DNA from: Mustelus asterias
Taxonomy: Eukaryota
NCBI RefSeq assembly: GCF_964213995.1
Contig: NC_135820.1
Coordinates: 62,682,001 to 62,746,000 of the forward strand
DNA: 64,000 nucleotides
Reading direction: 5' to 3'
Part shown: positions 1-64,000 of the stretch, one piece after another
Layout: each line of letters starts with the position of its first letter
Numbering within the stretch: the stretch's first letter is position 1
Position numbers and translations under genes: made by a program
Notes under the pieces: generated by a model
Told to the model about the DNA's origin: nothing
Database searches by the model: none
Seen by the model: only the letters and a program-made list of their open reading frames with translations

Positions 1-352
1 GGTACACTGAGGGGGAATTTAGTATGGCCAATGAACCTAGCCAGCACATCTTTCGGACTGTGGGAGGAAACCAGAGCACCTGGAGGAAATCCATGCTGAC
101 ACGGGGAAAATGTGCTGACTCCGCCACAGACAGTGACCCAGGCCAGGAATCGAACCCGGGTCCCTGGCGCTGTGAGGCAGCAGTGCTAACCACTGTGCCA
201 CCATGCCGATTCTTACCTACCCGGAGCACCCAGAGGAAACGCACGCAGACACGGGGAGAACATGCAGACTCCGCACAGACAAGCCGGGAATTGAACCCGG
301 GTCGCTGGCGCTGTGAGGCAGCAGTGCCAGCCACTGTGCCACCGTGCTGCCC
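1..352 (-). mobile_element. Two adjacent partial V-SINE copies (the first with type B tail start)
   Basis: tRNA-derived head GGCACGGTGGCACAGTGG(T/C)TAGC...GGTTCGATT on the - strand, twice. Confidence 0.85.
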
Positions 353-717
353 CAAGATAAAGCGATCAGTTTTTACTTCCATCACTTGGCGGTAACAAGC
401 TGGAAAAAAACAGTCGGTAGCTTCACCACCTTGATCCCACTGACAAACAACCTATACTGGCGTTTTGATAGAGCCCTCTGCTGCGTGCCAAATTTACCCG
501 CCTGTTTCAAGTTCCTTTTAACATGTAAATCTGTTCAGCTGTACAGGTAATGGATCTGAAGAGTCCTAGCCAAGATATGCTTGGATTATTTTCATGTGGC
601 CCAGGGGAGCAAGGGTCTGTACAGGAAAATATTTAACATGGCGTTTGATAATTGAAAATACATCAAACCTAATTTTATTTTGACTGAATTAATTGAATAA
701 AAATATGCCGAACCATT

Positions 718-1245
718 CTACAACAACAACAATTTTATTTTCATAGTGCAATTAAAATGTTCGGTATAATTGAGTGTTAGCATTATGGTAAAATGTCCCA
801 AGGTACCTCACAAGAGCATTAACAAACACAAACAGTCAGCCACATGAGGTGTTTCGGCAAATGACCAGAGGTAGGTTTTAAGGAATGCCTTAGAGGAGGA
901 AAGAGAGGTCAAGAGGCAGAGAGATTTAGGGAGGGAATTCCACACCCTTGGCAGTGAAGAGACAGCATCCGGTGGTGGAGTGATTGAAACCGGAATGTGC
1001 AAGAGTTTGGAGTTGGAGGAGCACCAAGATTTTAGTGTGTCCTGGTATTGGAGAGATAACAGATCTAAGGGGGGTGGATTTAAAAACAAGTAGGAGTATA
1101 TAAAAATGGAGACATTGCTTCACTGGACCTGTGCAAGTCAGCTAGCTGGTGACATGGTGGACATGGGCGATATTGGATGACCTCAAGTTGATGGAAGGTG
1201 GAATATGGGAATCTGGTCAGAAATACCTTGGAGCAGTCTAGAGAC
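718..1245 (-). mobile_element. L2 LINE 3' fragment
   Basis: PRVWNSLP...FLKTYL C-terminal motif; (CAA)n tail on the + strand. Confidence 0.7.
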
Positions 1246-1861
1246 ACAAGATCCAGAAATGAGAGATGTTTTTATTTGTCATCACAAAACTTGCATTGGC
1301 GGAAACCTGACTGATTTCTTCAGACTATCATTTTATGTGAGAGAAAAGCAGAGCACGTAGTCACACATGCTGGGCAAGTTAACAGAGGATCTAGTCATTT
1401 ATAAGCTTGCAACAGAAAAAGTACTGTGAAAGCTTCGTATAAAAAAACCTAGCTGCACCATTAATGTCCTCCAGAAACATTGTTTCACAATATGACCTTT
1501 GGGGAATTTTGATCTCAAAAAATGGATGGGTTGGCAGGAGGTTAAAGTTTTAAAAATTGGAATCCCAATACTGACTTTGCCCACTTCCAGCATTAATGGA
1601 GGTGGGATGGATTCTCCCAGGAGGCGGGTATCGAGTTAAATACCATGAGGGCATGTGCATCATATCTATCCACAATTTTAAACGTTATTCTGGCCAGCTA
1701 TATTCATTGAATTTCAGGAAAACAACCTCCTCCCATTTCTCTTAACTGCTGAAATATTCCAAGTTGAACGTCAGTTGAAAAAAACAGAGGGCGCAATTTT
1801 TCTGCCCCGCTGCAGGTAGAGTAGAATGGCAGGGCAGGAAATTTCAGTGGGAGGCTAAAAT

Positions 1862-2148
1862 TGGGGGCACAGTGGTTAGCTGCCTCACAGTTCCAAGGAC
1901 TTGGGTTCAATTCCCGGCTCGGGTCACTGTCTGTGTGGAGTTTGCGCATTCTCCCTGTGTCTGCGTGGGTTTCCTCTGGGTGCTCCGGTTTCCTCCCACA
2001 ATCCAAAGATGTGCGAGTTAGGTTGATTGGCCATGCTAAATTAACCCTTAGTGGCCTGGGATGCTTAGGTTAGAGGGACTGGCAGTGTAAATATGTGGGG
2101 AGAGGGCCTGGGTGGGATTGTTGTCGGTGCAGACTCGATGGGCCAATG
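1862..2148 (+). mobile_element. HE1-type V-SINE (type A, CR1-like tail)
   Basis: A/B-box head, V-domain GGGTTTCCTC..GGTGCTCCGGTTTCCTCCCACA, GACTCGATGGGCC tail. Confidence 0.88.
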
Positions 2149-3862
2149 ATGATCATTTCTAAGCTTTAACCTCTAAACATAAGGGGGGTGATTCTCCTCT
2201 GCTCCTGCTAGCTGCAGACAGGATCAATACTGGCCCATTGAATCGGGCATGAAGGCCAAAACAGGATTCTCACTGGACATCAAACCTGTTGCCCGTCTCT
2301 CTGCCTGCTGCACTGGTCCCGATCAGGTTCCCTCACAGAGTGGGCGGGAACCCTATTACTCTGCATGCTTCCTAATTTGAATAATATCATTGGGCTAGAA
2401 TCCATTTCTCCAGCCTCCCGCAAAGCTCCCACCCCAGCCCTTTTCCCCTCCCTCCACCCCCGCGCCCCCTCTCCCCCCCTCCTCCCCCAAGCAGGAAGTC
2501 CAGTCGGCACCAAACAATACAGGGCCTGACAAGTGTGGACCTGGCGTCTTGGATTCCGAGGGCAGGTAGGTATGTTATGAGCCCATGTGCCTCTCTGCCA
2601 CTGCCAGGCTGCCAAGGGAGATTTCCTCCAAGGGACGTGCTTGTGCGTTGGCGGGGGGGAAAGGGTTGACCTCGGGATTCTTCGCCAGGATAGGGCTCTT
2701 GTGGCTGGACTGCCCCTTCTTGCTCTGAGAAAAGTGAAGATCACTCTAAGAATGGTGATCTCAGGCAGCTTTCTGTTAAAAACCTTCACTCTTGTCCCTG
2801 TACTGTAAAACCTTTGAAGTGGCCTGGTCACTTTAATATTCATGCCCCCTGAACACCTGGAAGTCTTTAAAATCACAGCAGCACTCCATTCAACAGAAGG
2901 GATTCCCCTGCTCACTCTCAGAATCCCCAGGAGTGAGCAGACCCATATGAAGTCTTCTGACTGATAGGAGATGCCAGTTTTATCAGAGGAATTCCTTTTT
3001 GTAGCCTGAGTGAGCCACAGGTGCAGCCTGGCCACTTTGAACTGCTCTGATTGACATCTCCAGAGCAGATCAAACAGTTCTTCATTGATACAATAAGTTC
3101 AGTCCAGTCCAGTAAGCCTCAAGTATAGCTGCTCACTCAACCCCATTCTTTCAACACTGCAGTTTTTTTCAAGTCTCAGCCATCTTAGAAAGCTGAAAGG
3201 CTTTGAAATGCTTTGTTTGCATTCAATTTCATGCTTTTAGTATCTTTTAAGAATCTCCTGATTGATAGGTCCAGGCAAATCCCAGCAGGCAGCAGCTTTG
3301 TTTCCCTTCAGGGTTGATTGAATCTGAAGTACTTCCTCTTTTCTAACTGTTTTTTTTTTAACAGGCTTGTTCTTTGTTCTGAAGACCTTGGCTCACTTTT
3401 TCTTTGAAGAGTGGGTCTTCAACCTCTCATACTGGAATAGCATGCCTGCACTGGAGGTTGATTTCAGCCACAGAAGAGGCTGGCACCTCTTCCACTGTCA
3501 CCCTGGCAATGACAGCCTGGCACTGGCAGTGTGCTAGGGTAGCACTGCCAGGGTGCCACATCCAATCTGACACCCCCACACATGACACTCTGTGCTTGGG
3601 CAGTGCTAGGATACGTCCTGGGCATCACCCTCTCCCCCCAGGGGCTGTACTCACCTGTGTACCTCCAGTGGGTTCTCTTGGCCAGGTGCAGCCTGTGGGG
3701 TTGTGGGTGGGTGGGGGGGTGCGGGAGGGGTGGGTGCTGTCATGATTCACATCGGCGTGAAGGCACAGTGACGTGAAATGGACAAATTAACATGGGGGAA
3801 CCACTAGGCATTTACGCATATGATATTTAAAGTGAAGCAAATGGGGATCCTGACTTGTAAAG

Positions 3863-4193
3863 ATCATAGAATCATAGAATCCTACAGTACAGAAGGAAGC
3901 CATTTGGCCCATCGAGTTTGCACCAACCACAATCCCAACCAGGCCCAATCCCCATAACCCCATGCATTTACCCTCGCTAGTCCCTCTGACACTAAGGGGC
4001 AATTTATCATGGCCAATACATCTAAACCGCACATCTTTGGACTATGGGAGGAAACCGGAACACCCGGAGGAAACACACACAGACACGGGGAGAACATGCA
4101 AACTCCACACAGACAGTGACCCAAGCCGGGAATCGAACCCGGGACCCTGGCGCTGTGAGTCAGCGGTGCTGGCCACTGTGTCACCGTGCCGCC
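3863..4193 (-). mobile_element. HE1-type V-SINE (type A), full length
   Basis: Head, V-domain and (ATTCTATG)n tail. Confidence 0.92.
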
Positions 4194-4788
4194 TGTGGGG
4201 ATCTTCATTTTAGTAATTGTTAAATCCATATTTGGCTCAGAAACATCAGGTGTGGAAGTGACTCTTTGAAATGTTGGAATGTGCTTGAACCAGAACTTTC
4301 AAGCCTCATTACATCGAGCAATGTTTTTTTTAAGACAACCTCTTTCTGTCTGTCATTGTGTTATATAATCCCAGCTCCATTTAAACCTGTACATTTAACA
4401 ACTGCATTGCTGTGTGATTGAGAAAAGAGATTGCGATGTTTCCAGCAGCTTACATTGCCAATATTGCTTGAATATTTTAAACCTTCAGCAATGAAAGTAA
4501 ATTGACCTAATTTTTCTGCTTGACTTGCAAGTCTTACTAAGTTGTAATGCATTTTGTTGAATGCGAGGATTCATAAGATAGAATGATTATGTGTTGGGAT
4601 TTTATCTTTAATTCAAGGTAAAATGGAACAGTGAGAAGAGTCACATGATTGGCTTTGAATCCTGCCTAATAGCAAGCCTGGGTTGCCAGGTTACCATGGG
4701 GACAGGGGCACTGAGGGTGAGACTTGCTGAGCAAGGTGTGAGGTTATTATACCTGAAAACAAAGGCAAGAGCAGCTAAGCAGACTTTC

Positions 4789-4915
4789 TGGTTGGGATTT
4801 TCTGCCCGCCCTCGCTCCAAGGCTGGAGCTTCCCTCCTGAGGTCAACAGACAATGCATGGTCCGCCCCCGCCCGCTACGATTCCCGTAACCAGGCTGGAC
4901 AGGAAAATTCTGCCC
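4789..4915. mobile_element. Harbinger-type MITE
   Basis: TIRs GGTTGGGATTTTC / GAAAATTCTGCCC; TSD TCT. Confidence 0.7.
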
Positions 4916-5213
4916 TCTGTCTCTGAGATTTCAGATAGAGAGGGGGAGAAAAAGAGCTTTCACAGAGAAACAAAAGGATGCAGCGAGTATGGTCAGCAGA
5001 GAGATGAATTTGGCCTTTCTGTGGAATACCGGGCAGGATGCTAGATGGAATAAGATCTCTAGTTGAAAAGATGTATCTTGTGACAATCTAAAGACTCTGG
5101 AAGAATGGTCCTGATATGGTCAGGGGAAGGAATTGCTGGAATGGGCCTTATTACTGGTCATTTCATGAAACTGAGGGGAGCACTCTTTTGATTGTCACTT
5201 GTTGAAACAGCAA

Positions 5214-5263
5214 GAACATAGAACATAGAACAGTACAGCACAGAACAGGCCCTTCGGCCCACG
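5214..5263 (-). mobile_element. Extremely truncated CR1 tail
   Basis: (CATAGAA)2CAGTACAGCACAGAACAGGCCCTTCG, nearly identical to 47297-47344. Confidence 0.7.
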
Positions 5264-6079
5264 AAGTGAAACCATTGGACGCTGAGAGTGATTTTGGACC
5301 AGCTCCTGTAAAAACTGCAGTTCCACAGAGAATGGGTGACGTATAAGTCTGACATGGATTTTTAATTTGTGTTAAAAATTAAGGAATGTATCTTTGCTGC
5401 AGTTTAGACCTATTAAGGAGTGTTTAGTCAATGTTGCTTTTAGGTTGTTTGTAACAGTAATAGTCTTAAAACCGGAAATATTCTCATGTAATTCCTTAAT
5501 TGTTCACTGGGAATTCAAACATCTTTTTAAAAGTTATCAGTCTGCGTGAGGATTGTCACAACATTTTCTTTTGGAAGTTGGTTGTCTGACACATGCAGAA
5601 ACTCATCATTATCTATAAGAGTCTCTGATTCAAACCAATGAGAAATTCACTCGTAGGATTTCTGATTGCCTAACATGCAATGCACAAATCTCTCTTGCAG
5701 TAACACATGCCGTTTACCTAAATCCAGAGCGTCTAAGTGCTGTCTGACAAGCCACATTTTATAAAGCCACCAAGTATACACGAGTAATGCTCGAGTCTAT
5801 CCAACTAAATCCACACAACTTACTTTTACCGGAAGAAAGAACCAATAAGTCTTCCATTGCTTCTGAAGTTCGGACCACCCTAACTCAGTAAAGCTTTGGC
5901 TAGTCTAATTGGGAAGGGTTCCAGCTCCCACCAAGTTTTTATCTCTTCACATTCTATGAGTGAGCGGGTCTAATTGATCAATTGTCAACAGTACCTTAGA
6001 ATGCTGCCTGTTTTAACTCTGGAATTTTCAATTTGGAAGGTTAGCTTCCAGTGCTTAGCATGGCACCTTAACAAACTTC

Positions 6080-6240
6080 CATAGGAACAGGAGGACGTCA
6101 TTCAGCTCCTCGAGCCTGTTCCACTGTGCAATGTGATCATTGCTGATCTACAGTCTAACTCTAGAAACCTGCGTTTGCCCTATACCCCTCAATACATTTA
6201 ACTAGAACAAAAATATATCTATCTCAGTTTAAAATTAGCA
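6080..6240 (-). mobile_element. CR1 3' UTR fragment
   Basis: CATAGGAACAGGAGG...CATTCAGCTCCTCGAGCCTG, resembling the other CR1 tails. Confidence 0.55.
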
Positions 6241-6680
6241 CAGGCATGGCATCGTAAATGCTGCTGACCTCTCTTACCCTGAGCAATATAGTGACTAGTT
6301 GGTTGCTAGACAACTGAGAAGAGTAGGTTTTAGTGCATACTACATGAACAGTCAATGTATCCCATTGAATAGTCTTACGAAGCGTGTGAGCTTCAGTAAC
6401 AATTAGGGCAGGTATTTTAGAACTGGGAAGGTCGAGGCTTTTGGTTTGTTTGATCCCAGGCTAGACAGTCATTAATCAAAAGCAAAATACTGCAATCGTT
6501 GGAAATCTGAAATAAAGATAGAAAATGCTGTCAGGCAGTATCTGTAGAGAGCGATACATGCTGGAATTCCACCGCCTCGCCCTCCATGGAATCAAAGTAG
6601 GTGAGGGGCAGACAACGGAAATGTCCATGGACCTCGGGCGAGAATTTCTGGTCTTGCTTGAGCGATTCAGGTCAGTAGTG

Positions 6681-6990
6681 GGGCGGCACGGTGGCACAAT
6701 GGTTAGCACTGCTGTCTCACTGCACCAGAGACCCAGGTTCGATTCCGGCCTCGAGGGACTGTCTGTGTGGAGTTTACACGTTCTCCCTGTGTCTGCGTGG
6801 GTTTCCTCCGGGTGCTCCAGTTTCCTCCCACAATCTGAAAAACGTGCTGGTTAGGTGCATTGACCATGCTAAATTCTCCCTCAGTGTATCCGACAGGCGC
6901 TGGAGTGTGGCGACTAGGGGATTTTCACAGCACCTTCATTGCAGTGTTAATGTAAGCCTACTTGTGACTAATAAATAAACTTTAACTTTT
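6681..6990 (+). mobile_element. V-SINE type B, full length
   Basis: HE1 head/V-domain plus GTGGCGACTAGGGG...TGTGACTAATAAATAAAC tail. Confidence 0.92.
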
Positions 6991-8544
6991 AGTCATTCAC
7001 CAGAACAGATGAAGTGAGTCATCGATAGTATAAAGAATTTCAAACAACGCTTATAACTGCAGAGCACAAAACAGAACACAGGATGATCAGACCATTGACC
7101 TGGGGATACTGGATTGACTATTTTCATGTGTCTTTTTGCTCTTTTTGTTGCTAGTTGATAGTTCTCAACACTGGTGGGTTCCCAATGACACTGCAATGCC
7201 CCTTCTCCTCTTCCCAAGCTTTGCTTTGCACTTTCTAGTGGATTGATACACACCTTGCCATGAATGGACATTCTCAGTTCTTTTTGAAGATAGATCCATA
7301 CAGGAAATAAACACAAAATTTTAATTCAGACAAATTGAAAAATTGAAATGAAACAATGCTGTTTCTTTCTTCAAACTGAGCTTTAAAAATGCTGTGTATA
7401 AAAAAGCCATTTTAGTCAGCTCTCCCTTAATGTACTTCAAACAAAACTACCACTAGGATATCTGCAGATAGGGCTAAATCTCTGCAGATTGATGTTACAG
7501 CTACCATTAGCTGTCTAAAATAGTCATTGATATTCTGACTGTACTCCAAGGGAAATGTACCCCATCTCCAAGAAGGTCAACTGTTCAGTTAAAAGGCTTT
7601 CCTTAACTGGAGCTAAGATCTACATTTCAGGAATGGTTTTCAAGTTTCTATTTGTGCTCCATTCCTGACTCAAACCTATCATTTACCACAGTAGAAATGA
7701 TCAGCAGAAACATGCCTTGATTTACAAAGTAGTTCACATTTTCAGTCTCTTGTAAAGCCTCATAAGCCTCCTTGTCAGCTGTCAAAATGAGACAGCTTCC
7801 CAGAACGTTTTTTCTTTTGCTCTGGACATAAATTCATACTCCAGTGGCTTTACGGTAGCCAATCTCGAGGTTAGACAAGTTGAAGGTTAGATTGCAATAA
7901 CTAACTGCTGCTTTGCACTGCAGTAAAAGTCAGAACTTGTCATAGTACAGTATCCATACTTTTCCATTTAATGGGACAAAAGTGGCTATATGTTACTGCT
8001 ACCTTTATTTTTAATAAGAACTCATCATCACAAAGGGTAACATATTTTATAAGTGGCAGAATTGCACTGTCCCAGAATTGATAGTTGAGCTAGTTTATTT
8101 TCCTGACCCCCTTCATTTCCAAGTGCCTCACTTACCTGCCTGCTATGCAGAACTTTTTTTTTTAAAATCCACTGCATTGCACAACACTGAACATTCTTCA
8201 GCTGTACAGCCATCATCGATTGGTTGTTACCTAGTATTGCCCCAGTGTTCGAACTGGGCAGCAGCTAGGACAGAAGCAAGGAATAGCAAATACTGCAGCC
8301 TGTCCACTGTCAACAGTCTCTGTTATATTCCCAAGTGCTGCTGGCTTTCCTGCATAACCCCTCTCTGCTAGTTCTTGTTTTGCCGTTTCAGGAGTAATAA
8401 CGAATATAGCAAAACATAATTGAAAGTGTTCATCAAATAAATAGAATGCTGCTATATGGATAATGCAATAACTCAGGCTATAATGGAAATCAATTGTGTG
8501 TCATCAGAATTGCGTATGAATGGGATTTGTTCCTTTCACAAGTA

Positions 8545-9072
8545 AGGGTAGGGGAGTTCTCCTGGGTGTCCCGGTCAATATTCAGCCAATGTCTTTTAAA
8601 GAACAGATCATTTGGCGGCACGATGGCACAGTGGTTAGCACTGCTGCCTCACAGCGCCAGGGACCTGGGTTCAATTCTGGTCTTGGGTCACTGTCTGTGT
8701 GGAGTCTGCACATTTTCCCCGTGTCTGTGTGGGTTTCCTCTGGGTGCTCCGGTTTCCTCCCACAGTCCAAAGATGTGCAGGTTGGGTTGATTGGCCATGA
8801 TAAATTGACCCTACTGTCAGGGGGATTAGCAGGGTAAATATATGGGGTTACGGGAGTGGGGCCTGGGTGAGATTGTGGTCGGTGCAGACGCGGTGGGCCG
8901 AATGGCATCCTTCTGCACTGTAGGGATTCTATGATTCATTTGGCCATTATTAATTTGCTGTTCGTGGAATCTTAATGTGCAGAAACTGACTGTTGCATTT
9001 CTTACAATGATCACACCTCAAAAGTACTTCATTGTCTGGGGTGACCCTATGGTCATGGAAGGCTACATAAAC
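8545..9072 (+). mobile_element. DeuSINE (SacSINE1-like) remnant split by HE1
   Basis: GGGGAGTTCTCC...CAAAAGTACTTCATTG; homologous to 31900-31964/33556-33725. Confidence 0.6.
8614..8935 (+). mobile_element. HE1-type V-SINE (type A), full length, inside a DeuSINE
   Basis: TSD TCATTT at 8608-8613 and 8936-8941. Confidence 0.92.
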
Positions 9073-9194
9073 ATGTGTGTATGTGTGTCTGTGTACATGC
9101 ACATGCACAGATACACACACACACACATTTGACCAAGTATAGTATCAGGGCAACTGAGCAAAAATCATGTTAATGAATAGCAGGGAATAAACTC

Positions 9195-10175
9195 TTCACT
9201 GTTTGGAATCCTACCTAGTCCAAAGGAAGATGGTTATGGTTGTTGAGGGTCAATTATTTCAGTCTCAGGACATCAGTGCAGGAGTTCTTCGCAGTAGTAC
9301 TCTAGGGCCAACCACCTTCAGCTGCTTCACCAATGATCTTCCCTCCATCTGAATGTCAAAAGTGAGAATGTGCAATAATCAGTAAACAACGTTCAACACC
9401 ATTCAGAGTCCTCAGATACTTAAACAGCCCATGTCCACATGTAGCAAGACCCGGACAATATTCAGGCTTGGGCTGATATGTGGCAAATGGCATTCTTGCC
9501 ACACTAGTGCCAGGCAATGACCATCTTCAATGAGAGAGAATCTAACCATTTCCTCTTGATATTCAATGACCTTGCCATGACTAAATCCCCCACTATCAGC
9601 ATCCTGATGATTACCATTGAACAGAAACTGAACCAGCCATATAAGTACGGTGGCTGCAATTGCAGGTCAGAGGTTGGAAATTTTGCAACAAGTAATTCTC
9701 CTCTTGACTCCCCAAAGCCTATCCACCATCAAGGCAATAGTCAGGAGTGCGATGGAATCATCTCCACTTGCCTGAATCAAAGGCAAAGCAGCCCATTTGA
9801 TCAGCAGCCCGTCCACCACCACCAGTGCACAATATGTACCATTCACAAGATGCATTGCAGAAGTTCACCAAGGCTCTTTTGATGGCACATTCCAATTCTG
9901 TGACCTCTGCGACCTTGAAGAACAACAGCAACAGATGCATGGGAACAACACTTCATACAAGTTCCCCTCTAAGTCACATGTTATCCTGTTTTGGGACTAT
10001 ATTACTTGTTTCTTCACTGTCACTGGGTCAAAATCCTGGAATTTCCTCCCTAACTACACTATGGTGTATCTACACCATGAGGACTGCAGCATGGACTCCA
10101 TAAAGCATCTCAACTGCACCTCTCAGGGGCAGTTATGGAGGTCAATAAATGCTGGCCTTGTTAGTAATATCCTAG
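9195..10175 (+). mobile_element. Degraded CR1-group LINE (second family), RT and 3' UTR
   Basis: LESYLVQRKMV, LGPTTFSCF.NDLPS motifs; tail GGGCAGTTATGG...AATAAATGCTGGCC resumes at 10491 after a SINE insertion. Confidence 0.75.
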
Positions 10176-10186
10176 TCAGTAATATT

Positions 10187-10490
10187 GGGGTGACACAGTG
10201 GCACAGTGATTACCACTGGTGCCTCACAGCACCAGGGATCCAAATTCGATTCCCACCTTGGGGGGATTGTCTGTGCAGAGTCTGCATGTCCTCCCTGTGT
10301 CTGCATGGGTTTCCTCCGGCTTCCTCCCACAACCTGAAAGATGTGCTGGTTAGGTGCATTGGCCATGCTAAATTCTCTCTCAGTGTACCCGAACAGGCCC
10401 CAGAGTGTGGTGACTAGGGGATTTTCACAGTAACTTCATTGCAGTGTTAATATAAGCCTACTTGTCACACTAATAAATAAAATAAAAAAA
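10187..10490 (+). mobile_element. V-SINE type B inserted in a LINE tail
   Basis: Head, V-domain, type B tail. Confidence 0.9.
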
Positions 10491-11207
10491 CACATGCAAT
10501 GAATGAACTTTTAAAAAAATTATGTCATGAATATTAGTGAATGAATGCTTACATTTGGTTAGTTTTACTGCGGCCTAACAATTTCATTAAAATAATGGAC
10601 CGAAGGATTTCATGTTTGTGAGTAGTTTTGCTTTATATTGTCCAAGACATAATTTCAGGGTTGCAACGTTCAGTGAAACCTCAGTTGGTCTGGCAATGCA
10701 GCAGCTGCTTTTGTTTCCAACCCTCTAGAACACTCTCTGTGACTGTCGCATTCAACACAAGAGGACCCTGGACTGTCACTGCAACAATATGCTTGCTCTC
10801 ATCGGGTGGCTCTCCTGTGTTCAATTAGCAATATTCAAGTATAATATGTGTCACTGGCCTATGTTTAAACATGGATAAATAAACTTTAACTCCCCATTGA
10901 ACAACAGGAACTTGTTAAAGCATCTTTATATTTTTGAAAGCTTTTAAGGAAAGGAAGTCAATGCTGGAAATCATCCATCACTGAGAATCAGGAATGAATT
11001 TATAGCATTGAATGTAGGCCAGTCCAACGCAAACAACTACGTTTCTGAGGCATGTTAAATGGGACAATTGAAAGACTAGAATTTGGTTCCCGTAAAGGGA
11101 ATGTTTCAGCAAAAAGAATGATATTAGTCCTGTTTTTTGAAAAACAAAGGTACAGTTTGATACAGAAATTGTGATGCTGGCCAAAAGAGAGATATGGAGT
11201 TAATGTT

Positions 11208-11370
11208 CTTTAGGGAAGGAAATCTGCAGTCCCTATCTGGTCTGGCCAACACGTGACTCCAGATCCACAGCAATGTGGCTGACTCTCAATGGCCCTTGGG
11301 CAACTAGGGATGGGCGATAAATGCTGGCGAGCCAGCAACGCCCATGTCCCATGAATGATTAAAAAAAAGA
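11208..11370 (+). mobile_element. 3' half of the third SINE family
   Basis: GGAAGGAAATCTGC...GTGACTCCAGA...GGGATGGGCGATAAATGCTGG. Confidence 0.75.
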
Positions 11371-12802
11371 TTTCAGATAAGCATTGAAGACTTTGTATGT
11401 GCATGTCCCAGATTGCAACTGGGAAGGACAGTGTTTCAGTAATTATACTTGCAAATATTTCATGCTATAAAGTGACAAAACGTTAATTCCCAGCCATGTT
11501 TTCAAATCAGCCAAAAAAATCTCAGTCCTGAAATAGTTTTAGAACAGAAACTTAAGTTGCTCCTCAGCATTCTTTAAGTTAACCGCACGTTAAAGAGTTA
11601 AGCAAGTTTGATTTTAAAATTAAAATGTTAATATTATGACTACCCAGCATAAATTTACATTATTATTTTGTTACTTACTTTGCAGGTCTTTGACCTCACT
11701 TGGCATCAAGTGCCTGTTCTGCCAACCTACTCAGTTTGACGTGCTTTTGGAAGTACTGCAGTTCTACATTGAAGACTTCTGACAGAGTAACCCAGTGTAG
11801 CCACCAGAAAAACACGCTACTCGTCAGGTGAGTGCAAATGAGCTCCCTTGCCTGCATAACCAATCACATCACCTTTGTAAACAGACTTCTTCTCCACCCC
11901 CCCCCAAGCAACAATTAGGCACAGACGTGCATAGGTGATGATGAGAAAATGAAACAAGTGGTTTAGCGCTGCTCCACTGAGTTTGGTCTGCTTCTGAGCC
12001 TCGAGGAATGACTTACAGGTACACAGAGTGAGATGTGACAAGAAAATAAGTGACCTAAATTCCAGCTTGTCTTTTTTAAACTGTTGGTACCGTTCTTAAT
12101 AAAAAGCTTTCTGGAGCTATGCTGCATAGTTTGTGGAGACCAGTCGTGATTCGTGTGTTGGGTTCCTGTTGTGCCCAAGGGTCAGAGAATCCCAGGAACA
12201 GGGAGCATCCGGCTTGGAATTGACTATGCATATTTAAATATGCTAATCTGGTCCCGGCCAGAGAGGGCCGGAATCAGATTACAGCGAGGCGTGGGGGTTG
12301 GGAGAATCCCAAAGGTGTTTCTCACTGCCATTAAATGCGCCTGTCCCCTCCCCCAGGATTCTTCAACCTGTGATGATACTGTGCCTTTAAGAACCGTATT
12401 TGTGTCATGTTTCTTCTGCAGGAACTGTTTTATACTTCATCTCTCATAATAATGCCAAAATGTCTCCTGCCGGCAGCCCACCTGCTGATTCTGCAGAAGC
12501 TTAATAACTCCTAATTATTGGAGTGTTTGTTTTAATCTAGGCTAATGCATTATTGATACTTTTAGAGTTTTTCCTGGGGTTCAGAGTAGTTGGATTAGAT
12601 TGCCTGACAAGAGAATCATGTGTGTGGGTGAAGCTAGGCGTACAGAGAAAGTAAAAATAAGCAGGCAGTTTCAGCTTGAATTTGAAAAGAGCAATAGCTC
12701 TTTCTCTCTCTCTCTCTCTCTGTCTGGAGATTTAAGTCTGTGGACCTGCTAGAAAATAAGTGTCTCTCTCTAGAGGTCTGCAAAAGGAACAAAAGGTTTT
12801 CG

Positions 12803-13718
12803 CACTGTGGTTAGCACTGCTGCCTCACAGTGCCAGGGACATAGTTTCGATTGCCGGCTTGGGTCACTGTCAGTGCGGGATTTGCACATTAAGAAAGCAA
12901 ATGTAATGTTGTCATTTATTTCAAGAGGCTTGGAATACAAAAGCAGGGATGTACTTCTGAGGCTTTATAAAGCACTGGTTAGGCCCCATTTGGAGTACTG
13001 TGAGCAATTTTGGGCCCCACACCTCAGGAAGGACATACTGGCACTGGAGCGGGTCCAGCGGAGATTCACACGGATGATCCCGGGAATGGTAGGCCTGACA
13101 TACGATGAACGTCTGAGGATCGTGGGATTGTATTCATTAGAGTTTAGGAGGTTGAGGGGAGATCTAATAGAAACTTACAAGATAATGAACGGCTTAGATA
13201 GGATGGACGTAGGGAAGTTGTTTCCATTAGCAGGGGAGACTAGGACGCGGGGGCACAGCCTTAGAATAAAAGGGAGTCACTTTAGAACAGAGATGAGGAG
13301 AAATTTCTTCAGCCAGAGAGTGGTAGGTCTGTGGAATTCATTGCCACAGAGGGCTGTGGAGGCCGAGACGTTAAGCGTCTTCAAGACAGAAATTGATAAA
13401 TTCTTGATTTCTCGAGGAATTAAGGGCTATGGGGAGAGAGCGGGTAAATGGAGTTGAAATCAACCATGATTGAATGGTGGAGTGGACTCGATGGGCCGAA
13501 TGGCCTTACTTCCGCTCCTATGTCTTATGGTCTTATGTCTACGTGGGTTTCCTCTGTGCTCCAGTTTCCTCCCACAGTCTGAAAGATGTGCTGGTTAGGT
13601 GCATTGGCCATGCTAAATTCTCCCTCAATGTACTCGAACAGACGCCGGAGTGTGGCAACTAGGGGATTTTCACAATAACTTCATTGCTGTGTTAATGTAA
13701 GCCTACTTGTGACACTAC
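12803..13718 (+). mobile_element. V-SINE type B split by CR1 (12803-12890 + 13539-13718)
   Basis: The two halves rejoin in register across the CR1 insert. Confidence 0.85.
12891..13538 (+). mobile_element. CR1 LINE 3' fragment inserted in a V-SINE
   Basis: LYKALVRPHLEYC...LRGDLIE...TRGH...WNSLP; TATGTCTTATGGTCTTATG tail. Confidence 0.93.
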
Positions 13719-14548
13719 TTTAAAACGATATCGATGCTGAAAAAATGGTCAAATAATGGACCACAGGGTCTGTGGCTTGGTTTCCACATTGAAAAGTATT
13801 TGGATCTCCCTTTGGGTAGCTTGTGGTCTAATCTGTATTAGCAAGGTTCCGTTATACTTGTGCATGACCTGGGTCTGGCTAGGAGAAGTTTGTTTAAAAA
13901 AAAACTATTTATTTACGAGACATTCATAATAATCTTCCAGGTAAGAGCAATTTTCTCATGCACATGCTAATCTATCTTTCTTCGTAATCTCTTGTACATG
14001 ACTGCTAAAGCCACTGTCACATCATGATACACATCACTATCTCATTCCCAGAAATAATAACACTGTAGTTTCTTTCAGGACATCAGAATTTTTACACGTT
14101 GTGCCAGACAGGACTTTGAGAGTTAGGGTGCTGGAAATAAGGATCTGTCAATGAACCTTTATCCTGCCATGGAGCTCTCTCACTTCTGACCAGCCAATTA
14201 TCACTCAATTCTGCAAGCATGAGTAACGACCGGCAATGATGTTTCACCAGTCAGAAGCGAAACACGCTGTTGGCGATACAAAAACCCTCCATCACCACTT
14301 TCAAATACGGTTGAGGGCTGATTCTATCACAAGGGATTTGTCCTTTAAAATAGGTCTAACTGAGCCATCTTATCTTGCCTGTTCCATCCCTCTGGGTTCA
14401 ATTATAACAACATATGGATCTGTCCTGGACAAAAAAAAGCCAAGTTATTTCAAAGGTTCAAAATGAAATTCAAGCCTTGTTTGATACAAAATGAAAATAA
14501 ATTTGTTGGATGGAAAGAACGCAGTCGTCGAAATAATAACAATTATAC

Positions 14549-14873
14549 GGACAGCAGGGTGGCACGATGGTTAGCACTGCTGCCTCACTGTACCAGGGAC
14601 CCGAGTTCGACTCCTGGCTTGGGTCACTGTCTGTGTGGAGTTTGCACATTCTCCCTGTTGTCTGCGCGGGTTCCCTCCAGCTGCTCCGGTTTCCTCCCAC
14701 ATTCCAAAAATGTGCGGGGTTAGGTGGATTGGCCGTGCTAAATTGCCCCTTAGTGTCAGGGGAACTTGCTAGGGTAAATGCATGGGATTAGGGCCTGGGT
14801 GGGATTGTGGTCGGTGCAGACTCGATGAGCCGAATGGCCTCCTTCTGCACTGTAGGGATTCTATGATTCTATA
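14549..14873 (+). mobile_element. HE1-type V-SINE (type A)
   Basis: Full head to ATTCTATGATTCTAT tail. Confidence 0.92.
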
Positions 14874-16253
14874 ACCTGCTACCGAGGAACTGAGTAAAAC
14901 AGATGTCTTGGGTAAGTGAATCTTGGCAAAGTACGATTGGGGATCCGGATGGGGAGTATTTAGGACGCGAGTTTCCAATTAGTTCAAGAGCTTCACAGCT
15001 ACTTTTAAAGAAAACAGTTTGTAATTTCATCTTTCTTTTAACCTTATTTTGAGTGACTTTCGTGTTGAACTCAATTGTCATACATAAGGATAACTGAATG
15101 TTGTGGGCCTAAGTGATAGATGTAGCACTGCATCTTGTTGACAGCTGGTCTTCAATGTATATCCTGTTTCACATACCAGCTGCAGCCCTGACATCGCCTG
15201 CACGCTCCTCATTAAAGGAATGTCGGTTCCAATTTAATGTTGAAAAACACAAGGGTCACGGTGTTCGGATATAAAGCAGTTAAAAGCTTTCAAGCTGCTT
15301 TTTACACCAAGTCACAAAACGAAATCAATTCAACCTGACCTGCTTACAAAATAGGCTGACTTTCCTCAGGTCGGGCGGGCGGGATGGGAGAATTCCGATC
15401 AAACCCACCACGTTGAACGCATCTTTAAAATGCGTTCATTTCAAGAAGTTCTGTGCTTTTACTGATGTTCATTAATGCAGAAAAGGACCCGTGCATGTAA
15501 GTATTTCCTTTGTGCATTTATTCAGTGGAAAGTGTTCAAAACAACTGCCTTGCATTGTTCAGTGCAGGAGCACTACAGACTGGAAAGACCTGAGAACATC
15601 TGCAATAATGTTTTAGTACACACAGAGTTCAATAATGGAGAAAGTTCAAAGTAGTGGATGAATTCAAGGAAATATCCTATTTTGGCCAACGGGTTATTTT
15701 TGGTAAATGTCATTTTAAAGTGTAGAACCTGTCTGAGAGCACTAGTCATAAAATGTAAAGCAAAATAGGCAAGAACTTAATTATATTGGGGCAGATATTC
15801 CTTTTCATCTCCTGGACGGTAATCCAGGGAAGATTGACTGTGCATTCTGGAACTCGCCAATGTTTTATTCTATTCGTTCTGGACAATCGATTCTGACAGA
15901 TTACTGATGAGGTGGTAGAAACATGAACTATCCCATGATGTGCTGTGATTAATAACTCATTCACAATCCAGAGGTTTAGCATCAGCACGAAACCAAAACA
16001 TAATATCAGTGCTAAACTTCAACGATAAAATGTCTGGTGAAAGCCCAGACTCCATAGGAGAGGGAGATGCCTTCCTCAGATCCTGAAGCCAGACTCAGGC
16101 TGTACTTACGTGATAATTGTAATGTCAATAGTTTGCACAAGCATTACAGTTGCAGTCTATATGTACTCATTACACTGTGAAGCTAGGAGATAGTGCTGTA
16201 TTAGTACTTGCATACATGAACAGCGTGTTGCTCCCCGGTGGGAATTTTACGAT

Positions 16254-16765
16254 ATAAAAACAGAAAAAGCTGGAAAAACCTCAGCAGGTCTGACTGCATC
16301 TGTGGACAGAGAATACAGCCAATGTTTTGAATCAGGATGATCGAGGGGCTGTATTCTCTCTCCACAGGTGCTGTTAGGCCTCATTGAATCATAGAATCCC
16401 GACAGTGCAGAAAGAGGCTATTTGGCCCATCGAGTCTGCACCGACCACAATTCCACCCAGGCCCTATTCCCGTAACCCCTCATATACCCTGCTAATTCCC
16501 CTGACACTAGGGTTAATTTAGCATGGTCAATCAACCTAACGCACACACCTTTGGACTGTGGGAGGAAGCTGGGGCACCCGGAGGAACTCATGCAGACACA
16601 GGGAGAATGTGCAAACTCCACACTGACAGTGACCCAAGGCCAGAATTGAACCTGGGTCCCTAGCGCTAACCACTGTGCCACCATGCCACCCATGAGACCT
16701 GCTGAGATTTTCCAGCATTTTCTGTTTTTGTACCAGATTCCAGCATCCGCAGTATTTTGCCTTTT
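16254..16765. mobile_element. Penelope-like terminal repeat in inverted arrangement, split by HE1
   Basis: CAGAAAAAGCTGGAAAAACCTCAGCAGGTCTG vs GACCTGCTGAGATTTTCCAGCATTTTCTG. Confidence 0.6.
16386..16691 (-). mobile_element. HE1-type V-SINE (type A)
   Basis: Inserted in a Penelope-like inverted repeat. Confidence 0.9.
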
Positions 16766-17677
16766 AAAAATGGGAGTTTTATGACGTTGGGAGATGGCAA
16801 ATCTTTTAAGCTACCTAGGAGATCGAACGGTCCTCTGAAGCACTTCATTATCACAAGCCCACATTTGGGAGTAAGGTTATATTTCATACACTGCCAAGCC
16901 CAAGTGGCATGAGATGGTCTCCTACAGGACGTTCCCATGTCATGTAGCCTTGGTTCTTTCATCAGACCTGCCTGTGATATTACGTTGTTACTTTAATGAC
17001 AACTTGTTTGTAATGCACATCAATGCCTGAAAGTAGTTGCCATAAATTGGAGAGTTCAGACAATTAAATCACTTGGTTAGATGTGTGGGTCATCCATTAA
17101 CCAAACCTCCTGCTGAAAGCTGCTAATTTTCCTTGTAACTGTTTATTTTTCTTACCTGCCAGCTGGTCTTCTTTGTGAGAGTTCCTGAGGATAATTTTTA
17201 TCAGCCTCTACATTGCACAGCATCGTTCTGATGCTGTTTAAAGCTCCAATCATTTGAACAAAAATGTTACTTTTCTTTTTTCCACAGAATCAAATTGTTT
17301 TCCAGCTTAGAAAATATACTCTTACAACCAATGATGTAATAATGTCAGAACACACAGTGAGGTCAGATTTAATAATTGACACAGCTTCCTGTAAAACACA
17401 TAGTTGATTTGGTTGACAATACTTGGGATAATAAATAACCCATCACCTAACTTTATTGTATTTTCACAAACAAGTCTCCAATAGGTACAGCATTTCTGAT
17501 GTGGGCACATTTAAGATAAGAGTCAAAACATTAAATCCATTTAAATACTAAGACTGTGGATTCTGACAGAAGCTTTCTTTATGCTTTGTGGTTAATTAAT
17601 TTGTAGCTAATAAAATTTCATTTGGAGATACATCTTTGCAGTCCAGCTGTTCACATAGATGATGTCAGATGGTAATT

Positions 17678-18647
17678 GAATCATAGAATCCCTACAGTGC
17701 AGAAGGAGGCCATTCGGCCCATTGAGCCTGCACTTTGATTTGATTTGATTTGATTTATTATTGTCACATGTATTAACATAGAGTGAAAAGTATTGTTTCT
17801 TGAGCGCTATACAGGCAAAGCATACCGTTCATAGTGGAGGAAACGAGAGGGTGCGGAATGTAGTTTTACAGTCATAGCTAGGGTTTAGAGAAAGATCAAC
17901 TTAGTGCGAGGTAGGTCCATTCAAAAGTCTGACAGCAGCAGGGAAGAAGCTTTTCTTGAGTCGGTTGGTACGTGACCTCAGACTTTTGTATCTTTTTCCC
18001 GACAGAAGAAGGTGGAAGAGAGAATGTCCGGGGTGCGTAGGGTCCTTAATTATGCTGGCTGCTTTGCCGAGGCAGCGGGAAATGTAGACAGAGTCAATGG
18101 ATGGGAGGCTGGTTTGTGTGATGGATTGAGCTACATTCACGACCTTTTGTAGTTCCTTACGGTCTTGGGCAGAGCAGGAGCCAGACCAAGCTGTGATACA
18201 ACCAGAAAGAATGCTTTCTATGATGCATCTGTAAAAGTTGACGAGAGTCGTAGCTGACATGCCAAATTTCTTTAGTCTTCTGAGAAAGTAGAGGCGTTGG
18301 TGGGCTTTCTTAACTATAGTCTCGGCATGGGGGGACCAGGACAGGTTGTTAGTGATCTGGACACCTAAAAACTTGAAGCTGACAACAATCCCACGCCAGC
18401 CCTATCCCCTTAACCCCACATATTTATCCCACTAATCCCCTTGCCACGAAGGAGCAATTTACCATGTTCAATTAACCTAACCTACACATCTTTGGACTGT
18501 GGGAGCAAGCCAGAGCACCCGGAGGAAACCCACACAGACTTGGAAAGAACGTGCAAACTCCACACAGACAGTCACCCCGAGGCCAGAATTGAACCTGGGT
18601 CCCTGGTGCTGTGAGGCAGTAGTGCTAACTACTGCGCCACCATGTCA
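17678..18647 (-). mobile_element. HE1-type V-SINE (type A) split by Rex1 (17678-17734 + 18382-18647)
   Basis: GAGCCTGCACT|GACAACAATCCC rejoins across the insert. Confidence 0.88.
17735..18381 (-). mobile_element. Rex1/Babar-like LINE 3' fragment inserted in an HE1 SINE
   Basis: FYRCIIESILSGCITAW...HPGHSLFHLLLSGKRYKSLRSRTNRLKKSFFPAAVRLLN; (TCAAA)n tail. Confidence 0.88.
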
Positions 18648-19795
18648 CCTGTATCCAGGAGTGATATTGCACACTGACGTTGCTAAGCGTATCAGGTGGA
18701 GTTTTTGCAAATATCAACCTAATTTCACATCTTACCCACTGCAAATTACTCCATAACCTAATCCCTGTTACTGTGAAGTGTCCAAAGCCTACTGTGTACG
18801 TACATCATCCTCAATATTACTCTCATCTTCAGAACTGACATTTTTTTCTGCACTTTTCTAAGGGCCTTTAAAATTAAGTGGAGAAAAATGATAGGGAAAC
18901 TAAAATCTGCCCCGTTGGCTGATGGGAGAGTGAAAAGAAGAGTGAGTGCCCTGATGTTCCCATCCTATTTGCAATCATTTACCTTTTTCTAACATAATAG
19001 GGTTACCGACAGATTATGTAAAGAAATAAGCTGTTTGGTGACTAAAAACCATAATTTCCCTCTAAATTGGTGCTGTGCTTTATTTGGGGCTTTGAACTGA
19101 TATGTGAACAGTGCACCATTACCTCAGGAAATATTTCATTGAACATAGCAGTGCCCTCATATGGCATTGGATCCTGTAATCCTGAAGTCCCCCCGTATTG
19201 CCTTCTACAAATGGGAAGAAAATGAATGAAATGCACTTTATTCTACAATTAATGTTTCATCCTTGCAATCTTTAACCACAAATCAGAAAATAATTGATAC
19301 TGTCTATGGATTATAAACATTTCTGAACTGCCAAATAGCTTCAATTATATCTTTGATACCACGTATGTCATTGGAAATTAAACACCAATTAGTATTATAC
19401 ATTAACATATCTCCACTTTTGATTAGTAAGTGCTCTGTTATCAGCTTTTCCACGAAGCAGGCCCCTTTAAGTTTCGAAAAAGATCCCATTGAAGAAGCCC
19501 ACGTGTGAAAAATATCAATTTATTTAAGTGAAACACATGTATTGGAGTAAAATAGAGTCAATGAATCCCTTGCAACATACTCACCCTGTTATATATACCC
19601 CTGTGGACTAAGGGGCATAAAGAATCACAAGGTAGGCTCTAACGCTGGGAGCTGTTTGTTGAAGGTGTGCACTCATTCATAGCCTGGTCTAAGACTGCAC
19701 AACAGGGTCCCCCACTGGACAGAGCTAATAGCCCCGGGATCACCTGACCCGTACGCTTAAAGGGGCAGTCCACACCCCAAACCCCAACATACAAG

Positions 19796-19876
19796 GGGCG
19801 AAATTTTCCCGTCCCGGACCATGCAAAGGTCTGTTGACCTCGGGCGGGATCTCGAGTGGGGCCAGAAAATCCCACC
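19796..19876. mobile_element. Harbinger-type MITE (internally deleted)
   Basis: TIRs GGGCGAAATTTTC / GAAAATCCCACCC; related copy at ~27690-27816. Confidence 0.65.
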
Positions 19877-20403
19877 CTATATATATATAATAATATATAT
19901 ACATCACACAAGGATTAACATTTAAAATCTCTTTAAAGGCAAACCACAAGTTATATTTTGTTCAGAAAAGAAAAGTATTTGTCAGAACCTGTGATCTGCA
20001 AAGAGATGGTAATTATTGATTCCAATGTTGTGAAGTAGATAACACTGCTGAAGTTGCTGCCTTACCTTAGTCTTACTGGAGTGTTTGAATGAGAATTGGA
20101 ATATTGTTGCCATCATAGAGCTCCAGTAGGACAGTTTTGCTGACGTTCATTCATGCCTGTTTGTGACCTTTGCCTGCACCCTGATAGAATCAGTTGTATG
20201 TGGATTGGCAATGTAAACAGAGAGGTGAAGTGAGCACATCAACGTACTCTGAGCAATACGTTTTCGACTGGCAAAACAGTAAACTCATAAATATCTCCTG
20301 TGTAATAAAGAACATAACAATCGGGCAAACTGGAATTTCCAACCTCAGCACCACGGGTCCCATTTCAGCAGATGCGACAAGCCTACCAAAGATCGATTGA
20401 CTT

Positions 20404-20720
20404 ATAGAATCATAGAATCCCTACAGTGCAGAAGGAGGCCATTTGGCCCATCGAGCCTGCACTGATAACAATCCCATTCAGCCCTATCCCCTTAACCCCA
20501 CCTATTTACCCTGCTAGTCCCCCTGACATTAAGGGGTAATTTAGCATGGCCAATCAACCCAACTCGCACATCTTTGGAGTGTGGGAGGGAACTGGATCAC
20601 CCGGAGGAAACCCACGCAGACATGGGGAGAATGTGCAAATTCCACACAGGCAGTCACCCAAAGGCCGGGTCCTTGGCGCGGTGAGGCAGCAGCGCTAACC
20701 ACTGTGCCACCGTGCCGTCC
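20404..20720 (-). mobile_element. HE1-type V-SINE (type A)
   Basis: Head, V-domain, tail. Confidence 0.92.
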
Positions 20721-21105
20721 ACTTTGGCAGGACTAGAAGATTCTGCCAGCAGGAGGGACTGGAAAATCCCACAGCGTGCTGCCCTGCATTGCATAAGAGT
20801 GAGGAAGAATCTGCACCAAGAGACATGATGAGTTTTGCGACGATACATTTGTCTCAGATAATAGATCAAAATGAATTATTGAATTGTATTGAATTCGCAC
20901 CTAACATTCAGTTCCGTTGCAGTCCTTGATCTTTTTATAGCTGGAATTCAAAGAAAATAGTTGGAGCGATTTTCTTAGCAGGGGCAAGTTAATAAAGCTG
21001 TTGACTTTCTTGACAGTCAGAGTTTTACTGCAGTCATTTATGAATGTACGAAAGCAAATAGTATCCAAAACCCTAGGCAGCAGAATCTCATTGCTCTTTC
21101 ACAGT

Positions 21106-22645
21106 GGGCGAGAACACTCGGAACAACAGGCCAGTTAGCCTCACATCTGTGGTGGGTAAATTGTTGGAAGGTATTTTGAGAGACAGGATCGACAGGCATT
21201 TAGAGATGCAAGGACTGATTAGGGACAGCCAGCATGGCTTTGTGAGTGGAAAATCATGTCTCACAAATTTGATTGAGTTTTTTGAAGGGGTAACCAAGAA
21301 GGTAGATGAGGACAGTGCAGTTGATGTTGTCTACATGAACTTTAGCAAGGCCTTTGACAAGGTACCGCATGGTAGGTTGTTGCCTAAAGTTAAATCTCAC
21401 AGGATCCAGGGCAAGGTATCTAAATGGATACAAAATTGGCTTCTTGACAGAAGCCAGAGGGTGGTTGTAGAGAGTTGTTTTTCAAACAGGAGGCCTGTGA
21501 CCAGCGGTGTACCTCAGGGATCAGTGCTGGGCCCACTGTTATTTGTCATTTATATTAATGATTTGGATGAGAATATAGGGAGCATGGTTAGTAAGTTTGC
21601 AGATGACACCAAGATTGGTGGCATGGTGAACAGTGAGGAAGGTTATCTCCAATTGCAGCGAGATCTTGATCAATTGGGCCAGTGGGCTGACGAATGGCAG
21701 ATGGAGTTTAATTTAAAGAAATGCGAGGTAATGCATTTTGGTAGATTGAACCAGGGCAGGACTTACACAGTTAATGGTAGGGCGTTGGGAAGAGTTACAG
21801 AACAAAGAGATCTAGGGGTACATGTTCATAGCTTCTTGAAAGTTGAGTCACAGGTGGACAGAGTGGTGAAGAAGGCATTTGGCATGCTTGGTTTCATCAG
21901 TCAGAACGTTGAATACAGGAGTTGGGACGTCTTGTTGAAGTTGTGCAAGACATTGGTAAGGCCACACTTGGAATACTGTGTGCAATTCTGGTCACCCTAT
22001 TATAGAGAGGATATTATTAAACTAGAAAGAGTGCAGAAAAGATTTACTAGGATGCTACCGGGACTTGATGGTTTGAGTTATAAGGAGAGGTTGGATAGAC
22101 TGGGACTTTTTTCTCTGGAGCATAGGAGGCTGACGGGTGACCTTATAGAGGTCTATAAAATAATGAGGGGCATAGACAAGGTAGATAGTCAATATCTTTT
22201 CCCAAAGGTAGGGGAGTCTAAAACTAGAGGGCATAGGTTTAAGGTGAGAGGGGAGAGATACAAAAGTGTCCAGAGGGGCAATTGTTTCACACAGAGGGTG
22301 GTGGGTGTCTGGAACAAGCTGCCAGAGGTAGTAGTAGAGGCGGGTACAATTTTATCTTTTAAAAAGCATTTAGATAGTTACATGGGTACGATGGGTGTAG
22401 AGGGATATGGGCCAAATACAGACAATTGGGATTAGTTTAGGGATTTTGAAACAAAAAAAAATAAGGGCGGCATGGACAAGTTGGGCCGAAGGGCCTGTTT
22501 CCATGCTGTAAACCTCTATGACTCTATGTTCTGGCTCTTCACACTGGTGGGATCTTCCAGTCCTGCCAAAGTCTGTGGATGTTTAAATGGCTCGCCGCAT
22601 CTGCCATTGGGAAACATGCTGCAGCAGAGCTGGAAAATCCCAGCT
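21106..22645. mobile_element. Harbinger-type MITE split within its left TIR by the CR1
   Basis: AGT on both outer flanks; body 22529-22645 similar to the 28803 and 29611 MITEs. Confidence 0.5.
21121..22528 (+). mobile_element. CR1 LINE, 5'-truncated, young; open RT-domain ORF2 fragment (ORF 21104-22435)
   Basis: RPVSLTSVVGK, QHGF, FSKAFDKV, GVPQGSVLGP, KFADDTK, LVRPHLEYC, WNKLP motifs; ends in CTATGACTCTATG tail. Confidence 0.95.
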
Positions 22646-24104
22646 AGTCTACATTTGGCATCGGAGAACAAAGTTTTGAAATTGTTTTAATTTGAAAAAA
22701 GACTTGCTGAGGTGTAAAATGACATTTATAGTCATGGGGGAGTGGGGATCATATCGGATTGTCCCACCAGTCGATCAGCGTGGTGAGCTGGTAAGATCAG
22801 GCGAGAGGCGAAATATTGATTCTAAAAATTGTGATCTTACCGGCATTGTTTTACAGACTAAATGGGCTTTGCGTCCATATAGGGGGAGCCCGGCACATGG
22901 AGCGATTGGCAGCGGGTCCCAATGTCCGTTGGGGGCAATGTTGGTGGGGAGTGACAAGAGATCTCCCAGTACACAGTGTACATGTGTACACAGTACACTG
23001 GGAGATTAGGGCACATGCGCAATGGCACCTCTAGAGTTCAGCAGTTGACTTCCCGGCATGATTTGGCTTCGCCCCCTCCCCCAGCTGGCAAGAATCGCAT
23101 TGTGACTTTTTTATGACTAAGTGCCATAAGATTGCATTTTTCAACTCGCTGAAGAAATGAGTCTGAAACTCTCCCATTTTCTCGCTCATTCAGCACTGAG
23201 AATATTTTTGGTAAGATTGCTCCCCATGTAATTCAATGGTATGGTTTCTATTATTGGGGCAGTGTCCTTACAAAAAGAGGTAGAATCGTTGCCTTAATGT
23301 TAACATAGATGTGGAATTATAAGGTTCAAATATGGCTCACAATTATTCCAATGAATTGTATGTATCTTAAATATTTTTGAATATATGCCACGTTTTAGCA
23401 TTTCATGTTTTTGGGCTCTGATCTTTGGTTCAGTACATGAAACAGAATATTGTATAATTATAGCTTCATTAGTTTGCTCCATATCCACATGAATAGGACT
23501 GGCTAATTAAGCATCTTTTTAATGGTATCATTTGGGATATGTAGAAAGAGAACCAGTTGAAAAAAGAAAAATCTTTTGTGATGTGGGAGCATTTTTTTTT
23601 TGCTTCTAATTCTAATTCCCAATTTAATGCATGTACAAAGTCAAAAACGCGTTAATGTAGAGCTCAATTTTCCATCAACTCTCTCAAGTATACAGTTAGG
23701 AGCCTAGAAGCTTCATTCTTTACTATTCCGTAGCATTCAAGTTTCAGTCAAAGCAACTGCCGCAAAATGTAGAAATCCTCCCAATCCGCAAATGCAGATT
23801 TGTGAATCGCCACTGCCAACATACGATATAGTTCAGCATCGACATGGATCATGGTGTCAGGTGTTATTGCGCTACTGCCAACCTGCAATCTCATCTAGCA
23901 AGGTGGAAGAGGCTGAACAGGTAGTAATTGTCAAGGTTAAATTTGTCATTAGTCTTTTGGCTAGGACATAATTACTACTTTTTTCCAGGAATGTCATCCT
24001 TGCAAGAGATCCATTATTCTCTTGAAATGAATGGAGCCTGCTGGTGTAGGCACGGTGAAGGTGGTGGGGTGTGTGTGCCAGGAGAATCGGACGCATCCGA
24101 TAAA

Positions 24105-24366
24105 CATGAACATACGAACTAGGAGCAGGAGAAGGCCACTTGGCCCCTCGAGTCTGCTTGGCCATTTGATGAGATCATGGTTCCTTTGACCCAGTTGTCA
24201 GTCAGGAATCAATCCAGCTCAACCCCTAAGAATATTCAATGATCCAGCCTCCACTGCATCCTGGGGAAGAGAATTCCACAGACTAAAGACCCTGTGAGAG
24301 AAAATATTTCACCTCGTCTCTATCTTAAATAGGAGACCCTCTATTTTTGAACTCTGCTCCCTAGTT
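24105..24366 (-). mobile_element. CR1 3' end fragment
   Basis: CATGAACATACGAACTAGGAGCAGG tail region and GAATTCCACA (WNS) motif. Confidence 0.75.
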
Positions 24367-24369
24367 CCT

Positions 24370-24550
24370 GGCTGGGATTTTCCGGACTCCTCTCTATGGT
24401 GGGTTTTCCCATGGAGGAGGTGGCTCACTATTGGCTGCCAGTGGGATATTCCAGTCCCGCCGAAGCCATTTGCATTGCTCACCAGCCACACCATCAGGAA
24501 ACCCGCTATGGAGGGTTGCCTTCAGTGGGACTGGAAGAACCCACCAGCAG
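24370..24550. mobile_element. Harbinger-type MITE (same family as 28803/29611)
   Basis: GGCTGGGATTTTCC end and shared internal motifs. Confidence 0.55.
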
Positions 24551-24599
24551 CATGGGCTGGAGAGGTCCCCCCCCTTCCCCAGTATTTCCATAATACACT

Positions 24600-26070
24600 C
24601 CATCTGCCACATTTTTCTTCAATCACTTATCTAGGTTGCTCATTACTTCTTCAAAGAACTCTAATAAATTAATCAAACACTATCTCCCTTTCACAAAAAC
24701 ATGTTGATTCTGCTTCATTGCATTAAAATTTTCTAATTGCCCTCCTAGAACCTCCTTGATAATAGATTTCAGCATTTTTCCTCTCTTTTCTTTACTGATT
24801 TGAAGGGTGGGATTTTCCACTTCTGTCCACATCGAGCAGGTTCAGCGACGGGAGTGGAACATATTGCAAAAAGGTCAAAGTCACATTTTATGTCTAACTA
24901 AAAGCAGGAAAGGATTGTGCCTCCTGTCTCCTCCAGTCCTCCCCCATCTTTAAATTTCTTAGTTATCCACGAATAATGCACCCTTCTCTTAGAGTCTTTA
25001 TTTCTTTCCTACTGGAATGTATTTTTGCTGAGTGTTATGAAATATCTTAATAATATCTTCCAATGCATCTCTACAGACTTATCCCTTAAGCTAGTTTCCT
25101 GGCTCACTTTTGTCAGCTCTGTCTTCATACACTATAAATTACACTTACTTTAGTTTAAAACACTAGTTGTAGACCCACTCCTCTTTCCCTCAAATTGAAT
25201 GCAAAATTCAATCATGTTATGATCACTGCTACTACTTGGGATGCCTTTACTACAAAGTCATTAATTCATCCAATCCCATTACACATTACCAGGTTGGTTC
25301 TCGAATGTGATGGTCTAATATACTGTGCCAAAAACATTCCATGAACTCATCTCCCTGGCTGCCTTCGCCAATCTGATTTGTCCAATCTATATGTAGATTA
25401 AAATCACCCATGATTATTGCCATACTTTTCTTACAAGCCCCTCTACACCCTAGCTATGACTGTAACACTACACTCTGCGCTCTCTCATTTCCTTCTCTAT
25501 GAATGGTATGCTTTGTCTGTATAGCGTGCAAGAAACAATACTTTTCACTGTATGTTAATACATGTGACAATAATAAATCAAATCATTCTTTCTTCCAGTA
25601 TACCCTATCTTTCAGTGTAGCCATCGTTAGGGGACCCATAAACTATTTCCTCAAGGGACTTTTATATTTGCTATTTCTTATCCTTACACAAACTGGTTTA
25701 ACATTGTGATCTTAAAATCATCCCTCACTACTGTGCTAATGTCATCCTTAATTACGCCACCTTCTTTTCTTAGCTTTCTGTCCTTCCGAAACATTAAGTA
25801 ACCTTGAATATTCAGGTTCCATCCTTTGTAATCTTGCCCCTGTCACTATGATGTCTATCAGATCATACATATTTATTTCTATTGGAGCTGACAGAATGAT
25901 TTGTTCTGTTATGAATGCTATGCACAGTCAGCCAAGAAGCCTCTAGTTCTGTCATTTTTACCATCTTTGCAACCTCTGCTGGCGCGTTCTTAAGTTTGCA
26001 CAGTCTGACCTTTCCTGCCATGTTCTGATTTTCATTACCTGCAGTGCTATCTTGCTGTCTTGTCTTGTTC
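24600..26070 (-). mobile_element. Old CR1 fragments (endonuclease region)
   Basis: Collinear similarity to 35880-36440; interrupted by a MITE and a Rex1 3' UTR. Confidence 0.65.
25442..25584 (+). mobile_element. Rex1/Babar-like 3' UTR fragment
   Basis: Reverse complement of 17750-17890; ends TGTGACAATAATAAATCAAATC. Confidence 0.8.
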
Positions 26071-26567
26071 TCTCCTGGGAAAACTGTCTGAGATTTAGGG
26101 TGGTCTGGAAAGGGCCTGACAGGGAAATCCTGATGGTGGGATGTCAATTAGGCTCAATCATGAGCGACCTAAAGCCAATTATCCTTGTGCAGAGAAAGGG
26201 CGGGTGCCGAACTTGCCGACCTTGGTAGCGCAAAGTCTCATCTGCACGTCCATGGGCAGTTTTCTGCTTGAAATTGGCAGTGGTATCGCTGCCAGAGGCG
26301 GAAGAGGCCACCAAAACTCAGATAGAGTAAAGAGGGTGTTGGCGTCGAACAAACTGTTAATTAAGGCAACAAGGACAAATCTTACAGCATACTCAGAAGC
26401 TATAGAGAAATTCTTTTATTGTTAAAAATTATCCAATTGATCTGTGATCCAGCCACCCAGAACTGTGAAGGTAGATAGATTTTAACTCTATTGTAAATGA
26501 GTGTTAGACTGGTGTCAGCAGCTTCTGCTTCACTTGAAAAGAAGGATATTTTTGTATGTGTATTCTT

Positions 26568-27685
26568 TAATTTATTTGTTCATGGGATGTGACCTTGGCT
26601 GGCTCACCCCGCATTTATTGCCCATCCGTAATTGCCCTTGAGACAGTGGTGGTGAGCCACTTTGTTGAACTGTTGCAGTCCATGGTGGTGTCGAAACACC
26701 CACAGTTCCATGATTTTGATCCAAGGAACAGCAATATATTTCTGAGCCGGAATGGGATGTGACTTGGGATGGGATGTACCCGTGCATCTGCTGCCCTGGT
26801 CCTTCTAGATTGGCAGATTGGTTTGGAAGGCGCTGTCCAAGGAGACTTGATTAACTTGCTGCGGTGCATCTTGTAGATGACACACACTGCTGCCACCATG
26901 CATCGATGGTAAAGCAAGTGAATGTTTAAGGTGGTGGATGGGCTGCCAATAAAACAGGCTGCTTTAGCCTGGATGGTGTTCAGCTTCTTGAGTGTTGCTG
27001 AAGCTACACCCATGCAGACAAATGGAGATCACACTCCTGACTTGTGCCTTGTAGATGGTCAACAGGCTTTGGGGAGTCAGGAGTGGAGTTACTCTCCATC
27101 ACATTTCCAGTCTCTAACCTGTCCTTGTAGCCACAGTATTTATATGGCTATTCCAGTTCAGTTTCAGATCATTGGTAACCCCCAGGATGTTGACAGGGAC
27201 GATTCAGTGATAGGAATGTCATTGAATGTCAAGGGGAGATGGTTAGATTCTCTCTTGTTGGAGATTATCATTGCCTGGCATTTGTGTGGTGCAAATGTTA
27301 CTTGCCACTTATCAGCCCAGGCCTCAATATTGTCCAGACCATGCTACAAGTAGACATAGACTGCTCCAGTATCTGAGGAATCACAAATGGTGCTGAACAG
27401 TGTGATCATCAATGAACATCCCCACCTCTGACCTTATGATGGAAGGAAGATTGTTGATGAAGCAGCTGAAGGTGGTTGGGCCTTGGACACTACCCTGAGG
27501 AACTCTTGCAGCAATGTCCCGGGACTGAATTGATTGACCTCCAACCACCACAGCCATCTTCCTCTGTGCTAGGAATGACTTCAACCAGTGACAAGCCATC
27601 CCCCTGATTCCACTGGAATCACTCCTTGATGCCGCACTCAGTCAACTGCTGCCTTGATGATAAGGGCAGTCACTCTCACCTCACA
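26568..27685 (-). mobile_element. Degraded CR1-group LINE, same family as 9195-10175
   Basis: WLKSFLAQRKMAVVVGGQ...VPQGSVQGPTTFSCFINNLPS...MFIDD. Confidence 0.8.
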
Positions 27686-27993
27686 TTTTCAGCAGGATTT
27701 TCCAGCCACACTCACTCCAAGACCGGAATATCCCGCCCAAGGTCAACAAACCTTTGCATGGTCCGTGAGCCGTCGGCTACGATTCCCATGGCAGGCAGCA
27801 CAGGAAAATTCTGCCCTTTGCGTTCAGCTCTTTTGCCCATGAGGTCAGGAGCTGAGTGGCCCTGGTGGAACTCAAACGAATCGTTGTTGTATAATGATTT
27901 TAACAAATCAGTTTATGTAATTCTAGATGTGTTTTTTAAAGCCTTGCGATCGTTCATTGACCAGGATTTCAATCGCTTCAGATCAAAAACTTA

Positions 27994-29599
27994 GGCCAGA
28001 ATTTTTGCTCTTCTGATGGGAAAATTTCCAACTCCACAAACCCAACTGGGGAGAAAATGTCCCAGATGTTCTCATTTTAATTCCAGGGTGGGTGGGTTTT
28101 AATGGGAGTCTGGTCTGCCGTCATGGAGGGAGTTAGGAGGTAGTTCCAGCTGTAGTTGAGTATGGAAGTAGGCTGTGTGAAAGGCCTGACTCATTGCTCC
28201 AAGATTTATAAGGAAAATAATAAAAACACAGTCCTCTAGCCCTCACCCCTCAGAACATTCCAACCTCCCACACACATTCCTCATGCCCCATCCATGCCAA
28301 TTCATTACACCTCATGTCTCTCCATCCATCCCCTTTATGGCCATTCGTACATGCATGCCAACCTATGGCCCTTCATAGCCCCTATGCCGATCTATGGCCC
28401 TCTACTTACCCCCGTGGCCCTTCCTGTCCACTATGTAATCATGTGCCACTCTCACAGCGCCTTAGGCCTTTATACCCGCTATGCTACTCAGTGCCGACTC
28501 ATGCCAATCCATCCTACCTGCATCAACCACCTTTTTGCCTTTACACCCTCCATATTAACTCATCCATTATCCACCATGGGTAGACCTCAGGGCCCATGCT
28601 GAGATTAAATAAAATAAAGTTGTGTCTATTGCAGAGTTTACTTTAAAAAACCCATCCAATACAATTAAATTTGCAATTAGTTCTATATTACAAAATGACT
28701 ACATTCTTCAACTACTTAATGCCATATAAAAGCAAACATTTCATTCAAGTACTTAATCCTTTATGAAAACACATTTGTTCCATTGGCCCAGATAAATACT
28801 TTGGCCGGAATTTTCCAGCTGTTCACGCCAGCGGAATCTTCTGGCCTTGCCCATGGCACATTCCTGCCATGGGTTTCCCAGCAGCGAGGGGTGCATTCAA
28901 TGGGAAATCCCACTGACAATAGTGGGACCAGAAGATCCTGCCACTGGCTAATGTTGGGCTACCTCCACCACGTGGAATGTTGTGTGGAAAGTCCTGTTTT
29001 TTATAACCATTTGGAGCTGAGACTCAAACTGTGAACTGACAGACACCCCACTGTAATAAAGATAGGTTGTAGAATCAGTCATACAGCACTGAGCCTCAGG
29101 CATATCAATAGATGGAGTGCAATTTCAAGAGCTGATTTTTTTTAACTGCAGAATGTTTAAAAGAATGAACAGGAGGTTTAAATGATTTAGAAGCTTAATA
29201 ATTCTATGGAGTCCATCCAATTTTTATGCACATTCCTGTCTACTCTTACCTCTCTCTAAGGGCACCTTACCCAAATGGATAACTGCACTTAATCAAAAGG
29301 GGATCCTGGACCCATCCAAAAGGGTACCCTATCTCAAAAAATAATTCTGGCATCTTTAGATCTTTTCCTCAAAGGTCTGGAGCCCACGAGTTGTGTTTTG
29401 GACATCTCATTCATAAGAATTGTATCTGTTTGCAGGCAGCTGCATCTTTCAATATGCAAACTACAACCTGCCCCTGCTTCTACCTGCCCCCGGTGAAAAT
29501 GGTGGGTGCCTGGTTTGAGAGTGGAACTTCCAGGATCAGGGCTCCAGTGCCATTTTCACGAAACCAAAGATCCTTTCCGCCTCTGAGAAAATTCAGACC
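27994..29599. mobile_element. Non-autonomous PIF/Harbinger element (~1.6 kb)
   Basis: TIRs GGCCAGAATTTT / AAAATTCAGACC with a perfect TTA target-site duplication. Internal CCATGCC-rich low-complexity tract; nested MITE at ~28803-28998. Confidence 0.7.
28803..28998 (+). mobile_element. Harbinger-type MITE
   Basis: Left TIR GGCCGGAATTTTCC; inverted homologue of 29611-29820. Confidence 0.7.
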
Positions 29600-29610
29600 T
29601 TATACTCATT

Positions 29611-29820
29611 GGGTGGGATTTACCGCACAACTCGCTGCGCACTTTACGGTGGCGGAAGGTAGCCCACCATCGGCCGGCGGTATGAGATGCATGGGTCCTG
29701 CCATTGCCAATGGGGTTTCCCATTGAGTGCACCCCTCGCTGCTGTGAAACCCATGGTGAGGGTGTCCCCTCGGCGAGACTCGAAGATCCCGCTGGCGTGA
29801 ATGGCCTGAAAGTCCCGGCC
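29611..29820 (-). mobile_element. Harbinger-type MITE
   Basis: TIRs GGGTGGGATTT / AAAGTCCCGGCC; TSD ATT. Confidence 0.75.
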
Positions 29821-30227
29821 ATTATGTACAAATAATTAGATGTGGTAGCCCGCAGGTACACTGCTGTAACAGCCTCTCGTTGTGGTGAAACCTCAGAAAG
29901 AATTTGACTGCTAATTAAACGATTACTGATTTGGTCTTACCTCAGTGCAAACGCAAATTGGGTTCCTTATTAAAAATTAACTGCTGATGGATGCTTGTGC
30001 CATTCCTGGCACATTTCTGTTCGATAAGATACTTCGGGAACACAGCATACCAGAAAACAGCTGTCAGCCTTCAGTTCTGGAGCAAAGCAGATTATTAACA
30101 GCTTGTTTTTTTGACCCTTCACCAATTGGCCATGTTTGCAGTTGTTGACTTTACATCAAACTGCGGCTACTCCAACTCGGGTGACCAAACATTGGAAGGG
30201 TGCTGATTTTTGCCGAATATTTGTGGA

Positions 30228-30427
30228 NNNNNNNNNNNNNNNNNNNNNNNNNNNNNNNNNNNNNNNNNNNNNNNNNNNNNNNNNNNNNNNNNNNNNNNNN
30301 NNNNNNNNNNNNNNNNNNNNNNNNNNNNNNNNNNNNNNNNNNNNNNNNNNNNNNNNNNNNNNNNNNNNNNNNNNNNNNNNNNNNNNNNNNNNNNNNNNNN
30401 NNNNNNNNNNNNNNNNNNNNNNNNNNN
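30228..30427. other. Assembly gap (200 N)
   Basis: Run of N. Confidence 1.
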
Positions 30428-31317
30428 GGTGCAGATTCGATGGGTCAAATGGCCTCTTCTGCACTGCAGGGATCTATGAGTTGGCCTTATATGTCCTTAA
30501 AACAAAATCTGCTAACCAATGTGCCGAGCTGAAATTCGTGGGATAAAAATCTCAGTGCAGTTTGTGACTTCCTCACAGAAGTAAGACTTAATACCCCTGA
30601 ATAGTCCCATCTGGAAAAGCAGGACAGGGAGAAAATACTGACCTGGAAGTTTAATCAGAATCGGGTCAGATTCTGTCAGTGAGAATCAGCAGCTACTTTC
30701 AAACCCAGCCTGCTGTGGTTCAACTCCAAATCACTGCCACCTGGGCCACCTCATTTATTTTCAACAAAAAGCCACTTCAGAAATGTTTCTCCAGAATTAC
30801 CTCTGCAGCAGACCTCAGTTTCATCCTCACAGACTGAACAGATACTCACTTTTATATTAAAGTGAATCATGTGTGGCCGGCTTGGTTATTAGATGTTCAC
30901 TTTCTCCAAACTCTTAATCATCATGAGATTGACTTCCAGTGGTACTGGATATTCATTCTGCGAACGATATGGTTTTCTTTTGTCGGTTTTTCGGCAGCCT
31001 AGTTGATAGAATCTCCCATCTCGAAGAAATAAAATGATCATTCAGTTCATCCGCCACTGAAGTCAACGTCCTTCCTCACAGCTGAGCCCCACAGCAACAT
31101 TACTGCTGAAGGTCACAGAGGAGCTCGTTGCCTTCACTTCTCATCACGATTATAAACAAGGGATTACAACAGGGGAGAAATAAAGGAGTAGTAATATCAT
31201 TGAATGGATTTCTTTATGGCCTCATGACCTAAGCGACATTTTTTTGAAGGGTCAGCAATTTAATGACTGTCTGTCAATCAGCAGAAGTCTATATTTTCAC
31301 CTCTTAGCAATTTCTAC

Positions 31318-31672
31318 TTTTTTTTCTATTCATTTAGGGGATGTGGGCATCACTAGCTGGGCCAGCGTTTATTGCCCATCCCTAATTGCCCTTGCACTGA
31401 TGACTTGCCAAGCCATTTTGGAGGGCATTTAAGAGTCAACCACATTGTTGTGGGTCTGGAGTCACATGTCAGCCAGTCCAGGTGAGAATTCCTTCCCTAA
31501 AGGACATTAGGGAACCAGATGGGTTTATACAACGATCAACAATGGTTTCACGGTCCATATTTTTATTGCATTCAAATTTCACCATCTATCATGGTGGGAT
31601 TCATCGCCAGAACATTATCCTGGGTCTCTGGGTTACTACTCCAGTGGCAATGCCACTCTGCCACCGCCTCCC
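31318..31672 (-). mobile_element. tRNA-derived SINE (third family) sharing its 3' tail with the 9195/26568 LINE
   Basis: Head GGGAGGCGGTGGCAGAGTGG; tail AAGGGCAATTAGGGATGGGCAATAAA...CCCACATCCC. Other pieces at 11208-11370 and 46355-46561. Confidence 0.75.
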
Positions 31673-32692
31673 TTAACTGTTAATGTGGCACCGTTCGAAG
31701 CACTCTCTACCCATGAGTCACAAGGTTAGGGGTTCCACATCCCTACAGTGCTTTGGCACACAAGCCAAGACTGACATTCCAGTGCAGTATGACTGCTGCA
31801 CAGTCAGAGGTGCTGACCTTTCAGTGAAATGTCAAACCATGGTCCCATTTGCTGGCTTAGGTGGGTGCAAAACATCCCATGGTACTATTTCACGTAAAAA
31901 TGGGAGAGTTACCTATGATGTCCTGGCCAAATTTCACTCCTCAATCAGCATTACAAAAACAGATGGGCCTGATTTTACCAAACGGGCGTGAAATCACGGT
32001 AAAGTTGGGCATCGGGCCTTTAACGCGATCTGCACCTGAATCCAAGCAGATCGCGGCTTTACCGACACCCGATTCGGGCGCGGGTCCGGCGCGCGCCCGA
32101 ATCAGGCGGCCCGACGATTTAAATGCATTTGCATGCATTTAAATCGACTTAATGAACCACGCGCCCAACTCTACCGCCAATCCCACTTTACCGTCTTCTG
32201 GCCCAATCCGCGTCCGCGCTGTCACCGACCTGCAAAATAAAATTCTGAAGTCGCCGCCGAAGCATTCGAAGAGCGGGGTCAGAGACCTGCAACGGCTCTC
32301 TGACCCAGGTCATCCTCTGGTCGGGGGGAGGGGGATGGAAGAAGGAGAAGGGGTGTGACGTCTCATCCCCTGGGGGGGGGGGGGGGGGGGGGGGGAAGGG
32401 GGGGGGGAAGGAGGAGGGGGGTGACCGATCATCCCCTGGGGGGGGGGGGGGGAGGGGGGGAAGAGGGGGTGTGACCGATCATCCTCGGGGAGGGGGGGGG
32501 TGGGCGGGGAGGGTGGTGGGAGGGGGGGGGGTGACCGATCATCCCCTGGGGGGGGTGGGGAGGGGGGGCGTTGGGAGGAGAGGGGGTGTGACATCTGATC
32601 CTCTGGTCGGGGGGGTTCTGCTGCCTGTCTGCGGCCGATCCCTCCTCCCCACCGGATGAACGAATCCCTCCTGCCGGAGTGGACGTGCGGCC

Positions 32693-32792
32693 ATGCCATC
32701 CCACAAAACCTTCAGGATGAAGTGATTCCTTACTAAGAAGATGAAGCAGAACCGGCCGAGTCCACAGTGGATCCGCATGAAAACCGGCTACA
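32693..32792 (+). pseudogene. RPL39: Inverted partial duplicate of the RPL39 retrocopy (codons 1-33, premature TGA at codon 11)
   Basis: ATGCCATCCCACAAAACCTTCAGGATGAAGTGATTC...ATGAAAACCGGCTACA is a near-exact reverse complement of 32925-33024, with CGA>TGA. Confidence 0.92.
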
Positions 32793-32869
32793 GGCATCTC
32801 TCCCGCTCTCTTGCCCCTGCAGGGAAGAGTAATCTGTGGCTGGTAGTGTACCAGTGATGGTGTATCGCT

Positions 32870-33024
32870 TTACAGGCCCAGCTTGGTCCTTCTCCAGTGT
32901 CTCCTCTTGAACTTGTACTGATCTTGTAGCCGGTTTTCATGCGGATCCACTGTGGAATCGGCCGGTTCTGCTTCATCTTCTTAGTGAGGAATCGCTTCAT
33001 CCTGAAGGTTTTGTGGGATGGCAT
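32870..33024 (-). pseudogene. RPL39: Processed pseudogene of 60S ribosomal protein L39 (full-length CDS, 1-nt deletion)
   Basis: Translates [35 protein letters not shown], then after a 1-nt frameshift [15 protein letters not shown]. This matches the conserved RPL39 ([51 protein letters not shown]). 155 nt vs 156 expected; no introns. Confidence 0.95.
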
Positions 33025-33116
33025 TGCCGCACGTCCACTCCGGCAGGAGGGATCGGCCGCAGCCAGGCAGCAGAACCCCCCCCCGACCAGAGGATGAGAC
33101 GTCACACCCCCTCTCC

Positions 33117-33148
<32 letters not shown>

Positions 33149-33869
33149 CCAGGGATGATCGGTCACACCCCCTCCCCTCCCACCCACCCAGAGGATGAGA
33201 CGTCACACCCCTTCCCCTCCCACCACCCCCCCCCGACCAGAGGATGATCTAGGTCCCGCCCCCCTCCTCCTCCCCCCCCCCCCCCCACCCCTTCCCCCCG
33301 ACCAGAGGATGACCGTCAGAGAGCTGCTCTCCCCGCTTTCTGCTTTTTCTTTCTCTCGCACCTGTCAGATTTTTTTCAAACGGCGCATGCGCAGTTCAGA
33401 GCTCCAATCGGTCCACCAGCGCTAAGCCCCGCCCATAGTGCAGATCGGGCCGGAGCCGGCAAAATGCATATGGGCGCGCTGGGAAGAGGATTCCAGGCGC
33501 GGATCTATTTGATGCCCGGATTCGGCACTTAGACTCAAAATGGTAAATTCCCCCCATTATCTGGTCATTATCACATTGCTGCTTGTCAGAAGTTGCAGTG
33601 TACAAATTGGTTGCCCTGTTACATAAATTACAACAGTGTCTATACCTCAAAAAGGAAGTACTTCATTGGCTGTAAAGTGCTTTGAGACATCCTGGTCATG
33701 AATAAAGCTATATAATTGCAAGTCTTTCTCCCCTCCAGCCCCAACCTCTTGACCTACTTTAAACTAAAACTTTAAAGCCTTCAATGTCTGACCTCATGTG
33801 TGTGCCTGGGCTGTGAGTATTAGCAGATTATCCAACCTTCTGGAGAATGGAAATAAGTCAGAGGAAAGT

Positions 33870-36450
33870 AGGATCATTGGTCTTAGAATCAGGAGTAGGT
33901 CTTTCAGCCTTCAAGCTTGCCCTGCCTTTCAATAGGATCAAGACTAATCTGGTTGTGGTCTCAATTCCACTTTCCTGTCCACCCTGTTTAATCCTTGATT
34001 CCCTTGTCTACCAAAAATCTATCTAGTTCAGCCTTGAATAAATACAAAAGGCCGAGCTTCCACTATTTTCTGGGCAAGAGAATTCCACAAACCCTTTGAG
34101 AGAAAAAAATTCCTCATCTTCATCTTAAAATGAAGACCACTTATTCTTAAACTGTGTCACCCAGATCTAGCCTTCCCCACAAGAGGAAATATCATCCCAG
34201 TATCCACCTCGCAGGTCCCCTCAGGATCTTACGTTTCAATAAATCACCTAATTCTTCTAAACTCCAACGGGTATTGGCCCAACCTGTTCAACCTTACTTA
34301 AGCCCTTCATCTCAAGAATGAGTCAAGTGAACCTTCTCTGACCTGCTTCGAATGCATTTATATCATTTTTCAAGTAAGGAGACCAACACTGCACACAGTA
34401 CTCCAAAAGCCGTGTCACAAACACCCTGTCCAGCTGCAGTAAAGCTCCCATTCCCCTTGCAATAAACATCAACATTCTGTGTGCCTTTCTAATCACTTGC
34501 TCTATCAATTTCCTAATATTTAGTGATTCATGTACCAGTCAGATCCCTGTATACCAGAGCGTTCTTCAACCTCTTTCCAATTAAACAGTATACCTCTTTT
34601 TGAATCTTCCTGTCAAAGTGGACAAGTTCACATTTTCCAACACTGTATTCCGTCTGCCAAATGTTTGCCCAGTCACTTACACTATTTATATCCCTTTGCA
34701 GATTCCCTACATTCTCTTGATAGCTTACTTCCCTACTTACTTCATTGTCATCTACAAATTTAGCTACCATTACCATTTGGTCCCTGCACCAAATCATTGA
34801 TACAGATTGTAAGGTAGCACTGATCACTGAGACACAGCACTGGTTACAGCTTCCCAAACTGGAAAAAAACAATTTATCTCTACTTTCTGTTTGCTGTTAG
34901 CTAACCAATCCTTTATCCATACTGATACCTTACTCCCTTTACCATGAGTTCTCACTTTGTGTAGTAAGCTTTGATGTGGCACGTTATCAAATGCCTTTTG
35001 GAAATCCAAGTACCCTACTTGCAGGTCCCCCTTTATCCACCTTTCTTGTCACTTGCTCAAATAAGTCGAATAAATTAGTTAAATACAATTTCCCTTTCAC
35101 AAAACCATGCTGAGTCTGCATGATCTCATTATGCGGTTCTAAGTATCCTGCTGTAACCGCCTTAATAATGGATCCCAGCAATTTTCCTATGACAGATGTT
35201 AGGCTAGCTGCCGATAGTTTCCTGTCTCCTTTCTTTCCTGAATAAAGGTTGTACATTTTCTATTTTCCAATATGCTGGGACCCTTCCAGGATCTAAGGAA
35301 TTTTGGAAGATGATAACCAAAGTATTTATGACCTCAGCAGACACTTAGACCCTAGGATGCAGGCCATCTGGCCCTGGGGACTTGTCAGCCATTAGATCCA
35401 ATAGTTTGCCCAGTACCTTTCGCCTGGTGACGGTAATTGTTCAAAGTTCCTCCTTCCCTTTCACTTCTTAATTTTCAGTTATTTTTGGGAAATTTTCTAA
35501 GTCCTCTTTGGTTAAGTCAACCTCAAAATATCTGATCAACGCCTCCATTTTTTCCTTGTTTTCAACTGTCAATTCCTCAGACTCTCCAAAGGATCAAGTT
35601 ATTATTCTCCTGTTACAATACGTCTAAAAACTGTCACTGTCTGTTTTTATATTACTAGCTAGCTTTCTCTCTTACTCTATTTTCTCCCCCTTTTTTTTGT
35701 TATTCTTTGCTGGTTCTTAAAATGTGTCCAATCTTTGAATTTATCACTAATCTTCACAGATTGGGACAGTGTTTATTTCAATTTGATACAGACACTGACT
35801 TCCTCTTTTAGCCATGGATGATGCAGCCTTCTCAAAGAGCCTTAACCTTCTCACTGGGAGAAATCTTTGTTAAGAGCTATTAAATATCATCTTAAAGGTT
35901 TGCCATTACATCTCTACTTTCCCACCCTTTAACCTAGTTTCCCAGTTTAACTTAGCCAGCTCTGTCTTCATACTCTTATAGTTACCATTATTTAGGTTTA
36001 AGCACTAGTCTTGAACCCCTACTTCATCCCTTCAAACTGAGCATGAAATTCGATCATGTAATGGTCGCTACTCCTTCACCATTCCTTTACCATGACGTTA
36101 TTGATTAGTCCTGTCTCATTGCACATTACCAGATCTAGAGCAGCCTGGTGGACTTTAGAATGTAATACTCTCATAAATTGTCATGGATACACCCTACAAA
36201 CTTCTTTTCCAGGCTGTCTTTGCCAATCGGATTCACCTAATCAACATGTAGATTAAAGTCATCCATAATTATTGCAATGCCTTTCTTACGCCTCTTAGGA
36301 AATCCATACTTCTCCCACAAATGAACTCTTACCTTTCCTACTTTTTATCTCCACCAAAACTGATTCTTGACCCTTTGAGCGAGGGTAATCTCTCACTACT
36401 GCACTAACGACATCCTTAATTAACAGAGACACCTACCATCTTTTCACAGC
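33870..36450 (-). mobile_element. Old degraded CR1 LINE (endonuclease + RT + 3' UTR)
   Basis: Fragmented ORFs with SLTSVIGKLL, QHGFVKGK, DFQKAFD, KFVDD, LLEYCVQ motifs. Confidence 0.85.
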
Positions 36451-36566
36451 TTCCTATCTTTTTTGTCTGTGTGCTTCAACTGACATGTCCACCTGAAATG
36501 TAGGATTAGTGAACGCTCCACCGTAACCACTGTTTCTTCAGAAGGAACTCTTCAAAATGCAGCTAA

Positions 36567-36779
36567 TGAAAATACAACAAAACTTGCTCTAACTTATAAA
36601 TCAAAGAAAGGGTTTAATAAAGAAACATCATTACTCCAAATTTGGGGCCTCGCCCTGGGCCACACCAAACTCTCCACAATTCCACATCGTTCCTTATTTA
36701 TAGTGAATCAGCTGATCAGCTGACTATGACATCACTCTGTAATTGGTTCCATGGTTTACTGGGTCAGCTGACCCTTACA
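36567..36779 (-). mobile_element. Possible short solo LTR
   Basis: TG...CA ends with CCAAT, TATAAATA and ATTAAA in LTR order on the - strand; no clean TSD. Confidence 0.4.
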
Positions 36780-36870
36780 GCTTTTTCCCATTGGTCACAA
36801 TACATCCAATGCTTCAGGTACAAAGTCAGAATCTGGAGTTGAGTAGTCCTGACACTCCTCAAGATATATA

Positions 36871-37430
36871 GGAGCTTTATAGGACCCTGGTTAGACCCCA
36901 CTTGGAGTACTGCGCGCAGTTCTGGTCACCTCATTACAGGAAAGATGTTGAAGCCATTGAAAGGGTGCAGAGGAGATTTACAAGGATGTTGCCTGGATTG
37001 GGGGGCATGCCTTATGAGGATAGGTTGAGGGAGCTTGGTCTCTTCTCCCTGGAGAGACGAAGGATGAGAGGTGACCTGATAGAGGTTTACAAGATGTTGA
37101 GAGGTCTGGATAGGGTAGACTCTCAGAGGCTATTTCCAAGGGCTGAAATGGTTGCTACGAGAGGACACAGGTTTAAGGTGCTGGGGGGTAGGTACAGAGG
37201 AGATGTCAGGGGTAAGTTTTTCACTCAGAGGGTGGTGGGTGAGTGGAATCGGCTGACGTCGGTGGTGGTGGAGGCAAACTCGTTGGGGTCTTTTAAGAGA
37301 CTTCTGGATGAGTACATGGGATTTAATGGGATTGAGGGCTATAGATAGGCCTAGAGGTGGGGATGTGATCGGCGCAACTTGTGGGCCGAAGGGCCTGTTT
37401 GTGCTGTGGCTTTCTATGTTCTATGTTCTA
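36871..37430 (+). mobile_element. CR1 LINE 3' fragment
   Basis: LYRTLVRPHLEYC...RRMRGDLIEV...TRGHRFK; (CTATGTT)n tail; TATA on both flanks. Confidence 0.93.
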
Positions 37431-38091
37431 TATACAAGAAAGACTCGCTGATAGGGCAGGCAATCATTATCTCAATCAGGGAGCTCATACTGCAAGAGGC
37501 CAACCTCATGGGCCTCATTGAGGTCATTACACGAGCCAATTGACACCATTATCCCTCAGCGCACCCCAGTTCAGTAGTGGCTCAGGGATTAAATGCACAG
37601 CTTTCCACATCTCCTAAAGGATACCGTTGCAAACCTTGTCAGGTTTGCTGTTGCCTTTCCAGAGAAGGGTCCCCTCACTGTCAGATATTCTGTGTCCGAT
37701 TGAGGAACCCAGAATCAGAAAGGGGGCTGGTGAAAGTTATGCTCCTTCCCTTGTCTCCAACCATCTCCCACAAGCCCAACCCCATGATCCCCATCCTACC
37801 TTCACTCACCTTTGACCTGGGCTCCCTCGGCGATCTTTGGGGGTGCATTGCTGGCACCAGTCACCACTCCCAGAGGCACTGACAGCAATGAGGAGATGCC
37901 GGCCTCTGATTGGGTGGGATTCCCATCACTTCTGTGCATCCTGGATCCCAGGCAGGACTCGATGATGGCAAATTAAATGCCTGAATTCACTGTAAAACAT
38001 TTTGGGATGTCCTGAGGCTGTGAAAAACAATGCTTAGACCTTCTTTCAAACAAATATTTTCTTCAAGCAAATGAGGTCAGCGCATATTCAT

Positions 38092-38333
38092 GAAATCATA
38101 GGAACCCAAGAGTATAGAAGCAGACCATTCGGCTCATCAAGTCTACACCGACTCTCCAAAGGAACATCCCTATCCACATAACCACACGTATTTACCCCAC
38201 TAAATCCCCCTTAACCTACACATCTTGGGACACAAAGAGGCAATTCAGCATGGCCAAACCACCTAACCTGCGCATTTTTGAACTGTGGGAGGAAACCGGA
38301 GCACCCGGAGAAAACCCATGCAGAAACAGGGAG
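38092..38333 (-). mobile_element. Older HE1-type V-SINE, 3' part
   Basis: V-domain and diverged tail. Confidence 0.7.
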
Positions 38334-40309
38334 ATTATTAATTCATATGGTTTTACATACAAAACAAGTTAAACATTACCATGGAAACGCCTCCAGAGTT
38401 AAGAATCTGGACTTAACATGCACTAAAATGAACTTGAGGCAAATCAAGAAGACTGATATACTGTCAGGAGGTAAATTAAAGAGAAAGAGAGAGGGCTAAC
38501 TGATAAATGTTACAAATAAGTGTGAAAGGATTAAAGGATTAACTGAATGATTGCAGCAGAGTGGCCACATGCTAATCTATTGCCAGAGATGATAAGGTAA
38601 TTCGCACTTAGACTAAATGCGGTTTAAGGAGATTTAAGAGTATTGCGTTAACGCCAAACACTTACACCGATAGTTAGGTTTTGTAGTGAAAACTGAAGCA
38701 TATGGCTCTATGAGCATCTTAGCCTCTGTGCTCTGAACTATATGGAATTCAACCATGGAAAATTGCATATCAGCATACTGTGAAAGGTGTCTGTTCATGT
38801 TTTTGCTGTATGATACGCCCGTGAATTTACCACCACATTGTGAATTGTCTTTTTTCTTCCATGTCTACTTCTCTTTCTCTTGTAAACTGGGGATGGAAAG
38901 GGAAAGGCTTAATCTGTGGAAGAATGTGAGACAAAAGACAAAATTCGTTCAAAAGAAAAGTGCACATGTCAGCTATCACAGTGAATGTTTTTTCGCACCT
39001 TACACAATGATACTATTGATCACGTTAACTTGACTGCGCCTGTGCAGTTCATCCAGTTGATGTCAGAGTAACTGATGGGGAATAAACAACCTCGGGTTAC
39101 CATTGATAAAGTCCTGAGCAAACAGATAGATGGAGATTACAAGAGATAATTGAGAAGTTAAATCAGAACGGTTTGGAACAAAATTCATTGGCAATCAGTA
39201 AAGAGAAAAGAGTTTCCAAAAATGACCTTGAAGTGAATAATATGAATGCAAAACAAGCAAATGTTCTTTAGTTGGCTGGTTTAATAAATCAGATGACTAA
39301 AATAATGCAAAAATTAAGTAAAGATATTTAACAACATTAAATACTAAACAACAGTAATCAAGCCGACGATATTAAGAATGCTTATAATCTCTCCATACTT
39401 AAAATGTTGCTGAGATCCATTTTCTCTGCGTTTTTCCTTCAATCCAATTATTTTTATCAGGCCAATCATGACTCCCTGCTAATAAGCTAAAGTTACGCCT
39501 TTCAAGTGCCTGAGTGGCTAACTAACTGGTTAGCTGGCACCATGAAATGTTATTTCAGCTATACAGTGCATGTAACTATAGGAAACTGAAAAGCATTGAA
39601 CGTGTAAAGCTTAGGGCTGACTCTTCCGATTCCTGTCCCTGTGGGACCGGTGACAAAGTTGGAAAAAAAATAGCCAAAGCAACTACCAGACTCACTCCCA
39701 CCTTTGAGTAATCTTGCTGGAAGCAGGGTCAATGCAGCAGAGGCTGCCCAGCTGTCAGGGGCATGGGGGCCAGTTAGGCCCATTGCCATTAATGGTCCAT
39801 TAACGTTGGTCTTCCCCACAGGGGAGTCTGCCGGCTTGGGTACCATCAAAGCCTCTTACTGATCATCTCAGCACAGTCCCACTGAGGTGTGACAACCGCA
39901 AGCCATCCTACTGAGCTGTCCCCTCTCATAATTATGGCTTGACATCTCCGGCCATGTGTGATTTTTAAAAAAATTATTCCAACACTGCAAGGGAGTGACT
40001 CCATTTTGAGGCACCCTCGCTGTCTCTGTCTGCCTCAGCTTCACCAACCTCTCCCAGTGGGACTGTTGGCTGGACATGGTTGCAGCATCCTATTGTGCCT
40101 CCTGTTTCCATGGTCCTCTGCCATCCTAAATTGGGCAGGGATCCCAGAGGATCAAGAGGCCCACTCTGGGAATATCGTGACCAACTTCCCACCACAGCCA
40201 CTTCTGTACTCCTAAACCGGGCTCGCAATGAAACCAGGAAAATTCAGCCCTTCATCTTCACATTTGGCAATCTACAGCAAATAAGGTAACACAGCTACAA
40301 CAGTCCAGG

Positions 40310-40428
40310 ATGACACGGTGGCACAGTGGTTAACACTACTGCTTCACAGCGCCAGGGACCAGGTTCGATTCCCGGCTTGGGTCACTGTCTGTGTGGAGTT
40401 TGCACATTCTCCCCGTGACTGCGTGGGT
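40310..40428 (+). mobile_element. V-SINE head only
   Basis: A/B-box head ending at GCGTGGGT. Confidence 0.85.
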
Positions 40429-40434
40429 GAAGAG

Positions 40435-40715
40435 GTGAAATGTATATCTTGACTGATATCCTGGCTCGTGATTGACCAAAATGGAGAAGGCTCATTCTGG
40501 AAGGCACTAAACACATTAATAGGCTTTGCCAGGAACATGTAGAAGCGTCAGAGGGAGCACACGAATCTCCAATCCACTCATCTATCCAACCCTTCAGCAC
40601 CACCTGCCCCACATGTGGCAGTCTGCAAATTGCACAATGGACTGACCTGCTACCTCAAGCCAAGTGAAAGCAAGTCATCCTTGATCCCAAGGGACTGTCT
40701 CAGAAGAAGGAAGAT
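40435..40715 (+). mobile_element. RTE(BovB)-like LINE 3' end
   Basis: LARD*PKWRRLILEG...TCPTCG Zn-knuckle relic and GTCATCCTTGATCCCAAGGGACTG-(AAG)n tail. Confidence 0.6.
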
Positions 40716-40719
40716 AGGC

Positions 40720-41330
40720 CAGTGAGACTTAGTGCGAGCTAGAACACAGAAGTTGTGTGGATGACCTCAAGTTTGTGGAGTGTGAAACATGAGAAGTCAG
40801 CCAGGAATTTGCTGGAATAGTCCACCCTGGAGGTAACAAAGGTATAGTTGAGAGTTTCTGAAACAGATGAGCTTCAGGCAGAGGCAAATGTTACAAAGGT
40901 GGAAATAAACAATGTTGACAATAGAACAAACAAGTGGTCAGAAGCTCATCTCAGATTAGGCTTGTCGCTAAAGACGCAAACTGTCTGGTCCAGCCTCAGA
41001 TAGGGTTGGTGATTAGGGAATGGAGCTTGTGGCCGGGACCAAAGTCCATGGCTTTGGTGTTTACAATACTGGAGGAATTTTCCATTCATTCGCTACAGGA
41101 TGTCAGACTAACAATTTGATAGTATAGAGATAGTGGAAGGGTCATGAGTGCTCAGGTGAATCTGGGTATTATCATGTGGAAAATGACAACTTTGTCAAGG
41201 AACAATGTGTAGATGAGAAATCAAAAAAAAGAAACAGAATTCAGAAAGAGAAGGATAGATCCTTGGGAAACACCAAAAGTAATGGTACAGGAGCAAGAAT
41301 GGAAGCTCTTGCAGGTGGCTATTGTTATAA
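40720..41330 (-). mobile_element. Degraded L2 LINE RT fragment
   Basis: GGATAGATCCTTGGGAAACACC is the reverse of GVSQGSI; collinear with other L2 relics. Confidence 0.5.
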
Positions 41331-41687
41331 TCTCTGCAGGGACTGATAACTTTTATAAAGAGATTCCAGCTTCCAGTTACTTGTTGAAAAAAATGACAAG
41401 AACCTTTGCTGTAACAAATGACTAAGACCATGATTGACAAGACATTATTTGCTTTCAGTCAGTGATTTAATACTTTAAACTACATCACCTTTTATACTCA
41501 TCACAAATTGCAATCTCGACACAATTTCAGTCCTTATAGCAAACAGCCTACAGTTGTTCCCAGCCTCCAATGGATTCCAGTATCCCCATGTCACAGAGTA
41601 TTAACTTCAAGTAATCCTCTCCAGGTGCTCTCTTCAAGCCTCAGAGATTTCCTTAAATCGATCACCAGCAGTAAAGTCTGTTTCAAT

Positions 41688-42308
41688 GGGCAGAATTTAA
41701 CCCTTGTTTGGCAGAGTGGCACAGCAGGTGGAAAAACAGGGGGAGAAGCCGCCAGACCCAAGAGGGGCTTCCATGGTATATTGTGAACCTCTTAGTGAAA
41801 AAAGAAATAAGGGGTGGGTCGCGCCAGCAACTTGCTTTCTAAAAGATCAGGAGGGTGCACCAATTTTTTTTAAAAATAGAAACATCCCCCACACCCTCCA
41901 CACCATGGAGACCCCTTCCCACAGACAGGGAGCCCCTTCCACACAACTCCTTATACACAACCTCCCACCATGGAACCCACCCGGCAGTGACACTCTCCCC
42001 CGTGGGGGCTCTACTGGCCTATGCGCCTCTGGCAGGTTCTGCTCGCTAGCTGCACGTGGTGGGGGACCTGTAGTGATTCCTGTCGGCGTGTAATTAATGT
42101 GGGGGCTAACAGGTGTAAAGGCCTGATGATGATGTCTAAATGTATTCAAATGGGAATCCTGATGTTCAAAGCTGGGATACCCATTATGTCATTGGCACGG
42201 GATGGGGATAATTGATTGGGGAAATCCTGTTCGCTTAAAAGCCATTTTGGGACTCCCGCAGGATTTTTTTGCCCCTGCCGCCATTCCCACTCCCCCGAAA
42301 ATTCTCCT
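41688..42308. mobile_element. Probable larger Harbinger-type non-autonomous element
   Basis: GGGCAGAATTT ... AAAATTCTCC ends; GC-rich interior. Confidence 0.45.
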
Positions 42309-42913
42309 GAAATCCTGAGGTGACTGCGGGATATGTCTCTTCTAACGAGAGACCATCTCCCTCCTGCACCCGCCTGTGGTCGTTTGTAAAGCCAAGCGGC
42401 CTCGTCTCTCTGCTGACAACACAAATCTGTGTCTGTCTGTGATATGCATTGATTTTAGGGAAGCCTGCAGTCTGATCACAAAAATAGCTTCCTCTGCCAC
42501 CTTCGCCATGGCAACCTGAAGCATATCAACCTTGCATCCAGTGGCAATGCTGATTAGCTATCCTTGACCTCAGCTCTCTTTAACCTTCGATGTAAATAGA
42601 CAGTTTACAGCACAACTGTTTACAGCACAACCAGATATCGACAACATTGTTCCGGGGCCTTGGAAGACACAGAGTCTATCAACTGTGAATTCAGAGACGG
42701 CTTCCATCATCTCCAAATATAAATACTTTGCACATTCTTCCCAGTAAAGTAATCAAAGCTTTTTGCTGAGCTCCAAACGTCAAAACGCACAGGCTTACTG
42801 TTAGGCAGACTTCAGAACAGATTAACTATCCTAAATTTAAAGATATGCTCCCAAGACATCATAATCTTAAAGACCTCACAATTGTAACATTACCATTCGG
42901 ATAGGTAAGAATT

Positions 42914-43205
42914 GGCACGGTGGCACAGTGATTAGCACTGCTGCCTCACAGTGCCAGGAACATGCAGACTCCGCACAGTCTGCACGTTCTCCCCATGTCT
43001 GCATGGATTTCCTCTGGGTGCTCTGGTTTCCTCCTACAGTCTGAAAGGTGTCCTGGTTAGGTGCGTTGGCCCATGTTAAATTCTTCCTCCGTGTACCCGA
43101 ACAGGCGCCGGAGTGTGGCGACTAGGGAATTTTCACAGTAATTTCATTGCAGTATTAATGTAAGCCCACTTGTGACACTAATAAATAAACTTAACTTAAA
43201 AACTT
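42914..43205 (+). mobile_element. V-SINE type B (internal rearrangement)
   Basis: Head and type B tail. Confidence 0.88.
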
Positions 43206-43561
43206 AGAAGTAATTATGCAAGTGCAGTTCCACGAAGCTCAAAGAGAAGAGGAACATTGGCAGTGCTTGATGCGACAGTCAGATCAAGGTGGAAGAGGAG
43301 GGATATTTTACCTTTGTCACAGTCTTATAGGATGTGATTTGTAACTGATAAGGACTGCCTCAGAACTGTGGCAGGAGAAGAACCTGATTGGAATGATTCA
43401 GACTGGAATTTCGAGAAAGATAGGCATGGATTTGAGAGGTGACAGCAAGTCTCTCAAGGACTTGAGAGAAAAGGCAAGTTAGTGATGGGACACTTTTAAA
43501 TCTATCCAACTGAGGCGTTGGTTTTTTGAAGAGAAGTGGGATAATGACACATTTGTTTAAA

Positions 43562-43810
43562 TTTAAAGTTTATTAATGCCACAAGCAGGCTTGTCGCCAC
43601 ACTCTGGTGCCTGTTCAGGTACACTGAGGGAGAATTTAACATGGACAACGCACCTAACCATCACATCTTTTGGACTGCGGGAGGAAATTGGAGCACCTGG
43701 AGGAAACACACGCAGACACAGGGAGAATGTGCAGAGTCCGCCTAGGCAGTGACCCAAGCCAGGAATTAAACCCAGGTCCCTGGCTCTGTGAGGTAGCAGA
43801 GCTAACCACC
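43562..43810 (-). mobile_element. V-SINE type B (tail deletion)
   Basis: V-domain and partial type B tail. Confidence 0.85.
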
Positions 43811-44654
43811 GGTTGCAGTACCTGAAGAGAGGGAATTGTTAACAACATTAACTAGCATGGGAAGTTGCGAGGTTCGGGGGAATAGGGCCGAAAAAAGGTT
43901 ATATTCATAACAAGCAGTGAAAGACAGCACGGGTTTCTACCCAAGGGTGATTTAACAAGTTTAGTTGATCTTAGAACTTGATTTCTGCAAGAAGTATTTA
44001 CATCACATTTTCTTTTAAAAAGAGGCGTTAAATTAGTGATCGTGATTGGGCAAAACTGCAGGTTGTATATCTGTTTGTTGTAATACCCTTATTGAATTAA
44101 GCAATAACAGAAAGCAGACCCCATACAGATTAAGAATATTTTAGATACAATGGAAATCTAAATTGGAGGAGCAGGAAAAAATAGGAGCAGACTGATGCAG
44201 GCAAACAAAGAGGAAGACACACTAAGGGAATGTAATTATGTGAATTTGACGCACAGAGACAACCTCTTAGCATTGCCTTGCACTATATTTGCCCCCATGG
44301 ATTTGCTTCATTTGATTTAGTGGATTTTATGAGCATGAAAGTGAGGCATAGCATGAAATTTAATTGCTCTCTTGCAACTCTTTGCAGCAGCAAGCACTCC
44401 CAGGTTAGCTATCATCCAGAGCTTGTATTGGACTCTTGTGTTGCAGCCAGTTTTCTTAATGCGTGATTTGTATTCTAGTAGGTTTGCACTGTGCTTCAAA
44501 TTCATTCTTCCCAGGATTGCTGCATTGAAGGTTATGCAGTTGTGTTGCAGGAGAATAATAAAGTATGTGGTAATAATGTTCATTGTGACAGCTGCAGTGC
44601 CAAACTACCTGGTACTTTGGACCTTTGCTAACGAATTTAATATTCCCTTTTTTA

Positions 44655-44848
44655 GAATCCATAGAATCATAGAATCCCTACAGTGCAGACGGAGGCCATT
44701 CGGCCCATTGAGTCTGCACCGACCACAATCCCACCCATGCCGTATTCCTGTAACCCCGCATATTTACCCTGCTAATCCCCCTGACACTCGGGTTAATTTA
44801 GCATGGCCAATCAACCTAACCCGCACATCTTTGGACTGTGGGAGGAAG
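44655..44848 (-). mobile_element. HE1-type V-SINE 3' half
   Basis: Type A tail. Confidence 0.88.
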
Positions 44849-44949
44849 CAGGAATTGTGTTTAGATATTGAACGCTGAATAACTACTTGACCCGTCAGGG
44901 TTTCCCATCTTTGTTTCTGCAATTAACATTTTATTAACATCAATTTTAT

Positions 44950-45078
44950 GCAAGGAATTGAGGGATTTGGACCAGGGGCAGGCAGAGGGGATTAGTTTAA
45001 TTTGGCATCATGTGCGGCACAACATTGTGGGCCGAAGGGCCCATTCCTGTGCTGTACTGTTCCATGTTCTATATTCTA
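44950..45078 (+). mobile_element. CR1 3' tail fragment
   Basis: GGGCCGAAGGGCCCATTCCTGTGCTGTACTGTTCCATGTTCTAT tail. Confidence 0.7.
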
Positions 45079-45458
45079 ACATATTATGAAATATCAGATT
45101 GGGATACCACAGAGAGGACACAGCATAATCTGGCAAAAAATCTGCCAAGATGTTTACATATTTTATAACATATCAGTCATTGCAGGAATTAAATAATGTA
45201 GATCAGACACCACACCAAATCACCTTGAACCAAGGCAGGAAGAGTCCATAGAATCAGACTCTGCAATTTTGAGAATTAATTGAGTTTGGAAGTGGGTTTT
45301 TGAGTGACATAGTTTGCCGTGCGTTTGTTAATGAAAAATAAGCTGATAGTCACACATTCTGCGTCATTGATCTGGTCAGTCAGATAAGCAAGCTTGCTCA
45401 TCTGTTGAAAATTGCCAACACGGTTTGCTTCCATCTTGGTTCCTGAAGCATACCTCAA

Positions 45459-45609
45459 NNNNNNNNNNNNNNNNNNNNNNNNNNNNNNNNNNNNNNNNNN
45501 NNNNNNNNNNNNNNNNNNNNNNNNNNNNNNNNNNNNNNNNNNNNNNNNNNNNNNNNNNNNNNNNNNNNNNNNNNNNNNNNNNNNNNNNNNNNNNNNNNNN
45601 NNNNNNNNN
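45459..45609. other. Assembly gap (151 N)
   Basis: Run of N. Confidence 1.
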
Positions 45610-45825
45610 GCAGTGCTCAGTTAGGACCAAGAGCCACATTTTATCAGTGGCAGCCATCGCTATTAAGGCTAAGGACAGCCATCCTCCTCCAAGAGTTACC
45701 GGCACTTCAGATATCAGTTGCATCGTCCCAGTTGATATCAGCTTTCTCAGCACAGAGCAAAGGGCACACACAGCCTTTGGAAAACTCAGTTACAAGATGG
45801 ACAAGAAATGCTGATTTTACCAGTA

Positions 45826-46118
45826 ACACAGTGGCACAGTGGTTAGCACTGTTGCCTCACTAGTGCCAGGGACCCGGGTTTGATTCCCGGCTTGGGTCAC
45901 TGTGCGGAGTCTGCACGTTTCCCCACGTCTGCATGGGTTTCCTCTGGGTGCTCCGGTTTCCTCCCACAGTCCAAAAGACCTGTTGGTTAGGTGCATTGGA
46001 CACGCTAAATTCTCCCTCTGTGCACCCGAACAGGCACCACAGTGTGGAGACTAGGGGATTTTCACAGTAACTTCATTGCAGTGTTAATGTAAGCCTACTC
46101 GTGACCCTGATAAGTAAA
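45826..46118 (+). mobile_element. V-SINE type B
   Basis: Head, V-domain, type B tail. Confidence 0.9.
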
Positions 46119-46219
46119 CAACCTCGGAATGAACATGAAACAAACGGCAGTTTGTAACGATGGGTGGGATTTTCTGGCCCTTTCCACCAGTGGAACCTTC
46201 CGGTCCTGCCGAGGTCGCG

Positions 46220-46346
46220 CACCCGGAGGAAACCTATGCAGACACGGGGAGAACGTGCAAACTCCACACAGACAGTGACCAGAGGCCAGAATTGAATCTT
46301 GGACCCTAGCGCTGTGAGGCAGCAGTGCTAACCACTGTGCCACTGT
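46220..46346 (-). mobile_element. V-SINE head
   Basis: A/B-box head and part of the V-domain. Confidence 0.85.
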
Positions 46347-46354
46347 AATAAACT

Positions 46355-46561
46355 GAAGGAAGGACATTAGTGAACCAGGTGGGTTTTACAACAATCGACT
46401 ATGGGTTGACAGTCATCATTAAACTTTTAATTCCTGATTTTTAATTGAATTGAAATTCCATCATCTACCATGGTGGGATTCGAACCAGAGTCCCCAGAAC
46501 ATTACTCTGGGTTTCTGAATTATTAATCCAATGACAATACCACTACGCCAACATCTCCTCC
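46355..46561 (-). mobile_element. 5' half of the third SINE family
   Basis: Collinear with 31497-31672. Confidence 0.7.
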
Positions 46562-47296
46562 TTTTTTTGAAAGAGAATTTGAAGTTCTGTAATATTTCCG
46601 AGCCAAATCATGCTTCTTCAGTTTCAACCTTCTATCTTTAGATGCATTAACACATTAATTTCAAAATCCAGTACAATTTCAGAGCAGCTTGACATCATAG
46701 CTCACCTTAATTTAGGCCGGAATTAAACACTGCTCAGGCTAATCTATGCTTGATAAGAAAAAAAGATTTGCTTCCAAGAGAGGCATATTAAAGGAATGGG
46801 ATTGTGAGATTGCAGGGAGCAAGGTGAATTCAGAATCGCCTGGAAGATAGAAAGATGCACTTATGTTTTCAAATTAGTGCCACATCTTACATTTTTCAAG
46901 TCAACCTCCTGGCTTCAAATGGATAAGGCCTTGAGGTCCTGGTTGAAAGGTATATGTGATAAAATTCTAACTTGTCCTTTAATATAAACTTGATAGGGCT
47001 GCCATCTCATCAGCAGTGCTGTCAAGAGAACATTACAGGCTTCCAGATGACAGCAGAATGAAATTGTCCATCACAATATAGTTGGCATTTTTGATATTTT
47101 CTGAAGTCATGAAAATAAAGGGCACTCAATAGCATCGGGACAACTGTTTTTATTACTTTATTGATATAGACTTTCTGAAACACATCAATGATAAAGCTGT
47201 GAAGGTTATGCTTAGAGTCGAGTGAAATGCGATACAAATTCAAAAATGGAATCTGTTTTAAGTGTGACGGCCACTTTAATTATTCCCACTGAGGTA

Positions 47297-47863
47297 CATA
47301 GAACGTAGAACATAGAACAGTACAGCACAGAACAGGCCCTTCGACCCATGATGTTGTGCCGAGCTTTATCTGAAACCAAGATCAAGCTATTCCACTCCCT
47401 ATCATCCTGGTGTGCTCCATGTGCCTATCCAATAACCGCTTAAATGTTCCTAAAGTGTCTGACTCCACTATCACTGCAGGCAGTCCATTCCACACCCCAA
47501 CCACTCTCTGCGTAAAGAACCTACCTCGGATATCCTTCCTGTATCTCCCACCACGAACCCTATAGTTATGCCCCCTTGTAATAGCTCCATCCACCCGAGG
47601 AAATAGTCTTTGAACGTTCACTCTATCTATCCCCTTCATCATTTTATAAACCTCTATCAAGTGTCCCCTCAGCCTCCTCCGCTCCAGAGAGAACAGCCCT
47701 AGCTCCCGCAACCTTTCCTCATAAGAACTACCCTCCAAACCAGGCAGCATCCTGGTAAATCTCCTCTGCACTCTTTCCAGCGCTTCCACATCCTTCCTAT
47801 AGTGAGGTGACCAGAACTGCACACAATACTCCAAATGTGGTCTCACCAAGGTCCTGTACAGTT
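47297..47863 (-). mobile_element. CR1 LINE 3' fragment
   Basis: ORF 47382-47849 encodes the CR1 ORF2 C-terminus; (CATAGAA)n tail on the + strand; GGTA target-site duplication. Confidence 0.93.
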
Positions 47864-47989
47864 GGTAGTGTTTACATTCCTTCTGACCTACAACCTACAT
47901 TTGTATAGTGCCTTTACCTGAGAACAGTATCCCAAAGTGCATCACAGAGGTGCAATCAGAGAAAAATCGCACTAAGCAAAGAATATATC

Positions 47990-48839
47990 GGGCCCGATTT
48001 TACCATCACGTTTTCGGGCGCAATAGCTTGGTAAAGTCGGGCATGAGGCGAGTAGCGCAATCCGCGCCCGCCTCCGCACCAGTTCCCCCTTTACCAAGGC
48101 CCGAAAATGGCCACGATCAGGACCGTGCCCGAAATGGACGTGACGGCCATTTAAATGCATTTGCATGCATTTAAATTGACTTAATGGGTTGCACGCCCAA
48201 CCTTACCGGCACTTCTCCATTTATCACCATGTTCGCCCATCCAGAATCGGCGTAAATAAGACAGGCTCCACAAAAGTCTGATTTAGGCGTTTCAGTTAGT
48301 GAGGAGGTAAGTGCTGAGCATCCGACGGCTCTCTGCTTGGGATCGGGTGGGGGGGGGGGGGGGGGGGTGGTGGTGGGAGGAGTGGGGGGTCCACTGCCAC
48401 TCTGCCTGTGATTAGTGAGGGGAAGGGGGGTTCGCTGTCACGCTGTCTGTGATCAGTGAGGGGGAAGGGGGGAAGGGCCTGTGATTGTTCTGGATGGCGG
48501 GGGGATGGAGAGGGGATAAGGGGGTCAGTAATGTTGTGGGGGTGGGGCAATGTCTGTGGGGGCCAGGGGGAGGCATTATCCGGCCCAGGAGGGATGTAGC
48601 AGGGGAGCAGCATTCTATCATTTTTTTTCCGCGTATGCGCAGTTGGAGGCGCCGATCGGACCTGCAGGATTTTGGGTGCATTAAGCCCCGCCCACAGGCT
48701 TCTGCAGCACGATTCAGAATCGCTTATATTTTTTCAGGCAGTGTGCGCATGGGGGTGCCTGAGAACAGGTCTAAAAGTCGGATCTGAAACAGCTTCAAGT
48801 CCGCCCAGCACTTAGAATCAAAATGGTAAAATAGGGCCC
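47990..48839. mobile_element. Non-autonomous TIR DNA transposon (PIF/Harbinger-like), sister of 31965-33555
   Basis: 17-bp TIRs GGGCCCGATTTTACCAT / ATGGTAAAATAGGGCCC (16/17); flanks ATC/ATT; inserted into an L2-like 3' tail. Confidence 0.85.
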
Positions 48840-48904
48840 ATTAACTTTTGTGACCAATATCTTAATCAAAGAGATGGATTGGATCGTAAAGGTAAGCTGA
48901 TCTA

Positions 48905-49069
48905 AGATGTGGTGATTTAAACTGAGGATCACCACATCTCAGACAAGGGGCAAGGCTGAGAAGACAGGCATTCATAAATAACCCCAGCCAGTACAGGAGT
49001 TGAACCCGTGCTGTTGGCATCACTCTGCAGCATAAATTAGCCATCCAGTCAACTAAGCTAAACCAACCA
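48905..49069 (-). mobile_element. tRNA-derived SINE head (fourth family)
   Basis: GGTTTAGCTTAGTTG A-box-like and GGGTTCAACTCC B-box on the - strand. Confidence 0.6.
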
Positions 49070-49174
49070 AATTGATTTATAGGGATGAAATGAAGATGGA
49101 GAAATTAAAGCTTCAGTGAGGAAATTCCAAAATTTGGGGCCTAAACAGCTGATGCAAGGGAAGATGATGGAGTT

Positions 49175-49518
49175 AAAGCAAATTATTGCGGATGCTAGAA
49201 TCTGAAACCAAAAGAGAAAATGCTGGAAAATCTCAGTAGGTCTGGCAGCATCTGTAAGGAGAGAAAAGAGCTGACGTTTCAAATCTAGATGACTCTTTGT
49301 CAAAGCTAAAAGTCATAGAAAGTGGGAGAAAGTGGCTATGGCTCATCTTTCATTCCCTCACTCTACATTATATTGTGGCTATGACTCATCTTTTATTCCT
49401 TCACCCTGCAGATAAATATCTCCCACTTTCTATGCCTTTTAGCTTTGACAAAGATTTATCTGGATTAGAAACATCAGCTCTTTTCTCTCGTTACAGATGC
49501 TGCCAGACCTGCTAAGAT
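49175..49518. mobile_element. Penelope-like terminal repeat, ~100 bp inverted arms
   Basis: 49230-49329 is the reverse complement of ~49419-49518. Confidence 0.65.
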
Positions 49519-50117
49519 GATGGGGTAATGGGAGAAATGCTCAAGAGGCCAGATGTGCAAGAAGAGAGAGAGTCCAGGAGGGCTGGTTAAGGCTGCGGAG
49601 ATAGGGGGAGGCAAGATCATGAAGGGATTTAAGCAAGGGTAAAAATGTAGCATTTGGGACACTGGGTGAGTGGGAGTAATGTCAGCAAGAGGAGGTGAGT
49701 GCGCGCAGAATTGGATGCAGGCAAAAGAGTTTGCGCTAACCAAAGACTACAAAACTTCAGGAGGATAGTCTGCGGTCTAATGCAACCTGAGGCACTGGCT
49801 GGGGAGTGAGGATGGGAATATAGACCAGGATTCTCTGATCTCATTTGCCCCGCTACCACTGTCCGCTGCCAGCGAGAATGGAGAATTTGGAGCTCAGCCA
49901 AAACTTCATTCAATGTAGTGGGACTGGAGAATCCCAGCCATGGACGAGGTTTGAGAATTCCAGCTATAGTGTTTTGATGGGAATGGAAAATGATGAGTTT
50001 AAATTTCCCAATGTTTAACTGGATAAAATTATTGCTTATTCAAAGGTGAATGTTGGATAAACAGTATGATGGTGTAGAGGCAGTGGAGGGTTGGGGAGAG
50101 ATAGTGGAGGGTAGAGC

Positions 50118-50268
50118 TTTTTTTGATTCATTTATGGGATGACTAGGCCAACATTTATTGCCCATGACTAATTGCCCTTCAGAAAATGGTAGTGAGCTGC
50201 ATTCATGAACCGCTGCAGTCCCTGTGGTGTAGGTGCGCCCATAGTGCTGTTAGGGAGAGAGTTCCCGC
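50118..50268 (-). mobile_element. 3' tail of the same CR1-group LINE
   Basis: CATTTATTGCCCATGACTAATTGCCCTT...GCTGCAGTCC, shared with 26570-26700. Confidence 0.65.
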
Positions 50269-50305
50269 AGGCTGTTGTCAGTGTAGCTATCCAGGCTGAC
50301 TTCAG

Positions 50306-50450
50306 AGGGTAGAAATTAGTTTAGTTAGAGGCAAAAAAATGTGTATTTTTCCACTAATTCCATTGACTGCAATGAAACTGAATATGTGGCGCTGCATATA
50401 ACAGGCAGCCAATCCGATGCTGCCCATTTTGCACCACCAATTTCTACCCC
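50306..50450. mobile_element. Harbinger-type MITE
   Basis: TIRs GGGTAGAAATT / AATTTCTACCC; flanks CAG/CAA. Confidence 0.6.
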
Positions 50451-52107
50451 CAAGCCCTCAGATGATGGCAGCATGTAGATGAGGAGAAGACCAAGGATAG
50501 ATCCTCAAGAATTACCAGAGGAAACAATTCAGTGACAGGAATAGCAGCTATTACTGGAGATGCATACGATACATAATAATATAAATAGAACCAAACAAAG
50601 GCATAACATCGGAGAAGAGGTGTTGGAAAAACAGTGCTACACCCATGCTAGGGCTATGGGTATAATAAGCACAGATTTGGAAGGTGACAACACATTCAAG
50701 GACTTTGCGGGGGGAAAAAAAGTTTACAATTTGGGTGGTGGGTGGGAAAGACAGGGAGAGGTCAAGGGAGAGTGTTACGGGCTTTGATGTTGGCCTTTTA
50801 ATTGATCACAACTTTATTCTTCAAGTAACCGGACAAGTAACAGAGTTTTGTTAAACAGCTCTCGCAAGGATGCTGGGAAGCTACAGTTCACATCCCTGTA
50901 GCTAGCCAGAGTGGTGTATTTCAAGATACAAAGGCAATTAAAGTTTTCAAAATCGATTACAAGTAATTAGCATAAACCAATCACAATCACTTCATGCTTG
51001 CTTCATTATAATATCCAATCAGCGTGAAAGCGTAATAGTACAACTTGTTTCTGTATCTGTAGACCATTTCCATTTTCCAGTTACAGATGTCTGATTTATG
51101 TGTTTTGCCAGACTAGTGACCTTGGTGTCTGTCTGTGAAGGCTCTTACAAGAAGACCTTTGTTTTTCAACCTGTGTGATTTTTAAACTCGTGTGACTATT
51201 AACCCTTTCAGAGGGTTTCATGAGAAGGAAATTGCGACAGCTGTTCTGAAAAGGAGGGAGAGAGTCCTTAAGAGAGATTGGTTTGCAATGATTGCGATCC
51301 ACCAATCCTGCTCATTCTCGAACAATTCCAATTGAATTGTCAAGTTTCAGAATCCCTCTGTATTCAAGCTAGAAGTCATTTGCCAAATTAGGAGGTCCTT
51401 GATTCAAAACATAAAAGTAAAATTGTGAACTAAGCATCCATACTTGATTTTACAGAATCCTGTCAGTGTAGGAGCAGTGGAGGGAACACAATACCAAGCT
51501 GCCAACAATGTGTCATCTCCTCAGTACATGTCCTGAGTCTCGCTTTTTGTGTATCCTGCAGAGATTTTAAAAACTAAATCTGTCAGAATCAGCAAGGATC
51601 TTGCAGTAGACTATTTGTTCTTAATGAGAAACACCTTAGTTGAAGATATTTTCGGTTCATACACAGACCCCAGTGAAGAGCACTTCCGCAATTATATCAA
51701 TATCAAGAACGGTTTCTCTCTTTCTAAGGGCAAATCGTTCTTGCCTTATACGCTGTTAAAATTCTGTTTGAAAACCTAGATGATTTACAGTGCATTTAAA
51801 TTCACACTTCCAAATCTTTCTATTCATCCTGATTTGTAGCTTCAGAAATGTAGGACGATCACCACAAAAAATAGATGGAAGTGTGTTCTAGCCAGTTGTA
51901 TTGTGCCTTGCATGTAAGTGAAGTATAATTTTACTTTTGCTCACCGACAAGTAGGGCTAATAATTTCCAAAATTCAATTATGTGTGGTTTATGTTTTTTT
52001 ATTGATTTAATTGGGGATATAAGTGACTGTAATGACTTACCTCAGCTGTGTCCTGTTCCTTGAATCTTATTGATTATCTTCAATGGACCATGAAGAAAAT
52101 GTTTAAA

Positions 52108-52409
52108 ATTTATTTATTAGTCACAAGTAGGCTTACATTAACACTGCAACTAAATTACTGTGAAAATCCCCTAGTCGCCACATTCCGGAGCCTGTTCGGG
52201 TACACTGAGGGAGAATTTAGCATGGCCAATGCACCTAACCAGCACGTCTTTCAGACTGTGGGAGGAAACTGGAGCACCCGGAGGAAACCCGCGCAGACAC
52301 GGGGAGAACGTGCAGACTCCACACAGACAGTGATCCGAGCCGGGAATCGAACCCAAGTCCTTGGCGCTGTGAGGCAGCAGTGCTAACCACTGTGCCACCG
52401 TGCCGCCCC
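52108..52409 (-). mobile_element. V-SINE type B, full length
   Basis: Near-consensus copy. Confidence 0.93.
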
Positions 52410-52570
52410 GTTATATATATTATATAGTGTTATGATTTTCAATCCAGATCTCTGATTGACATTTCAGCCACTTCATCGGGAGAAAATCTAGAATTATCAA
52501 GTGGTGATAAATACCTGTCCATTTCTGCATAGGACATCGGTACATCAAGGTGCCATGTCATTCCAGTACA

Positions 52571-52873
52571 GCTGCCTCACAGCGCCAGTGACCTGGGTTC
52601 AATTTCAGCCTCGGGTCACTGTCTGTGTGTGAATGTTTGCACACATTCTCCAAGTGTCTGCATGGGTTTCCTCCGGGTGCTCCAGTTTCCTCCCATGTTC
52701 CAAAGATGTGTGGGTTAGGTTGACTGGTCATGATAAATTGCCCCTTAGTGTCAGGGGGACTACTAGGGTAAATACATGGAATTACAGGGATAGGGCCTGT
52801 GTAGGGTTGTTGTCAGTGCAGGCTCGATGGGCCAAATGGCCTCCTTCTGCACTGTAGGGATTCTATGATTCTA
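52571..52873 (+). mobile_element. HE1-type V-SINE (type A)
   Basis: V-domain and CR1-like tail. Confidence 0.9.
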
Positions 52874-53181
52874 AGTTTATGAGGGCTGAGGCATTTGTTT
52901 TAAATTTACAGAGAATTGTACAAAAAGGCCTGGAAAGGACCATTGTGTCCTTTCAAGCCTTTCCCATCTTAATACAGCTGCAGCACTGACCCACAAAGCA
53001 ATCTGCAAAAAGCCAGAAGGAAAACAATTGCAAGCAATTCAGGAAAAACTCGGAAATTCCTCCCCGATTCAATGGACCAGGTTTGTCCAGCCTGTTCTGC
53101 GAAGGGCCACATTCCAATTGTTTTCTCACTCAAGGGGCTGATGAACAAATTTTGAAAGGATAAGGTTTGGTGCAACATTGA

Positions 53182-53619
53182 ACATGAATTTCAAAAAAAA
53201 TGTTGAAGTTTGAAGAAAAGCAACAACTTGCTGAGCAAAAATAAAGCAATGTCAAAACATTAAATTGATATTTTTTAAATTAGTAATTAATAAAGATGGC
53301 CATTTGAGAGTCAAATTGTGCTCCTCTGGCCCTTTCCCTTTGCTCTCTCTCTCCACTTGGCCGTTGCTCTCTCTCTCTCTGGTCAATCATCGGGGAGAGT
53401 GCATGACTACTTACCAGGGAGGGACAGTGACTACCGAGTGGGGAGAGAGCGACTGGGAGTGGGCCAGCCAAACATAATTTGACCCTCAAATGGTCTTCTC
53501 TGTTAATTACTCATTTTAAATATATCTATCGATTTATTGCTCTGACATTGCTTTATTTGTGCTCAGCAAGTTGTTTCTTTCCCTGAAACCTCCACCTTTG
53601 CTCTTTAAAACTCACAAGT
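53182..53619. repeat. Long imperfect palindrome (fold-back)
   Basis: ACAACTTGCTGAGCAAAAATAAAGCAATGTCA / TGACATTGCTTTATTTGTGCTCAGCAAGTTGT and CCATTTGAGAGTCAAATT / AATTTGACCCTCAAATGG pair symmetrically. Confidence 0.85.
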
Positions 53620-53992
53620 GATTCTATAAACAGCAAATACAGGAGAGAAACAGCCTCTGATTAGAGGACAGGAACTTACAGAACCTTCTCACTTACTCCC
53701 GGGCATTTTAAACACGGGCTCCATGGGTCAGCTAGAAACGTGTTGTGACCCACAGCCTGCAGGGCAGACAAGACTGCCCTAGACCAATCAAGTCAGACAA
53801 GTGCAGGAAGTCATCACCGCTGATACTTCTATCTACCTAGTGACTTACCCTTAATCCCACCTTATCCACCACCTTAAGCTCCAGAAGTCTCTCTCTAAAC
53901 TTTTCTTGCTTCTGTGCCTCTCATCCTTTAAGTGGTTTCTTAAAACCCACCACTTTGACTAAGCTTCTGTCATTGTCCTATTGTACTAATGT

Positions 53993-54480
53993 CACAAGAA
54001 ATAGGAGCATGACAAGGCAATATGGTCCATCAGGCCTGCTCCATCATTCAATAAAATCATGGCTGATTTGATTATGGCCACAACTCCAGTTTTCTGCCTG
54101 TCCACCCAACGCTTGACTCCTTGGTCAATCAAAATCCTGTCTAATTCAGCTATGATTATATTAAATATCCCAACCTCCACTTCCCTCTGTCGGAAATAGT
54201 TCTAAAATCTAATGACCCTCTGAGGGAAGAAATTCTCTTCATCTCTATCTTCGATGAGAGAACCCTTATTTTTAAACTGCGCACCCTCGTTCTAGATTCC
54301 TCCATGAGGGCAAACATCCTTTCAGCATCTACCCTATCAAGCCACCTCAGAATCGTATCTATTTCAGTAAGATCACCTCTTATTCTTCTGAACTCTGATG
54401 AGTATAGGCTGACCCATTCAACATTTCCACCTAAAACAAACCCTTCATCAGGGAAATCAGCTTGTTGAACCCTCAATGCA
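53993..54480 (-). mobile_element. Old CR1 3' fragment
   Basis: EFRRIRGDLTE...LDRVDAERMF...ESRTR motif. Confidence 0.8.
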
Positions 54481-54540
54481 AGTGTAGTGTTCAATGGTTT
54501 AATATTGTCCTATGTTTGGTTCATCTGGTTCACTGATCCT

Positions 54541-55066
54541 TGGTTGGCACTGCTGCCTCACAACGCCAGGGACCTGGGTGCAATTCCCAGCTTGGGTCAC
54601 TGTCTGCGGAGTCTGCACGTTCTCCCCGTGTCTGCGTGGGTTTCCTCCGGGTGCTCCGGTTTCCTCCCACAGTCTGAAAGATGTGCTGGTCAGGTCCATT
54701 GGTCATGCTAAATTCTCCCTCAGTGTACCCGAACATGCGTCAGAGTGTGGCGCCTAGGAGATTTTCACCATAGCTTAAGTTTTTTTTTAGCGTCACATGT
54801 AGGCTTACATTAACACCCAATGCACCTGACCAGCACATCATTTGGACTATGGGAGGAAACTGGAGCACCCGGAAGAAACTCACGCAGACATGGGAAGAAC
54901 ATGCAGACTCTACACAGACAGTGACCCAAGCTGGGAATCAAACCCAGGTCCCTGGCGCTGTGAGGCAGCAGTGCTAACCACTGTGCCACAATGCTGCTCA
55001 TTGCAGTGTTCACTGCAGTGTTAATATAAGCCTATTTGTGACACTAATGAATAAACTTTAAACTTT
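54541..55066. mobile_element. Type B V-SINE (+) with an antisense type B V-SINE (~54775-54996) inserted in its tail
   Basis: The + copy tail breaks at TTTTCAC and resumes at TCATTGCAGTG (54997). Confidence 0.85.
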
Positions 55067-55996
55067 GTACACATGCTTAATTGCTTAAGCCTATGGGTGG
55101 AGCTAGAGAATTAAGCACTGACGCCAGACTGGGAATGTTCCCAAAAGGATCTAGTATATAGCAAAGATCTGTGTTGAAAATCCTGAAAGTTCTGAGGTGT
55201 TTTAAAGTATGATAAATAAAGGGCGAAACTCTCCCAAGTGCCCACAGCCAAGTTCAATGGTGGACAGGGGGGATAGCATATGGTGGGAAGCCCAGAAACC
55301 GGTTTCACACCAGCATGAATTGACAGCGGAATCTTCTGCTGGTGCCCACCATGATGACGGGCTCTATGCCGTCCAGGCCAGCCCCACCACAGAACATAGC
55401 ATGAAACACCTGAGTGCATTATGAATGAGATCGGGGCTGGAAGATTTGGAATGTTTTCCCAACGGCCTCTGCAGCGGGAAACACTCCACATTCCTCCCCC
55501 TGTTAGTCTGTATCGAACTGCGAGTCCATGCATGTCTGTGCGTGCGCACGAAAGCATTTTATTATTTTACTTAGACTGATTTGATTGCAATAAAAACTCT
55601 TTACTTGTTAAAACTCAACTGATAACAGTTAAATTGAATTGGACAATTTGAGCATGCGAAAAAGGGGGGGGAGCCATCCTCCCCTCCTCACCTGGTTGTA
55701 GCAGAACCGTATTTCATTTATTGTCATTATCAGGAGCTTCCTCCATACATCAGCAACGCCGTGGATGAAGAATTAGAGGGTGACTTACTCTGGGCTTTTC
55801 CTGTTCCACCATTGTAATTTTGGGGAGAGCAGGTTTACATGCATAAATTGGGTTTGCACCAAATTTCAAATGAAGTTATGGTGGCAGAGTAGAAACCTCA
55901 AGGAAAGTGCATTTGGAAGATAGAGATTACATAGGAAAAATATGGAGCAAGAGAACGCAGTATGCAATAGGCAAGGATGGACTGCTCTTTCCGGGT

Positions 55997-57289
55997 TACT
56001 AACCATGTTACTCATCTAACATTTTAATCATTACCAATTAAACAATCAGAGTCTCTGTGATCTTACGGGAAACTTACTCAAGAGTGATCATGCACCCTTT
56101 TCCAATCTCTCCCACAACTTTCTGTTTAAATCTCTTAAATTAGGCTTCTACTTCTGTAGCAGGACTGAAATGGCCCTACTCAGAGTCACAAAAAACAGAA
56201 TCTGCCACTGTGACTGTGATACATTATCTCCCCTTGATTTCTCAATAGTCTATGACCTAGTCACCAGTACTTTTTTTATTCTTAGCCGTGCCTAGTTCCG
56301 GTTCCGATTCAGCCTTAGCCATTTGACATGTGATCCTGCGAATTATTCGAAACCTTGGGCAGGTTCATAGTGAATAAGTGAATTAAATGCTTGCATAAAT
56401 ATTTATGATTAGTTCCTTAGGTCCATTGGGAAAAAGTAAATGGATCAACCTGCCACTAAAATTGGGGAGGCATGTCCAGTTCCCAGTTAAATTAAAATGC
56501 AATTGTTTAAAGGACAAATAATGAATAGAAGTGCAGCAAAACTAATTATCAAAAGAAAGTGAAAATATGGGATACAAATGAATGCATTCTATGACCATTC
56601 AATAAAATTGATTGAATCCAGTCAACAGTTTGTAGCCTGAAGAAGATTTATAACAACCTGCAATTGAATCTTTATCTTGCGTTGAAATGAAAGGACATTT
56701 TACTTGCAGCCAGACTATTTTTGTATGGCTTATGCTATCTTGCATTACCATTATCAACTTTGCATTCATGCCAAGGCTTATGCAGCTTTGGCCTCTGAAG
56801 CTCTAATGAGGGGAACTGTAAGAGCAGAACATGCTCTAAGAAGTGTTTTCTCTTGACTTGGAGCGAGTGACTCGAAACATTAACATCAACTGAAAGCTAG
56901 GCTTAATGGAGGAAACAAGTGAAATGGAAACACCACCACTGAGATGTCTCATAGCTAATGACTAGTATCAAGATCAAGATATGTAGTCATGCAATGTGAA
57001 ACAAAAAAATGTGAAAAATGAATCGCAAAGTGAATACTAACCATGTTAGTCATCCAACATTTTAATCATTGCCAATTAAATAATCAGAGTCTTTGTGATC
57101 TGACAGGAACCTCAGGAGTGACCGTTCACCCTTTTCCAATCTCTCCAGCAACTTCCTGTTTAAATCTCTTAAATTAGGCTTCTACTTCTGCAGCAGGCAT
57201 GAAACTGCCCTAATCAACATTACAAAGAACATAATCTGCCACTGTGATTGTGATACATTATCTCCCCCGATTTCTCAAGAGTCTATGAC
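55997..57289 (+). repeat. Diverged direct duplication (55997-56256 and 57035-57289)
   Basis: Both copies begin TACTAACCATGTTA and end GTCTATGAC and are collinear throughout. Confidence 0.85.
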
Positions 57290-57690
57290 ATGCTCATCAA
57301 TATTCTCCTCCACTATTCATTATGGTTTGTCTACTCTTGCACGATTCCATTCTTCCCTATCTGATCATAATCAGAGCATCTTTAACAGTACATTTTCTTC
57401 CCATGCTACACCCTTACTTCCTGAGTTCCTCAAGGATCTTTCCTTGGTCCATTCCATTCCCCCTCATTGCCTCAGGACAAGCTACATTGTTTACACACTT
57501 GGCCTCCTGATGAACCCCGAACTGCGTTTCCCCGTGCTTTGGAATTTCCTCTTTAAAATTCTTCGCCTCTTCATTCCCTTTTCTCTTTAAAGATGCTCCT
57601 CAAACCTTATCTGTTTGGTCTCCTCCTAATATCTCTTCCTTTTGGATGGGAACCCACTTTTGGCTTATGATTCAGTGAAGTGTTTTGCAA
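57130..57690 (+). mobile_element. Degraded L2 LINE
   Basis: ETALI.IT and GAGTTCCTCAAGGATC (VPQGS), LWNFL relics. Confidence 0.5.
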
Positions 57691-57736
57691 TGTTGGATGG
57701 AGAATCGAACCTGAGCCAAGTTTTGATTTTTAAAAA

Positions 57737-58099
57737 ATTTATTATTGTCACATGTATTAACATACAGTGAAAAGTATTGTTTCTTGCGCACTATACAGAC
57801 AGAGCATACCGTTCATAGCGAAGGAAACAAGAGAGTGCAGAATGTAGTGTTACAGTCATAGCTAGTGTGTAGAGAAAGATCAACTTAATGCAAGGTAAGT
57901 CCATTCAAAAGTCTGACAGCAGCAGGGAAGAAGCTATTCTTGAGTCGGTTGATATGTGACCTCAGACTTCCGTATCTTTTTCCAGATGGAAGAAGGTGGA
58001 AGAGGGAATGTCCGGGGTGTGTGGAGTCCTTAATTTTGCTGGCTACTTTGCCGAGGCAGCGGGAAGTGTAGACAGAGTCAATGGATGGGAGGCTGGTTT
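57737..58099 (-). mobile_element. Rex1/Babar-like LINE 3' fragment
   Basis: Highly similar to 17755-18115. Confidence 0.88.
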
Positions 58100-58299
58100 T
58101 CGAACTGGACTCCTCAAAACTCCTTGCCAATGATATCAGGTTGTCTGGCAAGCCTGCCAATGCACCAAGCTTGCCTGCTCATCAGTGTTCTCCTATTGGC
58201 CAGCGCATCAAAGTCCTCATCTGACTCCCCTGTAGAAGAAACTGTCTGTGACTTTACCCTATGGGTAGCTGGCAAGCAAACGACCTTTCCCCACTAAAA

Positions 58300-58688
58300 T
58301 AAAAGTTAAATATTGCAGATGCTGGAAATCTGAAATAAAAATAGAAAACACTGGAAAAACTCAACATCTGTAGAGGAAGAAACAGAGTCAGCGTTTTGAG
58401 TTTGTGTGACTCTTCATCAGAGCTGAAGAGAGGTAGAAATGTGGTGGATTTTATACAGTTGAAGAGGACGAAGCGAAATAGAAGGTCAGGGATATAGGTG
58501 GGAGCTCGGGAGCGATTTAATAAAGATATTATGGACAAACAACAAAGGGAGCATTAATGTTAGTGTTAAAGATTAAAGAAGGTGCTAATAGAGGCATTGA
58601 GGTCAGTTAGCAGAAGAAGATCAAAATACAGGACAGAGTTCATTGTTTGAAGTTGTGGAACTCAATATCAAGTCCAGAAGACTGTAGA
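58300..58688 (-). mobile_element. Penelope-like fragment with hammerhead-like core
   Basis: GATGCTGGAAATCTGAAATAAAA repeat shared with 6476-6552, 16695-16765 and 49175; CTGATGA core on the - strand. Confidence 0.6.
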
Positions 58689-59938
58689 GGGCGTAATTGG
58701 AAGATTAGTCAGGCTTGTAGCCCACTCATGCCTGACCATGTGGTGATCCCAACCCTATACTCCCTTACAAGGTACACACTAATGTCTGGATCTGAGGTGA
58801 TGGCAATGAAGGCGCTTCTTCACCAGAGGTGTGGTGAAGCCATCGTCCTTCCTTATGGGGCTGACGGTGGCTGACTAGGTACTAGTTCTTAGATATCTGA
58901 AGTATCAAATCAAAAGACGACACTTGGGGTAATGAAAGTGGGTCGGGTGTGAGGTAAGTGTTCCATAACCACACCATCTACAACTTACGCTTCATGCTAG
59001 ATAGCAGGATGAGAGTGAGGTGGGATTTGAGAAAAAGCTATAAGGAAGGTAAATACCATCACCTTCCATGTTCTCAATGATGCAGTATCTTCAGTCGCAG
59101 CCAGCCAACAGATTCTGGACACAGTTTGCTCCAGCAAGTTTGGATGAAACAGCGTGTCTGTTCCCTGCCAGAGGTTACAGATCACCTTGCCTTGGAGGGA
59201 AGAGCGTCACTGAGTATATTACAGTGGTGTTGGCTGTGCTTGCCATTGCCAAATAACTAAAGGTATGTGGAAGCTGTGAGAGGTGGGTGGGAATCTGGCA
59301 TCGGTGGGGAATATGTGAAGGCGAGTGGAGCAACTGGATGTTCAGCCTGTGGGGTGCTGATGCATGAGTGGGGTGGGTGTATTGAACAACATGAAAGGTT
59401 GGTGGTACAATGGGTGGCAGATAACTTCTGAAGACATTGACCACCTGCATCAGGTCATTGAGTTTCTTGCAGTACAAACATCCAGGTTGTCAGGCCAGAT
59501 TTTGGGAATTCACCATGCTGGCCACTTTCTCCCATTCCCTTCTCAGGCCATTCCTTGAGGGCTTTCTGACCCCTAGCGGAAACATGGCCTCACTCCTTCT
59601 TGACAAAAGCCTTCAGCACCACATGCGAGAACCTAGGAACTCTCTCTTGCCTGTTGCTCTCGTTGGAGTACTTCTCCTTACGTCCACTAGCACCAGAGGC
59701 AGTCAGCAGTGGTTTCTGTGTATTGGGTGCAGTTCCTCTATAAGAAAGACAGGCTGCCTTTCAGAGGCACAGGTTAACTAAAGCATGTGCTAGCCATGCA
59801 TGCAGCCATTATCCCTGTTGAGCATTCACCCAGCCAACAACATGTTTGCACACTGCCTGCCTGAACAGGACTGAGAGTGGACTGATTGCAAATCACGAAC
59901 CTCACGCCCGAAAATGGGAGTGATCCAATTTTTAGTCC
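58689..59938. mobile_element. Degraded Harbinger-type element with Myb/SANT gene relic
   Basis: Weak TIR-like ends GGGCGTAATTGGA / TCCAATTTTTAGTCC; internal Myb/SANT-like coding relic. Confidence 0.5.
59441..59650 (-). pseudogene. Harbinger Myb/SANT-like (trihelix) DNA-binding protein relic
   Basis: Reads QERVPRFSHVVLKAFVKKE* / MFPLGVRKPSRNGLRREWEKVASMVNSQNLA*QPGCLYCKKLNDLMQV. Carries the PRFS...W..VA..VN...C.KK.NDL signature, with stops and a frameshift. Confidence 0.7.
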
Positions 59939-60423
59939 ATTGTCTATATGAGAGGTTTTACATCAATTCAAGTTGTTGTTGAATTTCCTTTCAGAAACAG
60001 TGTAAAAGGGGCCATTTTACATGTCTTCCAGTTTTCATTTGGAAGTACAGGTCAGAGTGATCTATAATGGCAGCTAATCCAATATCATCTCTTTTACACT
60101 AACGAACAAAGTCAAAATCATGCTCGTTGTATCCTGAGTGAATTACGTTTGCTTTGTACTTGGCTACGCTGACACTGATGGAAACAAGTACATTGTAACC
60201 TTCAACTGCTCTCCTCCAGGCTACTGTCACTGGCCATTCTTTGGTCATTATTTATAAGGAAGGCTACTTCTGTTGTCCATGATTTAGTCGCTTCTCAGGT
60301 AGTTGAGATGGCTTCATTGTCAAACAGCGGGCATGGATTGACTTGCACTGTGACCCTTTCAAAATACAGTCAAATCCTGTTGTTGGCGACCTCTCTGCCA
60401 TGAATTTGTTTACCTGCGCAAAT

Positions 60424-60742
60424 CTTAGAATTCCTACAGTGCAGAAGGAGGCCATTTGGCCCATCAAACCTGCACCAACAACAATCCCCCCCCAGGTCCC
60501 ATCCCCATACCCCATGTATTTACCCTGCTGATCCCCCTGAGACAAAGGGTCAATTTAGCATGGCCAATCAACCTAACCCGCACATCTTTGGACTGTGGGA
60601 GGAAACTGGAGCATCCAGAGGAAACCCACGCAGAGACAGGGAGAACGTGCAAACTCCACATAGACAGTTACCCGAGGCCGGAATTGAACCTGGGTCCCTG
60701 GCACTGTGAGGCAGCAGTGCTAGCCACTGTGGCACTATGCCG
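60424..60742 (-). mobile_element. HE1-type V-SINE (type A)
   Basis: Head, V-domain, tail. Confidence 0.9.
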
Positions 60743-61877
60743 CAAATGTACTTGTAGACATAATCGTGGTTTGCGGCCCCAAAACGTCACTCACCCAAGA
60801 GTTAGAATGTTGAACTCTCATCTTCCCTGCGTCATTCCCACTCTCATGTAGAAAGCGCGTACTGCGCATGTGCCAACTCTGTGCGTGTGCAAGTTTGCCA
60901 TTTGCAATTTGATGCTTGGCAAGTATTTGTGGGAACAGAACCCCTGCGAAAGGTGGGAATGGGCTTCATTCTCCATTCTTATGACTGTGAATAACAGCAG
61001 CTGAAACATGCTATTATTTAGTGCCTTAAACAAAGTAAAACATCACAAGATGCTCCAGAGGCATGAAGATATTTTGCCAAAGAAGAGAAGACTAGTTGGC
61101 GTGATTGAAGCTTACATAGTGGGCCAAAGCATCCGGTCTACAGATGTGCGTCAGGACCTTATGGAAGTCCTGATGTACAGAGCTCCATGGGAACTTCCCA
61201 GGAAGTTTTAAATTCCAATGGGAAATACCCCTGTTCCCTGGGACCCTCTGCGAATGTCTCTGATTCTGAGTTAAGGGTCAGAGACTTCGGACAGCTCCAC
61301 ACCACCTACCTGGATAGTTACACCAGTGGTCTAACATCTGGGTAACTAACACAGCTGACAGCTGCCCACTGCCTCCCCCCCCCCCACCCCGCCCCCCGAC
61401 TTTCTGACCCAATCGACCTGACTACCCTCTGACCTGACTAGCCCTCACGACCTGGCTCAATTATGCCCCCGATCCGACCCAATGACTATCACCTCACCGA
61501 GCTACACTCCGAACTGAACTGATGACCCACAACCAATCACCCACTCACCCACCTTACCCATCTTACCCATTCACTCACTAACCCATTCACTCATCCATTC
61601 ACTCACGTTCAAAAGTTGGACATTACCATATCACAGGTTGAGTGCAGTGACTGGCAAAGGCTAGATGCCAGAGTTAGAAGATCAGAACCTCAGTTGTAGG
61701 ACTGGAGGAGGTTACAGAGATTGATAGGGCCAGACTATGGTGGAATTTAAGGACAAGTACAACAATCGAGATCTTGAAATGTTGGGAGACTAGGAGCCAC
61801 TGTCGGTCAACGCAAATGGGATAATAGCTGAATGGGAGCTGTTGTGGGTTTGGATAGCATCAGTAGAGTTTTTTTTC

Positions 61878-62174
61878 AATAATTAGTGTCACAAGTAGCC
61901 TTGCATTAACACTGCAATCAGGTTATTGTGAAAATCCCCTAGTCGCCACACTCCGGCACCTGCTCAGGTACATTGAGAGAAATTTAGCATGGCCAATGCA
62001 CCTAACCAGCACGTCTTTCGGACAGTGAGAGGAAACTAGAGCACCCGGAGGAAACTCACGCAGACATGGGGAGAATGTGCAGACTCTGCGTCGATAGTCA
62101 CCCAAGCCGAAAATCGAACCTGGATCCTTGGCGCTGTGAGGCAGCAGTGCTAACCACTGTACCACCATGCTGCC
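61878..62174 (-). mobile_element. V-SINE type B
   Basis: Head, V-domain, type B tail. Confidence 0.9.
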
Positions 62175-62567
62175 ACACACAGCTAACAGCCATCCAACAT
62201 CTGGAGGTCTACGTAGTGAAAATTATTTTGGATAATTTTTTTCTCTTTGCTGCTTGCTTCAAGGCAAAGGAAATGTTTGATTTCCTTTATGAAATGTATT
62301 TTTGAAATATTAGGTCAACCTTTGCTTCCAGTGTTTTGGGTGCCTGTGGGCTTTTGCTGTGCACCTCTGCTTTGCTGTTGTTTTGGAGACAAATTGTTTT
62401 AATGAGTATTCAGATAAAGCCATGCATCGTTGACATAGAATCAGGCATGTTAAGTGCATTCATTACAAGAAGGATGTGTTTGATTAGTTGTAAATTGAGT
62501 TGCAGCATCTTGCAGTAGAATATAGTGGAAAATACAAATTGTCTCAGGGAAAATTTTCCACCATACT

Positions 62568-62860
62568 GGGCGGTATGGTGGCACAGTGGTTAGCATTGCT
62601 GCCTCACAGCGCCAGGGAACTGGGTCCGATTCTGGGCTTGGGTCACTGTCTATACGGAGTGTGCACATTCTACCCGTGTCTGCGTGGGTTCCCTCTGGTT
62701 TCCTCCCACAGTCTGAAAGATGAGCTGGTTAGATGCATTGGCCATGCTAAATTTCCCTCAGTGTACCCAAACAGGCGCCGGAGTGTGGCGACTATGGGAT
62801 TTTCACAGTAATTTCATTGCAGTGTTAATGTAAGCCTACTTGTGATGCTACTAAATAAAC
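62568..62860 (+). mobile_element. V-SINE type B
   Basis: Head, V-domain, type B tail. Confidence 0.9.
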
Positions 62861-62906
62861 AAAAAAGGTCACAAAATTAGTTTTAAATGCATTGAAAAAA
62901 ACTCAA

Positions 62907-63035
62907 GGATGGAATTTTTCCTTCCCCCCTGCCATGTGGATCGTAGCGGATGGGGTGGAGGTGGACCATGTCAAGATCCATCGACCTCGGCGGGATGTTC
63001 CGGTTTTGGGGCGAGCGCGGCCGGAAAATCCCTCC
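62907..63035. mobile_element. Harbinger-type MITE
   Basis: GGATGGAATTTTTCC / GGAAAATCCCTCC; flanks CAA/TAA. Confidence 0.6.
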
Positions 63036-64000
63036 TAAGTGTTCTCATTAAAAGATTTGGAATGCTATCACAACTGTGCCGAAAGTTATAGGTAAGCTGC
63101 CTTTTGAAATGCTGTGAAATTGAATCAATTAAAGTAATATCAAATTAAAATGGCAACATAAGAAGAAGAAAGATTTCAGTTTTAGTACCTGTGGTACAAT
63201 TTAATATAAACAGATACATCATTATATATGGCTTCACATAGCACATAATGAAGATAGAAAGCAAATTGGAAGGAAGACAGGATTTCATCTCTGCAGGTTC
63301 CCAGCTAAGAGAAAAGTGAGATGAATGAGGGCTTGAAATCCCTTTGATTTTGAAGGTGACCTATTATGTTGGTGAAACTCTACAAGCTGCTGTATGCAGC
63401 ATGCTGAAATATACTGGAGAATCTTTAACTGTCAGCAGCAATGAAAATACTCGGCTAAACTTTACTGTCAAAATAGACTGCTGGCACCCACCATTATATA
63501 TGCGCTAATGGTATAGCAACTTGAAGCCAGGCACAGGCACCAGCATCGTTGCTGTCAGAGTTACCCATTCCACTCTTTGCCTCACCGTTAACAGCCATTG
63601 AATGTCACAAATTTGCTGTCTTTGGCTGAAGGTGTGAATTAAACTTGCCACAGAAAGTTAAGTCTTGCCATTAGATGCTAAAGTACACATTTAATGACAA
63701 GAGTGTGGAATTTTGCAGCCCTGAGTGAGTGAGCTGGCAGTCACAGGGGCTGTGCAATCAGCCATACCCATCACGGGCTGGCATCGGGCCACCGGTCCAG
63801 TTTGAGGCCCTTAAGTTGCTGCATTATAGTGGAAAATACAAACTTTGCTTTCCGTCATACTGGTTCAAAGAATGTCACAAAAGGTGTGAAGGGGCTCTTT
63901 CCGCTCCTGCTGGTATTTTTACCAACAACAAAAGATGTCCATGGGACATAATGAGGCCTCCAGGTAAGATCTGGCTGCCATTTTCTGGATTGCAGGGTGG

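Follow-up and report, generated by a model that had tools for sequence, protein, structure and literature searches.

A Harbinger-like transposon family carrying a spliced and doubled RPL39 message in the genome of the shark Mustelus asterias

The 64,000-nucleotide stretch of Mustelus asterias DNA that we analysed (the window), positions 62682001-62746000 of contig C20, contains a 1,591-bp element carrying RPL39 sequences (31965-33555). From the left, a terminal inverted repeat (TIR; 31965-31980, plus strand) common to transposase-bearing Harbinger elements is followed by a subterminal region (31981-32294, plus) with 71-76% identity to the left ends of such elements, and then by a left inner arm (32295-32675, plus) made of a variable array of G-rich units and a linker. 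This arm leads into the first RPL39 copy (32676-32792, plus), which has 17 nt of 5'UTR, an ATG at 32693 and codons 1-33, and which terminates at a 91-bp deletion with the 3-nt microhomology ACA. A spacer (32793-32833, plus), which is distal RPL39 3'UTR found in the longer copy only, extends to the tail-to-tail junction between 32833 and 32834. The second RPL39 copy (32834-33041, minus) has 17 nt of 5'UTR, a CDS that lacks both introns (33024-32870) and 36 nt of 3'UTR. The right inner arm (33042-33324, minus), a linker and then an array of C-rich units, mirrors the left one; it is followed by a right subterminal region (33325-33540, plus), which matches the corresponding end of the transposase-bearing element L224 at 82% along 136 bp, and by a right TIR (33541-33555, minus), a variant ending in a C6 run that is frequent in the hairpin subfamily. 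The insertion interrupts an interspersed repeat, which we take to be SINE-like, and its target site duplication (TSD) is imperfect: ATT stands on the right (33556-33558) and AT on the left (31963-31964), one base short of the 3-bp duplication that is indicated by a paralogous empty site, ACAG-ATT-ATCTGG, and by the TSDs of the family.

The fold-back hairpin that the initial annotation had placed inside these TIRs is well supported. Its inverted arms (32664-32792 and 32925-33053) are 129 nt long, 97% complementary and 132 nt apart, and looser G-rich and C-rich arms reach outward to 32295 and 33324. The predicted RNA fold of 32600-33095 has an energy of -391.5 kcal/mol (z -31.85), which none of 100 shuffles equalled, and a profile search identifies RPL39 by a PF00832 match on the minus strand (32926-33024, E 1.3e-11). 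Both arms are pseudogenised: codon 11 is a stop in the left arm, and the right arm has lost 1 nt where exons 2 and 3 meet, after codon 35. The anatomy differs from the first description in several respects. The 132-nt loop does hold the rest of the RPL39 CDS and downstream sequence, but not as one piece: 41 nt of 3'UTR lie on the plus strand (32793-32833), and the remaining CDS with 36 nt of 3'UTR on the minus strand (32834-32924). The short leader noticed in the arms is also present, but host 5'UTR makes up only 17 nt of it and the remainder is element DNA. Finally, instead of one RPL39 copy with a partly duplicated 5' end, as had been proposed, there are two tail-to-tail copies, and the 132-nt loop arose when 91 bp of the left arm were later lost across the ACA microhomology. 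This deletion breakpoint is absent from the five similar copies that we compared.

Other mobile DNA lies in the same window. A Harbinger-type MITE of 850 bp (47990-48839) has the same TIR as the RPL39 element, related ends (69% over 223 bp) and G-rich units without RPL39; it is a cargo-free relative. Reverse-transcriptase frame fragments, which we presume to be LINE-like, occur at 12774-13457, 21077-22435, 36872-37348 and 47382-47894. Among the window's open reading frames of at least 110 aa, we found no clear host exon.

How does the element relate to known transposons? Of 71 family loci examined, 53 are bounded on each side by 16-bp TIRs that begin with GGG. Perfect 3-bp TSDs flank 36 of these 53 elements (shuffled mean 2.8, maximum 9; at most 7 for other lengths), and a second sample of 40 loci gave 3-bp TSDs in 15 of 25. 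The 36 TSDs comprise 18 different trimers, mostly A/T-rich, and do not follow a strict TWA target; their flanks prefer a palindromic AC-WWW-GT site that resembles in form the palindromic target described for Harbinger3_DR of zebrafish (PMC3016246). A genome search for the DDE_Tnp_4 domain (PF13359) returned 10,689 first-look candidates. Among the best 30 of these loci, 23 match the element's left end, and none has a left end closer than about 76% to the window copy. Five of the six loci that were extended (L221-L224 and L226) are complete transposase-bearing elements, 3.6-5.8 kb long and bounded by the same TIR; in L225, the PF13359 match reaches E 7e-41. The evidence for a Myb/SANT-like domain (PF13873) is marginal in L224, with 22.1 bits against a cut-off of 21.7 in a frame read across a stop, and a fragment of L226 gave no match.

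Harbinger ends, 3-bp TSDs and a TIR common with transposase-bearing elements thus agree with the earlier proposal of gene capture by a non-autonomous Harbinger-type element. On this sequence evidence, the RPL39 element qualifies both as a non-autonomous PIF/Harbinger-type transposon and as a multicopy Pack-TIR. Like fish PIF/Harbinger elements such as Harbinger3_DR, as described in the accessible parts of three reports (PMC9179366, PMC3016246, PMC4482050), the family combines GGG termini, a 3-bp TSD and a palindromic target with, in its autonomous relatives, a DDE transposase and a Myb/SANT-like ORF. Unlike them, its TSD is loose and AT-rich, not a strict TWA or CWG, and its TIR measures 16 bp against the 25-50 bp cited there.

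Three of the transposase-bearing relatives (L221-L223, on C4, C1 and C7) are 3.6 kb long and seemingly lack a Myb-like exon. They have the same inner arms as the cargo family, with a small palindrome where RPL39 sits in the latter; this palindrome could mark a site that never held cargo or one that has lost it. Several of the 10,689 transposase-domain candidates have open frames of more than 400 aa on small contigs (L091-L094), a sign that Harbinger elements have expanded very strongly, and perhaps recently, in this genome.

The size of the cargo family became apparent when the 3.68-Gb genome was searched. The 20-nt central junction of the hairpin has 2,239 matches at no more than one mismatch, compared with none for the reversed-pattern control, and these sites have different flanks and TSDs, as anticipated if the element was mobilised after capture. 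A search with the element core returned 1,544 first-look candidates (40 scored, all 40 matching), the left end 4,612 (40 scored) and PF00832 3,700 (150 scored). In sequencing runs from two other organisms, contigs show many family variants at high depth (X5, 390; X7, 87), so that the family is probably shared with relatives. Runs from three further organisms (X9, X14 and X10) each yielded single low-depth hairpin contigs with the family's majority letters, which may reflect trace DNA or low-copy presence, and we do not read them as further host species. We found no published report of an RPL39-carrying Harbinger hairpin family in the open literature on shark genomes, RPL39 and gene capture; repeat databases may list it.

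To locate the parent gene, we used a pattern in which the start of exon 2 stands behind a splice acceptor. It has two matches, one of which is the real gene on contig C14. This gene lies outside any element of the kind described here, and its three exons are separated by GT-AG introns about 1.7 and 5.3 kb long. The cargo consists of all three exons joined, and the absence of both introns upholds the spliced, retro-derived origin first suggested from the window alone. It runs from 17 nt upstream of the ATG to exon-3 base 126, short of the AATAAA, and is about 96% identical to the host message; the mismatches number 8 in 232 aligned bases for one arm of the window copy and 6 in 117 for the other. 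Around the cargo, all loci mapped lack a poly(A) tail and a flanking inner TSD, possibly through secondary loss, and 3'UTR past exon-3 base 126 is present in no element examined. When the genome was searched for this distal 3'UTR, the two candidates were the gene itself and one old retrocopy on C9 (L228, 30873680-30873900), a 5'-truncated processed pseudogene with 80% identity and an A-rich end. The retrocopy is too diverged to have donated the cargo. It shares with the cargo two 3'UTR letters that differ in the living gene, and these are therefore probably ancestral.

In full copies of the element, two RPL39 copies stand tail-to-tail. The shorter stops at exon-3 base 86 and the longer at base 126, and the roughly 40 nt by which they differ are the 3'UTR spacer between them. 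In intact copies the RPL39 arms measure 209 bp. One 5' joint and one central junction are shared across the family, and the joint from element to gene is identical on both arms, which implies that the doubling took place after capture and included element DNA. We also rejected an inversion by LINE twin priming: the central joint connects two 3' ends, and both arms contain the same element DNA. Among 40 spacers, 18 lie in plus and 22 in minus orientation. A weak stem is predicted in the host 3'UTR with its base about two bases from both breakpoints, which is no more than suggestive.

The family also contains forms that differ from the full hairpin. The frameshifted exon joint seen in the window has 1,141 exact matches in the genome, and the in-frame joint has 30 (control 1). 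All but one of these 30 belong to a sister subfamily (type A, about 67 candidates) with one sense RPL39 copy, often in frame, and some 600 bp of AT-rich DNA. The latter segment (L036:1660-2260), 3' of the in-frame RPL39, is at least 94% identical in 40 of 40 scored matches, none of which points to a source outside the family; it may be a second capture. The remaining in-frame match, L042, has the central junction together with an intact RPL39 frame, which makes it likely that the junction arose before the frameshift. In a tree built from 56 left ends (midpoint root, bootstrap not settled), type A stands beside one transposase-bearing group and the hairpin types beside another. The order of single-copy type A and the hairpin type hangs on one intermediate (L042) and on this tree with its unsettled bootstrap. 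Three distinct type-A or L042 proteins were absent from the protein collection. In a chimeric subfamily (L199, L200, L201, L203, L214 and L216), ends and an extra segment like those of the L221-L223 group (80-89%) are joined to an RPL39 3'UTR mini-hairpin, which suggests exchange between autonomous and cargo elements.

What happened to the hairpins after they spread? The arms of 15 full or near-full hairpins show 3.4% divergence inside one element, 3.7% when different elements are compared and 1.9% relative to the family majority. With divergence within elements about equal to that between them, the arms decay freely after insertion. This similarity, together with seven shared private changes in 5 of the 15 elements, leaves ongoing homogenisation of the arms in resident copies unsupported. 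In founder copies, on the other hand, arm-to-arm copying is pointed to by a "mini" deletion that removes the whole CDS: of 115 loci with the junction, 32 have an identical deletion joint on each arm, and 5 show mixed forms. We then considered the length of the RPL39 duplex in 57 copies, the first junction matches on C1, which are all exact and hence biased to younger copies: it is at least 100 bp in 7, 40-99 bp in 2, 20-39 bp in 32 and less than 20 bp in 16, and the coding part is gone in 32. If the share of 7 in 57 holds, about 275 copies genome-wide have an RPL39 duplex of at least 100 bp. Frameshifted arms (28) have a pN/pS of 0.97. In type A, 22 of 29 copies have an ATG, no stop and no gap, and a comparison for purifying selection on the ORFs gives 0.60 (29 copies) or 0.46 (10 copies, an overlapping set) against this 0.97, from a biased pick and with Fisher p values of 0.11 and 0.07.

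We favour a history of one RPL39 capture and one fold-back duplication, followed by passive amplification to more than 2,000 sites, in which the hairpin is a by-product without selected function (probability about 0.7). A Harbinger ancestor would have acquired a copy of the spliced host message when RPL39 cDNA was used to mend a break in the element through microhomology, as the GGAG at the 5' joint and the lack of poly(A) and inner TSD suggest. A model for this first step exists in mouse zygotes, where spliced mRNA is reverse-transcribed and captured at CRISPR breaks (PMC4516963, in the parts accessible); in the RPL39 family it is the joints that point to it. During gap repair, the nascent strand may then have folded back 40 nt before its end, so that gene and left inner arm were copied a second time before the strand reconnected with the right end; this would account in one step for the joint shared by both arms, element DNA included. 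Later recombination between the arms could, in founder copies, have inverted the centre and carried changes across from one arm to the other, and the unstable long palindrome would have been trimmed in most lineages. Spread was likely as a passenger of Harbinger transposase supplied in trans. Several points count against this explanation: a cargo-free direct ancestor could not be pinned down among the relatives, drift accounts for the excess of frameshifted hairpins (1,141 against 30) no better than a hairpin advantage does, the order of type A and the hairpin type depends on L042 and the unsettled tree, the 30 transposase loci compared include no left end closer than about 76% to the window copy, and a contig across the junction in one run labelled RNA-Seq (X16) fits transcription or DNA carry-over. 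It is also conceivable, though less likely, that a LINE-made processed pseudogene of RPL39 landed in an existing Harbinger MITE and lost its poly(A) and TSD in the later fold-back and deletions, so that the apparent capture was nested retroposition followed by amplification. A spliced cargo truncated at its 5' end by about 20 nt, the LINE-like reverse-transcriptase ORFs common in the window and the old C9 retrocopy with its A-rich end would all fit, and the available text of Tan et al. leaves this route open for ARF6 in MER20 (PMC8277862). However, the examined elements contain neither 3'UTR past exon-3 base 126 nor a poly(A) tail, and the distal 3'UTR led to the gene and the old C9 copy only. 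An assembly artefact at the poly-G tracts, which the initial annotation had named beforehand as a threat to its reading, and a one-off insertion with local inversion, which it had also considered, have by now a negligible chance: long homopolymer runs do lie on both sides of the hairpin, but the 2,239 junction matches with their distinct flanks and TSDs, and junction-spanning contigs in the independent runs X9, X14 and X16, speak against both.

Hairpin pseudogene loci that give rise to endo-siRNAs are known from mouse oocytes, and psiPPM1K is reportedly a locus of this kind. Like them, the RPL39 family has long, near-perfect inverted repeats of processed-pseudogene copies that match the parent mRNA and could fold into dsRNA; they are single loci with shown small RNAs, whereas the RPL39 family is mobile, multicopy and known from DNA. 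A transcript across the window copy would form an RPL39 duplex of about 117 bp, in which 38 of 109 21-mers on one arm and 42 of 109 on the other are identical to the host message. The family might therefore be a source of small RNAs, either endo-siRNAs that Dicer cuts from long hairpins or piRNAs produced by copies in germline clusters, and these would be antisense to RPL39 mRNA in whichever direction the element is transcribed. Any silencing of the transposon would then strike an essential gene too, at a cost that favours derivatives without coding arms. It is plausible that small RNAs could silence host RPL39 in this way; in rice, young Pack-MULEs that resemble their parental genes yield more siRNAs (PMC5861414, accessible text). 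Compatible with such a role are the arms' identity to the message, the 7 sampled copies with at least 100 bp of duplex, the 32 that have lost the coding part, and a junction contig in X16, a run labelled RNA-Seq (a kind we guessed), which fits transcription or DNA carry-over; runs X17 and X20 yielded no such contigs. Against it, the copies decay independently with no trace of arm maintenance, palindrome instability alone accounts for the deletions, the window's ORFs of at least 110 aa include no clear host exon nearby, and efficient endo-siRNA production in vertebrates is best known from mouse oocytes (PMC6944382, as far as the available text goes). We thus consider this role unlikely and prefer passive amplification. 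At its most speculative, and with equally low odds, we envision that the mRNA of an essential ribosomal protein was turned into a mobile hairpin at thousands of sites, that germline small RNAs directed against the transposon are unavoidably antisense to RPL39, that the cargo acts as a shield or a trans-regulator, and that the shift to armless copies records the conflict.

Gene capture by TIR elements has precedents. In animals, the accessible text of Tan et al. (PMC8277862) lists 370 Pack-TIR candidates, most of them single-copy; the multicopy cases number four in frog and alligator, and in fly there are four copies of Ssk-FB4, an element that retains introns. None of the words shark, Harbinger, ribosomal and hairpin appears in that main text as available. 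Like those elements, the RPL39 family is a non-autonomous TIR element with host gene sequence, re-transposed with distinct TSDs, for which template switching is invoked; unlike them, it holds its cargo in spliced form, doubled into a hairpin, and occupies more than 2,000 sites. Thus spliced cargo, hairpin form and copy number are unusual for Pack-TIRs. Plant Pack-MULEs and Pack-PIF/Harbinger elements likewise hold gene pieces within TIRs: in the portions of two surveys at hand (PMC5861414, PMC8903248), PIF is among the superfamilies covered, the largest clusters exceed 100 elements in maize, and siRNAs are shared with parental genes. The RPL39 family differs from these in its vertebrate host, its single essential housekeeping mRNA, an inverted duplication that would give both strands, and its far larger size as one family.

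For genome analysis, the 3,700 RPL39-like candidate matches would mimic a huge gene-family expansion and can confuse the mapping of RPL39 reads. For the biology of the family, multicopy gene capture by animal TIR transposons is reported as rare and limited to few copies, as far as the accessible text of one survey goes (PMC8277862), and here a spliced housekeeping mRNA is found at thousands of copies. Its intermediates are readable, from the single in-frame copy through the full hairpin to one-armed deletions and the mini-hairpin, so that capture, fold-back duplication and arm-to-arm copying can be studied directly. And because the frameshifted joint and the central junction separate element reads from host reads, the family offers a clean test of whether small RNAs directed at a transposon can strike an essential vertebrate host gene.
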